A stretch of 64,000 nt of DNA from Pseudomonadota bacterium (GTDB taxonomy: Bacteria; Myxococcota; JACRCW01; JAFGSX01). Below are positions 1 to 64,000 of this stretch, in pieces (position 1 is the stretch's first letter; every line of letters starts with the position of its first letter). The notes beneath the pieces are model-generated. The model did not search any database. It was not told the origin of the DNA and saw only the letters and a list, made by a program, of their open reading frames with translations. Location of the stretch: positions 192,001 through 256,000 of the forward strand of contig JBDRCO010000068.1 of the NCBI GenBank assembly GCA_043821645.1. Reading direction: 5' to 3'. Position numbers and translations under genes: made by a program.

Positions 1-888
1 CATGTCGAAGGCGAGCTGGCGAGCCGGATAGCCCGGTGCCAGCCGACATTCTATTTTTGCGCGGTCGCGCGCCAGACGCGGGCCCAGGGTGCACTGGCTG
101 TGGGTCAGCGTCGTGAGTGCCGGCTGGGCCGTGTGACTGCGGCTGTGGGACGCGGCTCGCGCCCACGAGCGCGCGGTGTTGTCGCGCAGACTGTCCGCGG
201 GCGCCACCTGTTGAAAGCCATCGAGCAAGGCCAGGGCCCGATCGACCACCTCGCCAGCCTCGCGCCCCTCGCTCACGGCGCGAAGCTCGAAGCTCACCGG
301 GCGCACTGTCGCCACCTCGAGCAGCAGGCCCGGATCCGGCGCTTCCGCTCTCAGCACACCGCCCACATCGAGGACTGGAGCACCCGCGTTGATCCCTGGC
401 CAGGTGCCGGCCACGAAATCGCGACCACAGCTCGCGCTGCCATCGCCACCGAGAAAGACTGCCACCACGCGCTGGCTCGCATCGCTGCGCCGCGATGCCT
501 GCGACACCGCCGCGGCGACGAGCGCTGCACGCCACAGCAGCCGGGCAGGCTCACCCGCTTGCAGCTCCCTGTCATCGGGCGGATCCGGGCAGGCCGTGAC
601 CTCGGCCACCAGTACGGCGGCGATGGGCAGGCTGCGAGGGCCGCTGTGGGCGACGGTGTAGCCTCCCTCGACCCCGGCGGGGTGAAACTCCGCGTCCAGC
701 CCGCGCGCGCGCAGCATGTCGGCCAGGTGACGGGCGACCCGGCCTCCCTGGCAGGCCCGGGTACCGCGCAACCAGCCCGCCAGCTCGTCGCGATCCCTGC
801 GCGCCTGGGCCCTGGCCGCCTCGAGGTCGGGGCCAGCCATGGGCGTGGCGGCGAGCGTGGCAGCCAGTACCAGCGAGGTGACGATCAT
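1..888 (-). CDS. Partial exported protein (runs off the left edge), possibly a degenerate M20 peptidase-like fold
   Basis: ATG at 888 overlaps the recG stop (ATGA). Frame is open to base 1. Signal-like MIVTSLVLAATLAATPMA; later AKIECRLAPG resembles the M20 dimerisation-domain motif. Not in the ORF track because it lacks a stop. Confidence 0.6.
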   Translation of the reverse strand, partial: MIVTSLVLAATLAATPMAGPDLEAARAQARRDRDELAGWLRGTRACQGGRVARHLADMLRARGLDAEFHPAGVEGGYTVAHSGPRSLPIAAVLVAEVTACPDPPDDRELQAGEPARLLWRAALVAAAVSQASRRSDASQRVVAVFLGGDGSASCGRDFVAGTWPGINAGAPVLDVGGVLRAEAPDPGLLLEVATVRPVSFELRAVSEGREAGEVVDRALALLDGFQQVAPADSLRDNTARSWARAASHSRSHTAQPALTTLTHSQCTLGPRLARDRAKIECRLAPGYPARQLAFDM

Positions 889-3041
889 CCACTCCTCATC
901 AGCTCGAGACTGGCGCGGAAGCGACCCTCGAGCGCCCGGCGCATCGGCGCGTGCTCGGGCCGTTCCAGCCTCGGATCCGCGGCCACCACCTCGATGGCCA
1001 CGCGGCGCGCCTGCTCGAGCAGGGCTCCGTGCTTGACCACGTCGGCAAACACGAAGCTGGGCAGCCCCGCCTGCTTTGTGCCGGTCAGGTCGCCGGGGCC
1101 GCGGATGGCCAGGTCCTCCTCGGCAATGCGAAAGCCGTCGCTCGAGGCCTCCATGACCTTGAGCCGGCGCCAGGCATCGGCACCACCCGCCCCGCCATGC
1201 ACCAGCACGCAGCTCGAGGCGCTGCGACCGCGGCCCACCCGCCCACGCAGCTGATGCAGCTGCGACAGGCCAAAACGCTCGGCGTTGTGCACCACCATCA
1301 GCGTGGCCTCGGGCACGTCGATGCCAACCTCGATCACGGTGGTGGCGACGAGAATCCGGCTGTGCCCCTCGGCAAAAGCAGCCATGGCGGCTTCCTTTTC
1401 GGATCCCACCATGCGGCCATGCACCAGGGCCACGCCCGCCTGGGGAAAGCGGCCGCGCATGGTCTCGGCACCGGCGGTGGCGTCGGCCAGATCCAGATTC
1501 TCGCTCTCCTCCACCAGGGGGTAGACCACGAAGATCCGGCCCCCACGCTGCAGCTCGGCGTCCATGCGCAGGTGCAGGTGGTCCTCGGCCTGCGCGGACA
1601 CCAGCTCCGTGTGCACGGGCCTTCGCCCAGGCGGCATCTCGTCGAGAACAGAGAGCGAAAGATCGCCATACAAGGTCATGGCCAGGGAGCGCGGGATGGG
1701 GGTCGCGGTCATGACCAGCTGGTGCGGGATCGCGCGCGCGTCCCCCTCGCCCAGGCGCGGGCCGCGGCCAGCCAGGGTGGTTCGCTGCACCACGCCAAAG
1801 CGATGCTGCTCATCGATGATCACCAGACCCAGCGCGGCAAACTCGACGTCGGGCTGCAACAGGGCGTGGGTCCCGACCACCACCTGCACAGCACCGCTGC
1901 TCAGATCGTGCAACAGGGCACGCCGTTCACGAACCCGGGCCGATCCGGTGAGCGCGGCCACCCGCACCTGGGCCCCTTCGAGCAGGACGCGCAAGGTGCG
2001 CAGGTGCTGCTCTGCCAGGATCTCGGTCGGCACCAGGATGGCACTTTGCAGCCCAGCCCGCGCCACCGCCGCCATGGCCACAGCCGCAGCTGCCGTCTTG
2101 CCACTGCCCACGTCGCCCTGCAGCAGCCTGGCCATGGGCTTGGGCTGCGCGAGGTCGCCACCGATCTCATCGAGCACCCGCAGCTGGGCCCGGGTTGGAG
2201 AAAAGGGCAGCAGTTGCTGCGCCAGCTCCGGCAGGGTTGGACTGGCAGGGATGGCGGGCGCGGGTTCGGCGCGCATGCTGGCGCGGCGTTGCAGCAGGGC
2301 CACCTGCAGCAGCAGGAACTCGTCGAAGGCCAGACGCTTGTGATGCAGCGAGCGGCCCTCGACCAGGGCCTGCACGTCGTCGTCAGCGGTGGGTCTGTGC
2401 AGGTGCGCCAGGGCCTCCTGCAGCGGGGGCAGCTCCAGGCGCGCGAGGAGAGCTGGCGGCAGCAGCTCCTCGACCTGTTCCCCGGACAGGTCGACCGCGC
2501 TGAGCACGACGCGCCGTACGCTCTTGCGGTGGATCTTGCCCAGCTCGGGATAGACCCCGATCAGCCCTTGCTCGCGATCCTGGCCAGCCTGGCGCGACAC
2601 CTCGGGGTGCGCCATCTGCCGTGCCCCGCGGTACACGGTCACCAGGCCATAGGCCCACAGCTCCTCGCCGCGCTTGTACTCCATGCGCATGCGGTAGGGA
2701 TTGAAGTTGAAGTAGACCAGGCGCAGCACGCCCGTTCCGTCGTCGATGGCGACCTCGTAGCGCCGACCCCGCCCTCCCCCGGTCATGCCCGCCGCCACCA
2801 CCTGGCCGCGCACGGCGGCGCGCAGGCCAGGCTGGAGCGAGGAGATGGCCTGCTCGCCACGCCTGTCCTCGTAGGTTCGCGGCAGCAGGAACAGCAGGTC
2901 CGCGATCGTGCGCACGCCGCGCTCGGCCAGGCGCTCGGCCATGGCGGGCCCCACGCCCGGCACTGCGCGCACCGAGGCATCCAGTCCCTGGGCAGGGTCC
3001 TTGGGCGTGGAGTCGGCCTGCCGTGACGTCGGGCGCGCCAT
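885..3041 (-). CDS. recG: ATP-dependent DNA helicase RecG
   Basis: RLLQGDVGSGKT, DEQHRFGV, MTATPIPRSL, ERFGLSQLHQLRGRVGRG, DGFRIAEEDLAIRGPG; N-terminal wedge/OB region. Confidence 0.97.
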   Translation of the reverse strand: MARPTSRQADSTPKDPAQGLDASVRAVPGVGPAMAERLAERGVRTIADLLFLLPRTYEDRRGEQAISSLQPGLRAAVRGQVVAAGMTGGGRGRRYEVAIDDGTGVLRLVYFNFNPYRMRMEYKRGEELWAYGLVTVYRGARQMAHPEVSRQAGQDREQGLIGVYPELGKIHRKSVRRVVLSAVDLSGEQVEELLPPALLARLELPPLQEALAHLHRPTADDDVQALVEGRSLHHKRLAFDEFLLLQVALLQRRASMRAEPAPAIPASPTLPELAQQLLPFSPTRAQLRVLDEIGGDLAQPKPMARLLQGDVGSGKTAAAAVAMAAVARAGLQSAILVPTEILAEQHLRTLRVLLEGAQVRVAALTGSARVRERRALLHDLSSGAVQVVVGTHALLQPDVEFAALGLVIIDEQHRFGVVQRTTLAGRGPRLGEGDARAIPHQLVMTATPIPRSLAMTLYGDLSLSVLDEMPPGRRPVHTELVSAQAEDHLHLRMDAELQRGGRIFVVYPLVEESENLDLADATAGAETMRGRFPQAGVALVHGRMVGSEKEAAMAAFAEGHSRILVATTVIEVGIDVPEATLMVVHNAERFGLSQLHQLRGRVGRGRSASSCVLVHGGAGGADAWRRLKVMEASSDGFRIAEEDLAIRGPGDLTGTKQAGLPSFVFADVVKHGALLEQARRVAIEVVAADPRLERPEHAPMRRALEGRFRASLELMRSG

Positions 3042-3101
3042 GGCGCACAGCCTAGCCCGAAATGATCAGCAGATCATCTCCTGCGAGCGCCTGTCTCGTC
3101 G

Positions 3102-3584
3102 TCACTCTGCGGCGAGGTAGACCCCACGCGTGCTGGCCACGATGGGAAGCCCCGAGCCGTAAATGGTCAGCTCGGCCGCGCGGTCCTCGCCGTCGAACCA
3201 CAGCACAAAGCGCCCGCCCGCGAACACGCCCTGGTCGAGCTCAAAGCGCAGGCGCCCGAGTTCGTCGTCGGCACGCTCCCCACCCAGGGGATCCCCGCCG
3301 TCGCGGTTGATCAGGTGGACCCGCGTGTCGCCGTCGAGGAACTCGACCTGGTAGCGGCGCAGAGGATCGAGCGGGACGTACAGCGACTCGTCCAGCTCGT
3401 CCTGCGGCAAGCCGACCCCGGCCTGTCCCATGCCCGAGGTCCATTCGCGACCCGCCAGGTACAGCCCGTCGCGGGTCAGATCCTGAGCCAGTGCTTCCCG
3501 CCGCTGTGCGGTCGAATCCTCGATGTCCATGCCGCAGGCAGAGCCAAGGAGCAGGAGCGCGAGGATGCTGAGCAGTCGTTTCAT
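3102..3584 (-). CDS. Hypothetical lipoprotein
   Basis: MKRLLSILALLLLGSAC lipobox; GGAGG RBS; sigma54-type promoter upstream. Confidence 0.8.
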   Translation of the reverse strand: MKRLLSILALLLLGSACGMDIEDSTAQRREALAQDLTRDGLYLAGREWTSGMGQAGVGLPQDELDESLYVPLDPLRRYQVEFLDGDTRVHLINRDGGDPLGGERADDELGRLRFELDQGVFAGGRFVLWFDGEDRAAELTIYGSGLPIVASTRGVYLAAE

Positions 3585-3625
3585 GGAACCTCCGGAGGAT
3601 CAGGCGTTGCTGCACCAGCCTGGCA

Positions 3626-3640
3626 GCAGCTCCCGTGCCA
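3626..3640 (-). promoter_or_regulatory. Sigma54 -24/-12 promoter for the 3584 lipoprotein gene
   Basis: Minus strand TGGCACG-GGAG-CTGC matches TGGCACG-N4-TTGC; AT-rich tract at about 3655-3690 just upstream (IHF-like). Confidence 0.75.
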
Positions 3641-3782
3641 CAGCGAGCCGCCAGTGTTAATTTATGATATTGTTAAGGTAATTAGATCGCGCCCAAGTTC
3701 GGATTCGCCTCAGAAATGCCAGTCATCAGGATTCCACTGTGGGAAAACCAAGGCCCGATGTCGCGCACGAATCGATCAACCC

Positions 3783-4988
3783 TCAGTGCGTGGCCAGCCA
3801 CTGCCGGATCTTGTAGTCCTCGTCGGCACCACCGAGTTCGATGTAGCGGGTCAGGTGATACTTGGTCTTCTGGACATTGTTCTCGCGGTTGTAGATCCGC
3901 GCCAGCACGCGATGCGGCGGGTAGAAGCGGGGGTCGTAGCGGATGGCCTTGAGCAAAGATTCCCTGGCGCCGGCCAGGTCGTTCTTCTTGTAGAGGGCCT
4001 GCCCCTCCTTGAACAGCTTGTCTGCCAGCTGCTCACGATCGCGTTGCCCCAGGGCCTCGGGTGCGGGGTCGCCGGGCTTGTTGCTGGCAGCGTTCCGCGA
4101 GGCTGCCTTGTCCTTGGCCGCCTTGTCCCTGGTATCGGTCACCCGCTTCATGGCGTCGGCAACGCGTTCATCCCCCGGTACCATGACCGCGAGTACCTGC
4201 AGCCGCGAGTCGGCCGCGTCGAAGTTGCCCACGTCGAGCAGGGCCTCGACCTCCTGGAAGATCGCGTCCGCCCGCGCCTTGAGCGTGGCCTCGCTATCGT
4301 CGGGCTGCGGATCGGCCGCCGGCTCCGGCTTGACCAGCGCGACGGTGAGCTGCCGACCGCCCTTGGGAACGTCGATGATCTGGGACACCGGATTGTAGCC
4401 CTCGAGGCTGAGACTCACCGTGTGGCGGCCTGGTTCCATGGCGAGGACCAGTGGCGTGTCTCCGTTGATGACCCCGTCGATCTCGACCCTGGCCCCCGAC
4501 GGAGCCGTGGTGACCGCGAGCTGTGTCGGCTCGGGCCACAGCACCACGGTGAGCACGGCCGCCAGCAGGACCAGCAGCCCGCCCAGAGCGATGAGCGCGG
4601 CGAGCAAGCCGCGATTTCCTGCCGCCACGGGTGTCGCGGAGTCGCGGCGGACCTGCTGGGTCTGACCGTCGGCACCGATACGTCCGCGGTCGTAGTGGGC
4701 CTTGGTCTCCTTGAGGGCGCTCTGGACCTCTTCCTTGCTCAGGAGCTTGGTGCTGCTGGCGTCGGAGAGCGTGGCTCCGAGTTCCTCGGGTGGGGGCAGG
4801 TCGTCGCCGAGTTCCTCGCGCAGGCTCTCGACGTCCAGCATGCAGGTCTCGGCAGACTCGTCGACCGGGACCACGCCGCGCGAGCGCGGATTGTTGGGCT
4901 CGCCGGCAAGCACCAGCAGCTCTCCGTCGTCGGGACAGCGCCCCACGTCGTCGTCAAAGGAGTTCTGGCAATGCGGGCAGATCTTCAT
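3783..4988 (-). CDS. Membrane protein: N-terminal Cys knuckle, TM helix, PEGA domain, C-terminal TPR
   Basis: MKICPHC...RCPDDG; TM LLAALIALGGLLVLLAAVLTVVLW; PEGA-like TAPSGARVEIDG...GDTPL...PGRHTVSLSLEGY; TPR-like helices. Confidence 0.8.
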   Translation of the reverse strand: MKICPHCQNSFDDDVGRCPDDGELLVLAGEPNNPRSRGVVPVDESAETCMLDVESLREELGDDLPPPEELGATLSDASSTKLLSKEEVQSALKETKAHYDRGRIGADGQTQQVRRDSATPVAAGNRGLLAALIALGGLLVLLAAVLTVVLWPEPTQLAVTTAPSGARVEIDGVINGDTPLVLAMEPGRHTVSLSLEGYNPVSQIIDVPKGGRQLTVALVKPEPAADPQPDDSEATLKARADAIFQEVEALLDVGNFDAADSRLQVLAVMVPGDERVADAMKRVTDTRDKAAKDKAASRNAASNKPGDPAPEALGQRDREQLADKLFKEGQALYKKNDLAGARESLLKAIRYDPRFYPPHRVLARIYNRENNVQKTKYHLTRYIELGGADEDYKIRQWLATH

Positions 4989-5089
4989 TGCCGCCACATC
5001 CCCGCTCAGCACCGGCGAACACCGCCGGTCGCCAGGACTATATACGCATGGCGCGCGCCAAGGGTGCGTTCGCGGGCGGCACTAAAACG

Positions 5090-6148
5090 CTAGAACTCAT
5101 CTCCTGCAACCCCGGATGGTGCCGGGGACTTGCCGGGCTCTGGCGATTTTTCACCGAGACCCCGGCCGCGGCCGCCCTTGCGCACCTGCTCCTTGGCGCG
5201 GCGCAGGTTTCCCTTGAGGGTCTTGGCGTGGGCGCCCTTGGGATCCAGGCGCAAGGCCTGCTCCCACACCTTCTCGGCGCGCTCGCCATCCATCAGGAAG
5301 TAGTACGCGTTGCCGAGGAGCGCCAGATCGTGGAAGCGGTTGGACTCCACGTCGATAGCGGCGTTGTACGCTTTGACCGCGTTCACGTAGTCGCGGCGGT
5401 TGTAGTAGATATCGCCGAGCAGGGAGGCAACCTGGGCATTGTCCGCATCGCGCTGCAGGGCCTCGCGAAACAGGCTCTCGGCGCTGAAGTATGCCCCGCT
5501 CGCGTACAGTTCTTTGCCCTGCCGGACCAGGGTCTCCTCGTCGAGGGTCGAGGGATCCTGGTAGGCCGCTCCGGGGCCGAAGCGCGAGGCCAGCCCCTGA
5601 GCCACCTGCGCCGTCACCTGCATCAAGCCCTGGCGCAGCCTCGGGTCCGGGATGTCCTTCTCGACATTGGCGCCGGTGGACTGGGCCACCACCGTCGAAG
5701 CATCCACGGTGGCCCCGACCACCGCAATGAGGTGGTTGTCGGCCTTGGCTCGCACCTCCACCACCAGCCGCAGCGACCACTCATCCGCGGTGGCATCGCG
5801 GGCGTCCACCGATAGATCCTCGGATTGCGCCTCGGGCTGCTGCCCGACATCGTTGATGATGCCCGACACGACGAACTCCCCGCTGCGGTCCTGGTTGTTG
5901 ACGATCTCGAACACTCCGGACTGGGAGAGCTGCTGCTCGAAGTTCCGGCGCACCAGGCCAAGGACCGGGGCCTCGAGCGGCGGAGAGGTGGCCACCAGTG
6001 GAACCAGTTCCACGGCGCGTCGCGCCAGCCGGACCTCGGGTTCGCACACGGGTTGCGGCCGGGTCTCCGGGGCGCTCTTGCAGCTCGCGCCAAGCAGGCT
6101 CGCGAGCAGCGCGCACGCGGCGCCGAGCAGGCACTTCTTGTTCGTCAT
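5090..6148 (-). CDS. TPR-containing lipoprotein
   Basis: LLGASC lipobox; three TPR-like repeats (GKELYASGAYFSAESLFREAL, LGDIYYNRRDYVNAVKAYNAAI, LGNAYYFLMDGERAEKVWEQAL). Confidence 0.8.
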   Translation of the reverse strand: MTNKKCLLGAACALLASLLGASCKSAPETRPQPVCEPEVRLARRAVELVPLVATSPPLEAPVLGLVRRNFEQQLSQSGVFEIVNNQDRSGEFVVSGIINDVGQQPEAQSEDLSVDARDATADEWSLRLVVEVRAKADNHLIAVVGATVDASTVVAQSTGANVEKDIPDPRLRQGLMQVTAQVAQGLASRFGPGAAYQDPSTLDEETLVRQGKELYASGAYFSAESLFREALQRDADNAQVASLLGDIYYNRRDYVNAVKAYNAAIDVESNRFHDLALLGNAYYFLMDGERAEKVWEQALRLDPKGAHAKTLKGNLRRAKEQVRKGGRGRGLGEKSPEPGKSPAPSGVAGDEF

Positions 6149-6227
6149 GCTGCGTATCCTCGTCGATCCATCGCGCATCCGTCCAGCCGGCCGTCAGGCA
6201 CGGCACCACCCGCGCATCGCGCGCGCC

Positions 6228-6719
6228 TCACTTGTACTCGACGGTCTGGATCTCCATCATCCGCACCCCCTTGGGGGTCTGCACCTTGACCTCGTCGCCC
6301 TCCTCCTTGCCGATGAGGGCTCGCGCGATGGGTGACTTGATGGAGATGCTGCCGCGCTCGGCGTTGGCCTCGTCCTCGCCCACGATCTGGTAGGTGACCT
6401 CCTCGTCCGTGTCCAGATCGAGCACGCTGACCGTGGCTCCGAACTTGACCCTGTCGCCGGACAGGGTGGTCGGGTCGATGACCTGGGCCGCCGAGATCTT
6501 GGTCTCGAGTTCGCCGATGCGCGCGGCCAGGAAGCCCTGGCGCTCCTTGGCTGCGTGGTACTCCGCGTTCTCGCTGAGGTCGCCGTGGCTGCGAGCCTCC
6601 TCGATGTCCGCCACGTTGCGAGGTCGCTCCACGCTCTTGAGTTGAAGCAGCTCCTGCTTGAGCGCCTCGTAGCCGCGAACAGTCATGGGGTAGCGCTCCC
6701 CCTGTGACGACGACACCAT
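6228..6719 (-). CDS. greA: Transcription elongation factor GreA
   Basis: ARSHGDLSENAEYHAAKERQ, ISIKSPIARALIGK; GGAGGAG RBS before the ATG at 6719. Confidence 0.96.
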   Translation of the reverse strand: MVSSSQGERYPMTVRGYEALKQELLQLKSVERPRNVADIEEARSHGDLSENAEYHAAKERQGFLAARIGELETKISAAQVIDPTTLSGDRVKFGATVSVLDLDTDEEVTYQIVGEDEANAERGSISIKSPIARALIGKEEGDEVKVQTPKGVRMMEIQTVEYK

Positions 6720-6852
6720 GGTTTCTCCTCCTGTACGGGCCCTGCGTGCTGTCCCGCGACTCCCGGGACGTTCACAACGCCCCACATCCATCGAGGGCGA
6801 ACCTCGACAAGTCTCTCCTCGGCGGCGTGCCCGGTGGGCCGCGACGCTCGTC

Positions 6853-7599
6853 CTAGCGCGGAGCCTGCGTGGGCAGGCGCGCCTGGCGCATCGCGTCGAG
6901 CATGTCGCGCACGGCCCGGTCCAGCCCGTCGAGCACGGCCCGGGCGATGATGGCGTGGCCGATGTTGAGTTCCTCGATCTCGTCGATGGCTGCCACCGGC
7001 CGCACGTTGTCGTAGGTCAGCCCGTGGCCGGCGTACACGGCAAGCCCCAGCCGCTTGGCAGCCTTGGCCACGTCGAGCAGACGGTTGAGCTCTTCTCGAC
7101 GCTCGTCGTGACCGCGCAGGTTGGCGTACTTCCCGGTGTGGAACTCCACGGCCTGGGCGTCGACCTTGTGCGCCGCGCGCAATTGATCGAGGTCGGGCTC
7201 GATGAACAGGCTGACCTTGACATCCGCCTCGCGCAGCGAGCGCACGAAGCGCTTGAGCGAGTCGCGGTGCAGGGCCACGTCGAGGCCGCCCTCGGTGGTC
7301 ACCTCCTCGCGACGCTCGGGCACCAGGGTCACGCTGTCGGGCTTGTGCTCGAAGGCGATCTTGAGCATCTCCTGGGTCGCCGCCATCTCCAGGTTGAGGC
7401 GCGTGGTCACGGTCTGTCGCAGCAGCGCCAGGTCGCGATCCACGATGTGGCGACGATCCTCGCGCAGGTGGATGGTGATCTGCGATGCACCGGCGCGCTC
7501 GGCCGCGAAGGCCGCGTCCACGGGGTCGGGGTAGCGCACGCCCCGGGCATTGCGAAGAGATGCGACGTGGTCGACGTTGACGCCGAGACGGATCGTCAT
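6853..7599 (-). CDS. pdxJ: Pyridoxine 5'-phosphate synthase
   Basis: [52 protein letters not shown]. Confidence 0.97.
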
Positions 7600-7638
7600 G
7601 CGAGCTCCGGTGAGGACGGGAAGGAACCGGCGATTCGG

Positions 7639-8448
7639 CTAGAAGAGCTGGTCCACGTTGGTCTCGATGGTGAAGGTCGCCTTGATCGTGGCCGACATCG
7701 TGCCCTTGCCGTCCGGCTTGGTGATGGGGCCCGTGCCCGGAGGCGGGAAATCCACCACGCTCTGCACGGCGAGGGCCACGTCCAGTTTCTTCAGGGCCTC
7801 GGAGAAGGAGGACTTCCCCGCGTCATCCAGGGCCATGGGGTGCGGCTGCACGTCCGCCGCCGGGATCTCGTCGAGGGTCCCGAACAGGGTGACCCGGCTC
7901 TGCTCGATGAGCTGCTGCGCATCCTCGAGCGCGGCATTCTCGATCCCGGTGCCCACGTAGGTCTTCATCGGCGGCATGGGGTAGGTCAGGGTGTTGTCCT
8001 TGAACTTGACCACCAGGCCCGTGATGGTGACCTTCTTGACCTGCTCGGGGGTGCTGACGCCGACCTCCTGCCCGGGGTTGAAAGAGATGGCCTGCGAGAT
8101 GTCCTTGAGGTCGTCCAGGGCGGGCAGGCTGCCCATCCAGTCCGTCACGTTGAGGGTCTGGCCCTGGTTGCCTGGCCGCGGATCCGGGAGCTGGCGTGGG
8201 ATCGAGGCCGGCAGCGACGGAGGACTGCAGTTCCGGCCGGACTCGGTGGCACACAGTGCGGCCAGCACCAGCTTGTTGTTGTCGTCACTGCCGTCGTTGA
8301 TGCTGGCCTCGAACTTCTGCACCTGGGCTTCCAGATCGATGGTGATCTCTGGAGTCTCGGCCTCATAGGGCACGTCGATCTCGCCGGGGATGCACTCCGC
8401 CCCCATGAACAGAAGTGCGAGAAGCGGGATCCACAGTGTCCTTTTCAT
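7639..8448 (-). CDS. Hypothetical lipoprotein
   Basis: AAGGAG RBS, MKRTLWIPLLALLFMGAEC signal/lipobox-like start, strongly GC3-biased codons. Confidence 0.8.
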   Translation of the reverse strand: MKRTLWIPLLALLFMGAECIPGEIDVPYEAETPEITIDLEAQVQKFEASINDGSDDNNKLVLAALCATESGRNCSPPSLPASIPRQLPDPRPGNQGQTLNVTDWMGSLPALDDLKDISQAISFNPGQEVGVSTPEQVKKVTITGLVVKFKDNTLTYPMPPMKTYVGTGIENAALEDAQQLIEQSRVTLFGTLDEIPAADVQPHPMALDDAGKSSFSEALKKLDVALAVQSVVDFPPPGTGPITKPDGKGTMSATIKATFTIETNVDQLF

Positions 8449-8629
8449 GACGATCTCCTTTTCTGCAGGGGGCAGGCCGCCCTGCGCCGCCGGGTCCGCT
8501 TCGTGTGGAGCGGTTGGTCGGCAATCACTGGTACTGGACCTCATGCGTGCAGCCTCAACAAGGCCGCACGATGTACAACATAGCCCACCTGGGTTCCGCG
8601 CACCACCGCCCGGAGCGTGCTGGAGGGCG

Positions 8630-9679
8630 CTAACGGCCCGGGGCCAGGATCTGCTTCCGAAGACGCTCGGACGCCGTGTAGGGATCTGTGCGCTGTTGCA
8701 GCACCTCCTCGACCACCACGTCGAGGGCTTGTTCTCCACCCAAGCGCCGCAAGGCCTCGGCCCAGATCGCGTCTCGCGTGAGCCGATGCAGCCGTTCCCG
8801 CTCTCGCTGCCGTCGTCGCTGCAACAGGGTTCCCGACTGCTCGAGCCACTCCCAGTGCCCCAGGATCTCCTGTTGCAGCTCGTACAGGCCCTGGCCCTTG
8901 GTCGCCACGGCCTTGAGAACGGGGACCGCCCAGCCGGTGCGTCCGTCGGCGTTATCGGCCGCGACCGCGACAGGTGCGTCGTGGTGCACGGCGGCGTCGA
9001 GCGCTGCGCCACGGCTGGTCAGGTGCACGTCGCCCAGGGCGAGCATCATGCGGATCTCCTGCGACGTGCGATCCGCGCCCTCGCGATCTGCCTTGTTGAT
9101 CACGAACAGGTCCGCGATCTCGAGGATGCCCGCCTTGAGCGCTTGCACCTCGTCACCAAGCCCCGGCACCAGCACCACCAGCGAGGTGTGGGCCGTCCGC
9201 ACCACGTCGATCTCATCCTGCCCCACCCCGACGGTCTCGATGATGACCAGGTCGTGGCCCATGGCGTCGAGGATGGTCACGATGTCGTCGGTGGAGCGGG
9301 ACAACCCCCCCAGGTGACCGCGGGTCGCCACCGAGCGGATGAACACCCCCGGATCCGTGGCGTGGTCCTGCATGCGGATGCGGTCGCCAAGGATCGCGCC
9401 CCCGGTGAACGGGCTGGTGGGGTCTATGGCGACGACGCCGACCCGGTAGCCCTGCTCGCGGTAGATGCGGATCAGGCGGTTGACCAGGGTCGACTTGCCG
9501 GCGCCAGGGTTCCCCGTCACGCCGAGGATGTGGGCACGCCCCGTGCGCGGGTACAGCGCAGCCAGGACCTCGCGGCTGGACGGAATGCCATCGTCGACGT
9601 CGCGCATCAGGCGTGCGGCCAGGCGACGGTCGCCACCACAGATGCGCTGCACAATGCTGTCGAGTTCCTGGTCTGCCAT
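8630..9679 (-). CDS. meaB: Methylmalonyl-CoA mutase-associated GTPase MeaB/ArgK
   Basis: GVTGNPGAGKST, DPTSPFTGGAILGDRIRM, IETVGVGQDE, KAGILEIAD, NKAD. Confidence 0.95.
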   Translation of the reverse strand: MADQELDSIVQRICGGDRRLAARLMRDVDDGIPSSREVLAALYPRTGRAHILGVTGNPGAGKSTLVNRLIRIYREQGYRVGVVAIDPTSPFTGGAILGDRIRMQDHATDPGVFIRSVATRGHLGGLSRSTDDIVTILDAMGHDLVIIETVGVGQDEIDVVRTAHTSLVVLVPGLGDEVQALKAGILEIADLFVINKADREGADRTSQEIRMMLALGDVHLTSRGAALDAAVHHDAPVAVAADNADGRTGWAVPVLKAVATKGQGLYELQQEILGHWEWLEQSGTLLQRRRQRERERLHRLTRDAIWAEALRRLGGEQALDVVVEEVLQQRTDPYTASERLRKQILAPGR

Positions 9680-9741
9680 CGATGCTCTCTCGCTCGGACT
9701 CGAGCGCAGGGGATCGTTTTACGGCCTGTGCCGCTGCCGGT

Positions 9742-11796
9742 CTACTCGATCGTGCAATCGCCCTGGCAGGTATCCTCGACGATGCCCGTCTCGAAGAAGG
9801 CGCGCATCTGCGAGGTCACGGCGGACTGCTCGCGCAGGGTGTTGTGCACGGGATTCTCGCCGTCCCAGGGGCTGGCGATGGCCGCCCAACTGTCGTCGTA
9901 ACCCATGTCGAACACGGTGATGGCCGAGCCCTGGTGCGGGGCGCTGGCCACGGGCAGGCCCCAGGGGTGCCGCGCCGAGGGCTCGAGCACGGGGATTCCG
10001 AGCAGGCGCGCGTGCAAGAATGCCGAGAAGGGGGGAACGCTGGCGTCGCCGACGCCGTTTTGTAAAAGCACCTGGCGCTGCCTGGCCCCGCCGTCACTGC
10101 CATCGGGGAGCGTGTCGCGCAGCACGTAGGGCGCCCAGAGGGCGGGGTCGATGCGGTCAAAGTGCATCTGCAGGCTGGCCGTGTACTTCTGCTGCTCCAG
10201 AGGATCCGGCATGGCGATGTCCATCACCCACAGGAAGCCCTCGAAGGGCTGGGCCCGGAACATCATGTGCGTGAAGGCGCAGCCGCCCACGTTGAGCACA
10301 CCGCGATGCTGGCGCGGGTTGAGCGCCAGGTACATGCCGCCCAAGATGTGGCCCTGGCTGATGCCCAGGAAATTGAGGTTGCGGGGCTCGTAGACCAGCG
10401 CACCGGCGTTGCTGGACCGGGGCTGCCGCGGATCCGCGTGCACGCCCGGCTGGCCTGCATCGAGGGGGCGGTGCAGCTCAGGGAGGTCCTGCAGCACGCC
10501 TCGCATGGCCGCGCTCAGGGTCAGGTGGTTGACCATGCCCTGCACCACACGCTCGCTGAATTGCATGGTGCGCCACATCTCCTCGCCCATGGCCGCCACC
10601 ACCACGCCCACGTCGACGCTGGACATGCCCCACCAGTTGACGCCGAAGGTCACCGCGCCCACGGCCTGCATCACGGTCTGGGTGTTGCCGTTTTCGAGCT
10701 CGTCCTGGGAGCCGAAGAAGCCATGGCCAAACTCCAGCGTGACGCCCGGCTCGAAGCGGTCGCGCACACTGGCCGGAACGATGATGGTGAAGGGAATGCT
10801 GACAGTACCATTGAGTTGCACCTGCCCCGCCGCGTCGCGTGCCAGGTCCTTTCCAGGGCCGTCGATGACCATGAACATCGGGCCGTCGAGCTTGCCGATG
10901 ATGCGCCGCCACACCTGGGGGTTCTCGTTCTCGATCACCGCCACGTCGCTCACCGTGGGCGGGTGCTGGTCCAGGTAGGCCAGGGCCAGCTGGCGGGCGC
11001 GCAGCATGTCCGCGGTGCGGTCCTCGACGCTGCCCGTGGTGAAGTCCCAGGCCAGCTGCAGCGAGGTCTGGTCCACCCCCGCCTGCTTGAGCACGGGGAA
11101 CACGTCGCGACCGAAGCGGCTGCGCTCGCTGTTCAGAAGGCTGTCCTCACCCACCTGGCCGTCGCGAATGCGCCGGAAACCCTCGGGCGCAGGTGCCTCG
11201 CTGCCATCAGGCCGCTGCAGGTGGCGCAGGGCCACCACGTAGCGGGTGCGCCAGTCGAGGGCGATCATGGGGCGCAGGATCAGGGCCTGGCGCAGCGGGT
11301 CGGTGGCGCGCGGATCCAGGTCCACGAAGTGCGGGATGCGGCGCCCCGTGTGCGCCTCGATGATGAGCGTGGGGCTGTCATCGGCGACGGACCGATCATA
11401 GTCGTCCAAGAAGCCCACCAGACCCTGCTCGGACAGCGCCGAGCCGAGGATGGCGACGATGGGAGGGACGCTCGAATACCCGTCGGCGGCACGCCAGTCG
11501 GTGACATCGGCGGAGTAACCGTCCTTGGTGAGCAGGGCGGCGGCGCGACCCATTTGAACACGGTGGCCGCTGGGCCGGGTGCCGTCCTCCACGAGGAAGA
11601 AGTCCGAGGGATAGGGCAACATGCAGTCGGCCCCGGCGAGCAGGGGCTGGCAGCCTTCGGGGAGATCCAGGGGCGGCGGTCCCGGATCCGGGCAGGCAGT
11701 GAGCACGACCCCCGCGATGCTGGCTGCTAGAAGAAGGATATTTCTCGAGCTACTCTCGAGCGGTCGGACCAGTGACAGGTTCATGTGCGACGTCAT
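9742..11796 (-). CDS. Large lipoprotein with C-terminal alpha/beta-hydrolase-like domain
   Basis: VLTAC lipobox; GHGFFGS oxyanion-like and GISQG nucleophile-elbow motifs; exact start uncertain. Confidence 0.75.
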   Translation of the reverse strand: MTSHMNLSLVRPLESSSRNILLLAASIAGVVLTACPDPGPPPLDLPEGCQPLLAGADCMLPYPSDFFLVEDGTRPSGHRVQMGRAAALLTKDGYSADVTDWRAADGYSSVPPIVAILGSALSEQGLVGFLDDYDRSVADDSPTLIIEAHTGRRIPHFVDLDPRATDPLRQALILRPMIALDWRTRYVVALRHLQRPDGSEAPAPEGFRRIRDGQVGEDSLLNSERSRFGRDVFPVLKQAGVDQTSLQLAWDFTTGSVEDRTADMLRARQLALAYLDQHPPTVSDVAVIENENPQVWRRIIGKLDGPMFMVIDGPGKDLARDAAGQVQLNGTVSIPFTIIVPASVRDRFEPGVTLEFGHGFFGSQDELENGNTQTVMQAVGAVTFGVNWWGMSSVDVGVVVAAMGEEMWRTMQFSERVVQGMVNHLTLSAAMRGVLQDLPELHRPLDAGQPGVHADPRQPRSSNAGALVYEPRNLNFLGISQGHILGGMYLALNPRQHRGVLNVGGCAFTHMMFRAQPFEGFLWVMDIAMPDPLEQQKYTASLQMHFDRIDPALWAPYVLRDTLPDGSDGGARQRQVLLQNGVGDASVPPFSAFLHARLLGIPVLEPSARHPWGLPVASAPHQGSAITVFDMGYDDSWAAIASPWDGENPVHNTLREQSAVTSQMRAFFETGIVEDTCQGDCTIE

Positions 11797-11847
11797 GGCT
11801 CAAGTGTAGGATCCGCCGCCTCTTGCCACAACGGAGCGTTGACCGAT

Positions 11848-12843
11848 ATGCCCGCCCCTACCCTCCAGGACGTGCGCGACGCAGCGCGGCAAATCGCCGG
11901 GCTGGCGCATCGCACGCCGGTGATGACCTGCCAGGCGCTCGACGACCGCTGCGGTGCTCAGCTCTTCTTCAAGTGCGAGAACATGCAAAAGGTCGGCGCC
12001 TTCAAGATCCGCGGCGCTCTCAACGCCGTGCTCTCGCTGTCTCCCGGCGAGGCCTCCCGGGGCGTGGTGACACACTCCTCGGGCAATCATGCCGCGGCCA
12101 TCGCGCTGGCTGCGCGGATGCGAGGAATTCCGGCACACATCGTCATGCCGCGCACGGCACCCGCCATCAAGAAGGCCGCCGTGGCGGGCTACGGGGGCCG
12201 CATCGTCGAGTGCGAGCCCACCCTGGAGGCGCGAGACGAGCAGGCACAACGCGTCCAGCGCGATACCGGAGCCGCCTTCATCCATCCCTACGACGACGAC
12301 CGCGTGATCGCGGGTCAGGGCACCGCGGCGCTCGAGTTGCTCGAGCAGGTCCCCGACCTCGAGCTGGTGGTGGTCCCGGTCAGCGGGGGCGGTTTGATGA
12401 GCGGTACCTGCATTGCCTGCCATGGCCTGGACCCTGCGATGCGGCTAGTCGGGGTGGAACCGGCCCAGGCCGACGACGCGCGGCGCTCCTTGCTCGCGGG
12501 CACCATCGTGCGCGATGGCATCGCGGATAGCCTGTGCGATGGGCTGCTGGCGTCGCTGAGCGAACGCACCTTCGACATTTTGCGGGCACACGTCCACACC
12601 ATGGTCACCGTGACAGAGCAGCAGGCCGTGGCGGCCATGTTCCTGCACATGGAGCGCATGAAGCTGGTGGTGGAGCCGTCGGGCGCGGTGGGACTGGCGG
12701 CGGCCCTGGCCGGGGTCATCCCAGACCTGGCCGGGCGTCGCGTGGGCATCCTGGTGTCTGGTGGAAACGTGGATCTGGCGCGTCTGTCATCCCTGGCGTC
12801 GGGTCTGCCCGCGGCCGGTCCGACAAGCATGCCTGGCGCGTGA
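11848..12843 (+). CDS. PLP-dependent serine/threonine dehydratase / serine racemase family
   Basis: FKCENMQKVGAFKIRGA, SSGNHA, IAGQGT, PVSGGGL, VEPSGA, SGGNVD. Confidence 0.93.
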   Translation: MPAPTLQDVRDAARQIAGLAHRTPVMTCQALDDRCGAQLFFKCENMQKVGAFKIRGALNAVLSLSPGEASRGVVTHSSGNHAAAIALAARMRGIPAHIVMPRTAPAIKKAAVAGYGGRIVECEPTLEARDEQAQRVQRDTGAAFIHPYDDDRVIAGQGTAALELLEQVPDLELVVVPVSGGGLMSGTCIACHGLDPAMRLVGVEPAQADDARRSLLAGTIVRDGIADSLCDGLLASLSERTFDILRAHVHTMVTVTEQQAVAAMFLHMERMKLVVEPSGAVGLAAALAGVIPDLAGRRVGILVSGGNVDLARLSSLASGLPAAGPTSMPGA

Positions 12844-14121
12844 CCAGGCCAGCGCCGCGAGGACTGTGAAGCACAGCATGAGCAGCGAGCCCGGGGCGAA
12901 ACCGCGCTGCGCGGTGCACGCGCAGCCGGGAGCCGCTTTCCCGGCGCCTCCGTCGGCCACACCCGCGTCGGCAGCGACCCAGCCAGCATCTGCGTGGCCG
13001 AGGTCAGGGAGGTCCTGTGCATCGGCGCTGTGGTCCCGTGCTGCCCCATCGGCGGTTCCGCGAGCATCCGCCGCCCGGGCATCCAGCGTGCTGCTTCGCT
13101 CACCGGAGTTTCCGTCGAGGGCACTGCCGCTGTCCGTCGCGGTCCCACCGTCCCCGGCGGCGCCACCGACGATTCCAAAGAACTCTGCCATGCGCAGCGA
13201 CGAGCACAGCCCGATGTTCAAGAAGTAGGCCCCCGGGCTGCCGCAACCCTGGTCGAGATCGATGGGCGTGCCGTGATCCACGCCTGTCATCCGGTACACC
13301 TCGACCTGGTTGCCACCCTGCGCGTCCCCAAACACCTGATGCTGGGCCCCGGCGACCACTTCATCGACGACGGGTGGGCCGAGCAGTCCGTGCACATCGC
13401 GCCATTGCTCGAGCAACTCACCGAGGTTGGCGATCGCGACCACGCTGTCGGCGGTGCCTTGCCACAGGCTGATGCGTGGCAAGGTCGCCGTGGTCCCTGC
13501 CCTGACGTCGCGCACCCGGTCACCCCAGTCCGTGGCCGTGCGGTCCACCCCCGGCGAGGTACAGCCCGTGGCGGCGCTCAGCGAGGTGGCACATCCATAG
13601 GGAATACCGGCGATCACACCTCCGGCCGCGAACACGTCGGGCCACATGGCCAGCAGGTTGACGGCCACCGCGGCGCCGGCGGAGAGGCCCGTGACGAAGA
13701 CCCGGTCTGGATCGACGCCGTGGGTCGCGATCATGTGCTGGACCATGTTGACGATGGATTGGTTCTCGTCGGCACCTCGCGTGAGTTCGCCGCCCCACCA
13801 GGTCAAGCACATGTAGAAATTGTTCAAGGCGCTCTGCTGCGGGTACAGCATGTGAAAGCCGTGGGCATCTGCCAGGGCGTTCCAGCCTGCATTCTGGTAC
13901 TCGGCCGCATCCTGGTTACAGCCATGAAGTGCAACCACGAGCGGAGCGTTCGGGGCGGCCTGGTCCGCGACGTAGGCGAACATGCGCAGCCGGCCCGGAT
14001 TGGCGCCAAAGTCCGCGACCTCGGCCAGGGAGCCGGCGTGGACGCGGCCGGGAACGATGGCCAGCCCGACCAGCGCGAGGGACAGCGCGAGCGTCGGTGC
14101 TCTCAAAAGTCGCGTGATCAT
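12787..14121 (-). CDS. Extracellular PHB-depolymerase-family esterase with MYXO-CTERM-like anchor
   Basis: Signal peptide; LHGCNQ, GLSAG lipase box, WQGTADSVV; Asp/Ala/Gly linker then GCAC + hydrophobic stretch + Arg-rich tail. Confidence 0.88.
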   Translation of the reverse strand: MITRLLRAPTLALSLALVGLAIVPGRVHAGSLAEVADFGANPGRLRMFAYVADQAAPNAPLVVALHGCNQDAAEYQNAGWNALADAHGFHMLYPQQSALNNFYMCLTWWGGELTRGADENQSIVNMVQHMIATHGVDPDRVFVTGLSAGAAVAVNLLAMWPDVFAAGGVIAGIPYGCATSLSAATGCTSPGVDRTATDWGDRVRDVRAGTTATLPRISLWQGTADSVVAIANLGELLEQWRDVHGLLGPPVVDEVVAGAQHQVFGDAQGGNQVEVYRMTGVDHGTPIDLDQGCGSPGAYFLNIGLCSSLRMAEFFGIVGGAAGDGGTATDSGSALDGNSGERSSTLDARAADARGTADGAARDHSADAQDLPDLGHADAGWVAADAGVADGGAGKAAPGCACTAQRGFAPGSLLMLCFTVLAALAWSRARHACRTGRGQTRRQG

Positions 14122-14305
14122 CGTGCTCCCGAAGACAGCACAGCGCGGTCCACTTCAGACACTGCCGCGCCATGCTAGGGAGGCCGATCGCGCAATGTCA
14201 ACGTGGCCTGCGCCGCGGGCTGCCCGCTGCGTCCGGCTCGAGAGTGCCGGGTGCTGGTGTTCCGGATCCCGATGCGCTACATCCTGCTCTTCACGAGAGG
14301 TGGCC

Positions 14306-14554
14306 ATGGAGACCGTGGTGTTTGGAAACGTGACCGTGATGCGACTGGTGCTGTGGGCCGGCGGCGCTGTCGTCTTGCTGGTGGCCTTCACGATCCTGCG
14401 CAGGCTGCTCTCTGCTCCGCGCACGAGTCAGCACCAGCAGACCACGACCTGCCCCGCCTGCGGCTGGAAGGGCGTCGTGAGCCGCTATGCCGGGCGCTGC
14501 CCCAAGTGCAACGGCGCGCTGGGAGACAAGCTGGCGCGGGGCAAGCAGACCTGA
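14306..14554 (+). CDS. Small membrane protein with zinc ribbon
   Basis: GAGG RBS; one TM helix; CPACG...CPKCN. Confidence 0.7.
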   Translation: METVVFGNVTVMRLVLWAGGAVVLLVAFTILRRLLSAPRTSQHQQTTTCPACGWKGVVSRYAGRCPKCNGALGDKLARGKQT

Positions 14555-14563
14555 GGAGGCAGC

Positions 14564-14890
14564 ATGGCCTACGACGAGGGGCTGGCGGAACGGATCCGCG
14601 AGCACGTCGACGGATTCGAGCCGGCCGAGAGGAAGATGTTCGGAGGCCTGTCTTTCTTGGTGGCCGGCAACCTGGCCTGCGGCGTCATCAAGGATGAGCT
14701 CATCGTCCGCGTCGGTCCCGAGCATTTCGGGTCCGCACTCAAGAAGAAACACGCGCGCGCTTTTGACTTCACCGGCCGCCCCATGAAGGGCTGGGTCACC
14801 GTCGCGCCAGCCGGCTTCGAGGACGACAGCGACCTCGCATCCTGGGTGCGCATGGGTCTGGACTTCGCGGCCACCCTCCCACCCAAGTGA
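14564..14890 (+). CDS. TfoX/Sxy N-terminal-domain family protein
   Basis: MAYDEGLAERIR, KMFGGLSFLVAGNLACGV, FTGRPMKGWV. Confidence 0.9.
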   Translation: MAYDEGLAERIREHVDGFEPAERKMFGGLSFLVAGNLACGVIKDELIVRVGPEHFGSALKKKHARAFDFTGRPMKGWVTVAPAGFEDDSDLASWVRMGLDFAATLPPK

Positions 14891-15549
14891 AACGTCCGGC
14901 GCCCCACCCCGCCCCGCTCCCTTCTGACGACGACCCTGGGGCCATGCCTGCCCTGCGCCCGGTGCGCCTGCGCCCCCTGAGAGATCGCGAGCACTACACA
15001 GCGCTGATCGCCGAGGCCATCCCACGAGCCCAGGTCTCGCTGTGGATCGCCAGTGCCACGGTCAAGGACTTGCAGGTCGAGGCTCCTCGCGGCAGCCGCG
15101 CCCGCGCCAGCGCCCGTTACGTGTCTTTTCTCGACGTGCTCGAGGGTCTGCACGCCCGCAAGGTCGAGCTGCGTCTGCTCTACGGTGGATTCCTGTCGAG
15201 ACCCTTCGTGGAGGACCTGCGCCGACACCGCGCGCTTCACCGCGGCGGGCTGCAGATCCGCCATTGCCCGCGGGTGCACCTGAAGCTCGTCGTCATCGAC
15301 GGTGCCCTTCTTTATCTCGGATCCGCCAACCTGACCGGTGCAGGGCTCGGCGCCAAGGGCGAGGGCCGACGCAACTTCGAACTCGGCATGCTCAGCGACG
15401 ACGACGCCCTGCTCGACGAGATGCAGGGCGTGTACGAGACGATCTGGTCCGGGAGTGCGTGCGGGGGCTGCCGGCGCCGCGACAGTTGCCCGGCGCCACT
15501 CGACGCAAAGACCGGCACCTCGCGGGGCTTTTCCCGACGACGGGTGTGA
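14887..15549 (+). CDS. Phospholipase D superfamily protein (single HKD)
   Basis: HLKLVVIDG...YLGSANLT...RNFELG; GTG start overlaps the tfoX stop; C-terminal CGGC-x5-C. Confidence 0.88.
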   Translation: MKRPAPHPAPLPSDDDPGAMPALRPVRLRPLRDREHYTALIAEAIPRAQVSLWIASATVKDLQVEAPRGSRARASARYVSFLDVLEGLHARKVELRLLYGGFLSRPFVEDLRRHRALHRGGLQIRHCPRVHLKLVVIDGALLYLGSANLTGAGLGAKGEGRRNFELGMLSDDDALLDEMQGVYETIWSGSACGGCRRRDSCPAPLDAKTGTSRGFSRRRV

Positions 15550-15556
15550 AGAGGAA

Positions 15557-16723
15557 TCACTGCAGCCCCTGGACCTGCCCCTGGACCTGGGGTGAGGCGC
15601 GCTCGAGCCAGCCCATCACAGTGGGGTGCACGTCCAGCTGGCTGACCGGGCGCGTGAGCGCGCGCAGCGGCGGCGTGTTGCCATAGGTCGCGAGGATGAA
15701 CGGGATGGCATCGTCTTCCCCGATCACGCTGTCATGGTTTCCCCACAGGGCGACGCGATGACCACCGTGGTCCGCGGTGACCACCACCAGCCACCGTTCC
15801 GAGAAGCTGGCCGTGCGCTCCTGAACCAGCTCCAGGAGACTGCCCAGGGACGTGTCGATCTCGGTGATGGCATCGAGGTAGCCCTCGTTACGATCGTAGC
15901 CGCTGGCGTGGCCCTGGGCGTCGATGCCGTCAAAGACCCCCATCACCACGCGCAGCGAGGGATCCGCGACCTGCAGCTGCATCCACTCGAGCAAGCGCCG
16001 ATCGCGATCCGGCGCGTCGCTGACCAGGGCCGCGCGCTGGGCGAGGTTGCAGCTCGACCGTGCGTCGACGGACACCACGGAAAAATCCCCGTCGACACCG
16101 CATTCGTAATCGAGAACGCCGGGCCGTGGCTGGCCGCCCTGCAGTGCGGTCACGAAGGTCGCGACGCCGCCGGCTGCTGTACCCCAGCCCAGGTCATGGG
16201 CGCGCTTGAAGAAGGTAGGAAACCAGCGTGCACGCGAGGCAAAGGGTTTCAAGGCCGCTGGCGGGTTGTCCTTGACGCAGTGGTGCGCGCCATCGACCCC
16301 CGTGAGCACCGACGCCCAGCCGGATGCGGTGACCCAGAGAAAGCTCGTATCTTCGCGGGGCGACCTCTGGGCGCGCGCGCAGTTCTCGTCGTCGGCGCCG
16401 CCGCAGGAGGCGTGCCGACCTCGTGTCATGAGCGCTCGCAGGGTGGGCGCCCGGTCGGTGTCCAGAGCCAGGTATTCCACCGCGGGTCCCGTCGCTCCGT
16501 CGAGACCGAGGATCAAAACGCGGGCCAGACCATCGTCGTCGAGGCGCGTCCCGGCCAGGCTCTCGGTGTCGGCCGTCCAGGGATCGCGCCGCGACAGGTC
16601 GGTGCAGCCATCCTCGGCGTCCACCCCCGCGCAGCCCGACGCAGCCAGGGGTAATAGCGTGAATAGCAGCAGCGACACCGCGGTAGCACGGGCAGCCAGA
16701 ACCCAGCTGGATGGACGCTGCAA
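15557..16723 (-). CDS. Alkaline-phosphatase superfamily (phosphodiesterase/NPP-like) lipoprotein
   Basis: ILGLDG, TASGWASVLTG, DAQGH, TADHGG metal-ligand motifs; ASGC lipobox. Confidence 0.85.
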   Translation of the reverse strand: MQRPSSWVLAARATAVSLLLFTLLPLAASGCAGVDAEDGCTDLSRRDPWTADTESLAGTRLDDDGLARVLILGLDGATGPAVEYLALDTDRAPTLRALMTRGRHASCGGADDENCARAQRSPREDTSFLWVTASGWASVLTGVDGAHHCVKDNPPAALKPFASRARWFPTFFKRAHDLGWGTAAGGVATFVTALQGGQPRPGVLDYECGVDGDFSVVSVDARSSCNLAQRAALVSDAPDRDRRLLEWMQLQVADPSLRVVMGVFDGIDAQGHASGYDRNEGYLDAITEIDTSLGSLLELVQERTASFSERWLVVVTADHGGHRVALWGNHDSVIGEDDAIPFILATYGNTPPLRALTRPVSQLDVHPTVMGWLERASPQVQGQVQGLQ

Positions 16724-16854
16724 CGCCGCTCCTGTGATCCGCTTCCCCTGTGTACCGCTCGCACAAGATAGCAGCTCCCTGCGACCGGGCTGCAGATCCC
16801 TTGACTCCCCCGCCTGTATCTCGACTATTTAGGGATCCAACGAGAGAGAGTCCC

Positions 16855-17304
16855 ATGGCGCAACGCATTCGTATCGGTTCGAAGCTCACCCTGCTCACCA
16901 GCATCGGCACGCTTGTGCTGCTGGCGGCGGCTTCGATTGGCTGCCTCATCCAGGCCGCCGTGGGCTCGACCGCCGAGACCGGCGACAGGCTGATGATCCT
17001 CGTGGTCGGCCTCTCCTGCGGGGCCGGGCTTGGCTACTTTGCCTGGACCAGCGAACTGGTTGAGTACGTGGACCTGTCGGACTGGGTCACGGTGAAGACC
17101 CTGACCGGCACGCGCAGTCTGCCCTGGGACGAGATCATGGCGCTGCAGCTCGTCACCACGCAGGGACGGAACGGCAAAAATCTGGATTCGTTGCGCGTGC
17201 GCCCCGCTCACGGCAAGCAGGTGAGCCTGTCCATCAGCCCGTACCAGAAGACCGAGATCATCCAGTTCATGAGTCGCACCGGCCGTTCGGACAAGCTCAT
17301 GTAG
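16855..17304 (+). CDS. Hypothetical membrane protein (2 TM plus soluble, PH-like tail)
   Basis: Two hydrophobic helices, then RSLPWDEI motif; coding-like codon bias. Confidence 0.7.
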   Translation: MAQRIRIGSKLTLLTSIGTLVLLAAASIGCLIQAAVGSTAETGDRLMILVVGLSCGAGLGYFAWTSELVEYVDLSDWVTVKTLTGTRSLPWDEIMALQLVTTQGRNGKNLDSLRVRPAHGKQVSLSISPYQKTEIIQFMSRTGRSDKLM

Positions 17305-17396
17305 TGCGCCACATCTCCCACCACGCCCCCCCCGCTGCATGGTGACACAGGCTCGCGCTCGCCATGCCACGTCGCCAGTGCAGGCCAGAGGTCCGG

Positions 17397-18263
17397 ATGG
17401 GTTCTCCTCTCTTTCAGCGCAGCGAGCTGCTCATCGGCCACGAGGCGCAGGACCAGCTGTGGCGTACCCGCGTCATTCTCTTTGGACTCGGCGGCGTGGG
17501 CTCCTGGTGTGCCGAGGGGCTGCTGCGCTCGGGTGTGGGACACCTGACCCTGGTCGACTCCGACGTGGTGTGCATCACCAATGTCAACCGCCAGCTGCAG
17601 GCCACGCCTGCGGCCGTCGGCAAGCCCAAGGCTCTGGAGCTGCGGCGCCGCCTGCTCGAGGTCAACCCCGACGCCGAGGTGGTGGCCCGGCAGGAGGTCT
17701 TTGGGCTGGAGACCCGCGACAGCTTCGCCCTCGAGAGCTTCGACTTCATCATCGATGCCGTGGACAGCCTGAGCAACAAGCTCGGTCTCATCGAGGCAGC
17801 GATGCGCAGCGGGCGGGTGCTGTTCACCGCCATGGGGGCCTCGGCCAAGCTGGATCCGACCCGGATCCAGGTGTCGTCGATCTGGAAGACCACCAATTGC
17901 CCCCTGGCCCGCCGCATCCGCAAGCGCCTGCGTCGCCACGGCACCACCGGGGACTGCCTGTGCGTGCACAGCGACGAGTTGCAGCCAAACCATGAGGAGT
18001 CGACCCTGTGCGGGAGCGAGCGCTGCCTGTGTCCACGAACCCTTCGTGACGACGACGGGTCGGCACAGCCCGCCCACGAGTGGTGCAGCAGCAAGAAGCG
18101 CATCAATGGCTCCCTGGTTCACGTCACCGCCACCTTTGGCATGGTGCTGGCGGGGCTGGTGGTGCAGGACGTGGTGCGCAGATGTGCGGGGGCGCGGACA
18201 CCTGCTGCCGTCGACCCAGCGGGCTTTCCGGCCGCAGATGCAGCTGCCGCCGCGAAGAGCTAA
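17397..18263 (+). CDS. tcdA: tRNA threonylcarbamoyladenosine dehydratase (ThiF/TcdA family)
   Basis: FGLGGVGSWCAEGLLRSG, DSDVVCITNVNRQL, IIDAVDS, MGASAKLDPTRI, CPLARRIRKRL. Confidence 0.9.
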   Translation: MGSPLFQRSELLIGHEAQDQLWRTRVILFGLGGVGSWCAEGLLRSGVGHLTLVDSDVVCITNVNRQLQATPAAVGKPKALELRRRLLEVNPDAEVVARQEVFGLETRDSFALESFDFIIDAVDSLSNKLGLIEAAMRSGRVLFTAMGASAKLDPTRIQVSSIWKTTNCPLARRIRKRLRRHGTTGDCLCVHSDELQPNHEESTLCGSERCLCPRTLRDDDGSAQPAHEWCSSKKRINGSLVHVTATFGMVLAGLVVQDVVRRCAGARTPAAVDPAGFPAADAAAAAKS

Positions 18264-18273
18264 GCTCCGGGCC

Positions 18274-19665
18274 ATGGAGCCCCGGCTACGCCTCCCCGTC
18301 ACCCTGGCCAGCCTGGCTCTGCCCTGGGCTCTGCTCGCCTGTCCTGCGTCGACACCCCAGATCGGTGCACTCGGTTTCCACTGTGAGAGGGTTGAGGACT
18401 GCACTGTGGGGTATGTCTGCGTCAGTGGGCTTTGCATGGCGGCGGAGACCATCGGATCAGATGCCAGCGTCCCCGATGGTCCCGGGCTCGACAGGAGCCC
18501 TGGCGACAGGTTGCGGGATGCTCGGGTCATCGCAGACAGCGGCGATGACACCGGGATACAGGATCGGGACCAACCGCCAGATCTGGGTCGTATGGACAAC
18601 CCCGGCGTCGCCGACACCCTGCCCCGGGATGTCCCTGGCCTCGACGCAACTCCTGACGATGTACCCGGCCGGGATCAGCCCGCAGTGCTGACCGATGCCA
18701 CGTCCGGGGATGGCCAGGACCTGGAGTCGGGGCCCGCGGACGCGCCCACGACGGATCACCTCCTGGCGGACCTGGTGCGGACCGACGCGCAGGATCTGGA
18801 CGGCGTGGCGCTCGACGCCTCCGAGCTCGATTCCAGCACCGAGGATTCACACGCGCTGCCGGTACCCGTGCTGGACGGCTTCGACGCTGCCACCGGGCAG
18901 GCGCCTGGCAGCATCGTGCTGGACCTGAACTTTCCCGACGACACCAGCGGATTCCTGCTGGTTCAGATCCGCCGGGCTTCCGGCCCGCAAGCACCGGACT
19001 GCAGCAGCGGCGACATCGTGGTGACCCTGAGCCCGGGTGCGTTCAACGACCTGAATGTGCCCGAGGACGGCCTGACCGAACTCGAGACCTACAGTTACCG
19101 GGCATGCGTTTATGATTCCGCTGGAGTCCTTGTATCGACCCGCACAGCCTCGGCCGTAGCCATGGGCTGCTGGTGGGACGGCACGCCAGTCAGCTACTCC
19201 GGCCTGCCGGCGGACATCATCGACGCCTGGGCCGGGCAGTGGCCCATCCCCAATGTGGATCCCCCTCGCCAGATCCTGTCTGGAATCCCCTTCGTGGCGG
19301 GGTCCCGGATCGTGCTCAGCGGATTCAGGGGACAGTCCATCTGCCGCATCTACAGCAACCAGGTGCAGTGCTCCGCGGCCTGCCCCATTGGCTGGAAGCT
19401 CTTCTTCAAGGACGCCACTGGCAACCTGCTGTGGAGCGCGGGCATGATCGAGGATCTGAGCGACTTCGTCGACGGCGTGCGCATCCCGGACGGCGCGGCC
19501 ACAGCCTGGATTGGCTACCGCGAAGCAGGGTGCACCACCGGGACGAACTGCTCGGGCATGGGCGATCCCTACATGGACAACTGCGACAACCGCACGGTCA
19601 ACGGCGACTGTGACCGCTGCGACTTCGAGTTCCGCCACGAGGTCCTGGCCTGCAACGCCCCCTGA
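18274..19665 (+). CDS. Cys-rich lipoprotein: 4-Cys module, Asp-rich linker, FN3-like region, unknown C-terminal domain
   Basis: ALLAC lipobox; C-x5-C-x5-C-x4-C; acidic linker; TYSYRACVYD FN3-like strand. Confidence 0.75.
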   Translation: MEPRLRLPVTLASLALPWALLACPASTPQIGALGFHCERVEDCTVGYVCVSGLCMAAETIGSDASVPDGPGLDRSPGDRLRDARVIADSGDDTGIQDRDQPPDLGRMDNPGVADTLPRDVPGLDATPDDVPGRDQPAVLTDATSGDGQDLESGPADAPTTDHLLADLVRTDAQDLDGVALDASELDSSTEDSHALPVPVLDGFDAATGQAPGSIVLDLNFPDDTSGFLLVQIRRASGPQAPDCSSGDIVVTLSPGAFNDLNVPEDGLTELETYSYRACVYDSAGVLVSTRTASAVAMGCWWDGTPVSYSGLPADIIDAWAGQWPIPNVDPPRQILSGIPFVAGSRIVLSGFRGQSICRIYSNQVQCSAACPIGWKLFFKDATGNLLWSAGMIEDLSDFVDGVRIPDGAATAWIGYREAGCTTGTNCSGMGDPYMDNCDNRTVNGDCDRCDFEFRHEVLACNAP

Positions 19666-19750
19666 ACCTGGGCGCAGGTCTACAGCTGGGGCTTGGAGTG
19701 GGTGTTCTCGGGCGACGCCGCGTGGGGTTGGTGGCGTCGGCGGGGTGGGT

Positions 19751-21088
19751 TCACCAGCCAAAGAACTCGCGGATGCGCTGGAAGGGACGCCACTCGTCGG
19801 CAGCCTTGGGGTTGTCCTTGATCCAGTCCGTGGGGCGGTTGCGCTGGCCCTCGGGCACCACCAGCGAGCCCACGTAGTCCGCGCTCTTGTAGACCTTGCC
19901 GATGCTGTCGGCGACGTCGACCAGGTCCTGGTCCGACACCACGCCATTAGAGGTGGCCTTGTAGAACTGCACGGTGATGCGGATGGGAAAGCGCGTGTCG
20001 CGCTCGAGCTTGTAGTTCTGCATCTCCTCGAAGGGCCCCAAGTCGTCGCCGTGACCCAGCACGGCCTTCTCCACGTCGGAGCGCATGGCACTCTTGGCCG
20101 ACGGTGCCGGGGCTTCTGCCGCCATCGGGGCCATGTCGTCCATGGCCGCACCCGCGGACGCCTCCATCTCCATGCCCTGCATGTAGCCACGGTTCTCGTG
20201 CTTGAGCGGCACCTGGATGATCATCATCATATCGGCGCCCTCCTCCAGCGCACCCTCGTCACTGGGCTTGGCCTGGCCGCTCTCGATGCGCGCCTTGACG
20301 TCGCTCTTGCGCTCGGCGGTGAACACGGTCTTCTGACCTGCGTTGTTGTAGAACAATTGCTGGCCCCAGCCCTGCGAGCTCTGGTCACCCCCGCGATTGT
20401 CGATGACCGTGGCGCTGGTGCCCTCGCGCGTGGCGAGCAAGGTGAGCATCGCCGGGTTGCCGGGCGCAGACTGGTAGTTGAACAGCACGGGGTTGAACTC
20501 GGCCTTGCCACTCTTGGGGATGGGCAGGAACACGTGCTGGGCGCTGACCAGGAAGTGCGAGTCCTTGTCCGCCATGAAGTTGCCATTGCCCTGCAGGGTG
20601 TCGGCGTGGCTCAGGTACTCCTTGAGGTTGGACAGCACTTCCTTGAGGGGGACGGCCACGGGCTTGCCGCCCTTTTGCTGGTTGCCGACGCGAATCCACA
20701 GCTTGTCGACGGGGATATCGCCGGTCTTGTCCTCGAAGTTGGGGTAGCGGATGACCGGCAAAAGGTGGGTTTGCCAGCTGTTGTTGCCAAGGTTCTCGCG
20801 CACCTGCAGGGTCAGGTCGCTGATGTTGGGACCCACCGACGAGCCGCCGGCACGCCCCGTGTCTTCCCACATCACGTTGACCACGTTGAAGCCATGGCTC
20901 TGGGCGCGCTGCTGCAGGTCACCGTCCGACGGCATGCTGACGACCTGCTGGATGACCTCGCCAAAGCTCTTCTCGCGGATGCCCCATCCTGTCTCCGCAT
21001 GACTCCTGGGGGCCACAAGGGCCAGGGTCAATCCCCCCAGGACCAGTGCCCGCTGCCCGTACCGACGATGTGCTTGCTCTCGTGTCAT
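19751..21088 (-). CDS. Exported hypothetical protein of unknown family
   Basis: GGAGGG RBS; signal peptide ending SHA; motif-like blocks WEDTGR..SSVGPNISDL, FNYQS, RITVQFYK; very strong GC3 bias. Confidence 0.85.
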   Translation of the reverse strand: MTREQAHRRYGQRALVLGGLTLALVAPRSHAETGWGIREKSFGEVIQQVVSMPSDGDLQQRAQSHGFNVVNVMWEDTGRAGGSSVGPNISDLTLQVRENLGNNSWQTHLLPVIRYPNFEDKTGDIPVDKLWIRVGNQQKGGKPVAVPLKEVLSNLKEYLSHADTLQGNGNFMADKDSHFLVSAQHVFLPIPKSGKAEFNPVLFNYQSAPGNPAMLTLLATREGTSATVIDNRGGDQSSQGWGQQLFYNNAGQKTVFTAERKSDVKARIESGQAKPSDEGALEEGADMMMIIQVPLKHENRGYMQGMEMEASAGAAMDDMAPMAAEAPAPSAKSAMRSDVEKAVLGHGDDLGPFEEMQNYKLERDTRFPIRITVQFYKATSNGVVSDQDLVDVADSIGKVYKSADYVGSLVVPEGQRNRPTDWIKDNPKAADEWRPFQRIREFFGW

Positions 21089-21245
21089 GGTGTCCCTCCG
21101 TTGCGACCCTTCCCTGCAACGCATCAGGCCGCGCAGGGATCCGAAGCGTGCGTCGGATCACGCGGGCGCGCAAGCCGGGGCCACCTGTCAGCGGGTGGTG
21201 ACAACCCACCGACCCGTGATTGAATCGCCGCCACAGGAGGTGATG

Positions 21246-22241
21246 ATGGCCATCCGGATGGGCTACTGGGACTGCCAGCACTGCAAGCATTCCAGGATCG
21301 AGGGACCGCAGCGGCAGTGCCCGCAGTGCGGTCGGCCCCGGGACGATGGCGTGCAGTTTTACACCACCGACGACGCTCCCGAGATCGATGATCCGTCCCT
21401 GTTGCAGCACGCGCGCGCCGGTGCGGACTGGCACTGCCCCTTCTGTGACACCGACAACCCGGCGGGGCAGCTTTCCTGCCTGAGCTGTGGAGGCTCCGAT
21501 CCCAGCGCCAAGAAGCGCGAGCAGCGCATCATCCTCGATGAACCCGCATCTCCGGTGTCCTCGCCGTCTCCACAGCGAGCAGCCGTCCCTGGCGCCGCGA
21601 ACTCGAAGAAGAGCGGCAAGGGAGGGCTGTTCATCATCCTCGCCGTGCTGGCGCTGGTGGGTCTCGGTATCTGGTTCCTGTTCCTGCGCACCAAGCCACT
21701 CACCGTCACTGTCGAGAAAGCGACCTGGATCAAGACCCTGGTGGTGGAGCGCCAGGAAACCAGGACCGAGTCCAAGTGGGCCGACGAGCTACCCTCGGGG
21801 GCACGCGAGGTCAGGCGCGAGATGCGCGGCCGTGACCGCAAGGTCCAGGACGGCACCGAGCGCGTCAAGGTGGGCAAGAAGGACCTGGGCAATGGCCTGT
21901 TCGAGGACGTGTACGAGGACAGGCCGAAGACCGTGACCCGCAAGGTCGATGAGCCCTGGGTCACCTTCGAGATCGAGCGCTGGGTGCAAGACCAGACCCT
22001 GAAGGAGCAGCGGGAAGACGGCAGCGAGCCACCCGCCCCGAGCTTCACAGCCGCGCCACGACGGCGTGCCGGAGCCCGCGAAAGCTATGTCTCCCTCGAG
22101 CTCGCGGGAGACAAGAAGCACTACACGTACCGCGTCGATGTCAAAGATGCGGCGAGCCAGCAGCGCGCCCTGGGCTACAAGGTCGGGCACAAGGTCACGG
22201 CGATGATCAATGCAGTGGGCGGTGTTCGCGAACTGAAGTAG
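21246..22241 (+). CDS. Membrane protein with two N-terminal RanBP2-like zinc fingers
   Basis: WDCQHC...CPQCG and WHCPFC...CLSCG; TM LFIILAVLALVGLGIWFLFL; AGGAGG RBS. Confidence 0.85.
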   Translation: MAIRMGYWDCQHCKHSRIEGPQRQCPQCGRPRDDGVQFYTTDDAPEIDDPSLLQHARAGADWHCPFCDTDNPAGQLSCLSCGGSDPSAKKREQRIILDEPASPVSSPSPQRAAVPGAANSKKSGKGGLFIILAVLALVGLGIWFLFLRTKPLTVTVEKATWIKTLVVERQETRTESKWADELPSGAREVRREMRGRDRKVQDGTERVKVGKKDLGNGLFEDVYEDRPKTVTRKVDEPWVTFEIERWVQDQTLKEQREDGSEPPAPSFTAAPRRRAGARESYVSLELAGDKKHYTYRVDVKDAASQQRALGYKVGHKVTAMINAVGGVRELK

Positions 22242-22254
22242 CCAGCGGTCTGCG

Positions 22255-23136
22255 TCAGCGAACGATGTCGCCGCTGTGTACGTCCCAGACGTAGAAACCC
22301 CGCCCAGTTTTTCTACCGAGTTCACCCGCAGCTACCTTGTCGCGCAGGATCTGCGGCGGCTGGTACTGCTCTCCGCCGATCTCCCGGGCCAGGATCTCGG
22401 CGATGGCCAGGCGCACATCAAGCCCGACGTGGTCGGTGAGCTTGAGCGGACCCATGGGGTGCCGGTAGCCAAGCTCGAGGGCCTTGTCGATGTCCTCGGC
22501 CGAGGCCACGCCCTGCTCCACCATGCGCATGGCCTCGAGTCCCAGCACGATCCCCAGACGGCTCGACGCGAAGCCAGGCGTGTCCCTGACCACGATGGGG
22601 TCCTTGCCCAGACCCCGGGCCACGGACAGCGCGAAGTCCCGCGTCGTCGCTGGCGTGCTCGGGGCCACCACCACCTCCACCAGTTGCATGGCATGCGCCG
22701 GGTTGAAGAAATGCATGCCCACGACGCGCTCGGGGTGCTCGAGGCCCTGCGCCAGCGCCTGGATGGACAGCGAGGAGGTGTCGCTGGCCAGCACGGCGCG
22801 TCCAGCCGCCTCGCGCTCGAGCTTGCGGAACAGACGCTGCTTGATGGCCAGGTCTTCGACCACCGACTCGATCACCAGGTCCACGTCCGCGCAGGCCTCG
22901 CACATGGACGGGACCACGTGGACCCGTGCCAAAGTGGCGTCTCGGTCCGCGGCGCTGAGCTTTGCCCTCGCCACACTGCTCTCGAAGAACTGGGCGATGC
23001 GCTGTGGCGCCTGGGCAAAGGATGCTTCGTGGTAGGTGGTCAGCCACACCTCGTGGCCTCGGGCGGCGGCCAGCTGGGTGATACCCCGGCCCATGGTGCC
23101 CGCGCCGATGACGGCGATCTTGAGCTGCTGTTCCAT
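22255..23136 (-). CDS. 3-hydroxyacyl-CoA (3-hydroxybutyryl-CoA) dehydrogenase
   Basis: VIGAGTMGRGI, ESVVEDL, TSSLSI, GMHFFNP, PMGPL, LGRKTGRGFY. Confidence 0.95.
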   Translation of the reverse strand: MEQQLKIAVIGAGTMGRGITQLAAARGHEVWLTTYHEASFAQAPQRIAQFFESSVARAKLSAADRDATLARVHVVPSMCEACADVDLVIESVVEDLAIKQRLFRKLEREAAGRAVLASDTSSLSIQALAQGLEHPERVVGMHFFNPAHAMQLVEVVVAPSTPATTRDFALSVARGLGKDPIVVRDTPGFASSRLGIVLGLEAMRMVEQGVASAEDIDKALELGYRHPMGPLKLTDHVGLDVRLAIAEILAREIGGEQYQPPQILRDKVAAGELGRKTGRGFYVWDVHSGDIVR

Positions 23137-23191
23137 GTGACGACGTTCTCCGCCGCCCCCGACGAACCAGAACAGGCGAGCGGGACTTCGC

Positions 23192-23767
23192 TCAGTAGTT
23201 GCTGTCCTTGAGTTCGAAGTACTCCTGGCTGTGCAGGCAGGCCGGGCACTTGCCAGGAGCCTCGTTGCCGTCATGGACGTAGCCGCAGTTGCGACATTTC
23301 CATTCGGCCTTCTCGCTCTTCTTGAACACGCTGCCGGCCTCGACGTTGGCGAGGAGCTTGTTGTAGCGATCCTCGTGCGCCTTCTCGACCTTGGCGATCA
23401 TGGTGAAGGCCGCGGCGACCTCGCCGAAGCCTTCCTTCTTGGCCACCTCGGCGAAGGCCGGGTACAGATCGGTCCACTCCTCGTGCTCGCCCGCAGCTGC
23501 AGCCTGGAGGTTCTCGGCCGTGGTGCCGATCTTGCCAGCGGGGTAGGTCGCGGTGATCTCGGTGCCGCCACCCTCGAGGAACTTGAAGAAGCGCTTGGCG
23601 TGCTCCTTCTCGTTGTCGGCGGTCTCCTCGAACAAGGCCGCGATCTGAAGGTAGCCTTCCTTGCGCGCCACGCCGGCCGCGTAGGTGTAGCGATTGCGAG
23701 CCTGGCTCTCGCCGGCAAAGGCCTTGAGCAAGTTCTTCTCGGTCTCGGTTCCCTTGATCGATGCCAT
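23192..23767 (-). CDS. rbr: Rubrerythrin
   Basis: AFAGESQARNRY, EKEHAK, EKAHE di-iron motifs; C-terminal CRNCG...CPAC rubredoxin site. Confidence 0.96.
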   Translation of the reverse strand: MASIKGTETEKNLLKAFAGESQARNRYTYAAGVARKEGYLQIAALFEETADNEKEHAKRFFKFLEGGGTEITATYPAGKIGTTAENLQAAAAGEHEEWTDLYPAFAEVAKKEGFGEVAAAFTMIAKVEKAHEDRYNKLLANVEAGSVFKKSEKAEWKCRNCGYVHDGNEAPGKCPACLHSQEYFELKDSNY

Positions 23768-23825
23768 GCGGTCCTCCTTGCTGTTCGTCACGTGGTGGCG
23801 CGTGCAGCCACGACACCGCTCGTGT

Positions 23826-25337
23826 TCAGTCCTTGACGCCACTGCACAGAGTCAGGAGCTCCGGCACGCGCGAGGTCAGCGCGCCCAGCTCGCGGATCTG
23901 GGTCCCCTTCTCTATCGCGTCCTGGATGGCACGTGCCATGTCCGTGTCACCGAACAGGTTGGCACCCACCAGGGCGCCATCGCGACACACCAGGCGCAGG
24001 TAATCCGAGCCCTCGTCGCGCTCGAACACCTGGTACGAACCGTCCGGAGGGGTGAAGGCACCGATGCTGAACAGGCCCACGTCCAGCACCTTGAGCCGGG
24101 CCGACATGGGCACTGCCTTGTAGTGCAGCTCCGCGCCGGCGGCATTGGCGCCCGCGACCGCGCCCTGGGCGTAGGCCATGGGCCACAGCCCGGCGACCAG
24201 ACCCGCGTGCTCGGCCACGTCGCCCGCGGCAAAGATGTCCGGATCCGAGCTGCGCATGGCGTCGTCGACCACGATGCCATTGTGCACGGCCAGCCCGGCC
24301 TGGCGGGCCAGGTAGCTGTTGGGACGAACCCCCGCCGCCAGCACCACACGGTCGCAGTCCACGACCTCACCGTCGCCCAGGCGCACGCCGTGGGCGGCCT
24401 CGTCGCCGACGATCTCCTCGACCTTGGCTCCGCAGCGCACGGCCAGACCCTGGCCCTCGAGATAGCGGCGCAGGTGCACGCCCGCGGGCTCGGCGAGCTG
24501 TCGCGGCAGCAGCCAGCCGAAGCCCTCGAGCACCTGCACCCTGGCGCCCTGCTTGTTGAGGGCACCCGCGATCTCCAGCCCCAGCAGCCCGCCGCCGATG
24601 ACCACCAGTCGGCTGCCCCGGCTCACCGCTGCCAGTAGTTGCCGGGCATCCGCCAGGCTGCGACAAACCTGCACACCCTGGCGCGAGGCACCAGAGATGG
24701 GAGGCACGAAGGCATGCGCGCCCGAGGCGACGATCAGGCTGTCGTACGGATGCACGGTGCCGTCGCTGAGTACCAGTTCCCGGGTGGCGCGCTCGATGCG
24801 GCGGACCTCGCCCACCTGTCGCAGGATGCGGGTGCGGTTGTACCAGTCCTCGGGCTTGAGGCGCAGGGTCGGCTCGTCCACCTCTCCTGCAAGGTAGCGG
24901 GTCAGGTTGATGCGGTAATAGGGCGCGTCGGGTTCCTTGCCCAGCAAGGTGATGACAGCACCCTCATCTGCGCGGCGCGCAGCCTCGGCCGCGGTCACCC
25001 CGGCAACACCGGATCCGATCACCAGGATGCGCCTGTGCGCCGGGGCCTTGGCCACCGGCACATCCGCGACGGGCTCGAACATCTCGGCGCCGACGTGGCA
25101 CACGGGACAGTGCGGAGGAGCGGTCGGTCCCTCGTGAATGTGGCCGCACAGCTGGCAGCGCCAGAGCGCCGCAGGGGCGGTCGCGGGTGTGGTCGTCAGC
25201 ACGGGTGCCGGGCTCGCCACCTCGAAGGGCGAGAACAACTCGGGCCCGACACCGCAAACCGGACACTGGGCCGGGGGGGCCTCGCCCTCGTGGATGTAGC
25301 CGCAGACGTCGCACTTGAAGGTACTTGGTGCTGCCAT
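23826..25337 (-). CDS. NAD(P)H/FAD-dependent oxidoreductase with two N-terminal rubredoxin-like domains
   Basis: CDVCG..CPVC and CQLCG..CPVC; IGSGVAG, IGGGLLGLE, IFAAGDVA. Confidence 0.92.
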   Translation of the reverse strand: MAAPSTFKCDVCGYIHEGEAPPAQCPVCGVGPELFSPFEVASPAPVLTTTPATAPAALWRCQLCGHIHEGPTAPPHCPVCHVGAEMFEPVADVPVAKAPAHRRILVIGSGVAGVTAAEAARRADEGAVITLLGKEPDAPYYRINLTRYLAGEVDEPTLRLKPEDWYNRTRILRQVGEVRRIERATRELVLSDGTVHPYDSLIVASGAHAFVPPISGASRQGVQVCRSLADARQLLAAVSRGSRLVVIGGGLLGLEIAGALNKQGARVQVLEGFGWLLPRQLAEPAGVHLRRYLEGQGLAVRCGAKVEEIVGDEAAHGVRLGDGEVVDCDRVVLAAGVRPNSYLARQAGLAVHNGIVVDDAMRSSDPDIFAAGDVAEHAGLVAGLWPMAYAQGAVAGANAAGAELHYKAVPMSARLKVLDVGLFSIGAFTPPDGSYQVFERDEGSDYLRLVCRDGALVGANLFGDTDMARAIQDAIEKGTQIRELGALTSRVPELLTLCSGVKD

Positions 25338-25456
25338 GGTCCCCTCTCCTCCTGAATGCGGCACCATAGCGAGCCACGACGATCAGGTCACCGCTCAAAT
25401 GCCCGCCCGCTCACCGGTCGTGGTCAGCAACCGGGAGCTGTGGCAGCATGCCCGAC

Positions 25457-26284
25457 ATGGCGGAGCGGGATCCCAGGACAGGCATGGCGCAGTGGCGTAC
25501 GAAGCTCTACGACGTCATCTTCGAGGCCGATACGCCCATGGGCAAGGGCTTCGATATCGTGCTGCTGGTGGCCATCGTCGCAAGCATCCTGGTCGTGGTC
25601 CTGGACAGCGTGCAGAGCTACAGGGCAGCGTTCGGCGAACAGTTCCGCTACCTCGAATGGTTCTTCACGGCCCTGTTCACCGTGGAGTACGGGTTGCGAC
25701 TGCTCAGTGCTCCGCGACCACTTCGCTATGCTCGCAGCTTCTTCGGTGTCATCGACCTGCTCGCCGTGTTGCCGACCTACCTGAGCCTGTTCTTCGTGGG
25801 TTCGCACTACATGATGGTGGTGCGCTCGCTGCGCCTGGTGCGGGTTTTCCGGGTCTTCAAGCTGGGCCAGTACGTGGGCCAGGCGCGCGTTCTGGGCCAG
25901 GCCCTGCGCCAGAGTCGTCACAAGATCACGGTCTTCGTCGTCACCGTGCTGACAGTGGTAATCATCGTGGCCGCGCTGATGTACGTCATCGAGGGACCCG
26001 AGAGTGGTTTCGACAACCTGCCGCGCGCCATGTACTGGGCCATCGTGACCCTGACCACAGTGGGCTACGGGGACATCGCGCCACGCACTGCCCTGGGCCA
26101 GCTCCTGGCTTCGGTGGTCATGTTTCTGGGCTACGCCATCATCGCCGTGCCTACGGGCATCGTCTCCGTCGAGCTCGCAAACGCCCAGAAGAGTGTGGAG
26201 GCGCGAACCTGTGGTCAGTGCATGAAAGAGGGTCACGATCAGGACGCCGAGCACTGCAAGTACTGCGGTGCGCGCCTTCCCTGA
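25457..26284 (+). CDS. Voltage-gated K+ channel-like ion transporter
   Basis: TLTTVGYGD selectivity filter; S4-like RSLRLVRVFRVFKL; C-terminal CGQC/CKYC. Confidence 0.93.
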   Translation: MAERDPRTGMAQWRTKLYDVIFEADTPMGKGFDIVLLVAIVASILVVVLDSVQSYRAAFGEQFRYLEWFFTALFTVEYGLRLLSAPRPLRYARSFFGVIDLLAVLPTYLSLFFVGSHYMMVVRSLRLVRVFRVFKLGQYVGQARVLGQALRQSRHKITVFVVTVLTVVIIVAALMYVIEGPESGFDNLPRAMYWAIVTLTTVGYGDIAPRTALGQLLASVVMFLGYAIIAVPTGIVSVELANAQKSVEARTCGQCMKEGHDQDAEHCKYCGARLP

Positions 26285-26331
26285 AAGCGCGCTGGCCGAC
26301 ACCAGCCCAGCGCCGGAACACCGAGGAGAAC

Positions 26332-27738
26332 ATGGACATCACCCTTCGTTTCCTGGGCGCCGCACGCAATGTCACGGGCTCCAAGATCCTGGTTGAGGCT
26401 GGCGACCGCCGCATCCTCATCGACTACGGCATGATCCAGGAGTGGAAGCTCAAGGAGCGCAACTGGAACCCGCTTCCGGTGCCGCCATCCTCGGTCGACG
26501 CAGTGCTGCTCACCCATGCACACCTCGACCACTGTGGCCTGCTACCCAAGCTAGTGACCGACGGCTTTGGTGGGGTCATCCATTGCACCGGGGCCACGGC
26601 GGCCCTGGCGCGGGTGGTTCTGCTCGACTCGGCCAGGCTGCAGGAAGAAGACGTCGAGTTCAAGAAGAGGCGGCACACGAAGGAGGGGCGCAAGAGCAAG
26701 AATCCGGTAGCTCCGCTGTACACGGAAAAAGACGTCAAGAACGCCCTGCCGTTGTTTCGTAGCCACCGCTACGACGACGTGGTCGAGGTGGCCGAGGGCA
26801 TCCAGGCGGTGTTCCACGACGCCGGGCACATCCTGGGGAGCTCGATGATCGAGCTGCGAATCAAGCACAACGGTACGCAGCGCACCCTGCTGTTCTCGGG
26901 CGATCTGGGCCGCGCCAACAAGCCCATCTTGCAGGATCCCGAGGCGGCACCGCAGGCGGATGTGGTCGTGATCGAGAGCACCTACGGCAATCGCCTGCAC
27001 ACCGACACTGGAGACGTGCAGCAGTTGCTGGCCGACGTCGTCAACGACACGCGGAAGCGCGGCGGCAACGTCATCATCCCCTCCTTCGCCATCGGCCGCT
27101 CCCAGGAGATGCTGTACCACCTCGCCGAGCTGATGCGCGAGGACAAGATCCCGCACCTGCCGGTGTTCGTCGACAGCCCCATGGCCATCTCGGTCACCGA
27201 CATCTTCGAACAATTTCCCGAGCTGTTCGACGACGAGATGCGCGAGTTGCTGCGCACGCACGAATCGCCCTTCGAGTTCGACACGCTGCAGATGTCGCGC
27301 ACCGCGAGCCAGAGCAAGGCCATCAACCACATTCGCGGCACGGCCATCATCATCGCGGGCTCGGGCATGTGCACCGGAGGCCGCGTCAAGCACCACCTGG
27401 TGCAGAACATCGCGCGCCCCGAGAGCACCATCCTGTTCGTGGGCTATCAGGCCGAGGGCACCCTGGGTGGTGAGATCTCCCGGGGCGGGACCGCGGTGCG
27501 CATCCTCGGCCAGGAGTACCGCGTGCGTGCCCGCGTCGAGCAGATCCACGGCTTCAGCGCCCACGCCGACCAGAAGGAGCTGCAGGACTGGCTCACCGCC
27601 CTGCCCCGGCCACCACGGCGGGTGCTGGTCAACCACGGCGACACCGAGGCCGCTCTCGAACTGACCAAGCTCATCGACGACAGGCCCGGCTGGCAGGCCA
27701 CCGCGCCGGAGCTCGGCGACCGCATCGTCCTGTCCTGA
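26332..27738 (+). CDS. MBL-fold beta-CASP ribonuclease (YSH1-like)
   Basis: LTHAHLDHCG, AGHILGS, FSGDLG, IESTYG, GSGMCTGGR, FSAHAD, NHG. Confidence 0.94.
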   Translation: MDITLRFLGAARNVTGSKILVEAGDRRILIDYGMIQEWKLKERNWNPLPVPPSSVDAVLLTHAHLDHCGLLPKLVTDGFGGVIHCTGATAALARVVLLDSARLQEEDVEFKKRRHTKEGRKSKNPVAPLYTEKDVKNALPLFRSHRYDDVVEVAEGIQAVFHDAGHILGSSMIELRIKHNGTQRTLLFSGDLGRANKPILQDPEAAPQADVVVIESTYGNRLHTDTGDVQQLLADVVNDTRKRGGNVIIPSFAIGRSQEMLYHLAELMREDKIPHLPVFVDSPMAISVTDIFEQFPELFDDEMRELLRTHESPFEFDTLQMSRTASQSKAINHIRGTAIIIAGSGMCTGGRVKHHLVQNIARPESTILFVGYQAEGTLGGEISRGGTAVRILGQEYRVRARVEQIHGFSAHADQKELQDWLTALPRPPRRVLVNHGDTEAALELTKLIDDRPGWQATAPELGDRIVLS

Positions 27739-27805
27739 GATCTCGTCGTCGCGGCGGCGGGCACCTCCCAGGTCACAGCCAGGACTCGCCCCGGGACTCT
27801 CGTCG

Positions 27806-28655
27806 TCAGAGCGCCGTGCCCAGCCTGGCATCGATGGCCTGCAAGGCTGCCACCGCTCCCAGGGCCAGGCTCAGGGTACCCTCCGGGCCACCGGGTTCGC
27901 GCGGATTGATCCGGATCAGGGTGCCGCCGTGCCGCGCTGCCTCGCTCTCGCAGTGCCAGCGGACGGTGGGGATGGCCATGCCCGCTCCGCACTCCACGAC
28001 GACCAACTTGTGGCCTCGCACGGCCCTCAACCACTCTGCGAAGCGAAGATCCTGCTCGGCCGTGCGATGTTCCAGCCAGGCTCCGTCGCCGAACATCAGG
28101 ATGTTGGGTCGCGCCAGACCCTGGCAGCGCGGGCAGCGTGGGAGTGGTGGCTGCGCGCGCAGAGCGCGGGTGTCGACCGCGACCTGCACGCCGTCGGCTG
28201 GCCAGATGGCCTCGCAGCAGGGAGACGCGCACTGCAGGTGATGGATGGAACCGTGGCAAGCCTCGACCTGGTCAGGGGCAAACCCTGCGCGTTCAAACTG
28301 GCCGTCGACATTGCTGGTAAACACGAAGGCGCCCAGCGGCATGCGCCGGCTTATGCGGTGCAAGATCCCGAAACCCGCGTGCGGGGTGGTGGCGCGGTAC
28401 AGGTTGAGGCGATGGCCATAGAAGCCCCAGGCCAGCTCAGGGTCGCGCGCGAACCAGCGAGGATTGGCGAGGTCTGCGAAGCTCAAGCCGAGGCGTTCGG
28501 CGGCGGGATAGGCTTTCCAGAAACCCTGATCACCGCGGAAATCAGGGGAGACCCGAGTCCACTCCCATGCCCGCTCCGGCGCCGATGAGAAGGGCCTCGG
28601 CCCCGGCCACTGCCGCTGCAGCGGCGTCGAAGATGTGATCGGGAATCTCGGTCAT
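27806..28655 (-). pseudogene. Sir2-family NAD-dependent deacylase with a one-base frameshift
   Basis: ATG 28655 gives ALLIGAGAGMGVDSGLP-stop. Removing one base from the G4 run at 28545-28548 restores GLPDFRGDQGFWKAYP and joins TSNVDG, HGS, RPNILMFGD. Confidence 0.85.
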
Positions 28656-28768
28656 GTCGAGGGTCTCACCGCCATGGGACTCCCCCGAGTGTAGCGCGAT
28701 AGCCTCCGGTTCTGCATGCCCTGCGTCCCGTGTTACATGCGGGGTGCGTTGACTCGCGGAGGTGACTC

Positions 28769-29359
28769 ATGGCACGCACGCCCTCGACCATGCTCGCGCT
28801 TGGAACCCCGGCTCCCGACTTCTCTCTGCTTGCACCTGCCACGGGCAGGGATGTGTCCCTGGCGGAGTTCAAGGACGCTCCAGCCCTGCTGGTGATGTTC
28901 ATCTGCAATCACTGTCCCTACGTGAAGCACATCGCCGATGGGCTGGCCGAGTTCTGCTCTCGCAACATGGAGCGCGGCGTGGCCGTGGTCGGCATCAACT
29001 CCAATGACGTCAGTCGCCACCCCGACGACGCACCGGACAACATGGTGCTCGAGGCCCAGGCACGGGGCTACCGCTTCCCCTACCTGTATGACGGGACCCA
29101 GCAGGTGGCCCGGGCCTACCGTGCGGCCTGCACGCCGGACTTCTTCCTCTTCGACCACAGGCAACAGCTCGTATACCGAGGCCAGTTTGACAGTTCACGC
29201 CCGGGCAATGACGTTCCCATCGACGGCCAGGATCTGCAGCGTGCCATCGACGATCTCCTCGCTGGCCGCGACCTCACCGGGGACCAGCGCCCGAGCCTGG
29301 GCTGCAACATCAAGTGGAAACCGGGAAACGAACCCGACTACTTCGCCCGTCCTGCCTGA
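28769..29359 (+). CDS. Thioredoxin-like (AhpC/TSA, peroxiredoxin-like) protein
   Basis: FICNHCPYV, AACTPDFFLFD, YRGQFD, SLGCNIKW. Confidence 0.93.
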   Translation: MARTPSTMLALGTPAPDFSLLAPATGRDVSLAEFKDAPALLVMFICNHCPYVKHIADGLAEFCSRNMERGVAVVGINSNDVSRHPDDAPDNMVLEAQARGYRFPYLYDGTQQVARAYRAACTPDFFLFDHRQQLVYRGQFDSSRPGNDVPIDGQDLQRAIDDLLAGRDLTGDQRPSLGCNIKWKPGNEPDYFARPA

Positions 29360-29391
29360 GCCTGGAGGACCTGCACGCGACCTCCGCCAGC

Positions 29392-29607
29392 TTACTGGTT
29401 GCCGTAGCTGTTGCTCTCCCCGCAGTCCGGGCAGGTCCAGGTGATGCCGTTGCAGCTCAGACCCCAGGCGTTCTCGTCCATGCAGGTCTGGCACATGAAG
29501 AACCCGCAGCGGCATCGCCACAGCATGGGCGCCGGCTCGCGGCACAGCGGGCAGTGCGGCTCCGCATCCCTGGTGCGTCGTGAACGCAGTCCGAGTCTGG
29601 ATCCCAT
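29392..29607 (-). CDS. Small Cys-rich protein, PHD/RING-like zinc finger
   Basis: 71 aa with 9 Cys: CPLC-x9-CRC-x4-CQTC-x9-C-x4-WTCPDC. Confidence 0.7.
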   Translation of the reverse strand: MGSRLGLRSRRTRDAEPHCPLCREPAPMLWRCRCGFFMCQTCMDENAWGLSCNGITWTCPDCGESNSYGNQ

Positions 29608-29707
29608 GGCGTCTGTGTAGCGCACTGCGCAGCTCACGCCCAGCCCGAGCTGAAGCGATCCGCGCCGCGCTTGCTGTCGACGAGGCTGTACCGCTAGCAT
29701 CCCGCCC

Positions 29708-30358
29708 ATGACGGACAAGCCTGATCCCGTGTGCGGTGATTGCATCGGTTTCCTGCCTGCCACCCGCGGCGTCGGGGGTGAGGTGCGCGGGCGCTGCGGG
29801 GTGCGGCCGGAGCTGGGGGAGATCCCCGAGACGCTTCGCTACTGCGCCTCGTTTCGCGTGCGCTCCGAGCGCGCCGGCGCTGTGCGCATGCCCACGAACC
29901 GTACCGTGGGTGGCCCCCGCACCCCACGAACCCGGGCTCCCGGCACCGTGAGTCGCCGTCGCCCGACGCTCGACAACCCGACCACCGGCGACACCGGGGG
30001 AGAGATCACCATGGACCGCGATGGACTCAAGCAGGTGTTGCGCGAACTTCTCGAGGAGGAAACCCTGTATGGCTACCCCGAGCTGGGCGCGCGGTGGCAG
30101 GACGGGACCCTGGTGCTCAAGCCCGCGTCGTCCGAGAACCAGCCCAAGGAGATCCCCCTCGAGGGCTTCTTTCACAAGATCGTGATGCTGCGCGACCGGC
30201 TGCGCGTGCTCGAGGCCAAGCTCAACGGCCACGACAAGCTCAGCGACGCCGACAAGGTCGAGCTGCAAACCTACATCTCGCGCTGCTACGGCACCCTGAC
30301 CACCTTCAACGTCCTGTTTGCGGACAAGGAAGATCAGTTCAGCAGCAAGGGCGAGTGA
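29708..30358 (+). CDS. Conserved-looking hypothetical protein with N-terminal Cys cluster
   Basis: CGDC..C..C N-terminus; helical C-terminal block FFHKIVMLRDRLRVLE...YISRCYGTLTTFNVLF. Confidence 0.8.
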   Translation: MTDKPDPVCGDCIGFLPATRGVGGEVRGRCGVRPELGEIPETLRYCASFRVRSERAGAVRMPTNRTVGGPRTPRTRAPGTVSRRRPTLDNPTTGDTGGEITMDRDGLKQVLRELLEEETLYGYPELGARWQDGTLVLKPASSENQPKEIPLEGFFHKIVMLRDRLRVLEAKLNGHDKLSDADKVELQTYISRCYGTLTTFNVLFADKEDQFSSKGE

Positions 30359-30395
30359 GCTCGCAGCACCCCTCGATCACGACGCACGCCAGGGC

Positions 30396-32303
30396 TCAGC
30401 GCACTCGCAGGACCCGGGGCACCGCGAGTTCGTTGCCGACCACGATCACCAGGGCGCCGCCGCCGCCCTCGACGGCCGTGCTGTCAAGGATGCGGGTCGT
30501 GGTGCTAGGCGAGCCAAACCCGTTGCCTCCCATACCCTGGCAGCTGTCCGGGTGGAGGTGCGCGCCACAGCCGTCCAGGCCCTCGAAGTGGTGACGCTCG
30601 ACGGGTAGAGCCTGGGTGGCGCGGAACAGCACGATGCCATCCACCGGGTTGTCCAGTCCGACGAAGAGCACACCGTCAACGGCCGCCACCAGGCTGATGC
30701 GATCCGATCGCGGGTTGTCGAACTGGCTCAGCTCGACGTCGCCGACGCTGTTGGCAGCGATCAGTCGCCAGTCTCCGGGCTCGCAGTCGAGCGGAGCGCC
30801 GCCGAGGGACGGATCGCAGAACCAGAGCTGTGGGCCCTCGCTCGTGTTGCGCCCCAGGTACAGGCGACCATCGAGGATGGCGGGTCCGACCCAGGCACGG
30901 TCCCGGGGCAAGAGCTCGCTCACCTTGGAGGTCGCGAAGGAGGTCTTGTCTGTGTACGCGCTCGCGCTTGGCGTGCAGCTCGGCCAGCTCGCACTGCAGT
31001 TGCCACTGCACACTTCGGGAGTCGACGTGGCGGTGAAGCGGCAGCCCCCGTTGTTGGCCAGGTACAGCTTGCCGTGCAGGTCCCAGATCTGATCGAGGTT
31101 CTGCTCTCCACCCACCTCGGGGAGGCTGGTTCCCCCGAGGTTGACCACGTCGACATCCGCCACCGCCTCGAGTCCGTCCCTGTCCGGCACCGCGCGCAGC
31201 TCGAGGAGGTAGGGCTGGTTGCCACCGGTATCCGGAAAGCCCAGATACACCCGATCGTTGAACACGTGCATGGCGGACAGGCCCTTGGTGTTGCCGCCGA
31301 GCGGCGCCGCACTCAGGTCCACATGTCTGAAGGTCGGCGTCACCGACCGGTCTGGAGTCATGTAGACATAGTCGAGATTGCTGGCCTTGCCGCCGGTGAC
31401 CAGCAGCCAGTGCGCGGCCTTGACATAGCCACCGGCAAACAGCGCCCGGGAGTTCTCGTTGTCCGGTCCGCAGGCGACAGTGCTGCTCTGGCAACCGAGG
31501 AAGCCGATCGAGGGGTAGTAGGGTTGACACTCCGGAAGGCTGCTGCAGGTGTTGGAGGAGTGGCGCGTGCCGGTCACGTCCCGGGTGAAGGCGAACTGCA
31601 TGGCTTGCACGTCGCTGCCGTCCGGCTGCATGCGAATGGCACCCGAGCCGTCGGCGCGCGGACCCAGGATCAGTACAGCCCGGTCCTGCTCGTCGACAAA
31701 GGAAAACACGAAGCTGAAGGTCGTGGTCTGGCCGAGGGTGGTGCCCAGGTCCACGGGCACGCCGGTCACCGACGGCAGACCCGCATCGTGGGCGGTTGCA
31801 TCGGCTCCTCCGGCCTCGAAGCCCTGGGAATCCCCCATCGCTGCGTCCTCGGACGCGCCATCGGACCGGCCCTGATCCTGGCCACCAGCGTCGTCCGGAC
31901 GCCCTTGATCCAGGTTGGACGCATCCACCCGGATGTCCGGAACCGATCCATCCCGTGGCGCCGTCGTATCCTGCCGCGCCTGGTCCGGAGCCGTTCCATC
32001 TCCAGGCGAGGCATCCCCGGAATCGGAGACCTGGCCGTCCGGCCACGAGGTATCTGCGAGGACGGCACCATCCAGCTTGCGATCCGCGGACCAGGCGTCA
32101 CCCGCGCCTCCATCCACGATGGCCACGCACGAATAGTTGACGCAGCGCTGACCGGCCACACAGTCCTGCGGTCTCTGGCAGGCGAAGGCAAGCTCACTCG
32201 CAGGCACAGTGCTCGCGGGACAAGCGAGCACGCTGGCGAGGGCGCTCAGGCTCACCGCGATGGCGCCCGCCGTGCGTCCCCGGTCTGCTCGCCGCACTGC
32301 CAT
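30396..32303 (-). CDS. Cys-rich lipoprotein: 4-Cys module, Asp-rich linker, probable beta-propeller
   Basis: VLAC lipobox; C-x5-C-x5-C-x4-C; blade-like FNDRVYLG, LHGKLYLA, LDGRLYLG, VDGVLFVG. Confidence 0.78.
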   Translation of the reverse strand: MAVRRADRGRTAGAIAVSLSALASVLACPASTVPASELAFACQRPQDCVAGQRCVNYSCVAIVDGGAGDAWSADRKLDGAVLADTSWPDGQVSDSGDASPGDGTAPDQARQDTTAPRDGSVPDIRVDASNLDQGRPDDAGGQDQGRSDGASEDAAMGDSQGFEAGGADATAHDAGLPSVTGVPVDLGTTLGQTTTFSFVFSFVDEQDRAVLILGPRADGSGAIRMQPDGSDVQAMQFAFTRDVTGTRHSSNTCSSLPECQPYYPSIGFLGCQSSTVACGPDNENSRALFAGGYVKAAHWLLVTGGKASNLDYVYMTPDRSVTPTFRHVDLSAAPLGGNTKGLSAMHVFNDRVYLGFPDTGGNQPYLLELRAVPDRDGLEAVADVDVVNLGGTSLPEVGGEQNLDQIWDLHGKLYLANNGGCRFTATSTPEVCSGNCSASWPSCTPSASAYTDKTSFATSKVSELLPRDRAWVGPAILDGRLYLGRNTSEGPQLWFCDPSLGGAPLDCEPGDWRLIAANSVGDVELSQFDNPRSDRISLVAAVDGVLFVGLDNPVDGIVLFRATQALPVERHHFEGLDGCGAHLHPDSCQGMGGNGFGSPSTTTRILDSTAVEGGGGALVIVVGNELAVPRVLRVR

Positions 32304-32426
32304 GGCCGCTCCCGTGCCCGCTCCAAGCTCGAACAAGTATGACCGGTCCGAGCAGGGAGACCATCAGGTTTCTTGTTGCCCAGGTCGCGGCTGCGCGGGA
32401 TAAGCAGGCCCCTTTCAAGGAGCTCC

Positions 32427-34517
32427 ATGCCCACACCCGGCCGCCGCACCTCGCCTCCACGCCGTCGCGCTGCCCGCCTCGACCTGGACAGCCTGAATCC
32501 ACCTCAGCGCGAGGCGGTGTTGTACGACGGCGGACCCATGCTGGTCCTGGCCGGCGCCGGCAGTGGCAAGACCCGTGTCATCATTCATCGCATCGCACGC
32601 CTGCTGCAAGATGGTGTGGCGCCGCAACGCATTCTCGGCGTCACCTTCACCAACAAGGCGGCGCGCGAGATGCGGCAGCGCCTGACTGCCCTGGCCGGTG
32701 AAGCCGGAGGCGAGGTCCACCTGTCGACCTTCCACTCACTGGGCTTGACCATCCTGCGCGAGGAGCAGCAGGCCGCAGGTCTGCGCCGGGGCTTCTGCAT
32801 CTACGACGAGAGCGACCAGCTGAGCCTGGTGAGAGAGTTGTTGCGCCGGGTGCAGGTCGCCGACCGACGCCTCGATGTGCCGCGCCTGCTCGGCATGATC
32901 CTGGACACCAAGCGCGCCGGCCTGAAGGCCTTTCCCATCCAGCACGACGACGACTACGAGCTGGCCGCCCACGCCCTGTACCCGCGCTACCTCGAGCAGA
33001 TGCGCGCATACAACGCCGTGGACTTCGATGATCTGTTGCTGCGGGCCTGTAGCGTGGTCGAGCAAGCCGAGCCCCGGGCGCGGTGGAGCCAGCGCTACGA
33101 CCAGCTCCTGGTCGACGAGTACCAGGACACCAGCCCGGATCAACTGGCCCTGCTGCGCGTGCTGGCGGGTGAGAAACGCCAGGTGTGCGCGGTGGGTGAC
33201 GACGATCAATCCATCTACGCCTGGCGCGGCGCCGACGCGGCCAGCATCCTGGCCTTTGGCAAGGACTTCCCCGGCACCCGCGAGATCGTGCTGGATCAGA
33301 ACTACCGCTCCACCGGCAACATCCTGGCCGCGGCCAATGCCGTCATCGCCCACAACGAGGTGCGCAAGCCGAAGAAGATGTGGTGTGCCGCCGGCGACGG
33401 CGATCCCGTCGAGGTGGTTGCCTGCACCGACGCCGAGGACGAGGCCGTGCTGGTGTACCAGCAGATCCGCTCGCTGCTCGACGACGGCGCGGTCGCCGAC
33501 GACATCGCCGTGCTGTACCGCGCCAATGCCCAGAGCCGGACCTTCGAGGAGAAGCTGACCTTCGAGGCCATTCCCTACCGTGTGGTGGGCGGCCAGGCCT
33601 TCCTGGAGCGCAAGGAGGTCAAGGATCTGCTCGCCTACCTGGTTGTGGCGCGCAATCCCTCGGACGAGGTGTCGCTGCGCCGCGTGCTCAACGTGCCACC
33701 ACGCGGGATAGGCCCGACCAGCGTCGAGCGCCTGGTGATGCATGGAGAGGCACGGCACCAGGGTATGTGGGCGGCGGTGCAACAGGCCGAAGGGGTGTCC
33801 GACCTGCCCCCGGCCGCGGTGATCGGTGCCCGCGATCTGGCGAACACCATGAACGCCTTCGGACCGCGGCTGCGCGACGCGCGCCCCGGGCAGCTGAGCA
33901 CGGCCGTGCGCGAGCTTGTCCAGGCCCTGGGCCTGCGCGAGCACATCCTCAAGGCCGACGACGCACCCTCGGTGAGCGAGCGCCGGCTGGAGAACCTCGA
34001 CGAGGTGATCCACTCGGTCGCCGCCTTCGAGCGCGAGCATCCCCGGGCCCGGGATCTCCTGGGCGACTATTTGGACCTGGCCATGCTGCGCAGCAAGACC
34101 GAGGAGGAGAACGCACCTCCCGGCGGCAAGGTCACCCTGATGACACTGCACAGCGCCAAGGGCCTGGAGTTCCCGTACGTGTTCCTGGTGGGCATCGAGG
34201 AGGATCTGCTGCCTCACCGCCGCAGCATCGAACTGGGAGGCGACATCTGCGAGGAGAGGAGGCTGTGCTACGTGGGCATGACCCGCGCCCGACGACACCT
34301 CTGGCTCACCCTGGCCCGTCGCCGGCGACGACACGGCAAGGAGCTGCCGCGAACTCCCTCGCGCTTTCTCGACGAACTGCCCGCGGGGGACGGCGTGGTC
34401 CGGCGCGACCGCGACGAGCCTTTGCAGGGTGAGGCCGCGGACAACATGGCCAACGATTTCTTTGCGCGCATGCAGGCGCGGCTTGCCGACGACGATGGTG
34501 GCAGTGCCCCGGACTGA
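32427..34517 (+). CDS. UvrD/PcrA/Rep family SF1 DNA helicase
   Basis: LAGAGSGKTR, TFTNKAAREM, VDEYQD, VGDDDQSIY, QNYRS, TLHSAKGLEF, EERRLCYVGMTRAR. Confidence 0.96.
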   Translation: MPTPGRRTSPPRRRAARLDLDSLNPPQREAVLYDGGPMLVLAGAGSGKTRVIIHRIARLLQDGVAPQRILGVTFTNKAAREMRQRLTALAGEAGGEVHLSTFHSLGLTILREEQQAAGLRRGFCIYDESDQLSLVRELLRRVQVADRRLDVPRLLGMILDTKRAGLKAFPIQHDDDYELAAHALYPRYLEQMRAYNAVDFDDLLLRACSVVEQAEPRARWSQRYDQLLVDEYQDTSPDQLALLRVLAGEKRQVCAVGDDDQSIYAWRGADAASILAFGKDFPGTREIVLDQNYRSTGNILAAANAVIAHNEVRKPKKMWCAAGDGDPVEVVACTDAEDEAVLVYQQIRSLLDDGAVADDIAVLYRANAQSRTFEEKLTFEAIPYRVVGGQAFLERKEVKDLLAYLVVARNPSDEVSLRRVLNVPPRGIGPTSVERLVMHGEARHQGMWAAVQQAEGVSDLPPAAVIGARDLANTMNAFGPRLRDARPGQLSTAVRELVQALGLREHILKADDAPSVSERRLENLDEVIHSVAAFEREHPRARDLLGDYLDLAMLRSKTEEENAPPGGKVTLMTLHSAKGLEFPYVFLVGIEEDLLPHRRSIELGGDICEERRLCYVGMTRARRHLWLTLARRRRRHGKELPRTPSRFLDELPAGDGVVRRDRDEPLQGEAADNMANDFFARMQARLADDDGGSAPD

Positions 34518-34609
34518 GCACCTGATCTGGTTGACGCATTCCGTCATTCCGTAGTAACTCCATTCGGAGTCACGCCCCAACCACCGTCCTTGTCAGCGAG
34601 GAGATCGTC

Positions 34610-36415
34610 ATGCACTCGATGCAGTCCTGGCGCGCAGTGGTGCTTTTCCTGCTCACGACCCTGTGGCTTGGCTGCGAGAGCGACTCCCTGGTGCGGGTCG
34701 AAGGCGCGCTGCGCGTCCGGGTGCTCAACCCGAGCGAGGCGGCCTACTTCGTCGACGTGTTCATCCGCAGCAAGGACAGCGAACGCCGCTCCAATGCCAG
34801 CGTCGAGCGCCCCGAGACCCGGGTCGAGCTGAGCCGGGTGCCCACAGGGACATGGGACGTGTACGTGGCCACCCGTGACGTCGACGCCCAGCCCGAACAG
34901 AGCGTGCAGATCAACAATGTGCTGATCCAGAACCAGCAGGTCAGCGAGATCGTGGTCGACCTGGCTCAGAACAACACGGTGCGCATTCCCTGCACCGCCG
35001 GCGATCCGGCCATCCCGCTGTGCATGGAGTGCGTGGCTGGGGAGGTGATCCCCGCCACCGACGACGCGCGCTGCGGTGTGCTGGACTGCGACGCCTTTGC
35101 CTGGTGGAACCTGTCCGGCGACAACACGCCCTCCGGCCGTTCCGAGTGCATCCAGGGCACGCCTGCCGACGTCACCACCGACCGCTGCGTGCGAGCCACC
35201 GAGTGCAAGGTGGCCGGCCGCGACGTGTGCCCCACCGAGGCTGCGGTGCGGCTGCAGGCCGGTCTGTGCGAGACCATCACCGGCTGCACCGATGGCGCAC
35301 CCGTCCTCGTCACGGCGGCCGACGGCACGCCTTGCGGTCAGGCTATGGAGTGCCAGGCGGGCCAGTGCGAGGCGCTGACCCCGGACTGCATCGAGGGTCA
35401 GACCGTGACACCCGTGTGCACCGAGTGCCAGGCGGGCAGCGTCGTGCCCGTCACCGACGACGAGCGCTGCGGCGCCATCGCCTGCAGCGCCTTCGAGAGC
35501 TGGACCCTCACCGGGGACAATAGCGCCATCGGCACCTCCCGCTGCATCCACGGCAGCACCTCGCCCATTCGCAGCGATCGCTGCGAGGCCGCGGGCCAGT
35601 GCGTGACGGCGAGCGCAACGACCTGCCCCACCACCCAGCAGATCGCGGCCACGGCAGATTTGTGCAAGGTCATCGCGGATTGCGAGGTCGGCACACCGGC
35701 GGTGACGACGGTCGGCGACAACACACCCTGTGGCGCCGGGCGCGTGTGCCTGTCCGGCGTCTGCACCACCATCCAGCCTCCCGAGACCGGCTGCGCCGAC
35801 GGAGCTCGCGAGGGCTTCGTGTCCCAGGCCGACTACCCGTCCATCGCCGGCTGTGCGGGCGCCTGGAGCGTGCCCGGCATCACCCGCGACAACCTGGCTC
35901 CGACCTGTGCCCGTGCTGCGGGTGACGACGGCAGCAACGTCGAAGGCAGCGGCTGCAGTGCGGTGGATCTGTGTGCCGCAGGCTGGCACGTGTGCGCCGG
36001 CAAGGACGAGGTCGGTCGCCTGGCACCTGCGGGCTGCGCCGATGCCGTGCCTGCCGGGACCCCGGACAAGGCCCTGCTGTTCGCGGTGCGTCAGCACAGC
36101 ACCACAGGCAGCGAGTGCGATGCGAGCAGCAACGACAACGATGTGTTTGGCTGCGGCAACCTCGGCACCCTGCTCACCGCGGACAAGAACTGCGCGCCCC
36201 TGGATCGCGTGCTTGCCAGCACCCAGGCCAACACCTGCGGCTTCAACGAGGCCGAGCCCGATCTCGGACCCTGGCAGTGCCTGGGTGGCAGCGACAGCCA
36301 CCTGATGGAAGGCGGCCTGGTGACCAAGGTCGGCTGCCCGTCGACCTCGTGTAACTACGACGGCCACCCTGTCGGCAACAGCGACAAAGGCGGCGTGCTG
36401 TGTTGCCGCGACTGA
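34610..36415 (+). CDS. Cys-rich lipoprotein with tandem 126-aa repeats and GCADG-type C-terminal domain
   Basis: GAGGAG RBS; LWLGC lipobox; two 14-Cys repeats; GCADGAREGF...LCAAGWHVC...GGVLCCRD. Confidence 0.85.
   Translation: MHSMQSWRAVVLFLLTTLWLGCESDSLVRVEGALRVRVLNPSEAAYFVDVFIRSKDSERRSNASVERPETRVELSRVPTGTWDVYVATRDVDAQPEQSVQINNVLIQNQQVSEIVVDLAQNNTVRIPCTAGDPAIPLCMECVAGEVIPATDDARCGVLDCDAFAWWNLSGDNTPSGRSECIQGTPADVTTDRCVRATECKVAGRDVCPTEAAVRLQAGLCETITGCTDGAPVLVTAADGTPCGQAMECQAGQCEALTPDCIEGQTVTPVCTECQAGSVVPVTDDERCGAIACSAFESWTLTGDNSAIGTSRCIHGSTSPIRSDRCEAAGQCVTASATTCPTTQQIAATADLCKVIADCEVGTPAVTTVGDNTPCGAGRVCLSGVCTTIQPPETGCADGAREGFVSQADYPSIAGCAGAWSVPGITRDNLAPTCARAAGDDGSNVEGSGCSAVDLCAAGWHVCAGKDEVGRLAPAGCADAVPAGTPDKALLFAVRQHSTTGSECDASSNDNDVFGCGNLGTLLTADKNCAPLDRVLASTQANTCGFNEAEPDLGPWQCLGGSDSHLMEGGLVTKVGCPSTSCNYDGHPVGNSDKGGVLCCRD
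34991..35764 (+). repeat. Intragenic duplication: 2 x 378 nt (34991-35368 and 35387-35764)
   Basis: Both copies encode 126 aa with 14 Cys and share TDDxRCG, LxGDN, DRC and TPCG. Confidence 0.85.
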
Positions 36416-36496
36416 GCAGCCCCTCGCAGCCCTCGGGAGCACACGGCACTGCCCCTGCGGCCCCGGCCGCGCTACATCTCCAGCCAGGAGGTGCCC

Positions 36497-39229
36497 GTGC
36501 CTGCTGATCCTGCAACCAACCTGGGTCCACACCCTGACCTCGACGAAGCGCTGCGTGACGACGTGCGCGAACTGGGAACCATACTCGGCGAGGTGCTGGT
36601 CGAGAACGCCGGTACTGCGCTGTTCAACGCCGTGGAGTCCGCCCGGCAGGCCGCGCGTGCTCGACGCCAGGGTGACCCCGGAGCCATAGAACGGCTGCGG
36701 AGCCAGCTGACCGGTCTCGAACCCGCTGCCGCCACGCAACTGACACGTGCCTTCTCAGCCTACTTTTCCGTCGTCAACATGGCAGAGCGCGTGCACCTTT
36801 TACGGCTCCAGCGCCTCCAGGCCGACGACCTCGTGCACCCCGTGGCGGGCAGTTTGCTCGCCAGCGTGCGCGCGCTGAGCGAGCAGGGGATGACCCAGGA
36901 CCAGCTGGCTGCCCTCCTCGCCCGGGTCCAGGTCACACCGGTTTTCACGGCCCATCCCACCGAGGTGACCCGGGCCAGCCAGCTGTTGCAGGAGCAGCGC
37001 CTGGCGCGAGCGCTGGTGGATCGCATCGAGCAGGGCTCCATGACCCGGCTCGAGGCGGCGCACAACACCGCGCGGCTGCACGAACAGATCGCCCTCATGT
37101 GGCAGACCGCCGAGCAGAGCACTGCCGGCCGTACGGTGCGCGACGAGCTCGAGCACGTGCTGTTCTACTTGGGCGAGGTCGTGTACCGCTGTGTGCCCGC
37201 TTTCTACGAGGCCCTGCAACGAGCCGTGGCGGCACAATACGATGGGACCTTCGCGTTGCAGTGGCACCACCCCCTGCTGCGCTTTGGTTCCTGGGTCGGC
37301 GGCGACATGGACGGCAACCCCAACGTCAACGCCGAGACCTTGCGCGCCACCCTGCGCCGGCAACGTCAGCTCATCCTCGAACACTACCTGGCCGACGTGC
37401 ACGACCTGCGCTATCGCCTGACACAGTCGAGCTCGCGCGTCGCTGTCGACGACGCTGTGCTCGCCCGGATCGAGAGCTACCGCGTGCAGCTTCCCGCGGT
37501 GGCGACCCAGCTCTCACCTCGCCACACCGAGATGCCCTATCGCGTGCTGCTGCAGTTCGTCGAGGCGCGCCTCGTCGCGACCCAGCAGGATGCCAGCACG
37601 GGCTATGGCCAGGTCGAGGACCTGGTGACGGACCTGCGCTTGGTCGAGAACAGCCTGTCGCGTCACCACGGCCACAAGACGGGGCTGGTGCGCGTTCAGC
37701 GCCTGCTCCACCGCGTCGAGACCTTTGGCTTTCACCTGGCGACCCTGGACGTGCGCCAGGATGCGCAGGTGCACCGCCGGGTCGTCGGTCTGCTGCTCGG
37801 AGACGCCGATTTTGCAGGCCGCGATGGCGCTGCCCGGGCCGACCTGCTGCGGCAAGCGCTGGTTCCCGGCTTCGCCTTCGCACAGCCACACGACGCCGAG
37901 GTGACCGCAGCGCTCGAGGTGCTGCGCGCCATTGCCGAGGCCCGTGCCCGCTACGGGGTCGAGGCCATTGGCTCCTACATCATCTCGATGGCCCAGGGCC
38001 CTGATGATGCCCTGGCCGTGCTGGTGCTGGCACGGGCGGCAGGTCTCGTCGAGGCCGATGGCTCGATTCCTCTCGACGTGTCACCGCTGTTCGAGACCAT
38101 CGCCGACCTGGCCGGGGCTCGCGCCACCATGCATGCCCTGCTCGACGACGCGAGCTACCGCGCACACCTGCGAGGACGCCGGGACCAGCAACTGGTCATG
38201 CTGGGCTACTCCGATTCCAGCAAGGATGGAGGCCTGGCCTGCTCGCGCTGGTCCCTGTACCGGGCGCAGTGCGAGCTCGTCGAGGAACTCGATCATGCAG
38301 GCATAGCCCTGACCCTCTTTCATGGCCGTGGCGGCACCGTGAGCCGCGGAGGCAGCAAGCCGCGCCAGGCCATCCTCGCCGAACCACCGGGGGCCATCCG
38401 CGGCCGGCTCCGCGTCACCGAGCAGGGCGAGATCATCCACGTCAAGTACGGCCTGCGTGGCCAGGCCCTGCACTCCATGGAGATGATGGCGGGTGCCGTG
38501 CTCGAGGCCACCGCCTGTTGCGAGCAGGCCACCGGCACCGATCCCGCCTGGGCCGACGCCATGGCCCTTGTGGCCGAGAGCTCCCGCACGCACTACGCCG
38601 CGCTGATACATGACGACCCGGACTTCGTGCCCTACTTTCGCGACGCCACCCCCATCGATGTCATCGAACGCCTGCAGATAGGCTCGCGGCCGGTGTCACG
38701 ACGGCAGGGTGGCACCATCCGCGACCTGCGGGCCATCCCCTGGGTGTTTTCCTGGACCCAGAACCGGCAGCTGCTGCCAGGCTGGTTCGGCCTGGGAACG
38801 GGTCTCGAGGCGGCACGACAGCGCCACGGCGACGATCTCCTGCGCGCCATGGCTCGCGGCTGGCCCTTCTTTGCCAACCTGCTCGCCGACGTCGAGATGG
38901 TGCTGGCCAAGAGCGACCTCGACATCGGTGGACAATATGCGGCCCTCGCCGGCGCGATCGGGGAGCGGGTGTTCCCGCGCGTTGTCGACGAGCATGCGCG
39001 CACGCTCCGCGGCCTGCGCGACATCCTGGGCAGCCAGGAACTTCTCGAGCACGATTCCACGCTGCGGCGGGCCATCCAGCTGCGCGATCCCTACGTGGAC
39101 CCGATGAGCCTGCTGCAGGTCGACCTGCTCCGGCGCTGGCGAGCGGGCGGTCGCCGTGACAACACCCTGCTTCAGGCGCTGTTCACGACGGTGCGCGGGA
39201 TCGCCCGGGGCATGCAGAACACGGGCTGA
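36497..39229 (+). CDS. ppc: Phosphoenolpyruvate carboxylase
   Basis: VFTAHPTE, GSWVGGDMDGNP, MLGYSDSSKDGG, FHGRGG, LRAIPWVFSWTQ, C-terminal MQNTG. Confidence 0.97.
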   Translation: MPADPATNLGPHPDLDEALRDDVRELGTILGEVLVENAGTALFNAVESARQAARARRQGDPGAIERLRSQLTGLEPAAATQLTRAFSAYFSVVNMAERVHLLRLQRLQADDLVHPVAGSLLASVRALSEQGMTQDQLAALLARVQVTPVFTAHPTEVTRASQLLQEQRLARALVDRIEQGSMTRLEAAHNTARLHEQIALMWQTAEQSTAGRTVRDELEHVLFYLGEVVYRCVPAFYEALQRAVAAQYDGTFALQWHHPLLRFGSWVGGDMDGNPNVNAETLRATLRRQRQLILEHYLADVHDLRYRLTQSSSRVAVDDAVLARIESYRVQLPAVATQLSPRHTEMPYRVLLQFVEARLVATQQDASTGYGQVEDLVTDLRLVENSLSRHHGHKTGLVRVQRLLHRVETFGFHLATLDVRQDAQVHRRVVGLLLGDADFAGRDGAARADLLRQALVPGFAFAQPHDAEVTAALEVLRAIAEARARYGVEAIGSYIISMAQGPDDALAVLVLARAAGLVEADGSIPLDVSPLFETIADLAGARATMHALLDDASYRAHLRGRRDQQLVMLGYSDSSKDGGLACSRWSLYRAQCELVEELDHAGIALTLFHGRGGTVSRGGSKPRQAILAEPPGAIRGRLRVTEQGEIIHVKYGLRGQALHSMEMMAGAVLEATACCEQATGTDPAWADAMALVAESSRTHYAALIHDDPDFVPYFRDATPIDVIERLQIGSRPVSRRQGGTIRDLRAIPWVFSWTQNRQLLPGWFGLGTGLEAARQRHGDDLLRAMARGWPFFANLLADVEMVLAKSDLDIGGQYAALAGAIGERVFPRVVDEHARTLRGLRDILGSQELLEHDSTLRRAIQLRDPYVDPMSLLQVDLLRRWRAGGRRDNTLLQALFTTVRGIARGMQNTG

Positions 39230-39294
39230 GCTGCCAGCTTGATGCGCGTGACAAGCTCGGGCACGATGGGCCTCTCTCGTCAGGAGGTCCCGTC

Positions 39295-39957
39295 ATGATC
39301 GGATCCGTCAGCACCCTCACCCTGCTTCTTGTGGCGGCTGCCCCGGCCTCCAAGGGCGTGCCCGTCAACGACGAGCCAGGCAAGATCGCCGTCACTTACC
39401 TCAAGGCCCTGGACGGCAGCGGCACGGGCGATGCCCGGGAGTTCCTGCTGGGTGGCGTGACCCTGGACGCCGAGCTGGCCACCATCCCCAACTGGAAGAT
39501 CCTCAGCCGCGACACACCGCGCATCGAGGATGCAAGCCTGGCGGACGCGGTGGTCGAGATGAAGAAGCTCGACGCGGCCGGCCGCAAGGCCCTGGACACC
39601 ATCCTCAAGTCCACCAAGGGCGAGGAGATCCAGGAGATGGGACGGGCCGAGGCCGAGGCCATCATGAAGCCTACACAGATGCAGGCCAAGCGCTTCAAGG
39701 AGCAGTTCCCGCTGTTCGCCTATGTGGCCCGCGTCGACAAGGAGGTGTACTGGCATCCCAAGAACCCGTGGCGCGCGGTGCTCGACAAGCTGGGCACCAA
39801 GGGGCAGTACAAGCTCGAGTTTCACCAGTTCAACATCGAGGAGACAGACCACGGCAAGACCCGGGTGTGGCCCCTGCGCGTGCTGCGGGTGAAGACCGAC
39901 ACCTACGATTCGAGCTGGAAGATCCTGCCAGCGTCGGATTGGAATCCTGAGAGCTAG
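39295..39957 (+). CDS. Exported hypothetical protein
   Basis: AGGAGG RBS; signal-like N-terminus; strong codon bias. Confidence 0.8.
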   Translation: MIGSVSTLTLLLVAAAPASKGVPVNDEPGKIAVTYLKALDGSGTGDAREFLLGGVTLDAELATIPNWKILSRDTPRIEDASLADAVVEMKKLDAAGRKALDTILKSTKGEEIQEMGRAEAEAIMKPTQMQAKRFKEQFPLFAYVARVDKEVYWHPKNPWRAVLDKLGTKGQYKLEFHQFNIEETDHGKTRVWPLRVLRVKTDTYDSSWKILPASDWNPES

Positions 39958-39995
39958 CCTTCCCTAAGGGGGGCGCCGGCCGCAGCGACCCACGC

Positions 39996-41555
39996 TCAGC
40001 GGCCGTACATCGCGACCTCCCCTGCTTGCGCGAAACCACCCACCTGCCGCCGCGGTAACCCTGCGGCGATCCAGTGCTCATCCGGTGCGATCGCCAGGGC
40101 CTCGCCAAATCCCTCGCTGGTCAGGGCGTCGGCGGGGAGCAGCTCACACAGCGGCCGCCAGCCCCCGCTCCTGTTCACGAACACCTGCAGGGGCATGGAG
40201 GCACCGTCGCGGCTGGTCAGAGAACCCACCAGCAGCGTGGTGCCGCTGCCGGCCAGGGTCTCGCCAAAGCGATCCTCGGCAACACGGGACGCAGCCTGGA
40301 TGGTGTCGACGTGGTTCAGGGCACTGCCCGTGTCCGAGTAGACCTCGACTCGACCTCGGCGACCGTCCGCTCCGGGCATGCCCACGGCCACGGCACCGTC
40401 GACAAAGGCGAGGGACTTGCCAAACTCGTCGCCGGCAACGGGCGTGCTCCAGGTCAGGCGCGTGGGTTCGCTCCAGGTGCTGCCACTGCGCCGGAACACG
40501 TAGATGGCCCCGCCCAGGCTCGCGCCCGGAACGTACTCGCCCGCCGCACCCACCACGCAGGTGGCGCCGTCGGTCGACAGGGCCAGGGCGCTGCCAAAGT
40601 TGCTGGCGTCGCCAGGGTTGGGTGTGAGCTGGTGTTTCACCTCGCTCCAGGTGCTGCCCGAGCGCTTGAAGAACCACACCGCCCCTGCATAGATGGCCTC
40701 ACCGCCATCGGCAAACGAACCAGGAGCCGAGGGCCCGCCCACCACCAGGTACAGACCATCCGCGCTCATGGCCACGGTCGAACCGAAGCCGTCGCCGTTG
40801 CTCGAGGTGGCCCTGGACAGCGGGCCCCGGTGGGTCCAGGACCCGGACACCTGCTCGAACAGATGCACATCGCCCGGCAGGTTGCTGTAGGTCGGGTCGC
40901 CCACCGCCAGCCAGGAGCCCCCGATGGCCACGGTGTAGCCGAACGAGGAGCCAGCAAGGGGAAGGCCGCCGGGTGTCAGGGCCTGCTGCTGGTGCCACTG
41001 CGTGCCGCTCACCAGCCTGTAGATCAGCGTGTCGCCCGCGGTGGACGAGCCCATGCGTGACATACCCACGACCAGGGTGTCCCCCGAGAAGGCCAGGGCA
41101 CTGCCAAAGTTATCGCCCTCGGCCGGTCTGGGATTGGGTAGCGACGGTGCCTCGGTGAAGATGCTCCCCAGATCGATGACGCTCTGATCGGCCAGACTGG
41201 CGTCGAGCCCACCCTGGTCTGGAGAGGGAGCATCCTGTCCCTGTTGCCCATGGTCCCGGATGGCCAGATCGTCACCGCTGACGGCATCGCCAGCCGCCGC
41301 GTCAGACGACCCGCCATCCAGGGAGGAGTGGTCCATCGTCGAAGCATCGGCGCTGGCGGTGTCCGCCACGCTGCGATCTGCCACCGCCGCGTCGGTGAAG
41401 CGCTCGGGCTGGCAGTAGCCGGTCAGGCAACGGTAGCCCTCGCCACAATTGCTGTCGTCGTCACAGGCCTGGCCATAGGGTGAGCGCTCGACCAGGGCAC
41501 AGCCCGAGGTCACGCCCAGCGAGAGAGTCAGGAAGATCACGCTGGGCTGTCTCAT
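39996..41555 (-). CDS. FG-GAP repeat (integrin-like propeller) lipoprotein
   Basis: TSGC lipobox; 4-Cys module; seven FG(S/Y/K/E)xxA repeats (DNFGSALA, SFGYTVA, GFGSTVA, NFGSALA, EFGKSLA, RFGETLA, GFGEALA). Confidence 0.9.
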   Translation of the reverse strand: MRQPSVIFLTLSLGVTSGCALVERSPYGQACDDDSNCGEGYRCLTGYCQPERFTDAAVADRSVADTASADASTMDHSSLDGGSSDAAAGDAVSGDDLAIRDHGQQGQDAPSPDQGGLDASLADQSVIDLGSIFTEAPSLPNPRPAEGDNFGSALAFSGDTLVVGMSRMGSSTAGDTLIYRLVSGTQWHQQQALTPGGLPLAGSSFGYTVAIGGSWLAVGDPTYSNLPGDVHLFEQVSGSWTHRGPLSRATSSNGDGFGSTVAMSADGLYLVVGGPSAPGSFADGGEAIYAGAVWFFKRSGSTWSEVKHQLTPNPGDASNFGSALALSTDGATCVVGAAGEYVPGASLGGAIYVFRRSGSTWSEPTRLTWSTPVAGDEFGKSLAFVDGAVAVGMPGADGRRGRVEVYSDTGSALNHVDTIQAASRVAEDRFGETLAGSGTTLLVGSLTSRDGASMPLQVFVNRSGGWRPLCELLPADALTSEGFGEALAIAPDEHWIAAGLPRRQVGGFAQAGEVAMYGR

Positions 41556-42460
41556 GGATTCACCTCGCTGCCCTCGTCGGGCCACATCAGGGTGCCGGCG
41601 ACCACCAGACCCGCGCCGAGCAGAGCGCTCGCCACCGCCCCACCGCTCCACAGCAGCAGCGAGGTGGTGAGGCCGTCGATATCATCCTGGGCGCTGGCCG
41701 CCTCGCGCACTGTCGAGGGGCCCTGCGCCTCGAGCGCCCGGACCTCCGTCGCATTCTGCTCGAGCGGTCGGTAGGCCACGGCATAGCCCACCGCACCGAG
41801 CACCACGCCGGTGATCAATCCGGCGCCACCCACGCTGACCAGGGCCAGGGGTACCAGCAGACTCGAGCCTCCAGTCTCCGGGTTGGACGTTGAGGCGGCT
41901 GACCGAGGCGTGGCGTCCGGCTGCGCCGCTGCAGCGACCCCGTCGCCGTGCGCCAGACCGGGCTCGTCGAGGAGCTCCGCCAGCTTGCCGGGCATCGCAG
42001 CGGGTAGGTCCTCGAGGCTGCGCAGGCGCAGGTCGACCCGGCGCACCGCGCGGACCTCGGCCGCGTCGAACAGACTGAGGTTGACCAGGGTCAGCTCGCC
42101 CAGGGTCCCCACGGAGCCGTACAGAACCTGGGCCGCACCCAGGGCACCTGCCACCTCGGCCAGGCAGCTGTTCTCCTCACAGCCCACAGCCTGCCTATCT
42201 GCCTGAAGCTCCAGCACCTGGCGCAGGTCCTCGCCGCCCACGACGTCGTAGCGCTTGGATCTTGTCAGCTCGAGCAGGATCAGGTCGCGGATGGTGCGGG
42301 TCGTACCCTCGTCGACGCCCTGGGCGCGCAGATCCATGAGCAGCAAACGTGGTCGCCCCGGCGCGTCCTCGGCCATGACTGGCACAGCCGCGAGCAAGGG
42401 CCACAGCAGCGCGACCAGTCCAGCGCATGCCGACACGGTACAGGCTCCACGAAGTTGCAC
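41552..42460 (-). CDS. Exported protein with CsgG/TolB-N/DUF2380-like domain and hydrophobic C-terminus
   Basis: GCEENSCLAEVAGALGA..VLYGSVG motif; two C-terminal hydrophobic segments; stop overlaps the ATG of the FG-GAP gene; start uncertain. Confidence 0.75.
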   Translation of the reverse strand: MQLRGACTVSACAGLVALLWPLLAAVPVMAEDAPGRPRLLLMDLRAQGVDEGTTRTIRDLILLELTRSKRYDVVGGEDLRQVLELQADRQAVGCEENSCLAEVAGALGAAQVLYGSVGTLGELTLVNLSLFDAAEVRAVRRVDLRLRSLEDLPAAMPGKLAELLDEPGLAHGDGVAAAAQPDATPRSAASTSNPETGGSSLLVPLALVSVGGAGLITGVVLGAVGYAVAYRPLEQNATEVRALEAQGPSTVREAASAQDDIDGLTTSLLLWSGGAVASALLGAGLVVAGTLMWPDEGSEVNP

Positions 42461-42644
42461 GGTATCCTCCCGCAGTGACGACCCATTGTAGCTCCCTCGG
42501 ATATCGTCAGACCACCTCGCTGCCAGAGAAGGTCTGCTCGCCGATAGCGTGCACGCTGCGCAGGCCGCAGTGACGTCGTCGCGGGCAAGGCGTGGAGGGA
42601 ACTCAGGGGAGCGGCAGGTGGGTCACGAACGAGAACTCAGCACA

Positions 42645-45095
42645 TCAGGGATGTCGACTGCCGCAGTCGACCGCGGTCTGGCCCGAGGGCGGATTGGCCG
42701 GGTCGCAGCTGTAGCCCAGCGCTGTCCAGTCCCAGCCGGCCGCGCTGTAGTGACAGTCGGTGCAACCCAGGGCTGCCGTCGACGGAGCCACCTCGTGGTT
42801 GATGCCCATCCACATCTCGGTGTAGGCCCAGTCCCACTGCGGCGAGCCACTCCCAGCGCTGACATGGCTGTAGGTGTCGCTCGGGCCAATCTGGCTGGCG
42901 TAGCGGGCACCCGCGGTGAGCGCGTTGGTCCAGTTGGTCTGCACCACGGCCGCATCGTAAGAACCCGCGGCCGGGATGGTGGCCCAGAAACCCCCGGGCC
43001 CGAACAGCTTGGGTGAGGACACCAGGTGGTTGGTGACGTCGACAGGCTGCCGGCCACGCATGACCTTGAAGGGATAGATCACCGCGTCCATGTCGTCGAT
43101 CGTCGCGGTGGGTCCACCGAGGTGAATGGGAGTCGTGGACGTGCCCATTCCGCTGGCGAAGCTGTCCGTCAGGGTCATGCGCTCAACCTGGCCGTTGTAC
43201 CAGGCATACTCGGGCCGCACGTCCTTGACCCACACGAAGTCACCCTTCATGGCGTCGTAATTGGTCACCGTCTGCCCGCTCACCGTGGTGGTCTCGACGC
43301 CATTGGTGCCGCGATCCCGGTTGCCGGCGGTGGACCAGTCCCAGTTCATCTTGGTCGGCTTCTGGCGCGCGAAGGCCGGGACGTGGCAGGTCTGGCAGGC
43401 CAGGTCGCGGGCGTGGTTGTTCTGGACGGCACTGCTGTGAGGCGCCTCGCCGTGGCAGTCACTGCAGTCCATGCGGCCCTCGCTGACGGGCAGGTGCACA
43501 CCGGCCCCTGTGATCTGGTGATTTTTCGCAACGTGGCAGTCCACACACACGAACTTGTAGTTCGAATTGCCCATGTGCACGTCGACGGTCTCGTCCGCAG
43601 GGTTCCCCAGTGCCGAATAGATGTCGCCCTTCTTGACGCTGTCGCCACCGCCTGCGCTGAAGTGGCAGCCGCCGCACGTCGCGCGGGTTGGACGCCCGAC
43701 GGTCTGCGCGGCCAGTGCCATGTCCACCGCGGGCGTGGTGCCGTCGTTGATGCCGTCCAGCGGGCCGCCGCCGGTGGTCGGGTCCTTCTTGTAGTTGGGC
43801 GAGTGGCAGACCAGGCAGTCGATGCTGCCCTCGTCGGTGAAGTCGAAGGTCTTGTCGACCCAGCCGTACCCGACGTGACACTGCGTACAGCGCTTCTCGT
43901 TGGACGGGATGGCCACGCAGAAGTTGTTGACCAGGTTCTTCTTGCCGATGCTGGTGCCGGTGGTGTGGCCAGCCAGCCCGGGGGTCGCCCCCTGCCAGTT
44001 CCAGTGGGCGGTCTTGAGCACATCCTGCCCCGCCTGGGCGTGGCAGCCCAGACACAGGGCGGTGACCTGCTTGCCACCGGCGATGTCCGCGGTGAAGGAC
44101 TGCTGCAGCTCGCTCAGGGTGGAGTGATCGAAGGCCGGGCGGTCGCCGAGCGGCCGACACACCTCGTTGCTCACATCGCAATACTGGTTGCTCATGCACG
44201 CATCGATGCACAGCGGTGCCCCGTGGGCATCGTCGCAGACCTGGCAGGCCACACAGCTCCCGCCGCAGGGATCCAGGGGCACGCATACGTCGCCGGCGCA
44301 GGTCGCGCCCTCGCCGCAGTTGTCGACACAGACCGGGCTCGCGCCCGCGCTGTCGCAGGTCTGGCAGGCGCTGCACGCAGGCGTACACACCGGAGCCGGA
44401 TCAGGCTTGCAGGCACCGCTCACGCAGCTCGTGCCACTGGCGCACAGGCTGACGCAGGCCGGGGCAGTACCGGAGGTATCGCACATCTGGCAGTCGCCGC
44501 AGGGTGCCGCAGCGCAGGGGTCCACCGGCGCACAGGCGTTGTTGACGCAGCTGGTGCCGGTGGCGCAGTTGTCGACGCAGGTCGGGGTGGAGGTGGAGGT
44601 ATCGCAGGTCTGGCAGGGCGAGCAGGCCGGGCTGCACGCGGGCGCCGGATCCGGCTCGCAGGCCCCGCTCTGGCAGCTGGTGCCCGTGCCGCACAGGTCG
44701 ACGCAGGCCGGGGTGGACAGCGAGGTGTCACACATCTGGCAGGCACCGCAGGCAGGGCTGCAGGTGGCCTCGGCCGGCTTGACGCACATGTTGTTCTGAC
44801 ACACCAGCTCGCTCGAGCACATGTCCGCGCAGACGGGGCTGGCACCCGAGGTGTCGCACACCTGGCAGTCGCCACAGGCAGGGCTGCAGCTCAGCTGCGC
44901 CGGTGCCTTGCACTCGCCCTGCTCGCAGGTGAGGCCAGAGCCGCACGCGGACGCGCACACCGGGGTGTCACCGGAGCTGTCGCACACCATGCAGGCATCC
45001 GCGTCGCAGGCCGGGTCGCACTGCGTGCCATCGCCACAAGCCGTGGCGGCGCCCACCAAAGAGAACACCAGAGCCAATCCCAACCACCTGTGCAT
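42645..45095 (-). CDS. Octaheme c-type cytochrome (tetrathionate reductase OTR family) lipoprotein with N-terminal Cys-rich repeats
   Basis: Eight CxxCH (CLGCH, CTQCH, CLVCH, CGGCH, CVDCH, CSDCH, CQTCH, CTDCH); HWNW, GKKNLVNNFC, CHVGYGW, TKMNWDWSTAG, INHEVAP; ATAC lipobox. Confidence 0.92.
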   Translation of the reverse strand: MHRWLGLALVFSLVGAATACGDGTQCDPACDADACMVCDSSGDTPVCASACGSGLTCEQGECKAPAQLSCSPACGDCQVCDTSGASPVCADMCSSELVCQNNMCVKPAEATCSPACGACQMCDTSLSTPACVDLCGTGTSCQSGACEPDPAPACSPACSPCQTCDTSTSTPTCVDNCATGTSCVNNACAPVDPCAAAPCGDCQMCDTSGTAPACVSLCASGTSCVSGACKPDPAPVCTPACSACQTCDSAGASPVCVDNCGEGATCAGDVCVPLDPCGGSCVACQVCDDAHGAPLCIDACMSNQYCDVSNEVCRPLGDRPAFDHSTLSELQQSFTADIAGGKQVTALCLGCHAQAGQDVLKTAHWNWQGATPGLAGHTTGTSIGKKNLVNNFCVAIPSNEKRCTQCHVGYGWVDKTFDFTDEGSIDCLVCHSPNYKKDPTTGGGPLDGINDGTTPAVDMALAAQTVGRPTRATCGGCHFSAGGGDSVKKGDIYSALGNPADETVDVHMGNSNYKFVCVDCHVAKNHQITGAGVHLPVSEGRMDCSDCHGEAPHSSAVQNNHARDLACQTCHVPAFARQKPTKMNWDWSTAGNRDRGTNGVETTTVSGQTVTNYDAMKGDFVWVKDVRPEYAWYNGQVERMTLTDSFASGMGTSTTPIHLGGPTATIDDMDAVIYPFKVMRGRQPVDVTNHLVSSPKLFGPGGFWATIPAAGSYDAAVVQTNWTNALTAGARYASQIGPSDTYSHVSAGSGSPQWDWAYTEMWMGINHEVAPSTAALGCTDCHYSAAGWDWTALGYSCDPANPPSGQTAVDCGSRHP
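44155..45022 (-). repeat. Seven tandem repeats of about 42 aa, 8 Cys each
   Basis: Consensus C.PAC..CQ.CDTS...P.C...C..G..C....C repeated 7 times between the lipobox and the first heme motif. Confidence 0.9.
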
Positions 45096-45156
45096 CGCTC
45101 GACCTCCTCAAGCCCCCGTAACGTTGAAAGCCGTGAACAGACGCCGCTGCAACAAG

Positions 45157-45171
45157 GCACGAAGCATGCCA
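45157..45171 (-). promoter_or_regulatory. Sigma54 -24/-12 promoter of the octaheme cytochrome gene
   Basis: Minus strand TGGCATG-CTTC-GTGC with GG and GC at canonical spacing; divergent bEBP gene adjacent. Confidence 0.7.
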
Positions 45172-45210
45172 TGCAACATCTTCCAGGGAGGTCGCGCTCA
45201 AACGTGGGGT

Positions 45211-45358
45211 AGAGTTAAATTACTAAGTTAAAATATGTGTTTAAGAATATATTACCGTACGATTGGGGGTTTTTCCGGTGCAACGCCGTTCGCCTGGATG
45301 GTGCAAATGCAACATTTAGTAGCAAGTGATGCGCAACAGTAGGTTGCAGATGGTGCAC
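45211..45358. promoter_or_regulatory. AT-rich (IHF-like) tract and candidate enhancer sites
   Basis: AT-rich tract 45211-45255; GATGGTGCA at 45297 and 45349; imperfect palindrome GTTGCA-N5-TGCAC at 45343-45358; several TGCAAC/GCAACA half-sites. Confidence 0.55.
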
Positions 45359-45429
45359 CAATGCCAATAAAGTCCCGGGAGCTGAGACCGATATTCAAAC
45401 GCCCCATCCGAGGCAGGCGGTGGCGACCC

Positions 45430-47250
<1,821 letters not shown>

Positions 47251-47259
<9 letters not shown>

Positions 47260-48183
47260 GACGGCAACCGCCTCGTCCAGTGTGATGCGATTCTTGCCCT
47301 GGCGCTTGCTCTGGTACATCAGCGTGTCAGCCCGCCGCAGCAAGGAGTCGACATCATCCTCGGCTCGGGCCATGGTTCCGCCCACCGAGACGGTGAGGCG
47401 AAGTGGTCCCCTGGCCGAGGACAGCTCGGACTGCGCGACCAGCATGCGTACTTTTTGCGCAACCCGGGACAGTGCACCCTCGTGCAGGTTGGCCAGGACG
47501 GCCACGAACTCCTCGCCCCCCCAGCGCGCCACCGTGTCGTGGCGGCGCAGGCTGTTGCTGATGGTGCGACTCACCATGCGCAGGGCCTCGTCACCCACGT
47601 CGTGGCCAAAGGCGTCATTGAGCGCCTTGAAGTCGTCGACATCGATGAACAGGACTCCGAAGCTGTAGCCATCCCGGGCCAGCTCGGAGAGCCGCGCGTT
47701 CAGGATCTGCTCCATCTGGCGACGGTTGGGCAGACCTGTGAGCACGTCGACCAGCGCCACCTCGCGCATCTCGGCCAGCGCCGAGCGCGTGGCCTCGGCG
47801 GACTCGTCCTCGACGAAGAGTTGCAGGATGTTGCCTGGCACCCCGCCCTCCCCCTGAAGTCTGACCGTGCGCACCCGCACCGGCACCCGGTAGCCATCCT
47901 TGTGTCGCAGATAGACACGCTGCACCGGTGACGCACCGGCGTCGCGTGCGATGGCGAAGGGGCAGCTCTCGCAGCTGCACAGACAGTTCCCGCTGTCGTC
48001 GACATGAATCAGCAGGCTGTTCGCGCAGGTCCTGCCCAGCACCTGGTCCGCGGAGAAGCCGGTGATGCGCTCGGCCGCTTCATTCCAGCCAATGATCCGC
48101 TGCACGTCATCGACCAGGTAAGCCCCTTCGAACAGGTGCTCGATGATGTGCAGGCCGGTCGTGAGCTTGGGGTCTTTGTTCAT
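47251..48183 (-). CDS. PAS-GGDEF diguanylate cyclase
   Basis: DVLTGLPNRR, DVDDFKALNDAFGHDVGD, RRHD (RxxD I-site), GGEEF. Confidence 0.95.
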
Positions 48184-48403
48184 GGCACCACAACAATGAC
48201 CGGTTCAGCGAGCCCGGCGATCGACGTCTTCCTGGTTTCCGACGCGGCAGACGTAACAGGATGTAGCCCGCGTGGGCAGGCATATCCATTGTATCTGGCG
48301 GGTGGAGTATGCACCCGCCTGAGCTGGGATGTACGGAGAGGTGTGCACAAAACGCCGGGGTGACCGCACCAGCCGGAACGCAGCGTGCTGTCCGGGTCAG
48401 GTC

Positions 48404-50104
48404 CTAGCTTCCACAGTATCCGTTGACGAAAGCCTTGTACTGCTGCGGCGCACCGGGCTTGAGCTTGAGCACCGCACTCAGCTCCTTGCAGGCGTCGTCC
48501 TTGCGTCCCAGACTGTAGTAGACCATGCCCAGCTTCTGGTGCACGTCGGGATCCCTGGGAGCCAGCTCCAGCGCCTTGAGATAGTGCTTGAGCGCCGTTT
48601 CGTGATCCCCGGCCCCGGAGCGCGCCGCGCCCTTGTCCATCAGCGACTTGAGCCTCGCCCGGTCTGCCACGTCGAGGCCACCGCCGGGCTCGACGGGATC
48701 TGTACCGGACTCTCCGGGATCTTTCACGGCATGCCCGGTGTCCGGATCGGGATCCGGGTCCGGCTCGGGGTCCTTGATCGCAAGCTGCACGCTCGCGTCT
48801 GGCACGACCTGGGCAGCCGTCGCCGCGTCGACCTTGGCAGCTGCCATGCTGGCGGCATCCGCGGTCCCGGCCACGGCCACAACGCCGGCGTCCGCCCCCT
48901 GGGGCGCATCGACCCCGTTGCCACGCAGTGCCAGGAACGCGCCGACGGCGATGATCGCGACGCCCACCGCAGCACCACCGATGGCGAAGAGCCGGCCGCG
49001 TCCGGCGCCGGCAGGTGCGTCGCTGCCCAGGGAATCGGCCCGACCGGCCACTGGTCCGGTGGTCCGCGGCGCCAGTTCGGCTCCCGCCTCGGTGGCCGCC
49101 GTGGCCGCGATCGGTGGCGCGGTGCGCACGGGGGCGCCATCCGCGCGCGCTGCGATGGGCGCCAGGGCCTCGGACAGCTCGAGCACGGTCTGGAAGCGCT
49201 CCTCGCGCTTCTTGACCATGCAACGCAAGATGATCGCCTCGAGCTCAGCGGAGATGTTGCGATCGGGATAGGCCTGTCGCGGCGGTACCGGTTTCTCGAC
49301 GATGTGCTTGGTCACGATGCCGATGGCGTTGTCCGCCTGGAACGGAAGCTGTGCTGTCACCAGCTGGTACATCATGACGCCCAGGGCGTAGATGTCGGTT
49401 CGCGGGTCCAGCTCCTCGCCCCGCGCCTGCTCGGGGGCCATGTACTCGGGGGTACCACACACCATGCCGGCAGCGGTGAGCGCGCGCGTCTCCTTGGCGC
49501 CGCCGCCGTCCTGGATCTTGGCAATGCCAAAGTCGAGCACCTTGACGAAGTCGCGCTGACCTCGCCTGTCCTCGACCATGATGTTCTCGGGTTTGAGGTC
49601 GCGATGGATCACGCCCTGGGCGTGAGCATCGGCCAGCGCCGAGCACACCTGCATCAGCACGTGCGCGATGCGGGACTCGGCGATGGGATCGTCCTGCTGC
49701 AGCATCGTGAACAGGTCGCGGCCACCCAGGAACTCCATGGCCATGAACAGGGTTCCGTCCTCGTCCTGGCCAAAGTCGATGATGCTGATGCTGTTGGGGT
49801 GGTTGAGCCGGCTGGCCGCTCGCGCCTCGCGGTGGAAGCGGTGCACCAGGGTCTCGTCGTTGGTGTAGTGCGGGTGCAGCACCTTGAGCACGACCGGCTT
49901 GTCGAGGGAGAGCTGCACGGCCTTGTAGACCTTGCCCATGCCGCCAACGCCCAGCAGCTTCTCGATGCGGAAATTGCGCGCGAAGATCCGCCCCAGCAAC
50001 GGGTCCGCGTCGCTGGCCTTGGTCTTGGGGATCAGACCACCGCAGAAGGTGCAGAACTTGGCGCCCTCGGCGACGTCGTTGTGGCAGGAGGGGCAGGTCG
50101 GCAT
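48404..50104 (-). CDS. Membrane Ser/Thr protein kinase with N-terminal zinc ribbon and C-terminal TPR
   Basis: GVGGMGKVY, VLK, HRDLKPEN, DFG, GTPEYMAPE; CPSC/CTFC; TM; DP-repeat linker; TPR. Confidence 0.95.
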   Translation of the reverse strand: MPTCPSCHNDVAEGAKFCTFCGGLIPKTKASDADPLLGRIFARNFRIEKLLGVGGMGKVYKAVQLSLDKPVVLKVLHPHYTNDETLVHRFHREARAASRLNHPNSISIIDFGQDEDGTLFMAMEFLGGRDLFTMLQQDDPIAESRIAHVLMQVCSALADAHAQGVIHRDLKPENIMVEDRRGQRDFVKVLDFGIAKIQDGGGAKETRALTAAGMVCGTPEYMAPEQARGEELDPRTDIYALGVMMYQLVTAQLPFQADNAIGIVTKHIVEKPVPPRQAYPDRNISAELEAIILRCMVKKREERFQTVLELSEALAPIAARADGAPVRTAPPIAATAATEAGAELAPRTTGPVAGRADSLGSDAPAGAGRGRLFAIGGAAVGVAIIAVGAFLALRGNGVDAPQGADAGVVAVAGTADAASMAAAKVDAATAAQVVPDASVQLAIKDPEPDPDPDPDTGHAVKDPGESGTDPVEPGGGLDVADRARLKSLMDKGAARSGAGDHETALKHYLKALELAPRDPDVHQKLGMVYYSLGRKDDACKELSAVLKLKPGAPQQYKAFVNGYCGS

Positions 50105-50262
50105 ACAGAATCCTCCGCGAGCCGTATGTTAGCGGGACCTTGGGACGACGCAAGGTGCTTTCTCCACCGATTGTGCAAGTGGATGCGTGCTGCCCCATCG
50201 AATCGGCCGTCTCGACACCAAACGAGCACGCGATTAGGATGCCAGGTATGCCGGGAGGTGCC

Positions 50263-50571
50263 GTGCACGACGACGATTTTCCAGAGTTGCGCGAGCTGCA
50301 GGCCATGCAGAAAAAGCGCCACCGCCAGGTCATCGCCGGGCTGCTGGCAGGCGGAGTGGCCTCCATGGCTGGCGGTCTGGCCATCTTCGGACTGGCCGGA
50401 GGTGAGAACCCCGCGCTCGGGGGTGGCGCGGTGGGCATCGTGCTCATCGGCGTAGGTGCGATCATGATCGGGCGAGCACTGGTCAGCGCGTTCACGGACA
50501 TCGACACCAGGGTCCGGGACGACCTGATCGCCCCGATCCTGCCCGACGACGGCGACGACGAAGCATCATGA
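50263..50571 (+). CDS. Small 2-TM membrane protein
   Basis: GGAGG then GTG at 50263; two Gly-rich hydrophobic helices; ATGA overlap with the kinase gene. Confidence 0.7.
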   Translation: MHDDDFPELRELQAMQKKRHRQVIAGLLAGGVASMAGGLAIFGLAGGENPALGGGAVGIVLIGVGAIMIGRALVSAFTDIDTRVRDDLIAPILPDDGDDEAS

Positions 50572-52547
50572 GTGGCGAGACCCTGCCGGTCGGCACCCGT
50601 CTAGGGAAGTACCTGTTGCAGCGCCTGCTCGGCAAGGGCGCGATGGGGGCCGTCTACCTCGCCGTTGACGAGCTGCTGGATCGACAGGTGGCGGTCAAGA
50701 CCATCACCCCGACCTTCGCCGGGGACGCGCAGTTCAGGGCCCGGTTCCTGCGCGAGGCGAGGACGCTGGCCAAGCTCAATCACCCCAATGTGGTGCAGAT
50801 CTACGACGTCCACGACGTCGGGGAGGCCTCCCGGGACGACCTGCCGTTCCTGGTGACCGAGTTTGTCGATGGCAAGGACCTGTACACCATCGTCCGCGAC
50901 GAGAAGCACTTGCCCTGGGGTCGCGCCTGTCTGCTGCTGAGACAGATCGCCCTCGGGCTCTCCGCGGCCGCGGATCGGGACATCGTGCATCGCGACGTCA
51001 AGCCCGGCAACATCCTGGTGTCGATGGGGGACGTGGTCAAGGTCACCGACTTCGGTCTGGCCAAGCCGCTGGTCGGCGACCAGAGCCTGACCCAGGCCGA
51101 GGTGGTCATGGGAACGCCGGACTACATGGCTCCGGAGCAAGCCATGGGGCGGGCCATCGACTGGCGAGCAGATCAGTACGCCCTGGCCTGCACCATGTTT
51201 CAGATGCTCTGCGGGCGGACGCCTTTTGGCGACGGCGCCCCTGCCGAGATCTGTGCGCGCCAGGTGTATGACAGCTGGCCCGACGTCACGGCCCAGGTCG
51301 TCGACGTGCCACCCCGCCTGGTCGAGATCCTGGGCCGCATGGCGCAGAAGGACCCGGCAAGGCGCTTCGGGAGCTACCTTGAACTCCTGGATGCCATCGA
51401 CGACGTCCTGGATCCAGGGCGCGTGCGCGACCGCGAGCGGGCCTTCGTCGTCGTGACCAGTGGCGGCCAGACCGGGTTGCGTGTGCGCGTCGCGGATCGG
51501 CCCCTCATCGTCGGGCGCCTCCCCGAGTGCGATCTGGCCCTCGAGGATGCCCGGGCCAGCCGCAAGCACGCGGCCTTCCAGTATGGCAGCGAGGGCCTCG
51601 AGGTCCGCGACCTGGGGAGCCGCAACGGCCTGCTCGTCAACGACAGGCCAACGCGCTGGTCCTCCCTGGTCGACGGGGATCGCGTGAAGCTAGGGGATAC
51701 CAGCCTGTGCATCAGCATCGAACGTGTGGCACCGGATCCCGCGCTCGCACTGGCCGCCAAGGCCTCGGCTTTCGATGGCGTCGATGTCACCGCCGAGCGC
51801 CCCATGCCGGACGCCTTCACCGTACCTGCGCCAGAACCCTCGGCGTCGGTGTGGAAGGATGCCCATGAGAACAAAGGCCCGAGTGCCCTGACCCGTGTGG
51901 TGTCGCGCTCCGCGGCGCAGCGCATGACCGACGCATCCCACCTGAGCCGCCCCGGCGTGCTGCGCTGCCGGCGGGTGGACGTCGTGGTGGTGCGCTTCAA
52001 CCTGACCGGAGTGGTACGGCTGGCGGACGCGCTGGATCCGGACCAGCTCTCGAACCAGCTCAACGCCGCGCACGAGGTCATCGTGGATCAGGTGTTCCAG
52101 CACCAGGGCAGCCTCGACACCCTGACCGGTGACACCGTCCTGGCCGTGTTCGGCGCACCCGCCGAGGTGGCCGAGGCCGAGGCCAAGGCCGCCGCCGCCG
52201 CCTATCGCGGGACCCAGGCCGTGGTCGAGCTGCAGCGCGCTCACGAACCCACACAGCGCCTGGGCGTGCGCGCTGGGGTCGGCGCAGGGCCCGTGGTCGC
52301 CGGCCAGTTCGGGACCCACGACCGCAAGGACTACGGTGTCATTGGCCAGGCTGCCGAGATCGCTCGCGTGCTCGGCGCCATGGCGCCCGCGGACGGTGTG
52401 CTGCTGCAAGATGAAGTGGCACGGCGCCTGGGCGCCGGCTTTGACCTGCAGCCCCGGCCGGAGCAGACTCTCAAGCTGCACGGCCACGAGTATGCGGTGT
52501 TCGTGCTCACGGGGCTGCGATCAGCAACAGGAGAATGGCTGCGATGA
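50568..52547 (+). CDS. Ser/Thr kinase, FHA domain and degenerate class III nucleotide cyclase fusion
   Basis: GKGAMGAVY, HRDVKPGN, DFG, APE; FHA GR..SRKHA..GSRNG; cyclase-like GDTVLAVFG, GPVVAGQFG..RKDYGVIG. Confidence 0.9.
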   Translation: MSGETLPVGTRLGKYLLQRLLGKGAMGAVYLAVDELLDRQVAVKTITPTFAGDAQFRARFLREARTLAKLNHPNVVQIYDVHDVGEASRDDLPFLVTEFVDGKDLYTIVRDEKHLPWGRACLLLRQIALGLSAAADRDIVHRDVKPGNILVSMGDVVKVTDFGLAKPLVGDQSLTQAEVVMGTPDYMAPEQAMGRAIDWRADQYALACTMFQMLCGRTPFGDGAPAEICARQVYDSWPDVTAQVVDVPPRLVEILGRMAQKDPARRFGSYLELLDAIDDVLDPGRVRDRERAFVVVTSGGQTGLRVRVADRPLIVGRLPECDLALEDARASRKHAAFQYGSEGLEVRDLGSRNGLLVNDRPTRWSSLVDGDRVKLGDTSLCISIERVAPDPALALAAKASAFDGVDVTAERPMPDAFTVPAPEPSASVWKDAHENKGPSALTRVVSRSAAQRMTDASHLSRPGVLRCRRVDVVVVRFNLTGVVRLADALDPDQLSNQLNAAHEVIVDQVFQHQGSLDTLTGDTVLAVFGAPAEVAEAEAKAAAAAYRGTQAVVELQRAHEPTQRLGVRAGVGAGPVVAGQFGTHDRKDYGVIGQAAEIARVLGAMAPADGVLLQDEVARRLGAGFDLQPRPEQTLKLHGHEYAVFVLTGLRSATGEWLR

Positions 52548-52855
52548 GTGGATTGTGGGTGTTCCTGATCGTCGTGGTGGTGTTCGGTAGCGTGTCCAGC
52601 GTGTTGCGCGCAGCCTTGCATCGAGGGCAGCGGACTGCATCGGAACGCGAACTCGAGAGCCTGCGCACCCGCATGGCAGAGATCGAAGGCCATCTTGGTC
52701 TGCAGCAGGCCCTGCCTGCACCAGAGAGGCAGCGCGGGGGCGAGCTCGAGCGGCGTGTCGAGGCCCTGGAAACCATCGTCACCGGCGCCGATGAGCTGCT
52801 CGAGAAGCGCTTGCGTGAGGCCAGCCACGAGCATGCCGGGGATAGCACCGACTAA
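52544..52855 (+). CDS. Small membrane protein, PspB-like coiled coil
   Basis: N-terminal TM; LERRVEALETIVT; ATGA overlap with the upstream gene. Confidence 0.7.
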   Translation: MSGLWVFLIVVVVFGSVSSVLRAALHRGQRTASERELESLRTRMAEIEGHLGLQQALPAPERQRGGELERRVEALETIVTGADELLEKRLREASHEHAGDSTD

Positions 52856-52874
52856 CCGCCAGGAGGCAGACCAC

Positions 52875-53156
52875 ATGTCGAAGATCCTCGTCGAGAAACC
52901 GCACAGCTTGTCCGTGGACCAAGCCAAGGAAGCCCTCAAGTCCTTCGAAGGGGACCTGGCCAAGTACGGGCTCAAACCCGAGTGGAAGGGCAACAAAGCC
53001 GAACTCAAGGGCACGGGCGCGTCGGGGGAGATCCGCATCGAGGCCAGCAAGGTCGTGGTCGAGATCAAGCTGGGGATGCTGGCCAAGGCCGCGGGAATCA
53101 AGGCCGACAAGGTGCAGGCATCGATCGAGAAGCGGCTGGGTTCTGCCCTGGCGTGA
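52875..53156 (+). CDS. Polyhydroxyalkanoic acid system (PHA_gran_rgn) family protein
   Basis: AGGAGG RBS; MSKILVEKPHSL, YGLKPEWKG, GTGASGEI, KLGML. Confidence 0.8.
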   Translation: MSKILVEKPHSLSVDQAKEALKSFEGDLAKYGLKPEWKGNKAELKGTGASGEIRIEASKVVVEIKLGMLAKAAGIKADKVQASIEKRLGSALA

Positions 53157-53339
53157 TCCTGGGTGTCCTTCTGTCCGCCCAGTCCTCGGATCCGACAGCA
53201 ACACGGCATCACCGATAGTCCCTGAACACGGCCTGGGGACGCTGCGACAAGGCCCGCCTGCTTGGCTTTCGAGCCGGAAAAAAGCCGGCTGCCCTGGTAC
53301 CGGTTGCCAGAGAATCCCGCCTCGAGTCATGAAATTCGC

Positions 53340-53630
53340 ATGGAGTGCGCGCATGCAGCGTGTACAGGAAGACAAGCTACGAAGGTCGGTCGCCTGAGCC
53401 TGGCCCATGTCGTCGCCGCCGCTGCGGCGCTTCTGTTCTCATATGCCGCGCAGGCAGGGCCCCGGCAGTGGGCATGCGCTGGTCCCATACTCGGGACGGC
53501 TCGACGCCAGCGGTGCGGCCATCAGCGGCAGCGATGACTTCCGCTTCGGCCTGTGTGGATCAGCCACCGCGGACACTTCGGAACTGGTCACAACGCCGAA
53601 CGCGGCCCTGTCGCAGGCCAGTGGCTGCTG
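53340..53630 (+). pseudogene. Possible eroded 5' remnant of a secreted-protein gene
   Basis: Signal peptide LAHVVAAAAALLFSYAAQA in one frame; LVPYSGRLDASGAAISGSDDFRFGL follows in the +1 frame; coding signal then fades. Confidence 0.45.
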
Positions 53631-53722
53631 CCGGGGCAGGTCCCTTTTTTCCTGGTGTTCATCACCTCGAGTGCTACATGGCGTACGCGGGGATGTGTTC
53701 GCGGGGAGAAAGGGCAGATGCG

Positions 53723-54148
53723 GTGACCATCACCAGAAGCGGTCTGGACATCGGAGCCATCGAACTCGTCGACCAGAAGTGGCCCGTTGTCATCGTGCGC
53801 CCACTGGATCAGTTGACGGACCAGCAGCTCGACAACTTCTTGCATCATTTCCGCGACGTGGCGTCGAGCCGCGGCGGTGATCACAGTCTGGTGCTGGACC
53901 TCCGCTTCTATAAAGACATGCCCGCCACGCAACGCAGGCGTATCTCCGAGGAGATGGAAAAAGGCACCGTCATCTCCCGCTGCCACGCCACCGCCATGGT
54001 GTTCACCTCGCCCGTGCTCAAGCTGGTGCTGACCGCCATCCTGTGGCTCAACAAGCCCAAGCACGAGCTCAAGGTCTTCAGTGACATCGACGCGGCCATG
54101 ACCTGGGCGAGCGAAAAGCTGAGCGACGGATTGCAGAAGATCGCCTGA
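53723..54148 (+). CDS. STAS/SEC14 (SpoIIAA-like) small protein
   Basis: KWPVVIV, LVLDLR, MVFTSPVLKLVLTAILWL, KVFSDIDAAMTWA; start uncertain (53678 or 53723). Confidence 0.7.
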   Translation: MTITRSGLDIGAIELVDQKWPVVIVRPLDQLTDQQLDNFLHHFRDVASSRGGDHSLVLDLRFYKDMPATQRRRISEEMEKGTVISRCHATAMVFTSPVLKLVLTAILWLNKPKHELKVFSDIDAAMTWASEKLSDGLQKIA

Positions 54149-54181
54149 AAACGCCGGTGGCGCTCTCCTGCTGGGCGGTGT

Positions 54182-55225
54182 TCACGGGAGCGGCGCGTCG
54201 AAAACGCAGCTGGCGGCGTCCCCCTGGGTCGGGTGCTGGTCGTCGGAGTCATCATAGTACGTCGTGGCAAGCTCGCAGGCCCAGCACTGGGTGGCGAAGA
54301 TCTCCGTCGACACCAGGTCGCCACCGCGGATGGTGGCATCGGCACGCCCGGCGCCGCAGGACTGCCACTGGGCGCAGATGCTGAGCTGCTCCAGGCTCGA
54401 GAAGATGAAGCCCGCCACGAAGTCCGCGTTGACCACGAAGCACATCTCCCCCGAACCATCGGCCTTGCCGTCGTAGCTGTAGTCGGCAGAGCTCGGCAGC
54501 AGGGTGCCCTCTTCGTGGACCTCGCGCACCTGCACCTCCAGGTGCACGTCACCACCAACCTGGACGTAGTCGATGGTGAGCCGGCCCTGGTCATCCACCT
54601 TGCCCATGCCCGCGCCCCGCACCGCATTGAGGTCGAGGGTCAGGCTGCCGCTGCCCGTGCGGGCACCTCCCTGGGGCTCCGAGGGTGTGTAGGATCCGTA
54701 CAGGACGCGCACCAGCCCCGAGTCGTCGACCTCGGTGTCGCAGGTGATGTCGTCGGCAAGTTCCTTGTCGAAGGCGCCGCGCATGGCGTGCAGGCAGTAG
54801 CTGAACTGATCCGAGTCGGCGGACAGCACACGGTGTATCTCGAAGCGCAGGGAGATGTTGTCGCGCAGCACGTGCACCGGTCCCCACACGCGCAGGTTGG
54901 CCGCGCGCCGCGTGGGCGCATAGCCGTGCGCGATGTTGTCGACGAGATCGAGCACCGCGAACGTGCCGGTGTTGATGGCCGTGGACACCGAGCCCGCCAG
55001 GCAGCGCAGGTTGTCGTCGGTGCACGCGCCAAGCCCCTGGGTCTGGCTGCCGGCCCGGTCCTGGCCGTAGTTGGCGCCTGGCGCCTTGAGCGCCAGGGTG
55101 GCCTTGTCCGGCAGTGCGGACAAAAAGATCAGGTCCTCGTTGGACAGGTTGCCGCAGGCCGTCAGCCCGGCCACGCCCAGGCAGGCGACGAGGAGACTGA
55201 GGAGCCTGGTGGCGCGCGTGTTCAT
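54182..55225 (-). CDS. Lipoprotein of unknown function (last gene of the ECF-caspase locus)
   Basis: GLTAC lipobox followed by GNLSNEDLIFLSALP; Cys pairs; beta-rich C-terminal half. Confidence 0.85.
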   Translation of the reverse strand: MNTRATRLLSLLVACLGVAGLTACGNLSNEDLIFLSALPDKATLALKAPGANYGQDRAGSQTQGLGACTDDNLRCLAGSVSTAINTGTFAVLDLVDNIAHGYAPTRRAANLRVWGPVHVLRDNISLRFEIHRVLSADSDQFSYCLHAMRGAFDKELADDITCDTEVDDSGLVRVLYGSYTPSEPQGGARTGSGSLTLDLNAVRGAGMGKVDDQGRLTIDYVQVGGDVHLEVQVREVHEEGTLLPSSADYSYDGKADGSGEMCFVVNADFVAGFIFSSLEQLSICAQWQSCGAGRADATIRGGDLVSTEIFATQCWACELATTYYDDSDDQHPTQGDAASCVFDAPLP

Positions 55226-55236
55226 CTCATCAATCC

Positions 55237-55264
55237 TGACACCGTGTGCGCTCGATCACCGAAA
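55237..55264 (-). promoter_or_regulatory. Candidate ECF promoter, copy 2 (lipoprotein gene)
   Basis: TTTCGG-TGATCGAGCGCACA-CGGTGTCA then 11 nt to ATG; same boxes and spacing as 58302-58329. Confidence 0.75.
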
Positions 55265-55281
55265 CGATTTGTTCCCTCGCC

Positions 55282-56910
55282 TCAAAAATCCACCCAGGCG
55301 CTGGCCAGCCCCTCGACGTAGCCGAAGCTGCGGTTCTGGTCCACCGTGTACAGCAGGTAGTGCGCGCGCAGCATGGCCTCGACGTGGAACCAGTCCCAGG
55401 GCGACCAGCCGACCAGCCCGACCAGGCCCGGGCTCATGGTCAGATAAAACTGGTTGTCGAGGGGCCCCCCGGCCTCGAAGGACCGCAGCATGAACAGCGT
55501 GGCCAGCCGGCCGCCTCCCGCCAGGTTCACCGGACCGAGGGCGTGCTCGTACAGGATCGAAGTCCCCAGCTGCACCTGGCTGTAGCGGATGGGGTACTCG
55601 AGGGTGCCCAGGGCACCTCCCGCGTCCAGGCGCAGGGTATCCTCGCGGGTGCCGAAGCCCAGATCGGCGGACAGCAGCAGGTGCCGCCGCAGCAGGTTGT
55701 GCAGCCGTGCCTCGAGGCTGACGAAACCGATGGGCGGGAACAGGTCAGCAGACATCGAGGCCGGTGAATCGAAGACCGCCTGGGCTCCAGCGCCCAGGGA
55801 GAGCGACAGCGTGATGGTACCATGCTGCAGTTCTTCCTCGAGCACCGGCGTGCCCTTCGCGTAGTCGTCCTCGAAACGCACGCGCTCCATGCCTGTCTCG
55901 TCGACAACCATGCTGCCGCGCGAGGCCACGCGCACCCGTTGCATGAGAAGGTGGTCGGGCAGGCGCTTCTTGATCACGTAGGCGCCACCCTTGACCGCCA
56001 GGCGCCGGGTCTCCCCCTTGACCTTGTCGATCTCGGCAACGATCAACTGGCGCTCCTCGTCGACGAGGTAGTACTGCCCGGCGAGGTCCTCGGGGAAGGT
56101 CAGCACCGCCCCTCCCTGGTCAAAGGAGGTGAGGATCACGTCTCCGGCCCCGCTCAGGTCGTAGTCGTAGGTCGGGTGCTGGGCCCCGGAACGGGTCGAG
56201 GCGGTGGCTGCCACGGTGCGGCTGTAGGCGTAGGCATAGGCCTCCCCCAGGGTCACCCGACCGTCGGAATTGGCGTCGGCGGCACCGCGCAGCCCGGTGG
56301 CCACGTAGTGGGTGAAGAAACTGCCCTGGATATCATCGGACTCCTGGCTGGCCTCGTCGGCAGAAGAGGAGGCGATGATGACCTGACCCCGGGCTGCCAG
56401 GCTGTGGTCCACGGCGATGACAAAGGGCGGCGCCAGCTGGCCTCCCTTCTCGCGGGTGATGGCACCGGCGCCGCAGGAATCGAGCAGGGCAATGCGCACC
56501 CGCGCCCGCGAAGCGTCGAGAAGTGACTTGAGCAGCTTCATGTCCAGCCGCGAGTCACCCATGCGCAGGATGCCGTCCTTGGCGTGGCCTGAGTAATAAA
56601 ACAGCACCAGCGCCTCGTCGCCGCGATGCTGGATGTGGCCCACCTTTGCCTCGAGCTCGCGCAGGGCGCGCAGCACGTCGGGGGCCGCCGGGTTCTCCAG
56701 GTGTGCAACATTGTGGGGCGAAAAGCCGCCGAGCGAGCTCAGCACCTCGGCCATGCGCTGGGCGTCACGGCCTGCATAGCGCAGGGTGGCCAGACCATCG
56801 CCGCCGAAGTTATTGCTGACCAGCAGCGCCAGGCGCTCGGTGACCGCCCGTGCCATCGACGAGGTCGCCAGCACCGTGGCCAGCACCGCGAGCGCGGCAA
56901 GGCGCTTCAT
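55282..56910 (-). CDS. Exported caspase-family (peptidase C14) protease with probable C-terminal outer-membrane beta-barrel
   Basis: Signal peptide; LRYAGRDA, FYYSGHA (His), LDSC (Cys), ASQES, SFFTH, QHP; alternating amphipathic strands ending AWVDF. Confidence 0.9.
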   Translation of the reverse strand: MKRLAALAVLATVLATSSMARAVTERLALLVSNNFGGDGLATLRYAGRDAQRMAEVLSSLGGFSPHNVAHLENPAAPDVLRALRELEAKVGHIQHRGDEALVLFYYSGHAKDGILRMGDSRLDMKLLKSLLDASRARVRIALLDSCGAGAITREKGGQLAPPFVIAVDHSLAARGQVIIASSSADEASQESDDIQGSFFTHYVATGLRGAADANSDGRVTLGEAYAYAYSRTVAATASTRSGAQHPTYDYDLSGAGDVILTSFDQGGAVLTFPEDLAGQYYLVDEERQLIVAEIDKVKGETRRLAVKGGAYVIKKRLPDHLLMQRVRVASRGSMVVDETGMERVRFEDDYAKGTPVLEEELQHGTITLSLSLGAGAQAVFDSPASMSADLFPPIGFVSLEARLHNLLRRHLLLSADLGFGTREDTLRLDAGGALGTLEYPIRYSQVQLGTSILYEHALGPVNLAGGGRLATLFMLRSFEAGGPLDNQFYLTMSPGLVGLVGWSPWDWFHVEAMLRAHYLLYTVDQNRSFGYVEGLASAWVDF

Positions 56911-57725
56911 GGCGCGACCTTGACGATGGAGATCGAGGTCTGGTGGACACCCGGGTCGTCGACGGGGAGGCGCTCGACCCGGCTCAGGTCCACGCCCTCT
57001 TGCACCAGCTTCAGGGCCGCGGACTGGGCGAGCTGATGCAGCATTTCCACGTCACCGTCGTCGGAGAACACCGCGAAGAAGCGCTCGGGTCCTACCGCGT
57101 CGTCGAGGATGACAGATCCCGGGAGCGGGCTCAGGGTCTCGACCCCCTTGGTTTGCTGGGTCAGGGCTTCGGCGTGGTAGACCGTGACCGCGCCACGACC
57201 ATCGACGCCCAGCAGCACCACGCTGCGCGCGCTCCGCGCGGGGCGCAGCAGGAACTGGATCTGCTGCCCGGCCTTGAGCTGCTCACCGTCATCACCGCGC
57301 CGGGCACCGGCGGGCTCGCGCACCAGGTAGCCGATTCCAGCCAGGTCGCTGCCCTTGCTGCGCAGGCCCGAGTCGTCGACGGGTGTGACCACCAGCAGCA
57401 CCACGGCTGCGGCCGCTGCCACCGCGACCGAACCCAGGGCCGGCCAGCGCCAGGCCCGCAGCTTCTCGACCCAGCTGCGGCGAGCTTGAGCGCGCCGCTC
57501 GAAATCCGCGGCAAAGCGTTCGAAGGGCATGACCGCGGAAAAAGCCGCGGCGTCGGAGCGGAGCCCGGCCACCAGCGATGCACAGTCCAGGCAGGTCTCC
57601 AGGTGCTGGTCGATGTCTCGCCGCTGTTCTGGCGTGCCCTCGCCCACCAGGTGCTGCTGCAGCCGGTGCGAGGTGACCCGCGAGCAGGTGGTGTGTGGCG
57701 TGAGATCGAGCAGCTTCGATGCCAT
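56907..57725 (-). CDS. Zinc-binding (ZAS/zf-HC2) transmembrane anti-sigma factor with DUF4384-like periplasmic domain
   Basis: HLETCLDC (HxxxCxxC); TM; LRSKG; LKAGQQIQF..VVLLGVDGRGAVTVY..GPERFFAVFS. Confidence 0.85.
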   Translation of the reverse strand: MASKLLDLTPHTTCSRVTSHRLQQHLVGEGTPEQRRDIDQHLETCLDCASLVAGLRSDAAAFSAVMPFERFAADFERRAQARRSWVEKLRAWRWPALGSVAVAAAAAVVLLVVTPVDDSGLRSKGSDLAGIGYLVREPAGARRGDDGEQLKAGQQIQFLLRPARSARSVVLLGVDGRGAVTVYHAEALTQQTKGVETLSPLPGSVILDDAVGPERFFAVFSDDGDVEMLHQLAQSAALKLVQEGVDLSRVERLPVDDPGVHQTSISIVKVAP

Positions 57726-57735
57726 GATGCGTCGC

Positions 57736-58290
57736 CTAGATCGGCGCCTCCTTGAGTTCGACCCAGGGCATGATCTTCTCGAGTTCGCGCCGCGCCGTGC
57801 GCAGGAAGCCGCGCAAGCGCTTGCGCACCGTGGGCACGCTCAGCCCCACGGCCTGGGCTATCTCCTCCTGGGTCATCTCGTCGACGAAGTAGTACACCGC
57901 CAGTTCCTGCACCTGGCGATCGCAGCGCGCCAGCAGGGCTCGCAGCAGGTCCAGGCGCTCGATCTGGCTGTGCTCGTCATCCCGGGTCTGCTCGGCAACC
58001 TTGCCCAGCTGCAACAGGTCGGTCTTCCAGCGTGCCTTGCGTGCGCGCAGGATGTTGAGGCAGTGGTTGGTGGCGATGCGCGTGATCCAGGTCAGGCGGC
58101 TGGCCTGGCCGCGGAAGCCTTCGAGATTGCCCAGCACCTTGATGAAAACGTCCTGCATGGCGTCCCGCGCTTCCTCGTCGTCTCGCAGCAGGTAGCGGCA
58201 GCGGCTGTAAACGCGCGTGGCGTACAGCTCGTACAGCTCCCGGAGCACTTCGCGGTCGGTCGCCACCTTGGTGAGCCTCTCGACCGCCAT
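57736..58290 (-). CDS. ECF RNA polymerase sigma factor
   Basis: Region 2 EARDAMQDVFIKV and TWITRIATNHCLNILR; region 4 MTQEEIAQAVGLSVPTVRKRL. Confidence 0.95.
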   Translation of the reverse strand: MAVERLTKVATDREVLRELYELYATRVYSRCRYLLRDDEEARDAMQDVFIKVLGNLEGFRGQASRLTWITRIATNHCLNILRARKARWKTDLLQLGKVAEQTRDDEHSQIERLDLLRALLARCDRQVQELAVYYFVDEMTQEEIAQAVGLSVPTVRKRLRGFLRTARRELEKIMPWVELKEAPI

Positions 58291-58301
58291 CCTGTTCCTC
58301 T

Positions 58302-58329
58302 TGACACCGAGGCCAGGCTGCGGCCGAAA
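58302..58329 (-). promoter_or_regulatory. Candidate ECF promoter, copy 1 (autoregulatory, sigma gene)
   Basis: TTTCGG-CCGCAGCCTGGCCT-CGGTGTCA then 11 nt to ATG 58290. Confidence 0.75.
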
Positions 58330-58497
58330 AAATATTAGCGTGGATCTGAACTGCGCCAAACATCCTGCGCTATTCGGATGTTGGGTGCCAGCAGCGGACC
58401 CGCGCGGGGACGGATTCGGGTCCTTGGGCCATCTCTCTGGGTCAGGGATGTTATTCTCCTAGTGCTATGATGTGTATATATTCGTCATGACAATGGG

Positions 58498-58525
58498 TTG
58501 ACAAGCCATCGTGCCGCTTCATGAT
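58498..58525 (+). promoter_or_regulatory. Possible sigma70-type promoter for the 58579 gene
   Basis: TTGACA-N16-CATGAT preceded by an AT-rich tract. Confidence 0.45.
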
Positions 58526-58578
58526 GCCGCCCAGACCGGCCGTGGGAGTTCCATGGCTATCATCGGAGGACGGACAAG

Positions 58579-59358
58579 ATGGCACACCGGCACGCGTTTA
58601 CCGGGCTCCTGGCCCTTTCGTTGCTCGCCGCCGCAGGCTGCGGCCCCAGCGAGGAAGTTCGCACACCCCTCGATGCAGATCCGGCCGCCGAGGTCGCCAT
58701 CACCAACTTCACCATCTACGACGGGGTGATGGGCAGCAAGGAAGTCATGGTCTACATCAAGGTGGATCGCGAGATCTCGCGGGTCGAGTTGCTGTGCGAT
58801 GACGCCACCGAGCCTGCGGCCTCGGCCGAGGGTCGGGTCACCTCACTGATGTGGGACAGCACGCGCTGCGCCGAGGGTGTTGTGAACCTGGTGGCGCGGG
58901 TGGTGGACGAGGACGATCACACCTACGACAGCCCGGCCATGTCCCTGGTGGTGGTCAATCGAGGCCGGGTGGTCTCCCTCACCGAGGGCAACCTGGGCAC
59001 GATCCGCATCCCGACCACCTACGACGGCACCCAGGAAGTCGACGTCAAGCACCACTGGAACAACCCGGCCGGGCAGACCCGGGTGGTGGCCATCGCGACC
59101 TGGAACCTGACGGCCAGTGATCCTGTGTGGATGATCGAGGGATCGGTGGGCTGCGGCGTGTGTCCGCACAGCGGCAGCTTGTGGGGCCAGCCCGAGGAGA
59201 CCGACGCCAGCCCCTTCATCATCGACATGCGCGCCAGCGACATCAATCAGACCTGGCTCGACACCACCCAGGCCTTCTTCCACCTGAGGCCGCTGGATGC
59301 CCAGAATCACCTGGGTGAGAATCTGCCCTACACGATGGCCGTGTACCTGTTCGAGTGA
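58579..59358 (+). CDS. Hypothetical lipoprotein (Ig-like N-terminal half)
   Basis: GGAGG RBS; AAGC lipobox; WDST..EG...LVARVVD Ig-like motif; GCGVCPHSG. Confidence 0.8.
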   Translation: MAHRHAFTGLLALSLLAAAGCGPSEEVRTPLDADPAAEVAITNFTIYDGVMGSKEVMVYIKVDREISRVELLCDDATEPAASAEGRVTSLMWDSTRCAEGVVNLVARVVDEDDHTYDSPAMSLVVVNRGRVVSLTEGNLGTIRIPTTYDGTQEVDVKHHWNNPAGQTRVVAIATWNLTASDPVWMIEGSVGCGVCPHSGSLWGQPEETDASPFIIDMRASDINQTWLDTTQAFFHLRPLDAQNHLGENLPYTMAVYLFE

Positions 59359-59457
59359 TCGCGAGGGGCCGCTGCCCCTTGTGCCTGCCCGCTTCTCCAG
59401 CGCGACAATCCACAGTAGCCGGCTTCGTCAGCCAGATCCGCGGCCGGATCCGGCACT

Positions 59458-60000
59458 TCAGTCGGTGAACAGAGCCTGCTCGAAGCTGGCGTAGCTGCGC
59501 GCGTCGAACAGCACGAACACGATCTTGCGCAGGTGCACCGGCTCGGCCTCGAGAAAGGCGCGGACCTGGGCCGCGGCGATATGTGCGGCGCGCTCGAGCG
59601 GGAAGCCATAGGCCCCGGTGCCGATCGAGGGGAGCGCGATGGAGGTGCAACCCGCGTCCTCCGCGAGCTGCAGCGAGGTCCGATAGGCGCCAGCAAGCAG
59701 CAGATCGTCGCTGGCCTCATCACCGCTCCAGATCGGTCCCACGGCGTGAATCACGTGCTGCACGCCATTCTGCTCGAGGTCGTATGCGGCAGTGATCACC
59801 GCAGCGCCGGTGGCGCAGCCACCCAACTTGCGGCACTCCTTGAGCAGCCGTGGCCCCGCCGCCCTGTGCACGGCTCCATCGACCCCGCCTCCACCGCGCA
59901 GCTGCGCATTGGCCGCGGTGACCAGGGCTTCCACACTCTGCTCGGTGATATCCCCTTGCTCGATGATCACGCGCCCCGACCCCAGATCCCGCTCCAGCAT
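59458..60000 (-). CDS. Macrodomain protein (YmdB-like O-acetyl-ADP-ribose deacetylase)
   Basis: GDIT, TAAN, GGGGVDGAVH, VIHAVGP, SIGTGAYGF. Confidence 0.92.
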   Translation of the reverse strand: MLERDLGSGRVIIEQGDITEQSVEALVTAANAQLRGGGGVDGAVHRAAGPRLLKECRKLGGCATGAAVITAAYDLEQNGVQHVIHAVGPIWSGDEASDDLLLAGAYRTSLQLAEDAGCTSIALPSIGTGAYGFPLERAAHIAAAQVRAFLEAEPVHLRKIVFVLFDARSYASFEQALFTD

Positions 60001-60260
60001 CGCCCAGCCTTTCACTGTTTCGCCTGTTGCCCGTGCCCTCCCCGGCCCGGTTGACAGGTGCGTCGCATGCGCCATACAGATGTCTCTTCAATCTGGACCA
60101 GGCCGGCAGGCAATGCAAGCCGGCCCGGGCGCGGGGCCAGGCAGGGGGCACGAAGCCTGCTGTGGCGCACGGACACGCGGCGCGGCAGGACCAGCCAGCA
60201 GCCGCGGCGAAAACAAGTGGGGTCCCGGTCCGGCCCCACGCGCAGCACAAGGAGTCGGGC

Positions 60261-61127
60261 ATGGCCAGGGTCGTCAAGTGCGGGTTGATCCAGTGTGGGC
60301 TCGCCAAGAGCGAGGGCAGTGTCGATGAGATCAAGGAGGCGATGGTGCTCAAACACCTGCCCCTGATCGAGGATGCGGGTAAGAAGGGCGTGCAGATCCT
60401 CTGTCTGCAGGAGATCTTCAACACCCCGTACTTCTGCCCGGCGCAGACCCCGGACTGGTATGCCAGCGCCGAGACCATCCCCGGTCCCACCGTCGAACGC
60501 ATGCAGGCCCTGGCCAAGAAGCACCAGATGGTGATCGTGGTCCCCATCTACGAGAAGGTCATGGCCGGCGTCTTTTACAACTCGGCCGCGGTCATCGACG
60601 CTGATGGCAGCTACCTGGGCAAGTACCGCAAGCACCACATCCCACAGACCGCGGGCTTCTGGGAGAAGTACTACTTCAAGCCCGGCAATGGCGGCTGGCC
60701 CGTGTTCAAGACGCGCTACGCCGACGTCGGCGTGTACATCTGCTACGACCGGCACTTTCCCGAGGGTGCACGCCTGCTCGGCCTGCACGGCGCCGAGATC
60801 GTGTTCAACCCTTCGGCCACGGTGGCCGGCCTGTCGCAATACCTGTGGAAGCTGGAGCAGCCCGCACACGCCGTGGCCAATGGCTACTACATGGGTTGCA
60901 TCAACCGCGTGGGCACCGAGGCGCCGTGGAACATCGGTCGCTTCTACGGCACCAGCTACTTCGTCAACCCGCGAGGACAGATCCTGGCCGAGGCCAGCGA
61001 GGACAAGGACGAACTTGTGGTGGCCGAGCTTGACCTCGACCTCATCGACGAGGTGCGCAACACCTGGCAGTTCTTCCGCGACCGTCGGCCCGAGGCCTAC
61101 GAGGAGTTGGTGCAGCAGCTGCCCTGA
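60261..61127 (+). CDS. Nitrilase-family beta-ureidopropionase (beta-alanine synthase)
   Basis: LQEIF, YRKHHIP, ICYDRHFPEG (E-K-C triad), FFRDRRP; near dihydropyrimidinase. Confidence 0.92.
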   Translation: MARVVKCGLIQCGLAKSEGSVDEIKEAMVLKHLPLIEDAGKKGVQILCLQEIFNTPYFCPAQTPDWYASAETIPGPTVERMQALAKKHQMVIVVPIYEKVMAGVFYNSAAVIDADGSYLGKYRKHHIPQTAGFWEKYYFKPGNGGWPVFKTRYADVGVYICYDRHFPEGARLLGLHGAEIVFNPSATVAGLSQYLWKLEQPAHAVANGYYMGCINRVGTEAPWNIGRFYGTSYFVNPRGQILAEASEDKDELVVAELDLDLIDEVRNTWQFFRDRRPEAYEELVQQLP

Positions 61128-61162
61128 GCAGCGGCCCGAGCACGTATCGAGCGGAGGTATCC

Positions 61163-62026
61163 ATGACACGACACAACCGGGTCGGGTGGCTGCTGCTGGG
61201 CATGGCGCTGTGGCCCGTGGGCTGCGAGTGCGGTGAGGCTCCACCACCCGGGGGCGGGCCCGACGCTGGCTCCTTCGATGTGCGGCCGACCATCGTCTAT
61301 GCCGACATCGAGGGCGCGCAGCAGCTGGTGGTGGTCGGTGACACGCTGGCCGCCGGTGGTGGCGTGCCCATCGCTGCCAACTTCGTGTCCCTGGTCCTGC
61401 ACAACGACGACACGGCGTTTCCGGACTTCGCCGGTCAGGACCTCGAGACCCTGCGCCCGGGCAGCGACCGCTTCAACCTGGCGGTGGATGGGGCTCGGGT
61501 CCAGGGCTTGCTCGAGGTGCAGGCGCCCAACGTGCCTGAAAACGCCACCGCCGTGGTCCTGGCGACAGGTCTCGAGGACTTTCTGGACCAGGCCGGGAGC
61601 AGCGCCGAGGAGGGAGCCGCCGAGGCCGCGATCTTTGGTGCCCTCCTCGACGATGTGGTGGGCAGCCTGCGCAATCTGTCGCGCTTTCCGGTGCTGCCCC
61701 GGGTCTACCTGTTGACCATCCCTGACGCCAGCGACGGCGCCGGCGACCTTGGCGAGCTGTACGGCCTCGGCACCTGGGCCGATGCCCGGTCCGTGCTCAC
61801 CGCCTACAACGCGGAGATCGTCGAGGTGGCCTCGCGCCAGAGCGCGGTGGTGGTGGACGTCCGCAGCCACTTTTTGGGCCATGGCGCACATTTTGACGAC
61901 ACCGCCAACCCCAACCACGACGCGAGCGACGCCACGGCCTGGCTGCAGCTCGACCTCCGGCGGCCCAATCGCCGGGGCCACAGCGAGCTCAGGCGCCTGG
62001 TCCTGGACAAGGTGCTGGGCCACTGA
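61163..62026 (+). CDS. SGNH/GDSL-fold lipoprotein with substituted catalytic residues
   Basis: PVGC lipobox; VVGDTL, NLAVDGA, GLED, DLRRPNRRGH blocks. Confidence 0.75.
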   Translation: MTRHNRVGWLLLGMALWPVGCECGEAPPPGGGPDAGSFDVRPTIVYADIEGAQQLVVVGDTLAAGGGVPIAANFVSLVLHNDDTAFPDFAGQDLETLRPGSDRFNLAVDGARVQGLLEVQAPNVPENATAVVLATGLEDFLDQAGSSAEEGAAEAAIFGALLDDVVGSLRNLSRFPVLPRVYLLTIPDASDGAGDLGELYGLGTWADARSVLTAYNAEIVEVASRQSAVVVDVRSHFLGHGAHFDDTANPNHDASDATAWLQLDLRRPNRRGHSELRRLVLDKVLGH

Positions 62027-62118
62027 GCGACGAGAGCGCCGGGGAGTGACCTCCATGCCCCGGCCGCTCCGAGACCACCAGGGCGGGTCGACCGCTCCCC
62101 AGAAAGCGAGGACAGACC

Positions 62119-63510
62119 ATGGGACTCCTGATCAAGAACGGCACGCTGGTCACCGCCATCGACGAGTTCAAGGCCGATGTGTACTGCGACGGGGGCACCA
62201 TCGCCGCCATCGGGGCCGATCTGAGCGCTGCCAAGAAGACCGGTGACGAGGTGGTGGACGCCGCGGGCCTGTACGTGCTGCCCGGCGGCATCGATCCGCA
62301 CACCCACTTCGAGCTCCCCTTCATGGGCACGGTGAGCGCCGACGACTTCGAGAGCGGCACCGCCGCGGCCCTGGCTGGCGGCACCACCTGCGTCATCGAC
62401 TTCGCCATCCCGGCCAAGGGCGGCACCCTGCGCGAGGCCCTCGACCAGTGGAAGGAGAAGGCCAAGAAGTCCGTCGCGGACTACGCCTTTCACATGGCCC
62501 TGACCGATCCCAGCGATGTCGTGATGAAGGAGATCCCGGAGCTGGTGCGGGAGCACGGTGTGACCTCGTTCAAGGCCTTCATGGCCTACAAGGGCGCCAT
62601 CGGCGTCGACGACGAGGCCCTGATCCGTTTCATGCAGGCCGTGAACCGCGGCGGCGGTCTGCTGTGGCTGCACGCCGAGAATGGAGACGCCATCCTGGAG
62701 CGGCAGCAGCGCTTTCTAGCCGAGGGCAAGACAGGTCCCGAGTGGCACGAGCCCAGCCGACCGGCCATCCTCGAGGGCGAGGCCGTGCAGCGCGCACTGG
62801 CCCTGGCCGAGCTGTACGAGGTCCCCATAGGCTTCGTGCACATGAGCAGCCGGGACGCCTACCAGGCCTTCGCCGCGGCCCGGGTGCGGGGCCAGCTCGC
62901 CTATGCCGAGACCTGCCCGCAGTACCTGGTGCTCGACGACAGCGTCTACCGCAAACCCGATTTCGAGGCCGCGACCTACGTCATGAGTCCGCCCATTCGA
63001 CCGGCGGGTCACAGCGAGTGGCTGTGGAAGGGCCTGCAGAACGGACTGCTGCAGACTGTCGGCACAGACCACTGCCCGTTCAAGCTGGTCGGGCAAAAAG
63101 ACATGGGCAAGGGCGACTTCACCAAGATCCCCAACGGCGGCCCTGGCGTCGAGAACCGGCTGCAGATCCTGTGGCACTTCGGCGTGGGCGGTGGCTGGCT
63201 CACGCGCCAGCAGTTCGTGGCCGCGACCTCGACCAACGTGGCGAGGCTCTATGGCATGTACCCGCGCAAGGGCGCGCTGCGCGTCGGATCCGACGCGGAT
63301 CTGGTACTGTGGGACCCCGACGCCAGCCAGACTCTGTCCGCCAAGAGCCAGTTCTCGCGCTGTGACCGCGCCCTGTACGAGGGCTTCAAGGTGACGGGCG
63401 CTCCGGCGCAGGTGGTCGCAGCAGGCCAGGTGAAGTTCGACCGGGGCTCGCTCAAGGTCGAGAAGGGTGCCGGTCGCTTTGTGGCGCGCACCCCCTACTC
63501 CCGGATGTAG
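62119..63510 (+). CDS. hydA: Dihydropyrimidinase
   Basis: PGGIDPHTH, SFKAFMAYK, HAENG, TDHCPF, DFTKIPNG, GSDADLV. Confidence 0.95.
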   Translation: MGLLIKNGTLVTAIDEFKADVYCDGGTIAAIGADLSAAKKTGDEVVDAAGLYVLPGGIDPHTHFELPFMGTVSADDFESGTAAALAGGTTCVIDFAIPAKGGTLREALDQWKEKAKKSVADYAFHMALTDPSDVVMKEIPELVREHGVTSFKAFMAYKGAIGVDDEALIRFMQAVNRGGGLLWLHAENGDAILERQQRFLAEGKTGPEWHEPSRPAILEGEAVQRALALAELYEVPIGFVHMSSRDAYQAFAAARVRGQLAYAETCPQYLVLDDSVYRKPDFEAATYVMSPPIRPAGHSEWLWKGLQNGLLQTVGTDHCPFKLVGQKDMGKGDFTKIPNGGPGVENRLQILWHFGVGGGWLTRQQFVAATSTNVARLYGMYPRKGALRVGSDADLVLWDPDASQTLSAKSQFSRCDRALYEGFKVTGAPAQVVAAGQVKFDRGSLKVEKGAGRFVARTPYSRM

Positions 63511-63584
63511 AATCCCGCCCGTTCAATATCGGCGCTGCTGCGCCGTCCAACCAGTTGCGCAGTACCGCGCCGGGAGCGCAGGCC

Positions 63585-64000
63585 GTGGTGCAGATTCGAC
63601 AGGTGAGTGTGCTGCTGGCGATGACCGCCGTGCTGCTTGGCGTGGCGCCGCGGCGTGGCGAGATCAAGCCGCACCTGTTCGGCCGCATCGCATACCAGGG
63701 TGAGCTGACCGAGAGCCCTGGCGACATCGACAAGGTCGCCCTGTTCAAGCAGTTGCCACCCGGGGTAAGCGTTCTCGGCGAGGCGCGCATCGTGGTCGCG
63801 GACCAGCTGGAGCCAAGTGTCGAGTCTGCGGAGCGCGTGCTCAAGGAGGTCACCTCGCGCCTGGGCGGAGACGCCGTGGCCGTGGTGAGCAGCAAGGATG
63901 TCACCTCGACCTTTCGCAAGCCGCAGGGTGATCTGAAGCGCGGCACCGAGGCGCTCGAGGAGTTCGAGATGGCGGCGGTGGTGGCGCGCACCCACGAGGG
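63585..64000 (+). CDS. Partial exported hypothetical protein (runs off the right edge)
   Basis: Open frame from GTG 63585/63588 with a hydrophobic N-terminus; LKEVTSRLGGDAV resembles the YbjQ-like heavy-metal-binding fold. Confidence 0.55.
   Translation, partial: MVQIRQVSVLLAMTAVLLGVAPRRGEIKPHLFGRIAYQGELTESPGDIDKVALFKQLPPGVSVLGEARIVVADQLEPSVESAERVLKEVTSRLGGDAVAVVSSKDVTSTFRKPQGDLKRGTEALEEFEMAAVVARTHE

Follow-up and report, generated by a model that had tools for sequence, protein, structure and literature searches.

A conserved myxobacterial cassette of ECF sigma factor, anti-sigma factor, exported caspase homologue and lipoprotein, with a putative site-1 protease role for the caspase

Introduction

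Can an exported caspase homologue, encoded directly after an anti-sigma factor, be the protease that releases the cognate sigma factor? The question is raised by four co-oriented genes on the minus strand of the window (the whole 64,000-nt stretch of DNA analysed here), in which the ORF calls give an ECF sigma factor, a ZAS anti-sigma factor, a C14 caspase and a lipoprotein. The original prediction for this locus was that an envelope-located caspase senses an outside cue, cuts the anti-sigma factor and induces the lipoprotein, with no CRISPR involved. All coordinates below are window positions of features on the minus strand.

Genetic organization and conservation of the cassette

The ORF coordinates confirm the predicted arrangement, with 10 nt between the sigma stop and the anti-sigma start and a 4-nt ATGA overlap of the anti-sigma and caspase genes at 56907-56910, which suggests coupled translation. 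A further 56 nt separate the caspase from the lipoprotein gene. Exact matches to all four protein sequences, with identical boundaries, are present in a public collection.

The expectation that similar gene strings occur in other myxobacteria was borne out by a neighbourhood survey of the best 80 related loci from species genomes. A sigma factor gene lies upstream of the caspase gene in 65/65 of those loci whose flank was 1700 nt or longer, an anti-sigma gene lies upstream in 67/68, and a member of the lipoprotein family is encoded directly downstream in 70/70. Three of the four other caspase paralogues in the source genome also have an anti-sigma gene of the same type directly upstream, and several paralogous copies of the cassette were found in many genomes. 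Judged by these neighbourhoods, the four-gene cassette is a syntenic unit that is inherited together and common in myxobacteria.

The sigma factor and a candidate promoter

The first gene (57736..58290) encodes a group 4 ECF sigma factor of 184 aa, which matches Sigma70_r2 (52.4 bits) and Sigma70_r4_2 (27.1 bits) of Pfam, as well as TIGR02937 (83.6 bits; cut-off 42.9). Its start was placed at the ATG at 58290, while a longer TTG frame reaches 58359. A candidate ECF-type promoter, TTTTC-N18-GTGTC (58303..58330), ends 12 nt before this ATG and is the sole match in the 64-kb window, where 0.09 would be expected. A like motif occupies a like position upstream of the sigma gene in 8/17 related loci, and in a larger set it was found in 9/65 loci compared with 1/65 in the reversed-sequence control. 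Genome-wide enrichment of the motif was not observed (7 matches; 10 in the control), nor was a second copy found within the operon. The candidate promoter is a weak, clade-limited lead.

The anti-sigma factor and its DUF4384 domain

The second gene (56907..57725) encodes a single-pass class I (ZAS-type) anti-sigma factor of 272 aa, and its predicted architecture could be read directly from the sequence. A cytoplasmic zinc-type motif, H41-x3-C45-x2-C48 (57582..57605), is followed by a hydrophobic stretch taken as the transmembrane helix at about residues 94-116 (57378..57446) and by a periplasmic part of ~155 aa (56910..57350), which comprises a DUF4384-family domain and a C-terminal extension with an invariant K269. 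The window protein scores 19.7 bits against zf-HC2, just below the cut-off of 22.2, and the H/C/C triplet is kept in 57/75 aligned homologues. Among 18 members of the anti-sigma family, zf-HC2 was matched by 13 and DUF4384 by 13 (best E 1.6e-6). Matches of the family profile to the solved domains of RslA, RsiW, DdvA and ChrR are weak (E 0.0024-0.11).

DUF4384 has been found together with caspase-fold proteases before. It is fused to 23 orthocaspases in cyanobacteria (Table 1, PMC8283722), and the C-terminal domains of Csx30 include one group described as DUF4384 (bioRxiv 10.1101/2022.08.17.504292). In related genomes, a caspase gene lies directly downstream in 19/30 DUF4384 loci. In these associations of sequence, DUF4384 is repeatedly paired with caspase-fold proteases.

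The exported caspase homologue

The third gene (55282..56910) encodes a Sec-exported C14 caspase homologue of 542 aa, orthocaspase/metacaspase-like, with a C-terminal outer-membrane barrel. The signal peptide that had been proposed is readable at residues 1-22 (56845..56910; MKRLAALAVLATVLATSSMARA followed by VTE, with the putative break at ARA/V), and the N-termini are hydrophobic in 20/20 aligned homologues. A Peptidase_C14 domain covers residues 26-249 (56164..56835; 55.3 bits, cut-off 21.4, Pfam E 1e-14) and carries the catalytic residues H109 (56584-56586) and C146 (56473-56475), at the places where the SGH and DSC motifs of the dyad had been noted. The dyad is invariant in 20/20 and 80/80 caspase homologues, and D144 is likewise kept in 80/80. 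The nearest solved sequences to this family are those of plant metacaspases 4, 9 and 1, and in the alignment with metacaspase-4 the DsC of the family pairs with DSCHSG. Conservation among the paralogues extends to about residue 355, and residues 250-355 (55846..56163) form a conserved middle domain of no recognised family, for which no Pfam match was obtained in 20/20 homologues and which is unrelated to the anti-sigma DUF4384 by hhalign (probability 1%).

Residues 361-542 (55285..55830) are predicted to form a small outer-membrane beta-barrel, as the original prediction had it. The ESM Atlas model of this part matches the OMP_b-brl, OmpA_membrane, OmpW and Opacity clusters (185-218 aa) with TM 0.75-0.81 both ways. 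Pfam OMP_b-brl was matched by 1/20 homologues (E 0.0011), and by a crude alternation score the region holds ten amphipathic segments that overlap. The terminal Phe that had been taken as a sign of a barrel is real in the window protein, but is shared by only 20/77 complete homologues. With ~180 aa, the barrel belongs to the small OmpA/OmpW size class, and barrels of this kind usually have a topology that would put the N-terminal caspase domain in the periplasm and not on the surface. This model-based placement of the caspase domain leaves the sensing of an outside cue by the caspase unsupported.

The lipoprotein

The last gene (54182..55225) encodes a Cys-rich lipoprotein of 347 aa with the lipobox LTAC, whose Cys24 (55154-55156) is kept in 75/77 aligned homologues. 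It has no match in Pfam, NCBIfam or PADLOC and belongs to a large unnamed family, the profile of which recovers 1921 representative clusters at E<=0.001, 744 of them still at E<=1e-30. Its induction by the sigma factor is plausible only as that of the last gene of an operon which is probably self-regulated.

A motif shared by the caspase and the anti-sigma factor

A short motif, (R)xKG, is common to both proteins. In the anti-sigma factor it is R122-S-K124-G125 (57351..57362), at the boundary between the linker and DUF4384, and represents a candidate cleavage site. These three residues are invariant in 18/18 family members, and among 75 homologues R122 is kept in 64, K124 in 72 and G125 in 73. 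In the caspase it is R153-E-K155-G156 (56443..56454), 7-10 residues past the catalytic Cys, where the caspase fold suggests a loop and where it is a candidate self-processing site; R153 is kept in 79 of 80 homologues, and K155 and G156 in all 80. Metacaspases and orthocaspases cleave after Arg or Lys (PMC3501461; PMC6426788).

The P1-like residues of the two motifs were compared in 136 distinct caspase/anti-sigma pairs. They are K/K in 123 pairs, R/R in 8 and L/M in 1, with the mismatches K/M in 2, K/R in 1 and P/R in 1. On the caspase-domain tree, independent contrasts for the P1-like residue number 2 if only supported branches are counted and 3 if all are; both supported contrasts have the same direction, which is not significant in a sign test (p 0.5). 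The P3-like Arg gives 5 contrasts, averaging 1.6 in the same direction and 0.5 in the opposite one. The motif is absent from the six DUF4384 proteins that do not resemble anti-sigma factors. However, it lies at a fixed distance of 26-29 residues ahead of the Pfam DUF4384 match in the relatives and could therefore serve this subfamily as a structural cap, and two anti-sigma factors (L119 and L122) keep RxKG without a caspase gene directly downstream. The geometry also counts against cutting of the anti-sigma factor, as only ~6 residues separate the motif of the window protein from the membrane helix and a short linker holds the caspase at the opposite membrane.

Proposed mechanism and alternative explanations

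The sequences are best explained by a self-contained envelope signalling cassette. An envelope cue, perhaps relayed by the lipoprotein, would activate the periplasmic caspase, which would then act as a dedicated site-1 protease and cut the anti-sigma factor at (R)xKG, between the membrane linker and DUF4384. The caspase may also process itself at its own (R)xKG, where caspase-fold enzymes usually do so. An RseP-type site-2 protease would clear the anti-sigma stub and free the sigma factor, which would transcribe at least its own operon. A protein of the site-2 protease family Peptidase_M50 was found in this genome (best E 7.7e-53). The obligate linkage, the ATGA overlap, the recurrence of DUF4384, the shared motif with its co-variation, the M50 protease and the precedent of DdvA are points for cutting by the caspase. 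Even so, we hold this putative cleavage, for which the one sequence-level support is the shared and partly co-varying motif, to be slightly less probable than an even chance, and a caspase acting as site-1 protease is a similarly tentative explanation of the whole cassette. The parts of the original prediction that stand are the synteny, the dyad, the export, the barrel and the parallel to Csx proteins, while the outside cue is not supported.

It is possible, though we consider it rather unlikely, that the sigma/anti-sigma pair senses through DUF4384 alone or through a general protease, and that the caspase and the lipoprotein are products of the operon. The caspase would then be an envelope enzyme that acts on something else, with a part in processes such as envelope remodelling, developmental lysis or predation. 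One candidate promoter ahead of all four genes with no second motif inside agrees with this, as do the general knowledge that ECF operons commonly carry their own effectors and the non-significant independent-contrast test of the motif. A cell-death role has been suggested for Myxococcus metacaspases (PMC3501461). However, caspase and anti-sigma type are linked almost without exception, and the linkage recurs among the many paralogues that a genome carries, which is more what a signalling module would show than a shared effector. The company of DUF4384 with caspase-fold proteases in unrelated settings and the common (R)xKG also speak for the caspase as a part of the signalling.

Less probable still is contact in place of cleavage, in which the outer-membrane caspase and the anti-sigma DUF4384 would touch across the periplasm like FecA and FecR, the contact shielding the anti-sigma factor from a general site-1 protease or keeping the caspase inactive; in the latter case, the anti-sigma factor would regulate the caspase and not vice versa. 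The layout is that of cell-surface signalling, as is generally known (see also PMC11637429), and a domain that regulates or docks would be as compatible with the cis fusions of DUF4384 to orthocaspases as a substrate would. The cassette, however, has no TonB-dependent transducer, and the catalytic dyad and the pocket residues are invariant in 80/80 homologues, which argues that catalysis matters.

An anti-phage module of the kind of DdvS/DdvA or of the type III-E craspase, with a phage cue acting through the sigma factor on defence genes, is very improbable. In its favour, DdvA and Csx29/Csx30/RpoE, conceptually the closest described relatives, are defence-linked, and the caspase has a sub-threshold match to the NCBIfam 'caspase, EACC1-associated type' (70.4 bits; cut-off 140). 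However, the five proteins scanned with PADLOC show no CRISPR or other defence signature, in line with the original prediction as far as CRISPR is concerned (no family match for the caspase, the anti-sigma factor, the lipoprotein and a neighbouring lipoprotein, and a marginal helix-turn-helix match for the sigma factor). The surrounding genes have unrelated housekeeping or signalling functions, and many myxobacterial genomes carry the cassette as a stable part of their core and not as an island.

Comparison with known systems

To our knowledge, site-1 cuts are otherwise made by serine proteases or metalloproteases of the inner membrane. None of these is known to have the caspase fold or to be tied to the outer membrane, and none is known to come as an obligate third gene in the operon of its sigma factor. 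The logic proposed here, a site-1 cut in the periplasmic part of a single-pass anti-sigma factor, a cut by an M50 site-2 protease and release, is otherwise that described for RpoE-RseA (DegS, RseP) and SigW-RsiW (PrsW) (PMC11506125).

The gene association itself was noted in 2012. Asplund-Samuelsson et al. placed four of the five metacaspases of Myxococcus xanthus DK1622 in predicted operons with sigma factors, the same association as here, reported it also from Anaeromyxobacter, Haliangium, Sorangium, Ralstonia and Fibrobacter, and favoured a role in cell death (PMC3501461). The original remark that no mechanistic description is known holds for the accessible text of that paper, where neither an anti-sigma factor nor a lipoprotein, a motif or a mechanism is mentioned and the words 'barrel' and 'DUF4384' are absent (0 occurrences each).

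In DdvA of M. xanthus, as described, the proposed site-1 protease before RseP is a CHAT domain of caspase fold in the periplasm (PMC11506125). DdvS/DdvA share with the present cassette the phylum, an ECF sigma factor, a single-pass ZAS anti-sigma factor, a periplasmic caspase-fold His-Cys protease and a proposed site-1 cut in the linker beside the membrane helix (PMC6061681; PMC11506125). The cleavage mechanism is proposed in both cases. According to the same accounts, the CHAT domain of DdvA is fused to the anti-sigma factor behind TPR repeats, within ~900 periplasmic residues. Cleavage is proposed to occur in trans between the partners of a dimer, and a CBASS/CRISPR island is under DdvA control. 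The cassette, by contrast, encodes its protease as a separate C14 protein anchored in the outer membrane, has DUF4384 as the anti-sigma sensor and has no defence genes nearby.

In the type III-E craspase, Cas7-11/Csx29 (TPR-CHAT) is described as cutting Csx30, which holds RpoE with Csx31 (bioRxiv 10.1101/2022.08.17.504292). Both have a caspase-fold protease whose substrate, putative in the cassette, is an anti-sigma-like protein in complex with an ECF-type sigma factor, and the parallel is stronger than originally claimed, as DUF4384 of the anti-sigma family (13/18) also occurs in some Csx30 C-termini. The craspase as described there is cytoplasmic, RNA-guided and CRISPR-linked with a CHAT protease, in contrast to the periplasmic parts and the C14 protease of the cassette.

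FecA-FecR-FecI resembles the cassette in its outer-membrane barrel with a periplasmic N-terminal domain, its single-pass anti-sigma factor and its ECF sigma factor. The cassette differs in that it has neither a TonB-dependent receptor nor a signalling domain, and carries instead a small OmpA/OmpW-like barrel of which the periplasmic domain is a protease.

Gene organization of the cassette

The four genes of the cassette are all located on the minus strand and encode a sigma factor of 184 aa (57736-58290, read from the ATG at 58290), an anti-sigma factor of 272 aa (56907-57725), a caspase homologue of 542 aa (55282-56910) and a lipoprotein of 347 aa (54182-55225). The choice of start codons is supported by the public protein collection, which contains identical sequences of all four proteins. 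The spacing described in the original prediction was reproduced exactly, with 10 nt between the sigma and anti-sigma genes and a 4-nt ATGA overlap between the anti-sigma and caspase genes; the gap between the caspase and lipoprotein genes is 56 nt. The sigma factor matches Sigma70_r2 (52.4 bits, cut-off 24), Sigma70_r4_2 (27.1 bits, cut-off 25.7) and the ECF superfamily model TIGR02937 (83.6 bits, cut-off 42.9). By these profiles it is classified as an ECF (group 4) sigma-70 factor possessing only the regions sigma-2 and sigma-4. None of the equivalog-level models scored above its cut-off, and therefore no named ECF group was given to it.

A candidate promoter, TTTTC-N18-GTGTC, was found on the minus strand at 58303-58330, ending 12 nt ahead of the sigma ATG. 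It is the sole match in the 64-kb window, where 0.09 would be expected, and a similar motif precedes the sigma gene in eight of 17 related loci. A looser form was found in 9/65 loci of a larger set, versus 1/65 in the reversed-sequence control. The element is thus regarded as a candidate self-regulated promoter, restricted to the closest relatives. Its use as a regulon finder was rejected, given the 9/65 in the wider loci and a genome-wide search for TTTTC-N16-18-GTGTC that returned 7 matches versus 10 in the control, without enrichment; nothing in a de novo dyad count exceeded its control either.

The genes flanking the cassette encode a Ser/Thr kinase-FHA-cyclase fusion, DUF7793, Macro-domain, CN-hydrolase and amidohydrolase proteins, and are unrelated to it. 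The fusion (50568-52547, plus strand) is 659 aa long, and its cyclase part is an adenylate/guanylate cyclase catalytic domain. A divergent gene at 58579-59358 (plus strand) encodes a second lipoprotein, of 259 aa with the lipobox AAGC and without Pfam or PADLOC match, and is preceded by a sigma-70-like promoter match at 58498-58525. It was rejected as a cassette member because it is absent from every other fetched locus, and is considered a local neighbour.

Conservation of the cassette

Matches were found in 28 of 41 genomes of the same phylum, up to 21 in a single genome, and full-length relatives are present in many of them. The order sigma factor, anti-sigma factor, caspase, lipoprotein recurs in 20 fetched loci wherever the contig allowed. 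At least 582 related stretches were recognized among the 598 pattern matches listed, with one genome per species, and the best 80 of these were taken as the sample for neighbour counts. Nearly all of the 80 are labelled myxobacteria, including the cultured genera Myxococcus, Corallococcus, Cystobacter, Archangium, Pyxidicoccus, Citreicoccus and Anaeromyxobacter. A co-oriented ECF sigma gene lies upstream in all 65 of the sampled loci whose upstream flank extends to 1700 nt or more. Profile searches of the same sample placed an anti-sigma factor of the cassette family directly upstream of the caspase in 67/68 loci and a lipoprotein of the cassette family directly downstream in 70/70. In 39 of the 49 wide loci they also located another member of the lipoprotein family at a second position; the window possesses one copy only. 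In the window's own genome, three of the four other caspase paralogues have a cassette-type anti-sigma gene directly upstream. These counts of gene neighbours show that the four-protein cassette has been inherited and multiplied as a unit.

One locus, L065, comes from a record titled Comamonas sp. KCTC 72670 and contains a typical myxobacterial cassette, with 41% identity over the whole caspase. A single Comamonas species was likewise reported among otherwise myxobacterial DdvA-like anti-sigma factors (PMC11506125). The label of L065 may be wrong, or the cassette genes may have been transferred.

The anti-sigma factor and its predicted DUF4384 domain

The anti-sigma factor possesses, as read from its sequence, the motif H41-x3-C45-x2-C48, one membrane helix at about 95-116 and a periplasmic part of about 155 residues. 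With zf-HC2 it scores 19.7 bits, just below the cut-off of 22.2; the same model matches 13 of 18 members of the anti-sigma family (best E 2.2e-7), and the family profile gives weak matches to the solved RslA, RsiW, DdvA and ChrR. From the motif, the helix and the position after the sigma gene, the protein is predicted to be a class I (ZAS-type) membrane anti-sigma factor.

The periplasmic part was tentatively assigned through the family. The window protein itself has no match to Pfam DUF4384 (PF14326) at E<=1, and a six-frame family search of its genome found no DUF4384 at E<=0.01. The domain matches 13 of the 18 aligned family members (best E 1.6e-6), and the DUF4384 region of the family aligns along its whole length with the window protein. 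In related genomes, a caspase gene follows directly downstream on the same strand in 19 of 30 DUF4384 loci. DUF4384 is listed as an accessory domain fused to 23 cyanobacterial orthocaspases (Table 1 of PMC8283722). It also constitutes one group of the C-terminal domains of Csx30 in type III-E CRISPR systems, where Csx30 binds RpoE and is cleaved by the caspase-like Csx29; protease domains are, according to the authors, a frequent fusion partner of the family (bioRxiv 10.1101/2022.08.17.504292). The analogy to Csx29/Csx30/RpoE drawn in the original prediction is thereby tied to a probable common domain.

An invariant Lys, K269 (56919-56921), is present in 18/18 family members three residues from the C-terminus, and adds a second conserved basic position to the periplasmic part of the anti-sigma factor. 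In three loci from related genomes (L119, L122 and L134), the genes for a sigma factor and a DUF4384 anti-sigma factor of the cassette type are not directly followed by a caspase gene; the RxKG motif described below is retained in two of these loci, and in L119 a caspase gene is found about 2.5 kb away on the opposite strand. Longer proteins were scanned for anti-sigma-caspase fusions and none was found, which is weak evidence.

The caspase and its membrane barrel

The caspase matches Peptidase_C14 over residues 26-249 with 55.3 bits (cut-off 21.4). The catalytic dyad reported earlier was found at the positions claimed, as H109 and C146, and these residues together with D144 are kept in 80/80 homologues. 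The score and the His-Cys dyad assign the protein to Peptidase C14 (caspase/metacaspase/orthocaspase). It scores 70.4 bits against NCBIfam NF047832 (EACC1-associated caspase), below the cut-off of 140, and was not placed in that family. The nearest solved sequences are plant metacaspases. The D-x-C of the family (D144 in the window protein) aligns with the metacaspase DSCHSG, and the predicted proteolytic activity and cleavage after Arg or Lys are taken from this one alignment.

The ESM Atlas includes the exact caspase sequence, and its model underlies the barrel assignment. Residues 361-542 of the model align with OMP_b-brl, OmpA_membrane, OmpW and Opacity clusters of 185-218 aa, and the TM scores against these small outer-membrane clusters are 0.75-0.81 in both directions. 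Pfam OMP_b-brl does not match the window caspase and matches one of 20 homologues (E 0.0011), and a crude alternation score marks ten overlapping amphipathic segments in the same residues. Taken together, the fold matches, the homologue match and the alternation score lead to the prediction that the C-terminus is a small outer-membrane beta-barrel of the OMP_b-brl/OmpA_membrane/OmpW class. The C-terminal Phe seen in the window caspase is present in only 20 of 77 complete homologues.

Barrels of OmpA or OmpW size keep their two ends on the periplasmic side and leave no room for a folded passenger to pass through. Most likely, therefore, the caspase domain and the conserved middle domain (residues 250-355) hang from the outer membrane into the periplasm. 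This topology opposes the proposal of direct sensing of an outside cue by the caspase. The middle domain is unrelated to the anti-sigma DUF4384 region by hhalign (probability 1%).

The lipoprotein family

The fourth protein carries the lipobox L-T-A-C24, as read from its sequence, and the lipobox Cys is kept in 21/21 relatives and in 75 of 77 homologues. The signal peptide and lipobox identify it as a predicted bacterial lipoprotein, probably lipid-anchored in the same compartment as the caspase. It has no match in Pfam or NCBIfam. The family is large and unnamed, its profile matching 1921 representative clusters at E<=0.001; Pfam domains were detected in none of eight longer relatives, and the search for solved relatives gave nothing credible, its single match (E 0.0088) having no matched stretch. 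No relation to the tested parts of the caspase and the anti-sigma factor was detected by hhalign. Two protein relatives, P0012 (634 aa) and P0033 (624 aa), each contain two stretches matching the lipoprotein profile and appear to be tandem duplications of the unnamed domain. The lipoprotein could be a sensor, an inhibitor of the caspase, or a mere output.

A motif shared by the caspase and the anti-sigma factor

The motif (R)xKG was found in both proteins. In the caspase it is R153-E-K155-G156, 7-10 residues past the catalytic Cys; K and G are invariant across 80 homologues, and R is conserved in 79 of them. In the anti-sigma factor it is R122-S-K124-G125, located after the membrane helix, and the corresponding counts across 75 homologues are 64 for R, 72 for K and 73 for G. 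Among relatives the distance from helix to motif varies, and the distance from motif to DUF4384 match is steady at 26-29 residues, so that the motif sits where the linker meets the folded domain. It is absent from all six DUF4384 proteins that are not anti-sigma-like, and the fold itself thus does not require it. Self-processing of caspase-fold enzymes usually takes place in the loop past the catalytic Cys. Metacaspases and orthocaspases are described as cleaving after Arg or Lys (PMC3501461; PMC6426788).

Sixty further paralogous loci were added, each caspase being paired with the anti-sigma factor directly upstream, and a total of 136 distinct pairs was obtained after removal of duplicates and empty contexts. 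The P1-like residue, which precedes the Gly, is Lys in both proteins in 123 pairs and Arg in both in eight; the remaining caspase/anti-sigma combinations are K/M (two pairs), L/M, K/R and P/R (one pair each). The P3-like Arg was counted where the P1-like residue is basic in both partners (132 pairs), and is present in both proteins in 93, in neither in 20, in the caspase only in 11 and in the anti-sigma factor only in eight. Relatedness was controlled with a caspase-domain tree built without the motif columns. On supported branches two independent contrasts are left for the P1-like residue (three on all branches); both go in the same direction (sign test p 0.5), and the co-variation is not significant after relatedness. 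For the P3-like Arg there are five contrasts, averaging 1.6 the same way, 0.5 opposite and 2.9 with no difference. In the most divergent pairs the anti-sigma motif was chosen as the last [KR]G of the aligned stretch, a rule that favours finding one. Since the contrasts are few and the rule is of this kind, the co-variation is a lead and not a result.

Paralogues in which R or L/M rather than K precedes the motif Gly in both proteins occur at loci L186, L184, L013-L015 and L141, and also at L198, L201, L202 and L206. These natural variants are useful for specificity tests.

Discussion

The reading we prefer, to which we give slightly less than an even chance, is that the outer-membrane-tethered periplasmic caspase would be the dedicated site-1 protease of its own anti-sigma factor. 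A cut at (R)xKG would remove the DUF4384 domain, an M50 protease would complete the proteolysis, and the released sigma factor would drive at least its own operon. Peptidase_M50 is encoded in the window's genome (best E 7.7e-53). The genes and residues recognized in the original prediction are confirmed, and its interpretation is supported in part: a caspase-driven switch of the anti-sigma factor agrees with our reading, and the sensing of an outside cue by the caspase does not.

The chief difficulty for cutting is geometry. The motif of the window anti-sigma factor is about six residues from the inner-membrane helix, and the caspase is held on a short linker from the outer membrane. One way round would be that the cut takes place only when the barrel is not yet or improperly inserted, or when the envelope is deformed. 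It is unlikely, though a serious alternative, that the caspase and the lipoprotein are outputs of the operon only. That the anti-sigma factor and the caspase bind without cutting, or that the anti-sigma factor regulates the caspase, is quite improbable; the catalytic residues kept in every homologue argue that catalysis matters. It is very improbable that the cassette is a defence module: among the five proteins scanned with PADLOC (the cassette and the divergent lipoprotein), four have no match and the sigma factor has a marginal helix-turn-helix match (E 0.00098).

The site-1 protease reading may be extended in two ways. It is possible, although we would sooner doubt than accept it, that outer-membrane free-standing bacterial C14 caspases serve as dedicated site-1 proteases in a large family of trans-envelope switches that has so far gone unrecognised. 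Every such caspase would process itself and then cut its own DUF4384 anti-sigma factor at (R)xKG or xRG, the site being changed in step by the pair, and the protease/DUF4384/ECF-sigma logic of the cytoplasmic CRISPR craspase would be used for envelope sensing. More boldly, the barrel would hold the protease off the inner membrane, so that the cut would take place only when barrel insertion or envelope spacing fails, and the caspase would act as a sentinel for the assembly of the outer membrane, a role also ascribed to RcsF.

The role of bacterial caspase homologues is a long-standing question, discussed mostly in terms of cell death. The cassette offers a concrete, cheap and easy test of a signalling role, with one protease, a candidate substrate, a candidate four-residue site and its own promoter as reporter; it is widespread, and orthologous cassettes are present in culturable, non-pathogenic myxobacteria. 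If the caspase is the site-1 protease, a new protease class would be added to anti-sigma proteolysis, envelope signalling would be linked through DUF4384 to the logic of craspase, and the unproven model of DdvA would gain support.

Comparison with known systems

The association of sigma and metacaspase genes has been in print since 2012: four of the five metacaspases of M. xanthus DK1622 are in predicted operons with sigma-70-family factors, and such operons were also reported in Anaeromyxobacter, Haliangium, Sorangium, Ralstonia and Fibrobacter (PMC3501461). The searched text of that paper contains no anti-sigma factor, DUF4384, barrel or mechanism. In the literature searched we found no mechanistic account in which a free-standing caspase acts on an anti-sigma factor, only the DdvA paper being relevant, and nothing on anti-sigma factors in work on DUF4384. 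The words 'caspase', 'C14' and 'DUF4384' do not occur in the main text of the ECF re-classification (PMC7826278), whose supplementary group descriptions may cover the cassette. Already known are the sigma-metacaspase gene association and the kind of system to which the cassette would belong, the ECF sigma/anti-sigma proteolytic switches.

The cassette differs from type III-E craspase, which consists of Cas7-11, the TPR-CHAT protein Csx29 and Csx30/Csx31 beside rpoE: PADLOC gave no defence match for the cassette proteins, and the neighbours are the kinase fusion, DUF7793, Macro, CN-hydrolase and amidohydrolase genes. It also differs from cell-surface signalling of the FecIRA type, with no Plug, TonB_dep_Rec or FecR match in the four proteins. 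Of the systems described so far, DdvS/DdvA of M. xanthus comes closest. Its anti-sigma factor carries a fused periplasmic CHAT domain of the caspase fold, which is proposed, though unproven, as the site-1 cutter ahead of RseP (PMC11506125). The anti-sigma factor of the window is not of the DdvA type: it has no TPR or CHAT match, and possesses instead a periplasmic part of about 155 aa tentatively assigned to DUF4384, with the caspase encoded by a separate gene.

Follow-up and report, generated by a model that had tools for sequence, protein, structure and literature searches.

Most bacterial caspase homologs pose a long-standing question of targets and purpose, and the worked-out cases considered here are linked to CRISPR or CBASS. 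Operons that join a sigma-70 family factor to a metacaspase, an enzyme that cleaves after Arg/Lys, were already listed in 2012 for Myxococcus xanthus DK1622 and other Deltaproteobacteria (Asplund-Samuelsson, 2012; PMC3501461). In the accessible text of that paper they comprise an ECF sigma factor, a hypothetical and often transmembrane (TM) protein, a metacaspase and often a lipoprotein, and the four operons of DK1622 lie around MXAN_4950, MXAN_6682, MXAN_7215 and MXAN_7455. The DdvS/DdvA system of M. xanthus, as described in the accessible text of PMC11506125 and PMC6061681, combines an ECF sigma factor, a zinc-binding single-pass anti-sigma factor and a periplasmic caspase-fold protease, with several cognate promoters in one locus. 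In the type III-E Craspase Csx29/Csx30/RpoE, a caspase-like protease cleaves within the linker of a sigma-binding protein, and the C-terminal domains of its substrate Csx30 include a DUF4384 type (bioRxiv 2022.08.17.504292); DUF4384 is also fused to cyanobacterial orthocaspases (PMC8283722). Among the ECF groups, ECF25 includes Deltaproteobacteria and has, in the accessible text of Casas-Pastor (2021; PMC7826278), a -10 GTC and a single-pass anti-sigma factor at position +1 with a zinc domain and/or DUF4384.

Here, we report a computational analysis of a 64,000-nucleotide stretch of DNA (the window) that carries a conserved Myxococcota cassette: an ECF sigma factor, an anti-sigma factor with zinc, TM and DUF4384 parts, an exported caspase fused to an eight-stranded outer-membrane barrel, and a lipoprotein. 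It shares the features above with each of these systems, the linker cut being a prediction here. Nevertheless, it also departs from all of them. For the 2012 operons, the accessible text names neither a promoter nor a substrate, assigns no anti-sigma factor and describes no barrel or mechanism; the four DK1622 rows do not include MXAN_4885, the DK1622 ortholog of the anti-sigma factor of our cassette. In DdvA, TPR-CHAT is fused to the anti-sigma factor, whereas here a separate C14 gene with a barrel accompanies a 272-residue anti-sigma factor; the promoter there is GTAA-n16-CGT rather than TTTC/G[TG]GTC, and the output there is CBASS/CRISPR rather than a lipoprotein family. Craspase is RNA-triggered and built on a CRISPR-linked TPR-CHAT protease, whereas the present protease is an exported C14 enzyme with a barrel beside a ZAS/TM anti-sigma factor; the cassette has no TPR-CHAT protease linked to Cas7-11/CRISPR, and no cas gene is among the annotated genes. 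For ECF25, a -35 GGAAC is reported for subgroups s1 and s2 in the accessible text, unlike the TTTC found here, and the searched text of its supplement mentions no caspase for any ECF group. Our literature search, which may miss subscription-journal work on M. xanthus ECF sets, found no paper on a TTTC/G[TG]GTC promoter, on Lys-Gly cut sites or on MXAN_4882-4887, and four Cappable-seq supplements of PMC8844925 contain no MXAN_488x entry.

Results

Two matching sites in the window

TTTCGG-N14-CGGTGTCA matches exactly at 58329-58302 and at 55264-55237 of the minus strand, and 11 nt downstream of each site stands an ATG, at 58290 for the sigma gene and at 55225 for the lipoprotein gene. An earlier note on this DNA had claimed this arrangement with its N11-ATG, and both positions proved exact; the spacer sequences are, as it said, unrelated. 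None of 100 shuffles of the window yielded even a single match. The pair of boxes is genuine and far above chance. Upstream of the sigma gene, the putative -35 element TTTC lies within a T run at 58326-58329 (PWM 18.9, spacer 18) and the -10 element GTGTCA at 58302-58307. In the internal promoter, which lies between the genes for caspase and lipoprotein, the corresponding elements occupy 55261-55264 (PWM 11.0, spacer 18) and 55237-55242, again on the minus strand. For comparison, 0.75% of 400 random genome windows score at least 10. Both sites have the less frequent 18-nt spacing, and at 11.0 the lipoprotein site is a weak one.

The 14 identical box bases belong to this pair, but the family consensus covers only part of them. 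In just six of 51 orthologous sites does a G follow TTTC; the distance from TTTC to G[TG]GTC is 17 in 43 sites and 18, the window type, in eight. Upstream of the ECF operon, orthologous Myxococcota loci thus carry a conserved pair of boxes with fixed spacing, TTTC-N17(18)-G[TG]GTC, and the earlier box definition is corrected to TTTC and G[TG]GTC. The statement that the boxes differ from the common ECF consensus holds for the unusual -35 but not for the -10, since endings in GTC are common among ECFs (e.g. ECF02 and ECF25). Because close orthologs start 6-20 nt behind the -10 box and an upstream TTG lacks a consistent counterpart, ATG 58290 is the likely start of the sigma gene, as had been proposed. 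A sigma70-like TTGGCG-N16-TAATAT just upstream (58359-58332) failed the promoter scan; a similar pattern occurs in only three of 44 loci, and it is a weak lead.

A position rule across orthologous loci

The pattern was fixed on loci L031-L070 and then tested on new loci, L071-L110. In these held-out loci it stands before 21 of the 26 lipoprotein genes that come first or stand alone and before 6/11 first ECF genes, but before none of 20 ECF genes preceded by a lipoprotein gene and none of 30 caspase genes behind the anti-sigma gene; the reverse complement matches once in the entire set. With a PWM and a longer window, scores are at least 10 before all 21 first-position sigma genes and at most 1.6 before all 23 sigma genes preceded by a lipoprotein paralog. 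Where the lipoprotein gene lies behind the caspase gene, a site is found in 0/32 cases with a gap of at most 23 nt and in 11/14 with a gap of at least 29 nt. As many of the sites scored in the first-gene, gap and first-position counts had also served to train the PWM, only the held-out loci and the unlinked-paralog counts given below are largely independent tests. The sigma gene lacks its own site in 23 of 44 cassettes and there relies on read-through or another promoter.

It is highly improbable that the identity of the two window sites reflects chance, local duplication or a translation signal. The GG after TTTC and the N11, which the pair shares outside the family consensus, would fit such an origin, but the shuffles, the unrelated spacers and a strand-specific two-box spacing that is fixed across many families and absent at translationally coupled genes argue against it, and the held-out loci and unlinked paralogs contradict it. 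Of 11 internal lipoprotein sites, 10 lie 7-20 nt from the start codon; before stand-alone lipoprotein genes the distance is mostly 40-62 nt. N11 is therefore not conserved, and the predicted 'near-leaderless' transcripts of the earlier note would apply to one subset of sites only.

The sigma factor and its -35 box

The ECF sigma factor (184 residues; 57736-58290, minus strand; TIGR02937 at 8e-24, PF04542, PF08281) carries the sigma4 recognition helix SVPTVRKRL, which in tree and alignment is the mark of its clade. Of 44 loci whose sigma has the helix SxPTxRK[RK]L, 40 carry the motif before the first gene and four miss the strict pattern; this bears out the conservation in orthologous loci that the earlier note had named as a check. 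The motif precedes the first gene in none of 18 caspase cassettes with other sigma helices. In a sister clade with the helix SVSGVRKRL, GTGAC-N17-G[TG]GTT is present in 4/4 loci, a motif read from those same four loci. The sequence of the boxes varies with the surface by which the cognate sigma reads DNA, and the natural TTTC and GTGAC pair could serve to test how -35 specificity depends on sigma4 residues.

The motif might instead be read by another Myxococcota-conserved sigma or transcription factor. It is tied more closely to the lipoprotein family than to the sigma gene, and the genome holds many further ECF-like genes. Nevertheless, this reading is improbable, as a different sigma4 helix in the adjacent sigma goes with a different -35 box and the motif always heads a unit that contains the ECF sigma.

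The regulon and its lipoprotein

Unlinked lipoprotein paralogs in six genomes score at least 13 in 11 of 13 cases, one of them in this genome; the two without a site are the two most divergent. The third regulon member of this genome lies on contig C108. It was missed by the genome-wide exact-pattern scan that the earlier note had suggested, which did return the two window sites: in the 7.07-Mb genome these are the only exact N14 matches. One additional exact match, with N17 (C86:+22702), has no convincing gene tied to it. Allowing up to two mismatches gave 24 matches, no more than at wrong spacers, and PWM scores above 14 gave 53 and 51 matches at the right spacers and 31-53 at wrong ones, the motif being too short to stand out across the genome; without an excess at the right spacing, no larger regulon can be called. 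Other top PWM matches (C46, C52, C33, C89 and C134) are candidates at best, several of them lying within long open frames.

Given the motif before 40/44 first genes of the clade, before 0/18 in the other cassettes and before 11/13 unlinked paralogs, the motif most likely marks the regulon of this sigma, namely the cassette and one lipoprotein family. We consider it very probable that the -35 (TTTC) and -10 (G[TG]GTC) boxes form the promoter recognised by the cassette's ECF sigma; this sigma would transcribe its own cassette in positive feedback together with every copy of that lipoprotein family, linked or unlinked. In held-out loci, sigma-clade tracking, first-position genes and unlinked paralogs alike, the motif behaves as the cognate promoter that the earlier note took it for, and its view of the lipoprotein as the output is likewise supported.

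This putative output (347 residues, lipobox Cys24; 54182-55225, minus strand) belongs to an uncharacterised family found mainly in Myxococcota, with matches in 250 of 401 genomes of the phylum and 2091 representatives. The window protein matches no Pfam or NCBIfam family, and no Pfam family recurs among 80 family members. Its AF2 model (pLDDT 88.9) has no Foldseek match at E<=0.001, and its Atlas matches are hypothetical Myxococcota clusters only. No solved structure gives a clear fold match: the best VIA Z of 10.4, with an rmsd of 6.1, was to unrelated outer-membrane barrels and is read as a generic curved sheet.

The anti-sigma factor and the exported caspase

The anti-sigma factor (272 residues; 56907-57725, minus strand), encoded at position +1 of the ECF gene, has an HxxxCxxC zinc domain (HLETCLDC in the window protein; zf-HC2 weak, E 0.00095), one TM helix and a periplasmic DUF4384-type domain, the anatomy of ZAS-type membrane anti-sigma factors. 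Its N-terminus matches solved ZAS anti-sigmas and, weakly (E 0.008), DdvA. Among 63 homologs, zf-HC2 is found in 26 and DUF4384 in 36, and some lack the cysteines. Just after the TM helix lies R122-S-K124-G125 (57351-57362, minus strand), a predicted site-1 cleavage motif in which K and G are present in 63/63 and R in 54/63; K124-G125 are two of only three invariant columns in the protein.

The caspase start codon overlaps the anti-sigma stop codon (ATGA), and the two genes are translationally coupled. The protease (542 residues; 55282-56910, minus strand) comprises a signal peptide, a C14 domain (PF00656, 1e-14), a small all-beta domain and an eight-stranded OmpA/NspA-like barrel. The AF2 model has a pLDDT of 91.4, with only two segments below 50. 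Its Foldseek matches are MALT1 (top), caspases, OmpA and NspA, and its sequence-search matches are metacaspases. With a caspase fold and an intact His-Cys dyad (H109/C146, invariant in 65/65 homologs), it is a C14 peptidase; the acidic residues D49, D144, E186 and E190 are likewise invariant. It shares with MALT1 and metacaspases, the Arg/Lys-specific members of clan CD, the fold, the dyad, the acidic residues near the active site and a beta domain after the protease; unlike them it is bacterial, exported and barrel-anchored, with 10-16% identity in the Foldseek rows and a specificity that can only be predicted. From the invariant acids and the basic-Gly sites we infer cleavage after Arg/Lys.

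Matching basic-Gly sites

Lys-Gly is invariant in the periplasmic linker of the anti-sigma factor and recurs twice, as K-G or K-[GS], at the two disordered loops of the caspase. K155-G156 (56443-56448, minus strand), in the loop after the catalytic Cys and within one pLDDT<50 segment, is invariant in 65/65 and is a predicted autoprocessing site. K352-G353 (55852-55857, minus strand; K in 65/65, G in 64/65), in the linker that leads to the barrel and at the border of the second such segment, is a predicted release site. Co-variation was examined in 43 extra loci, nine of them without a readable anti-sigma. In the 34 paralogous cassettes, the residues of the caspase loop and the anti-sigma linker are R/R in 24, K/K in seven, R/K in two and K/R in one, so that 31 of 34 match, although kinship among relatives means that this match rests on few clades and about one independent swap. 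One of the three mismatches, L152, is by eye an artefact of the rule. In L169 the enzyme resembles the Arg type, yet both caspase and anti-sigma carry Lys sites. The three other cassettes of this genome are of the Arg type. The invariant Lys-Gly sites and the Arg/Arg or Lys/Lys matches lead us to predict autoprocessing, barrel release and site-1 cleavage.

Discussion

We propose that the cassette is driven by its cognate promoter and gated by its caspase, an explanation to which, as a whole, we assign a probability of roughly 60%. The protease would be anchored in the outer membrane by its eight-stranded barrel, its catalytic domain lying in the periplasm. An envelope signal would lead it to cut itself after K155 for activation and after K352 for release from the barrel; the released caspase would then cut the anti-sigma factor after K124, which lies some ten residues beyond the inner membrane. 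The cleavage would be completed by an intramembrane protease, of the RseP type by analogy with DdvA, and the sigma presumed to be bound would be freed. That the switch works by such caspase-gated proteolysis seems reasonably probable, each step being a prediction.

A rather less probable account keeps the promoter as that of the sigma but denies the caspase the role of trigger: the protease would be an output or scaffold, another protease would cut first, and the basic-Gly sites would be binding or tight-turn motifs or inhibitory pseudo-substrates. Co-variation of K and R is also expected if the active site binds a peptide that resembles a product or substrate; three of 34 cassettes mismatch, cleavage itself is predicted, and the DdvA CHAT site is described as incomplete and its role as unsettled in the accessible text of PMC11506125. 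On the other hand, the dyad is invariant in 65/65, the anti-sigma and caspase genes are translationally coupled, and the same dipeptide recurs at three exposed linkers in two proteins, one at the barrel-release position and one where site-1 cuts fall. A complex prediction with caspase residues 1-325 and the periplasmic part of the anti-sigma gave a median of 0.25, short of the mark of 0.32.

That an ECF sigma autoregulates through a promoter present more than once is nothing unusual; what makes the cassette interesting is the logic of its protease and the make-up of its regulon. The cassette gives exact and cheap predictions, namely a promoter, three residues, a catalytic Cys and a defined output family, with an ortholog in the MXAN_4885 region of the genetically tractable M. 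xanthus DK1622. The chances are about even that such trans-envelope switches operate across the phylum, in which an outer-membrane-anchored Lys- or Arg-specific caspase would process itself, leave its barrel and cut its cognate anti-sigma factor at a matching basic-Gly site. Paralogous switches would then coexist in one cell, insulated by the P1 residue and the sigma4/-35 code, with the present one controlling a dedicated lipoprotein family. If this is true, substrate, cut site, promoter and output would all be defined for a bacterial caspase that acts outside CRISPR immunity.

Two motif copies and a new consensus

The earlier note had claimed an identical bipartite motif before the ECF sigma gene (58290-57736, minus strand) and the lipoprotein gene, the fourth gene of the same minus-strand cassette. 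On the minus strand, TTTCGG-N14-CGGTGTCA has exact matches at 58329-58302 and 55264-55237; it matched in none of 100 shuffles. An exact genome-wide scan recovered both copies but nothing else at N14 in the 7.07-Mb genome. In 40 loci chosen for their similar caspases, the upstream DNA contained a T run and G[TG]GTC; the resulting pattern, TTT-N17..19-G[TG]GTC, was fixed before it was tested on 39 more loci, chosen by lipoprotein similarity except for two from the genome of the window. It preceded 21 of the 26 lipoprotein genes that stand alone or come first, 6 of the 11 sigma genes in first position and two of four tandem lipoprotein genes. At the remaining held-out positions it was found before 4/32 lipoprotein genes 3' of the caspase, 0/20 sigma genes 3' of a lipoprotein gene, 2/30 anti-sigma genes, 0/30 caspase genes 3' of the anti-sigma gene and 1/4 other caspase frames; the reverse-complement pattern matched once across the whole held-out set.

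The consensus from 51 sites is TTTC-N17-G[TG]GTC (spacer 17 in 43 and 18 in 8), the core letters being imposed by the selection rule and hence no result. Ahead of the -10 box, G stands three bases away (43/51) and C two bases away (41/51), A lies one base 3' of the -10 hexamer in 46/51, and a second T tract is frequent within the spacer. The window sites score 18.9 and 11.0 with the weight matrix (PWM), both with spacer 18. The two-box motif is real, but the GG placed after TTTC is not consensus, since its first place is G in only 6/51 sites. The observation is confirmed and its interpretation is mainly correct, with details wrong; the promoter is of an ordinary kind and has a new consensus. 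Among 19 'TTT' places in the searched text of Casas-Pastor (2021; PMC7826278), none is a TTTC/GTGTC promoter, and the DdvS promoter is given as GTAA-n16-CGT in the consulted part of PMC6061681.

Position rule and predicted regulon

The site follows gene order, as described by scores of a PWM that was trained on many of these same sites and hence does not test the rule. Where sigma is the first gene, an upstream site scores at least 10 in 21/21 loci; where a lipoprotein paralog lies ahead of sigma, the site precedes that paralog and the best score before sigma is at most 1.6 in 23/23. Lipoprotein genes coupled to the caspase (gap at most 23 nt) have a site in 0/32 loci, and those at least 29 nt away in 11/14. 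In L088, L094 and L110 the promoter lies 225-242 nt 5' of sigma with no lipoprotein gene in between, perhaps a remnant after the first gene was lost or relocated.

Lipoprotein paralogs located elsewhere in six genomes served as an independent test. Of 13 such paralogs, three of which had already been included in the held-out pattern test, 11 carry a site with a score of at least 13, and the two without a site are the two most divergent. By comparison, 0.75% of 400 random 230-nt windows score 10 or more. In the genome of the window, the unlinked paralog (L108, L188) on contig C108 (G000:C108:94642-95799, minus strand; -10 box at 95799) has the near-consensus site TTTTTC-N17-GGGTCC, whose PWM score of 21.0 ties for the top at spacer 17; it is a predicted third regulon member. 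A PWM scan of the whole genome gave no enrichment over wrong spacers, and therefore no further targets can be named.

The divergent lipoprotein-like gene at 58579-59358 (plus strand), with a bacterial Ig-like look that serves as a lead only, is preceded by TTGACA-N16-CATGAT at 58498-58525 and has no homolog among the 40 loci chosen by caspase similarity. The flanks (48404-52547 and 59458-63510) hold a Macro-domain gene (PF01661) and two ORFs resembling Ser/Thr kinases, one of which shows FHA- and cyclase-like segments by eye, besides further ORFs that we take to be nitrilase-like and dihydropyrimidinase-like.

Sigma helix and promoter ownership

In a tree of all 65 sigma rows, none left out, 44 rows from lipoprotein cassettes cluster (support 94/77) around a core of 39 (100/98), and SxPTxRK[RK]L is the helix common to these sigmas. 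Of such loci, 40/44 carry the motif ahead of the first gene, versus 0/18 caspase cassettes with other helices; the motif is conserved in orthologous loci. In four sister cassettes with SVSGVRKRL (L056, L062, L064 and L069), GTGAC-N17-G[TG]GTT occurs before sigma in 4/4 and after the caspase in 3/4, a motif derived from the same four loci in which it was counted. The -35 box thus varies with the sigma4 helix, as expected of a cognate promoter, which supports the claim that this promoter belongs to the sigma factor.

The proposed sigma start, ATG at 58290, is supported by close orthologs, which start 6-20 nt 3' of the box. Near-leaderless transcripts had also been proposed. At internal lipoprotein sites the start codon lies 7-20 nt 3' of the -10 hexamer in 10/11, compatible with very short or absent leaders, but stand-alone lipoprotein genes mostly start 40-62 nt away; lipoprotein start codons were picked by signal-peptide length. 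By eye, TAGTCT, TAGACT or TAGGCT lies between the first lipoprotein and sigma in L084, L085, L089, L091, L092, L093 and L100, 6-12 nt 5' of the likely sigma start, and may be a housekeeping -10 box for basal leaderless expression of the switch. In the window, a weak sigma70-like TTGGCG-N16-TAATAT (58359-58332, minus strand), under the scan threshold, touches the ECF -35 box.

Cassette proteins and a putative protease switch

The order (lipoprotein)-sigma-anti-sigma-caspase-lipoprotein is found again across many families. The anti-sigma (272 aa, minus strand) has HxxxCxxC, one TM helix and a periplasmic domain; its homologs match DUF4384 in 36/63 and zf-HC2 in 26/63. The caspase (542 aa, minus strand) has a signal peptide and a Peptidase C14 domain, and its AlphaFold model (pLDDT 91.4) also shows a small beta domain and, at the C-terminus, eight long strands. 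These strands match OmpA and NspA, and the best match overall is MALT1. By established barrel topology, the protease would lie in the periplasm if this barrel is even-stranded. The lipoprotein can be assigned to no family; it has matches in 250 of 401 phylum genomes (one unpublished) and in 2091 cluster representatives, and its look-alikes are Myxococcota proteins, which points to this phylum for the window.

Two of three invariant columns in the anti-sigma alignment are K124-G125, in R-x-K-G right outside the TM helix. In the caspase (full-length numbering), K155-G156, directly after the catalytic C146, is present in 65/65, and in the linker before the barrel K352 is present in 65/65 and G353 in 64; both pairs lie within or beside the only two segments with pLDDT below 50. 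H109, C146, D49, D144, E186 and E190 are invariant, and the acids may form the S1 pocket, as such acids do in MALT1. The closest solved sequences are metacaspases. Such enzymes are described in PMC3501461 as cleaving after Arg or Lys.

The three other sigma/anti-sigma/caspase cassettes of the genome (L122-L124; G000:C113:177590-180446, C38:3369-6466 and C66:27857-31095, all minus strand) carry A-R-G in their anti-sigma and sites of the Arg-Gly type in their caspase; their sigma4 helices are different, and C-terminal hydrophobic helices stand in for an obvious barrel. Among 34 loci with both partners readable, of 43 further caspase loci, the caspase/anti-sigma pairing is R/R in 24, K/K in 7, R/K in 2 and K/R in 1, counts that kinship inflates and whose rules were set after part of the loci had been viewed. 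The lone K/R locus has K-G at the aligned place; L169 has an Arg-type enzyme in looks, yet Lys sites in both proteins. The simplest reading of these sequences is that the three basic-Gly motifs would be substrates of one active site. Cleavage ahead of the barrel would free the enzyme, so that an outer-membrane protease could reach the site adjoining the inner membrane; an RseP step, taken over by analogy from DdvA (as presented in part of PMC11506125), would complete the switch. In 32/46 loci one of the lipoprotein genes is coupled to the caspase, so the lipoproteins may also feed back on the protease.

In a further cassette type (L131, L132, L152, L158, L166 and L168), A-[TA]-C replaces D-x-C in the caspase, and a longer loop holds K-[GSA] about 20 residues after the Cys. 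In L093 the caspase gene is in pieces, with an interruption of about 2.4 kb, and the remaining cassette is intact.

Relation to known systems

Four sigma-metacaspase operons of M. xanthus DK1622 are listed, with no mechanism in the part consulted, by Asplund-Samuelsson (2012; PMC3501461). MXAN_4885 is the DK1622 ortholog of the anti-sigma type in the window, and none of the papers searched mentions MXAN_4882-4887. The searched text of Casas-Pastor (2021; PMC7826278) mentions caspases for no ECF group; ECF25, as described there, shares a DUF4384 anti-sigma but differs in its GGAAC promoter. In the portions consulted, DUF4384 is one C-terminal type of Csx30 (bioRxiv 2022.08.17.504292), 23 cyanobacterial orthocaspases carry a DUF4384 fusion (PMC8283722), and the PCaspase cascade of Haliangium is linked to CRISPR (bioRxiv 2023.06.23.546230). 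Among protease-controlled ECF switches the cassette would be a new variant, and its predictions are unusually exact.
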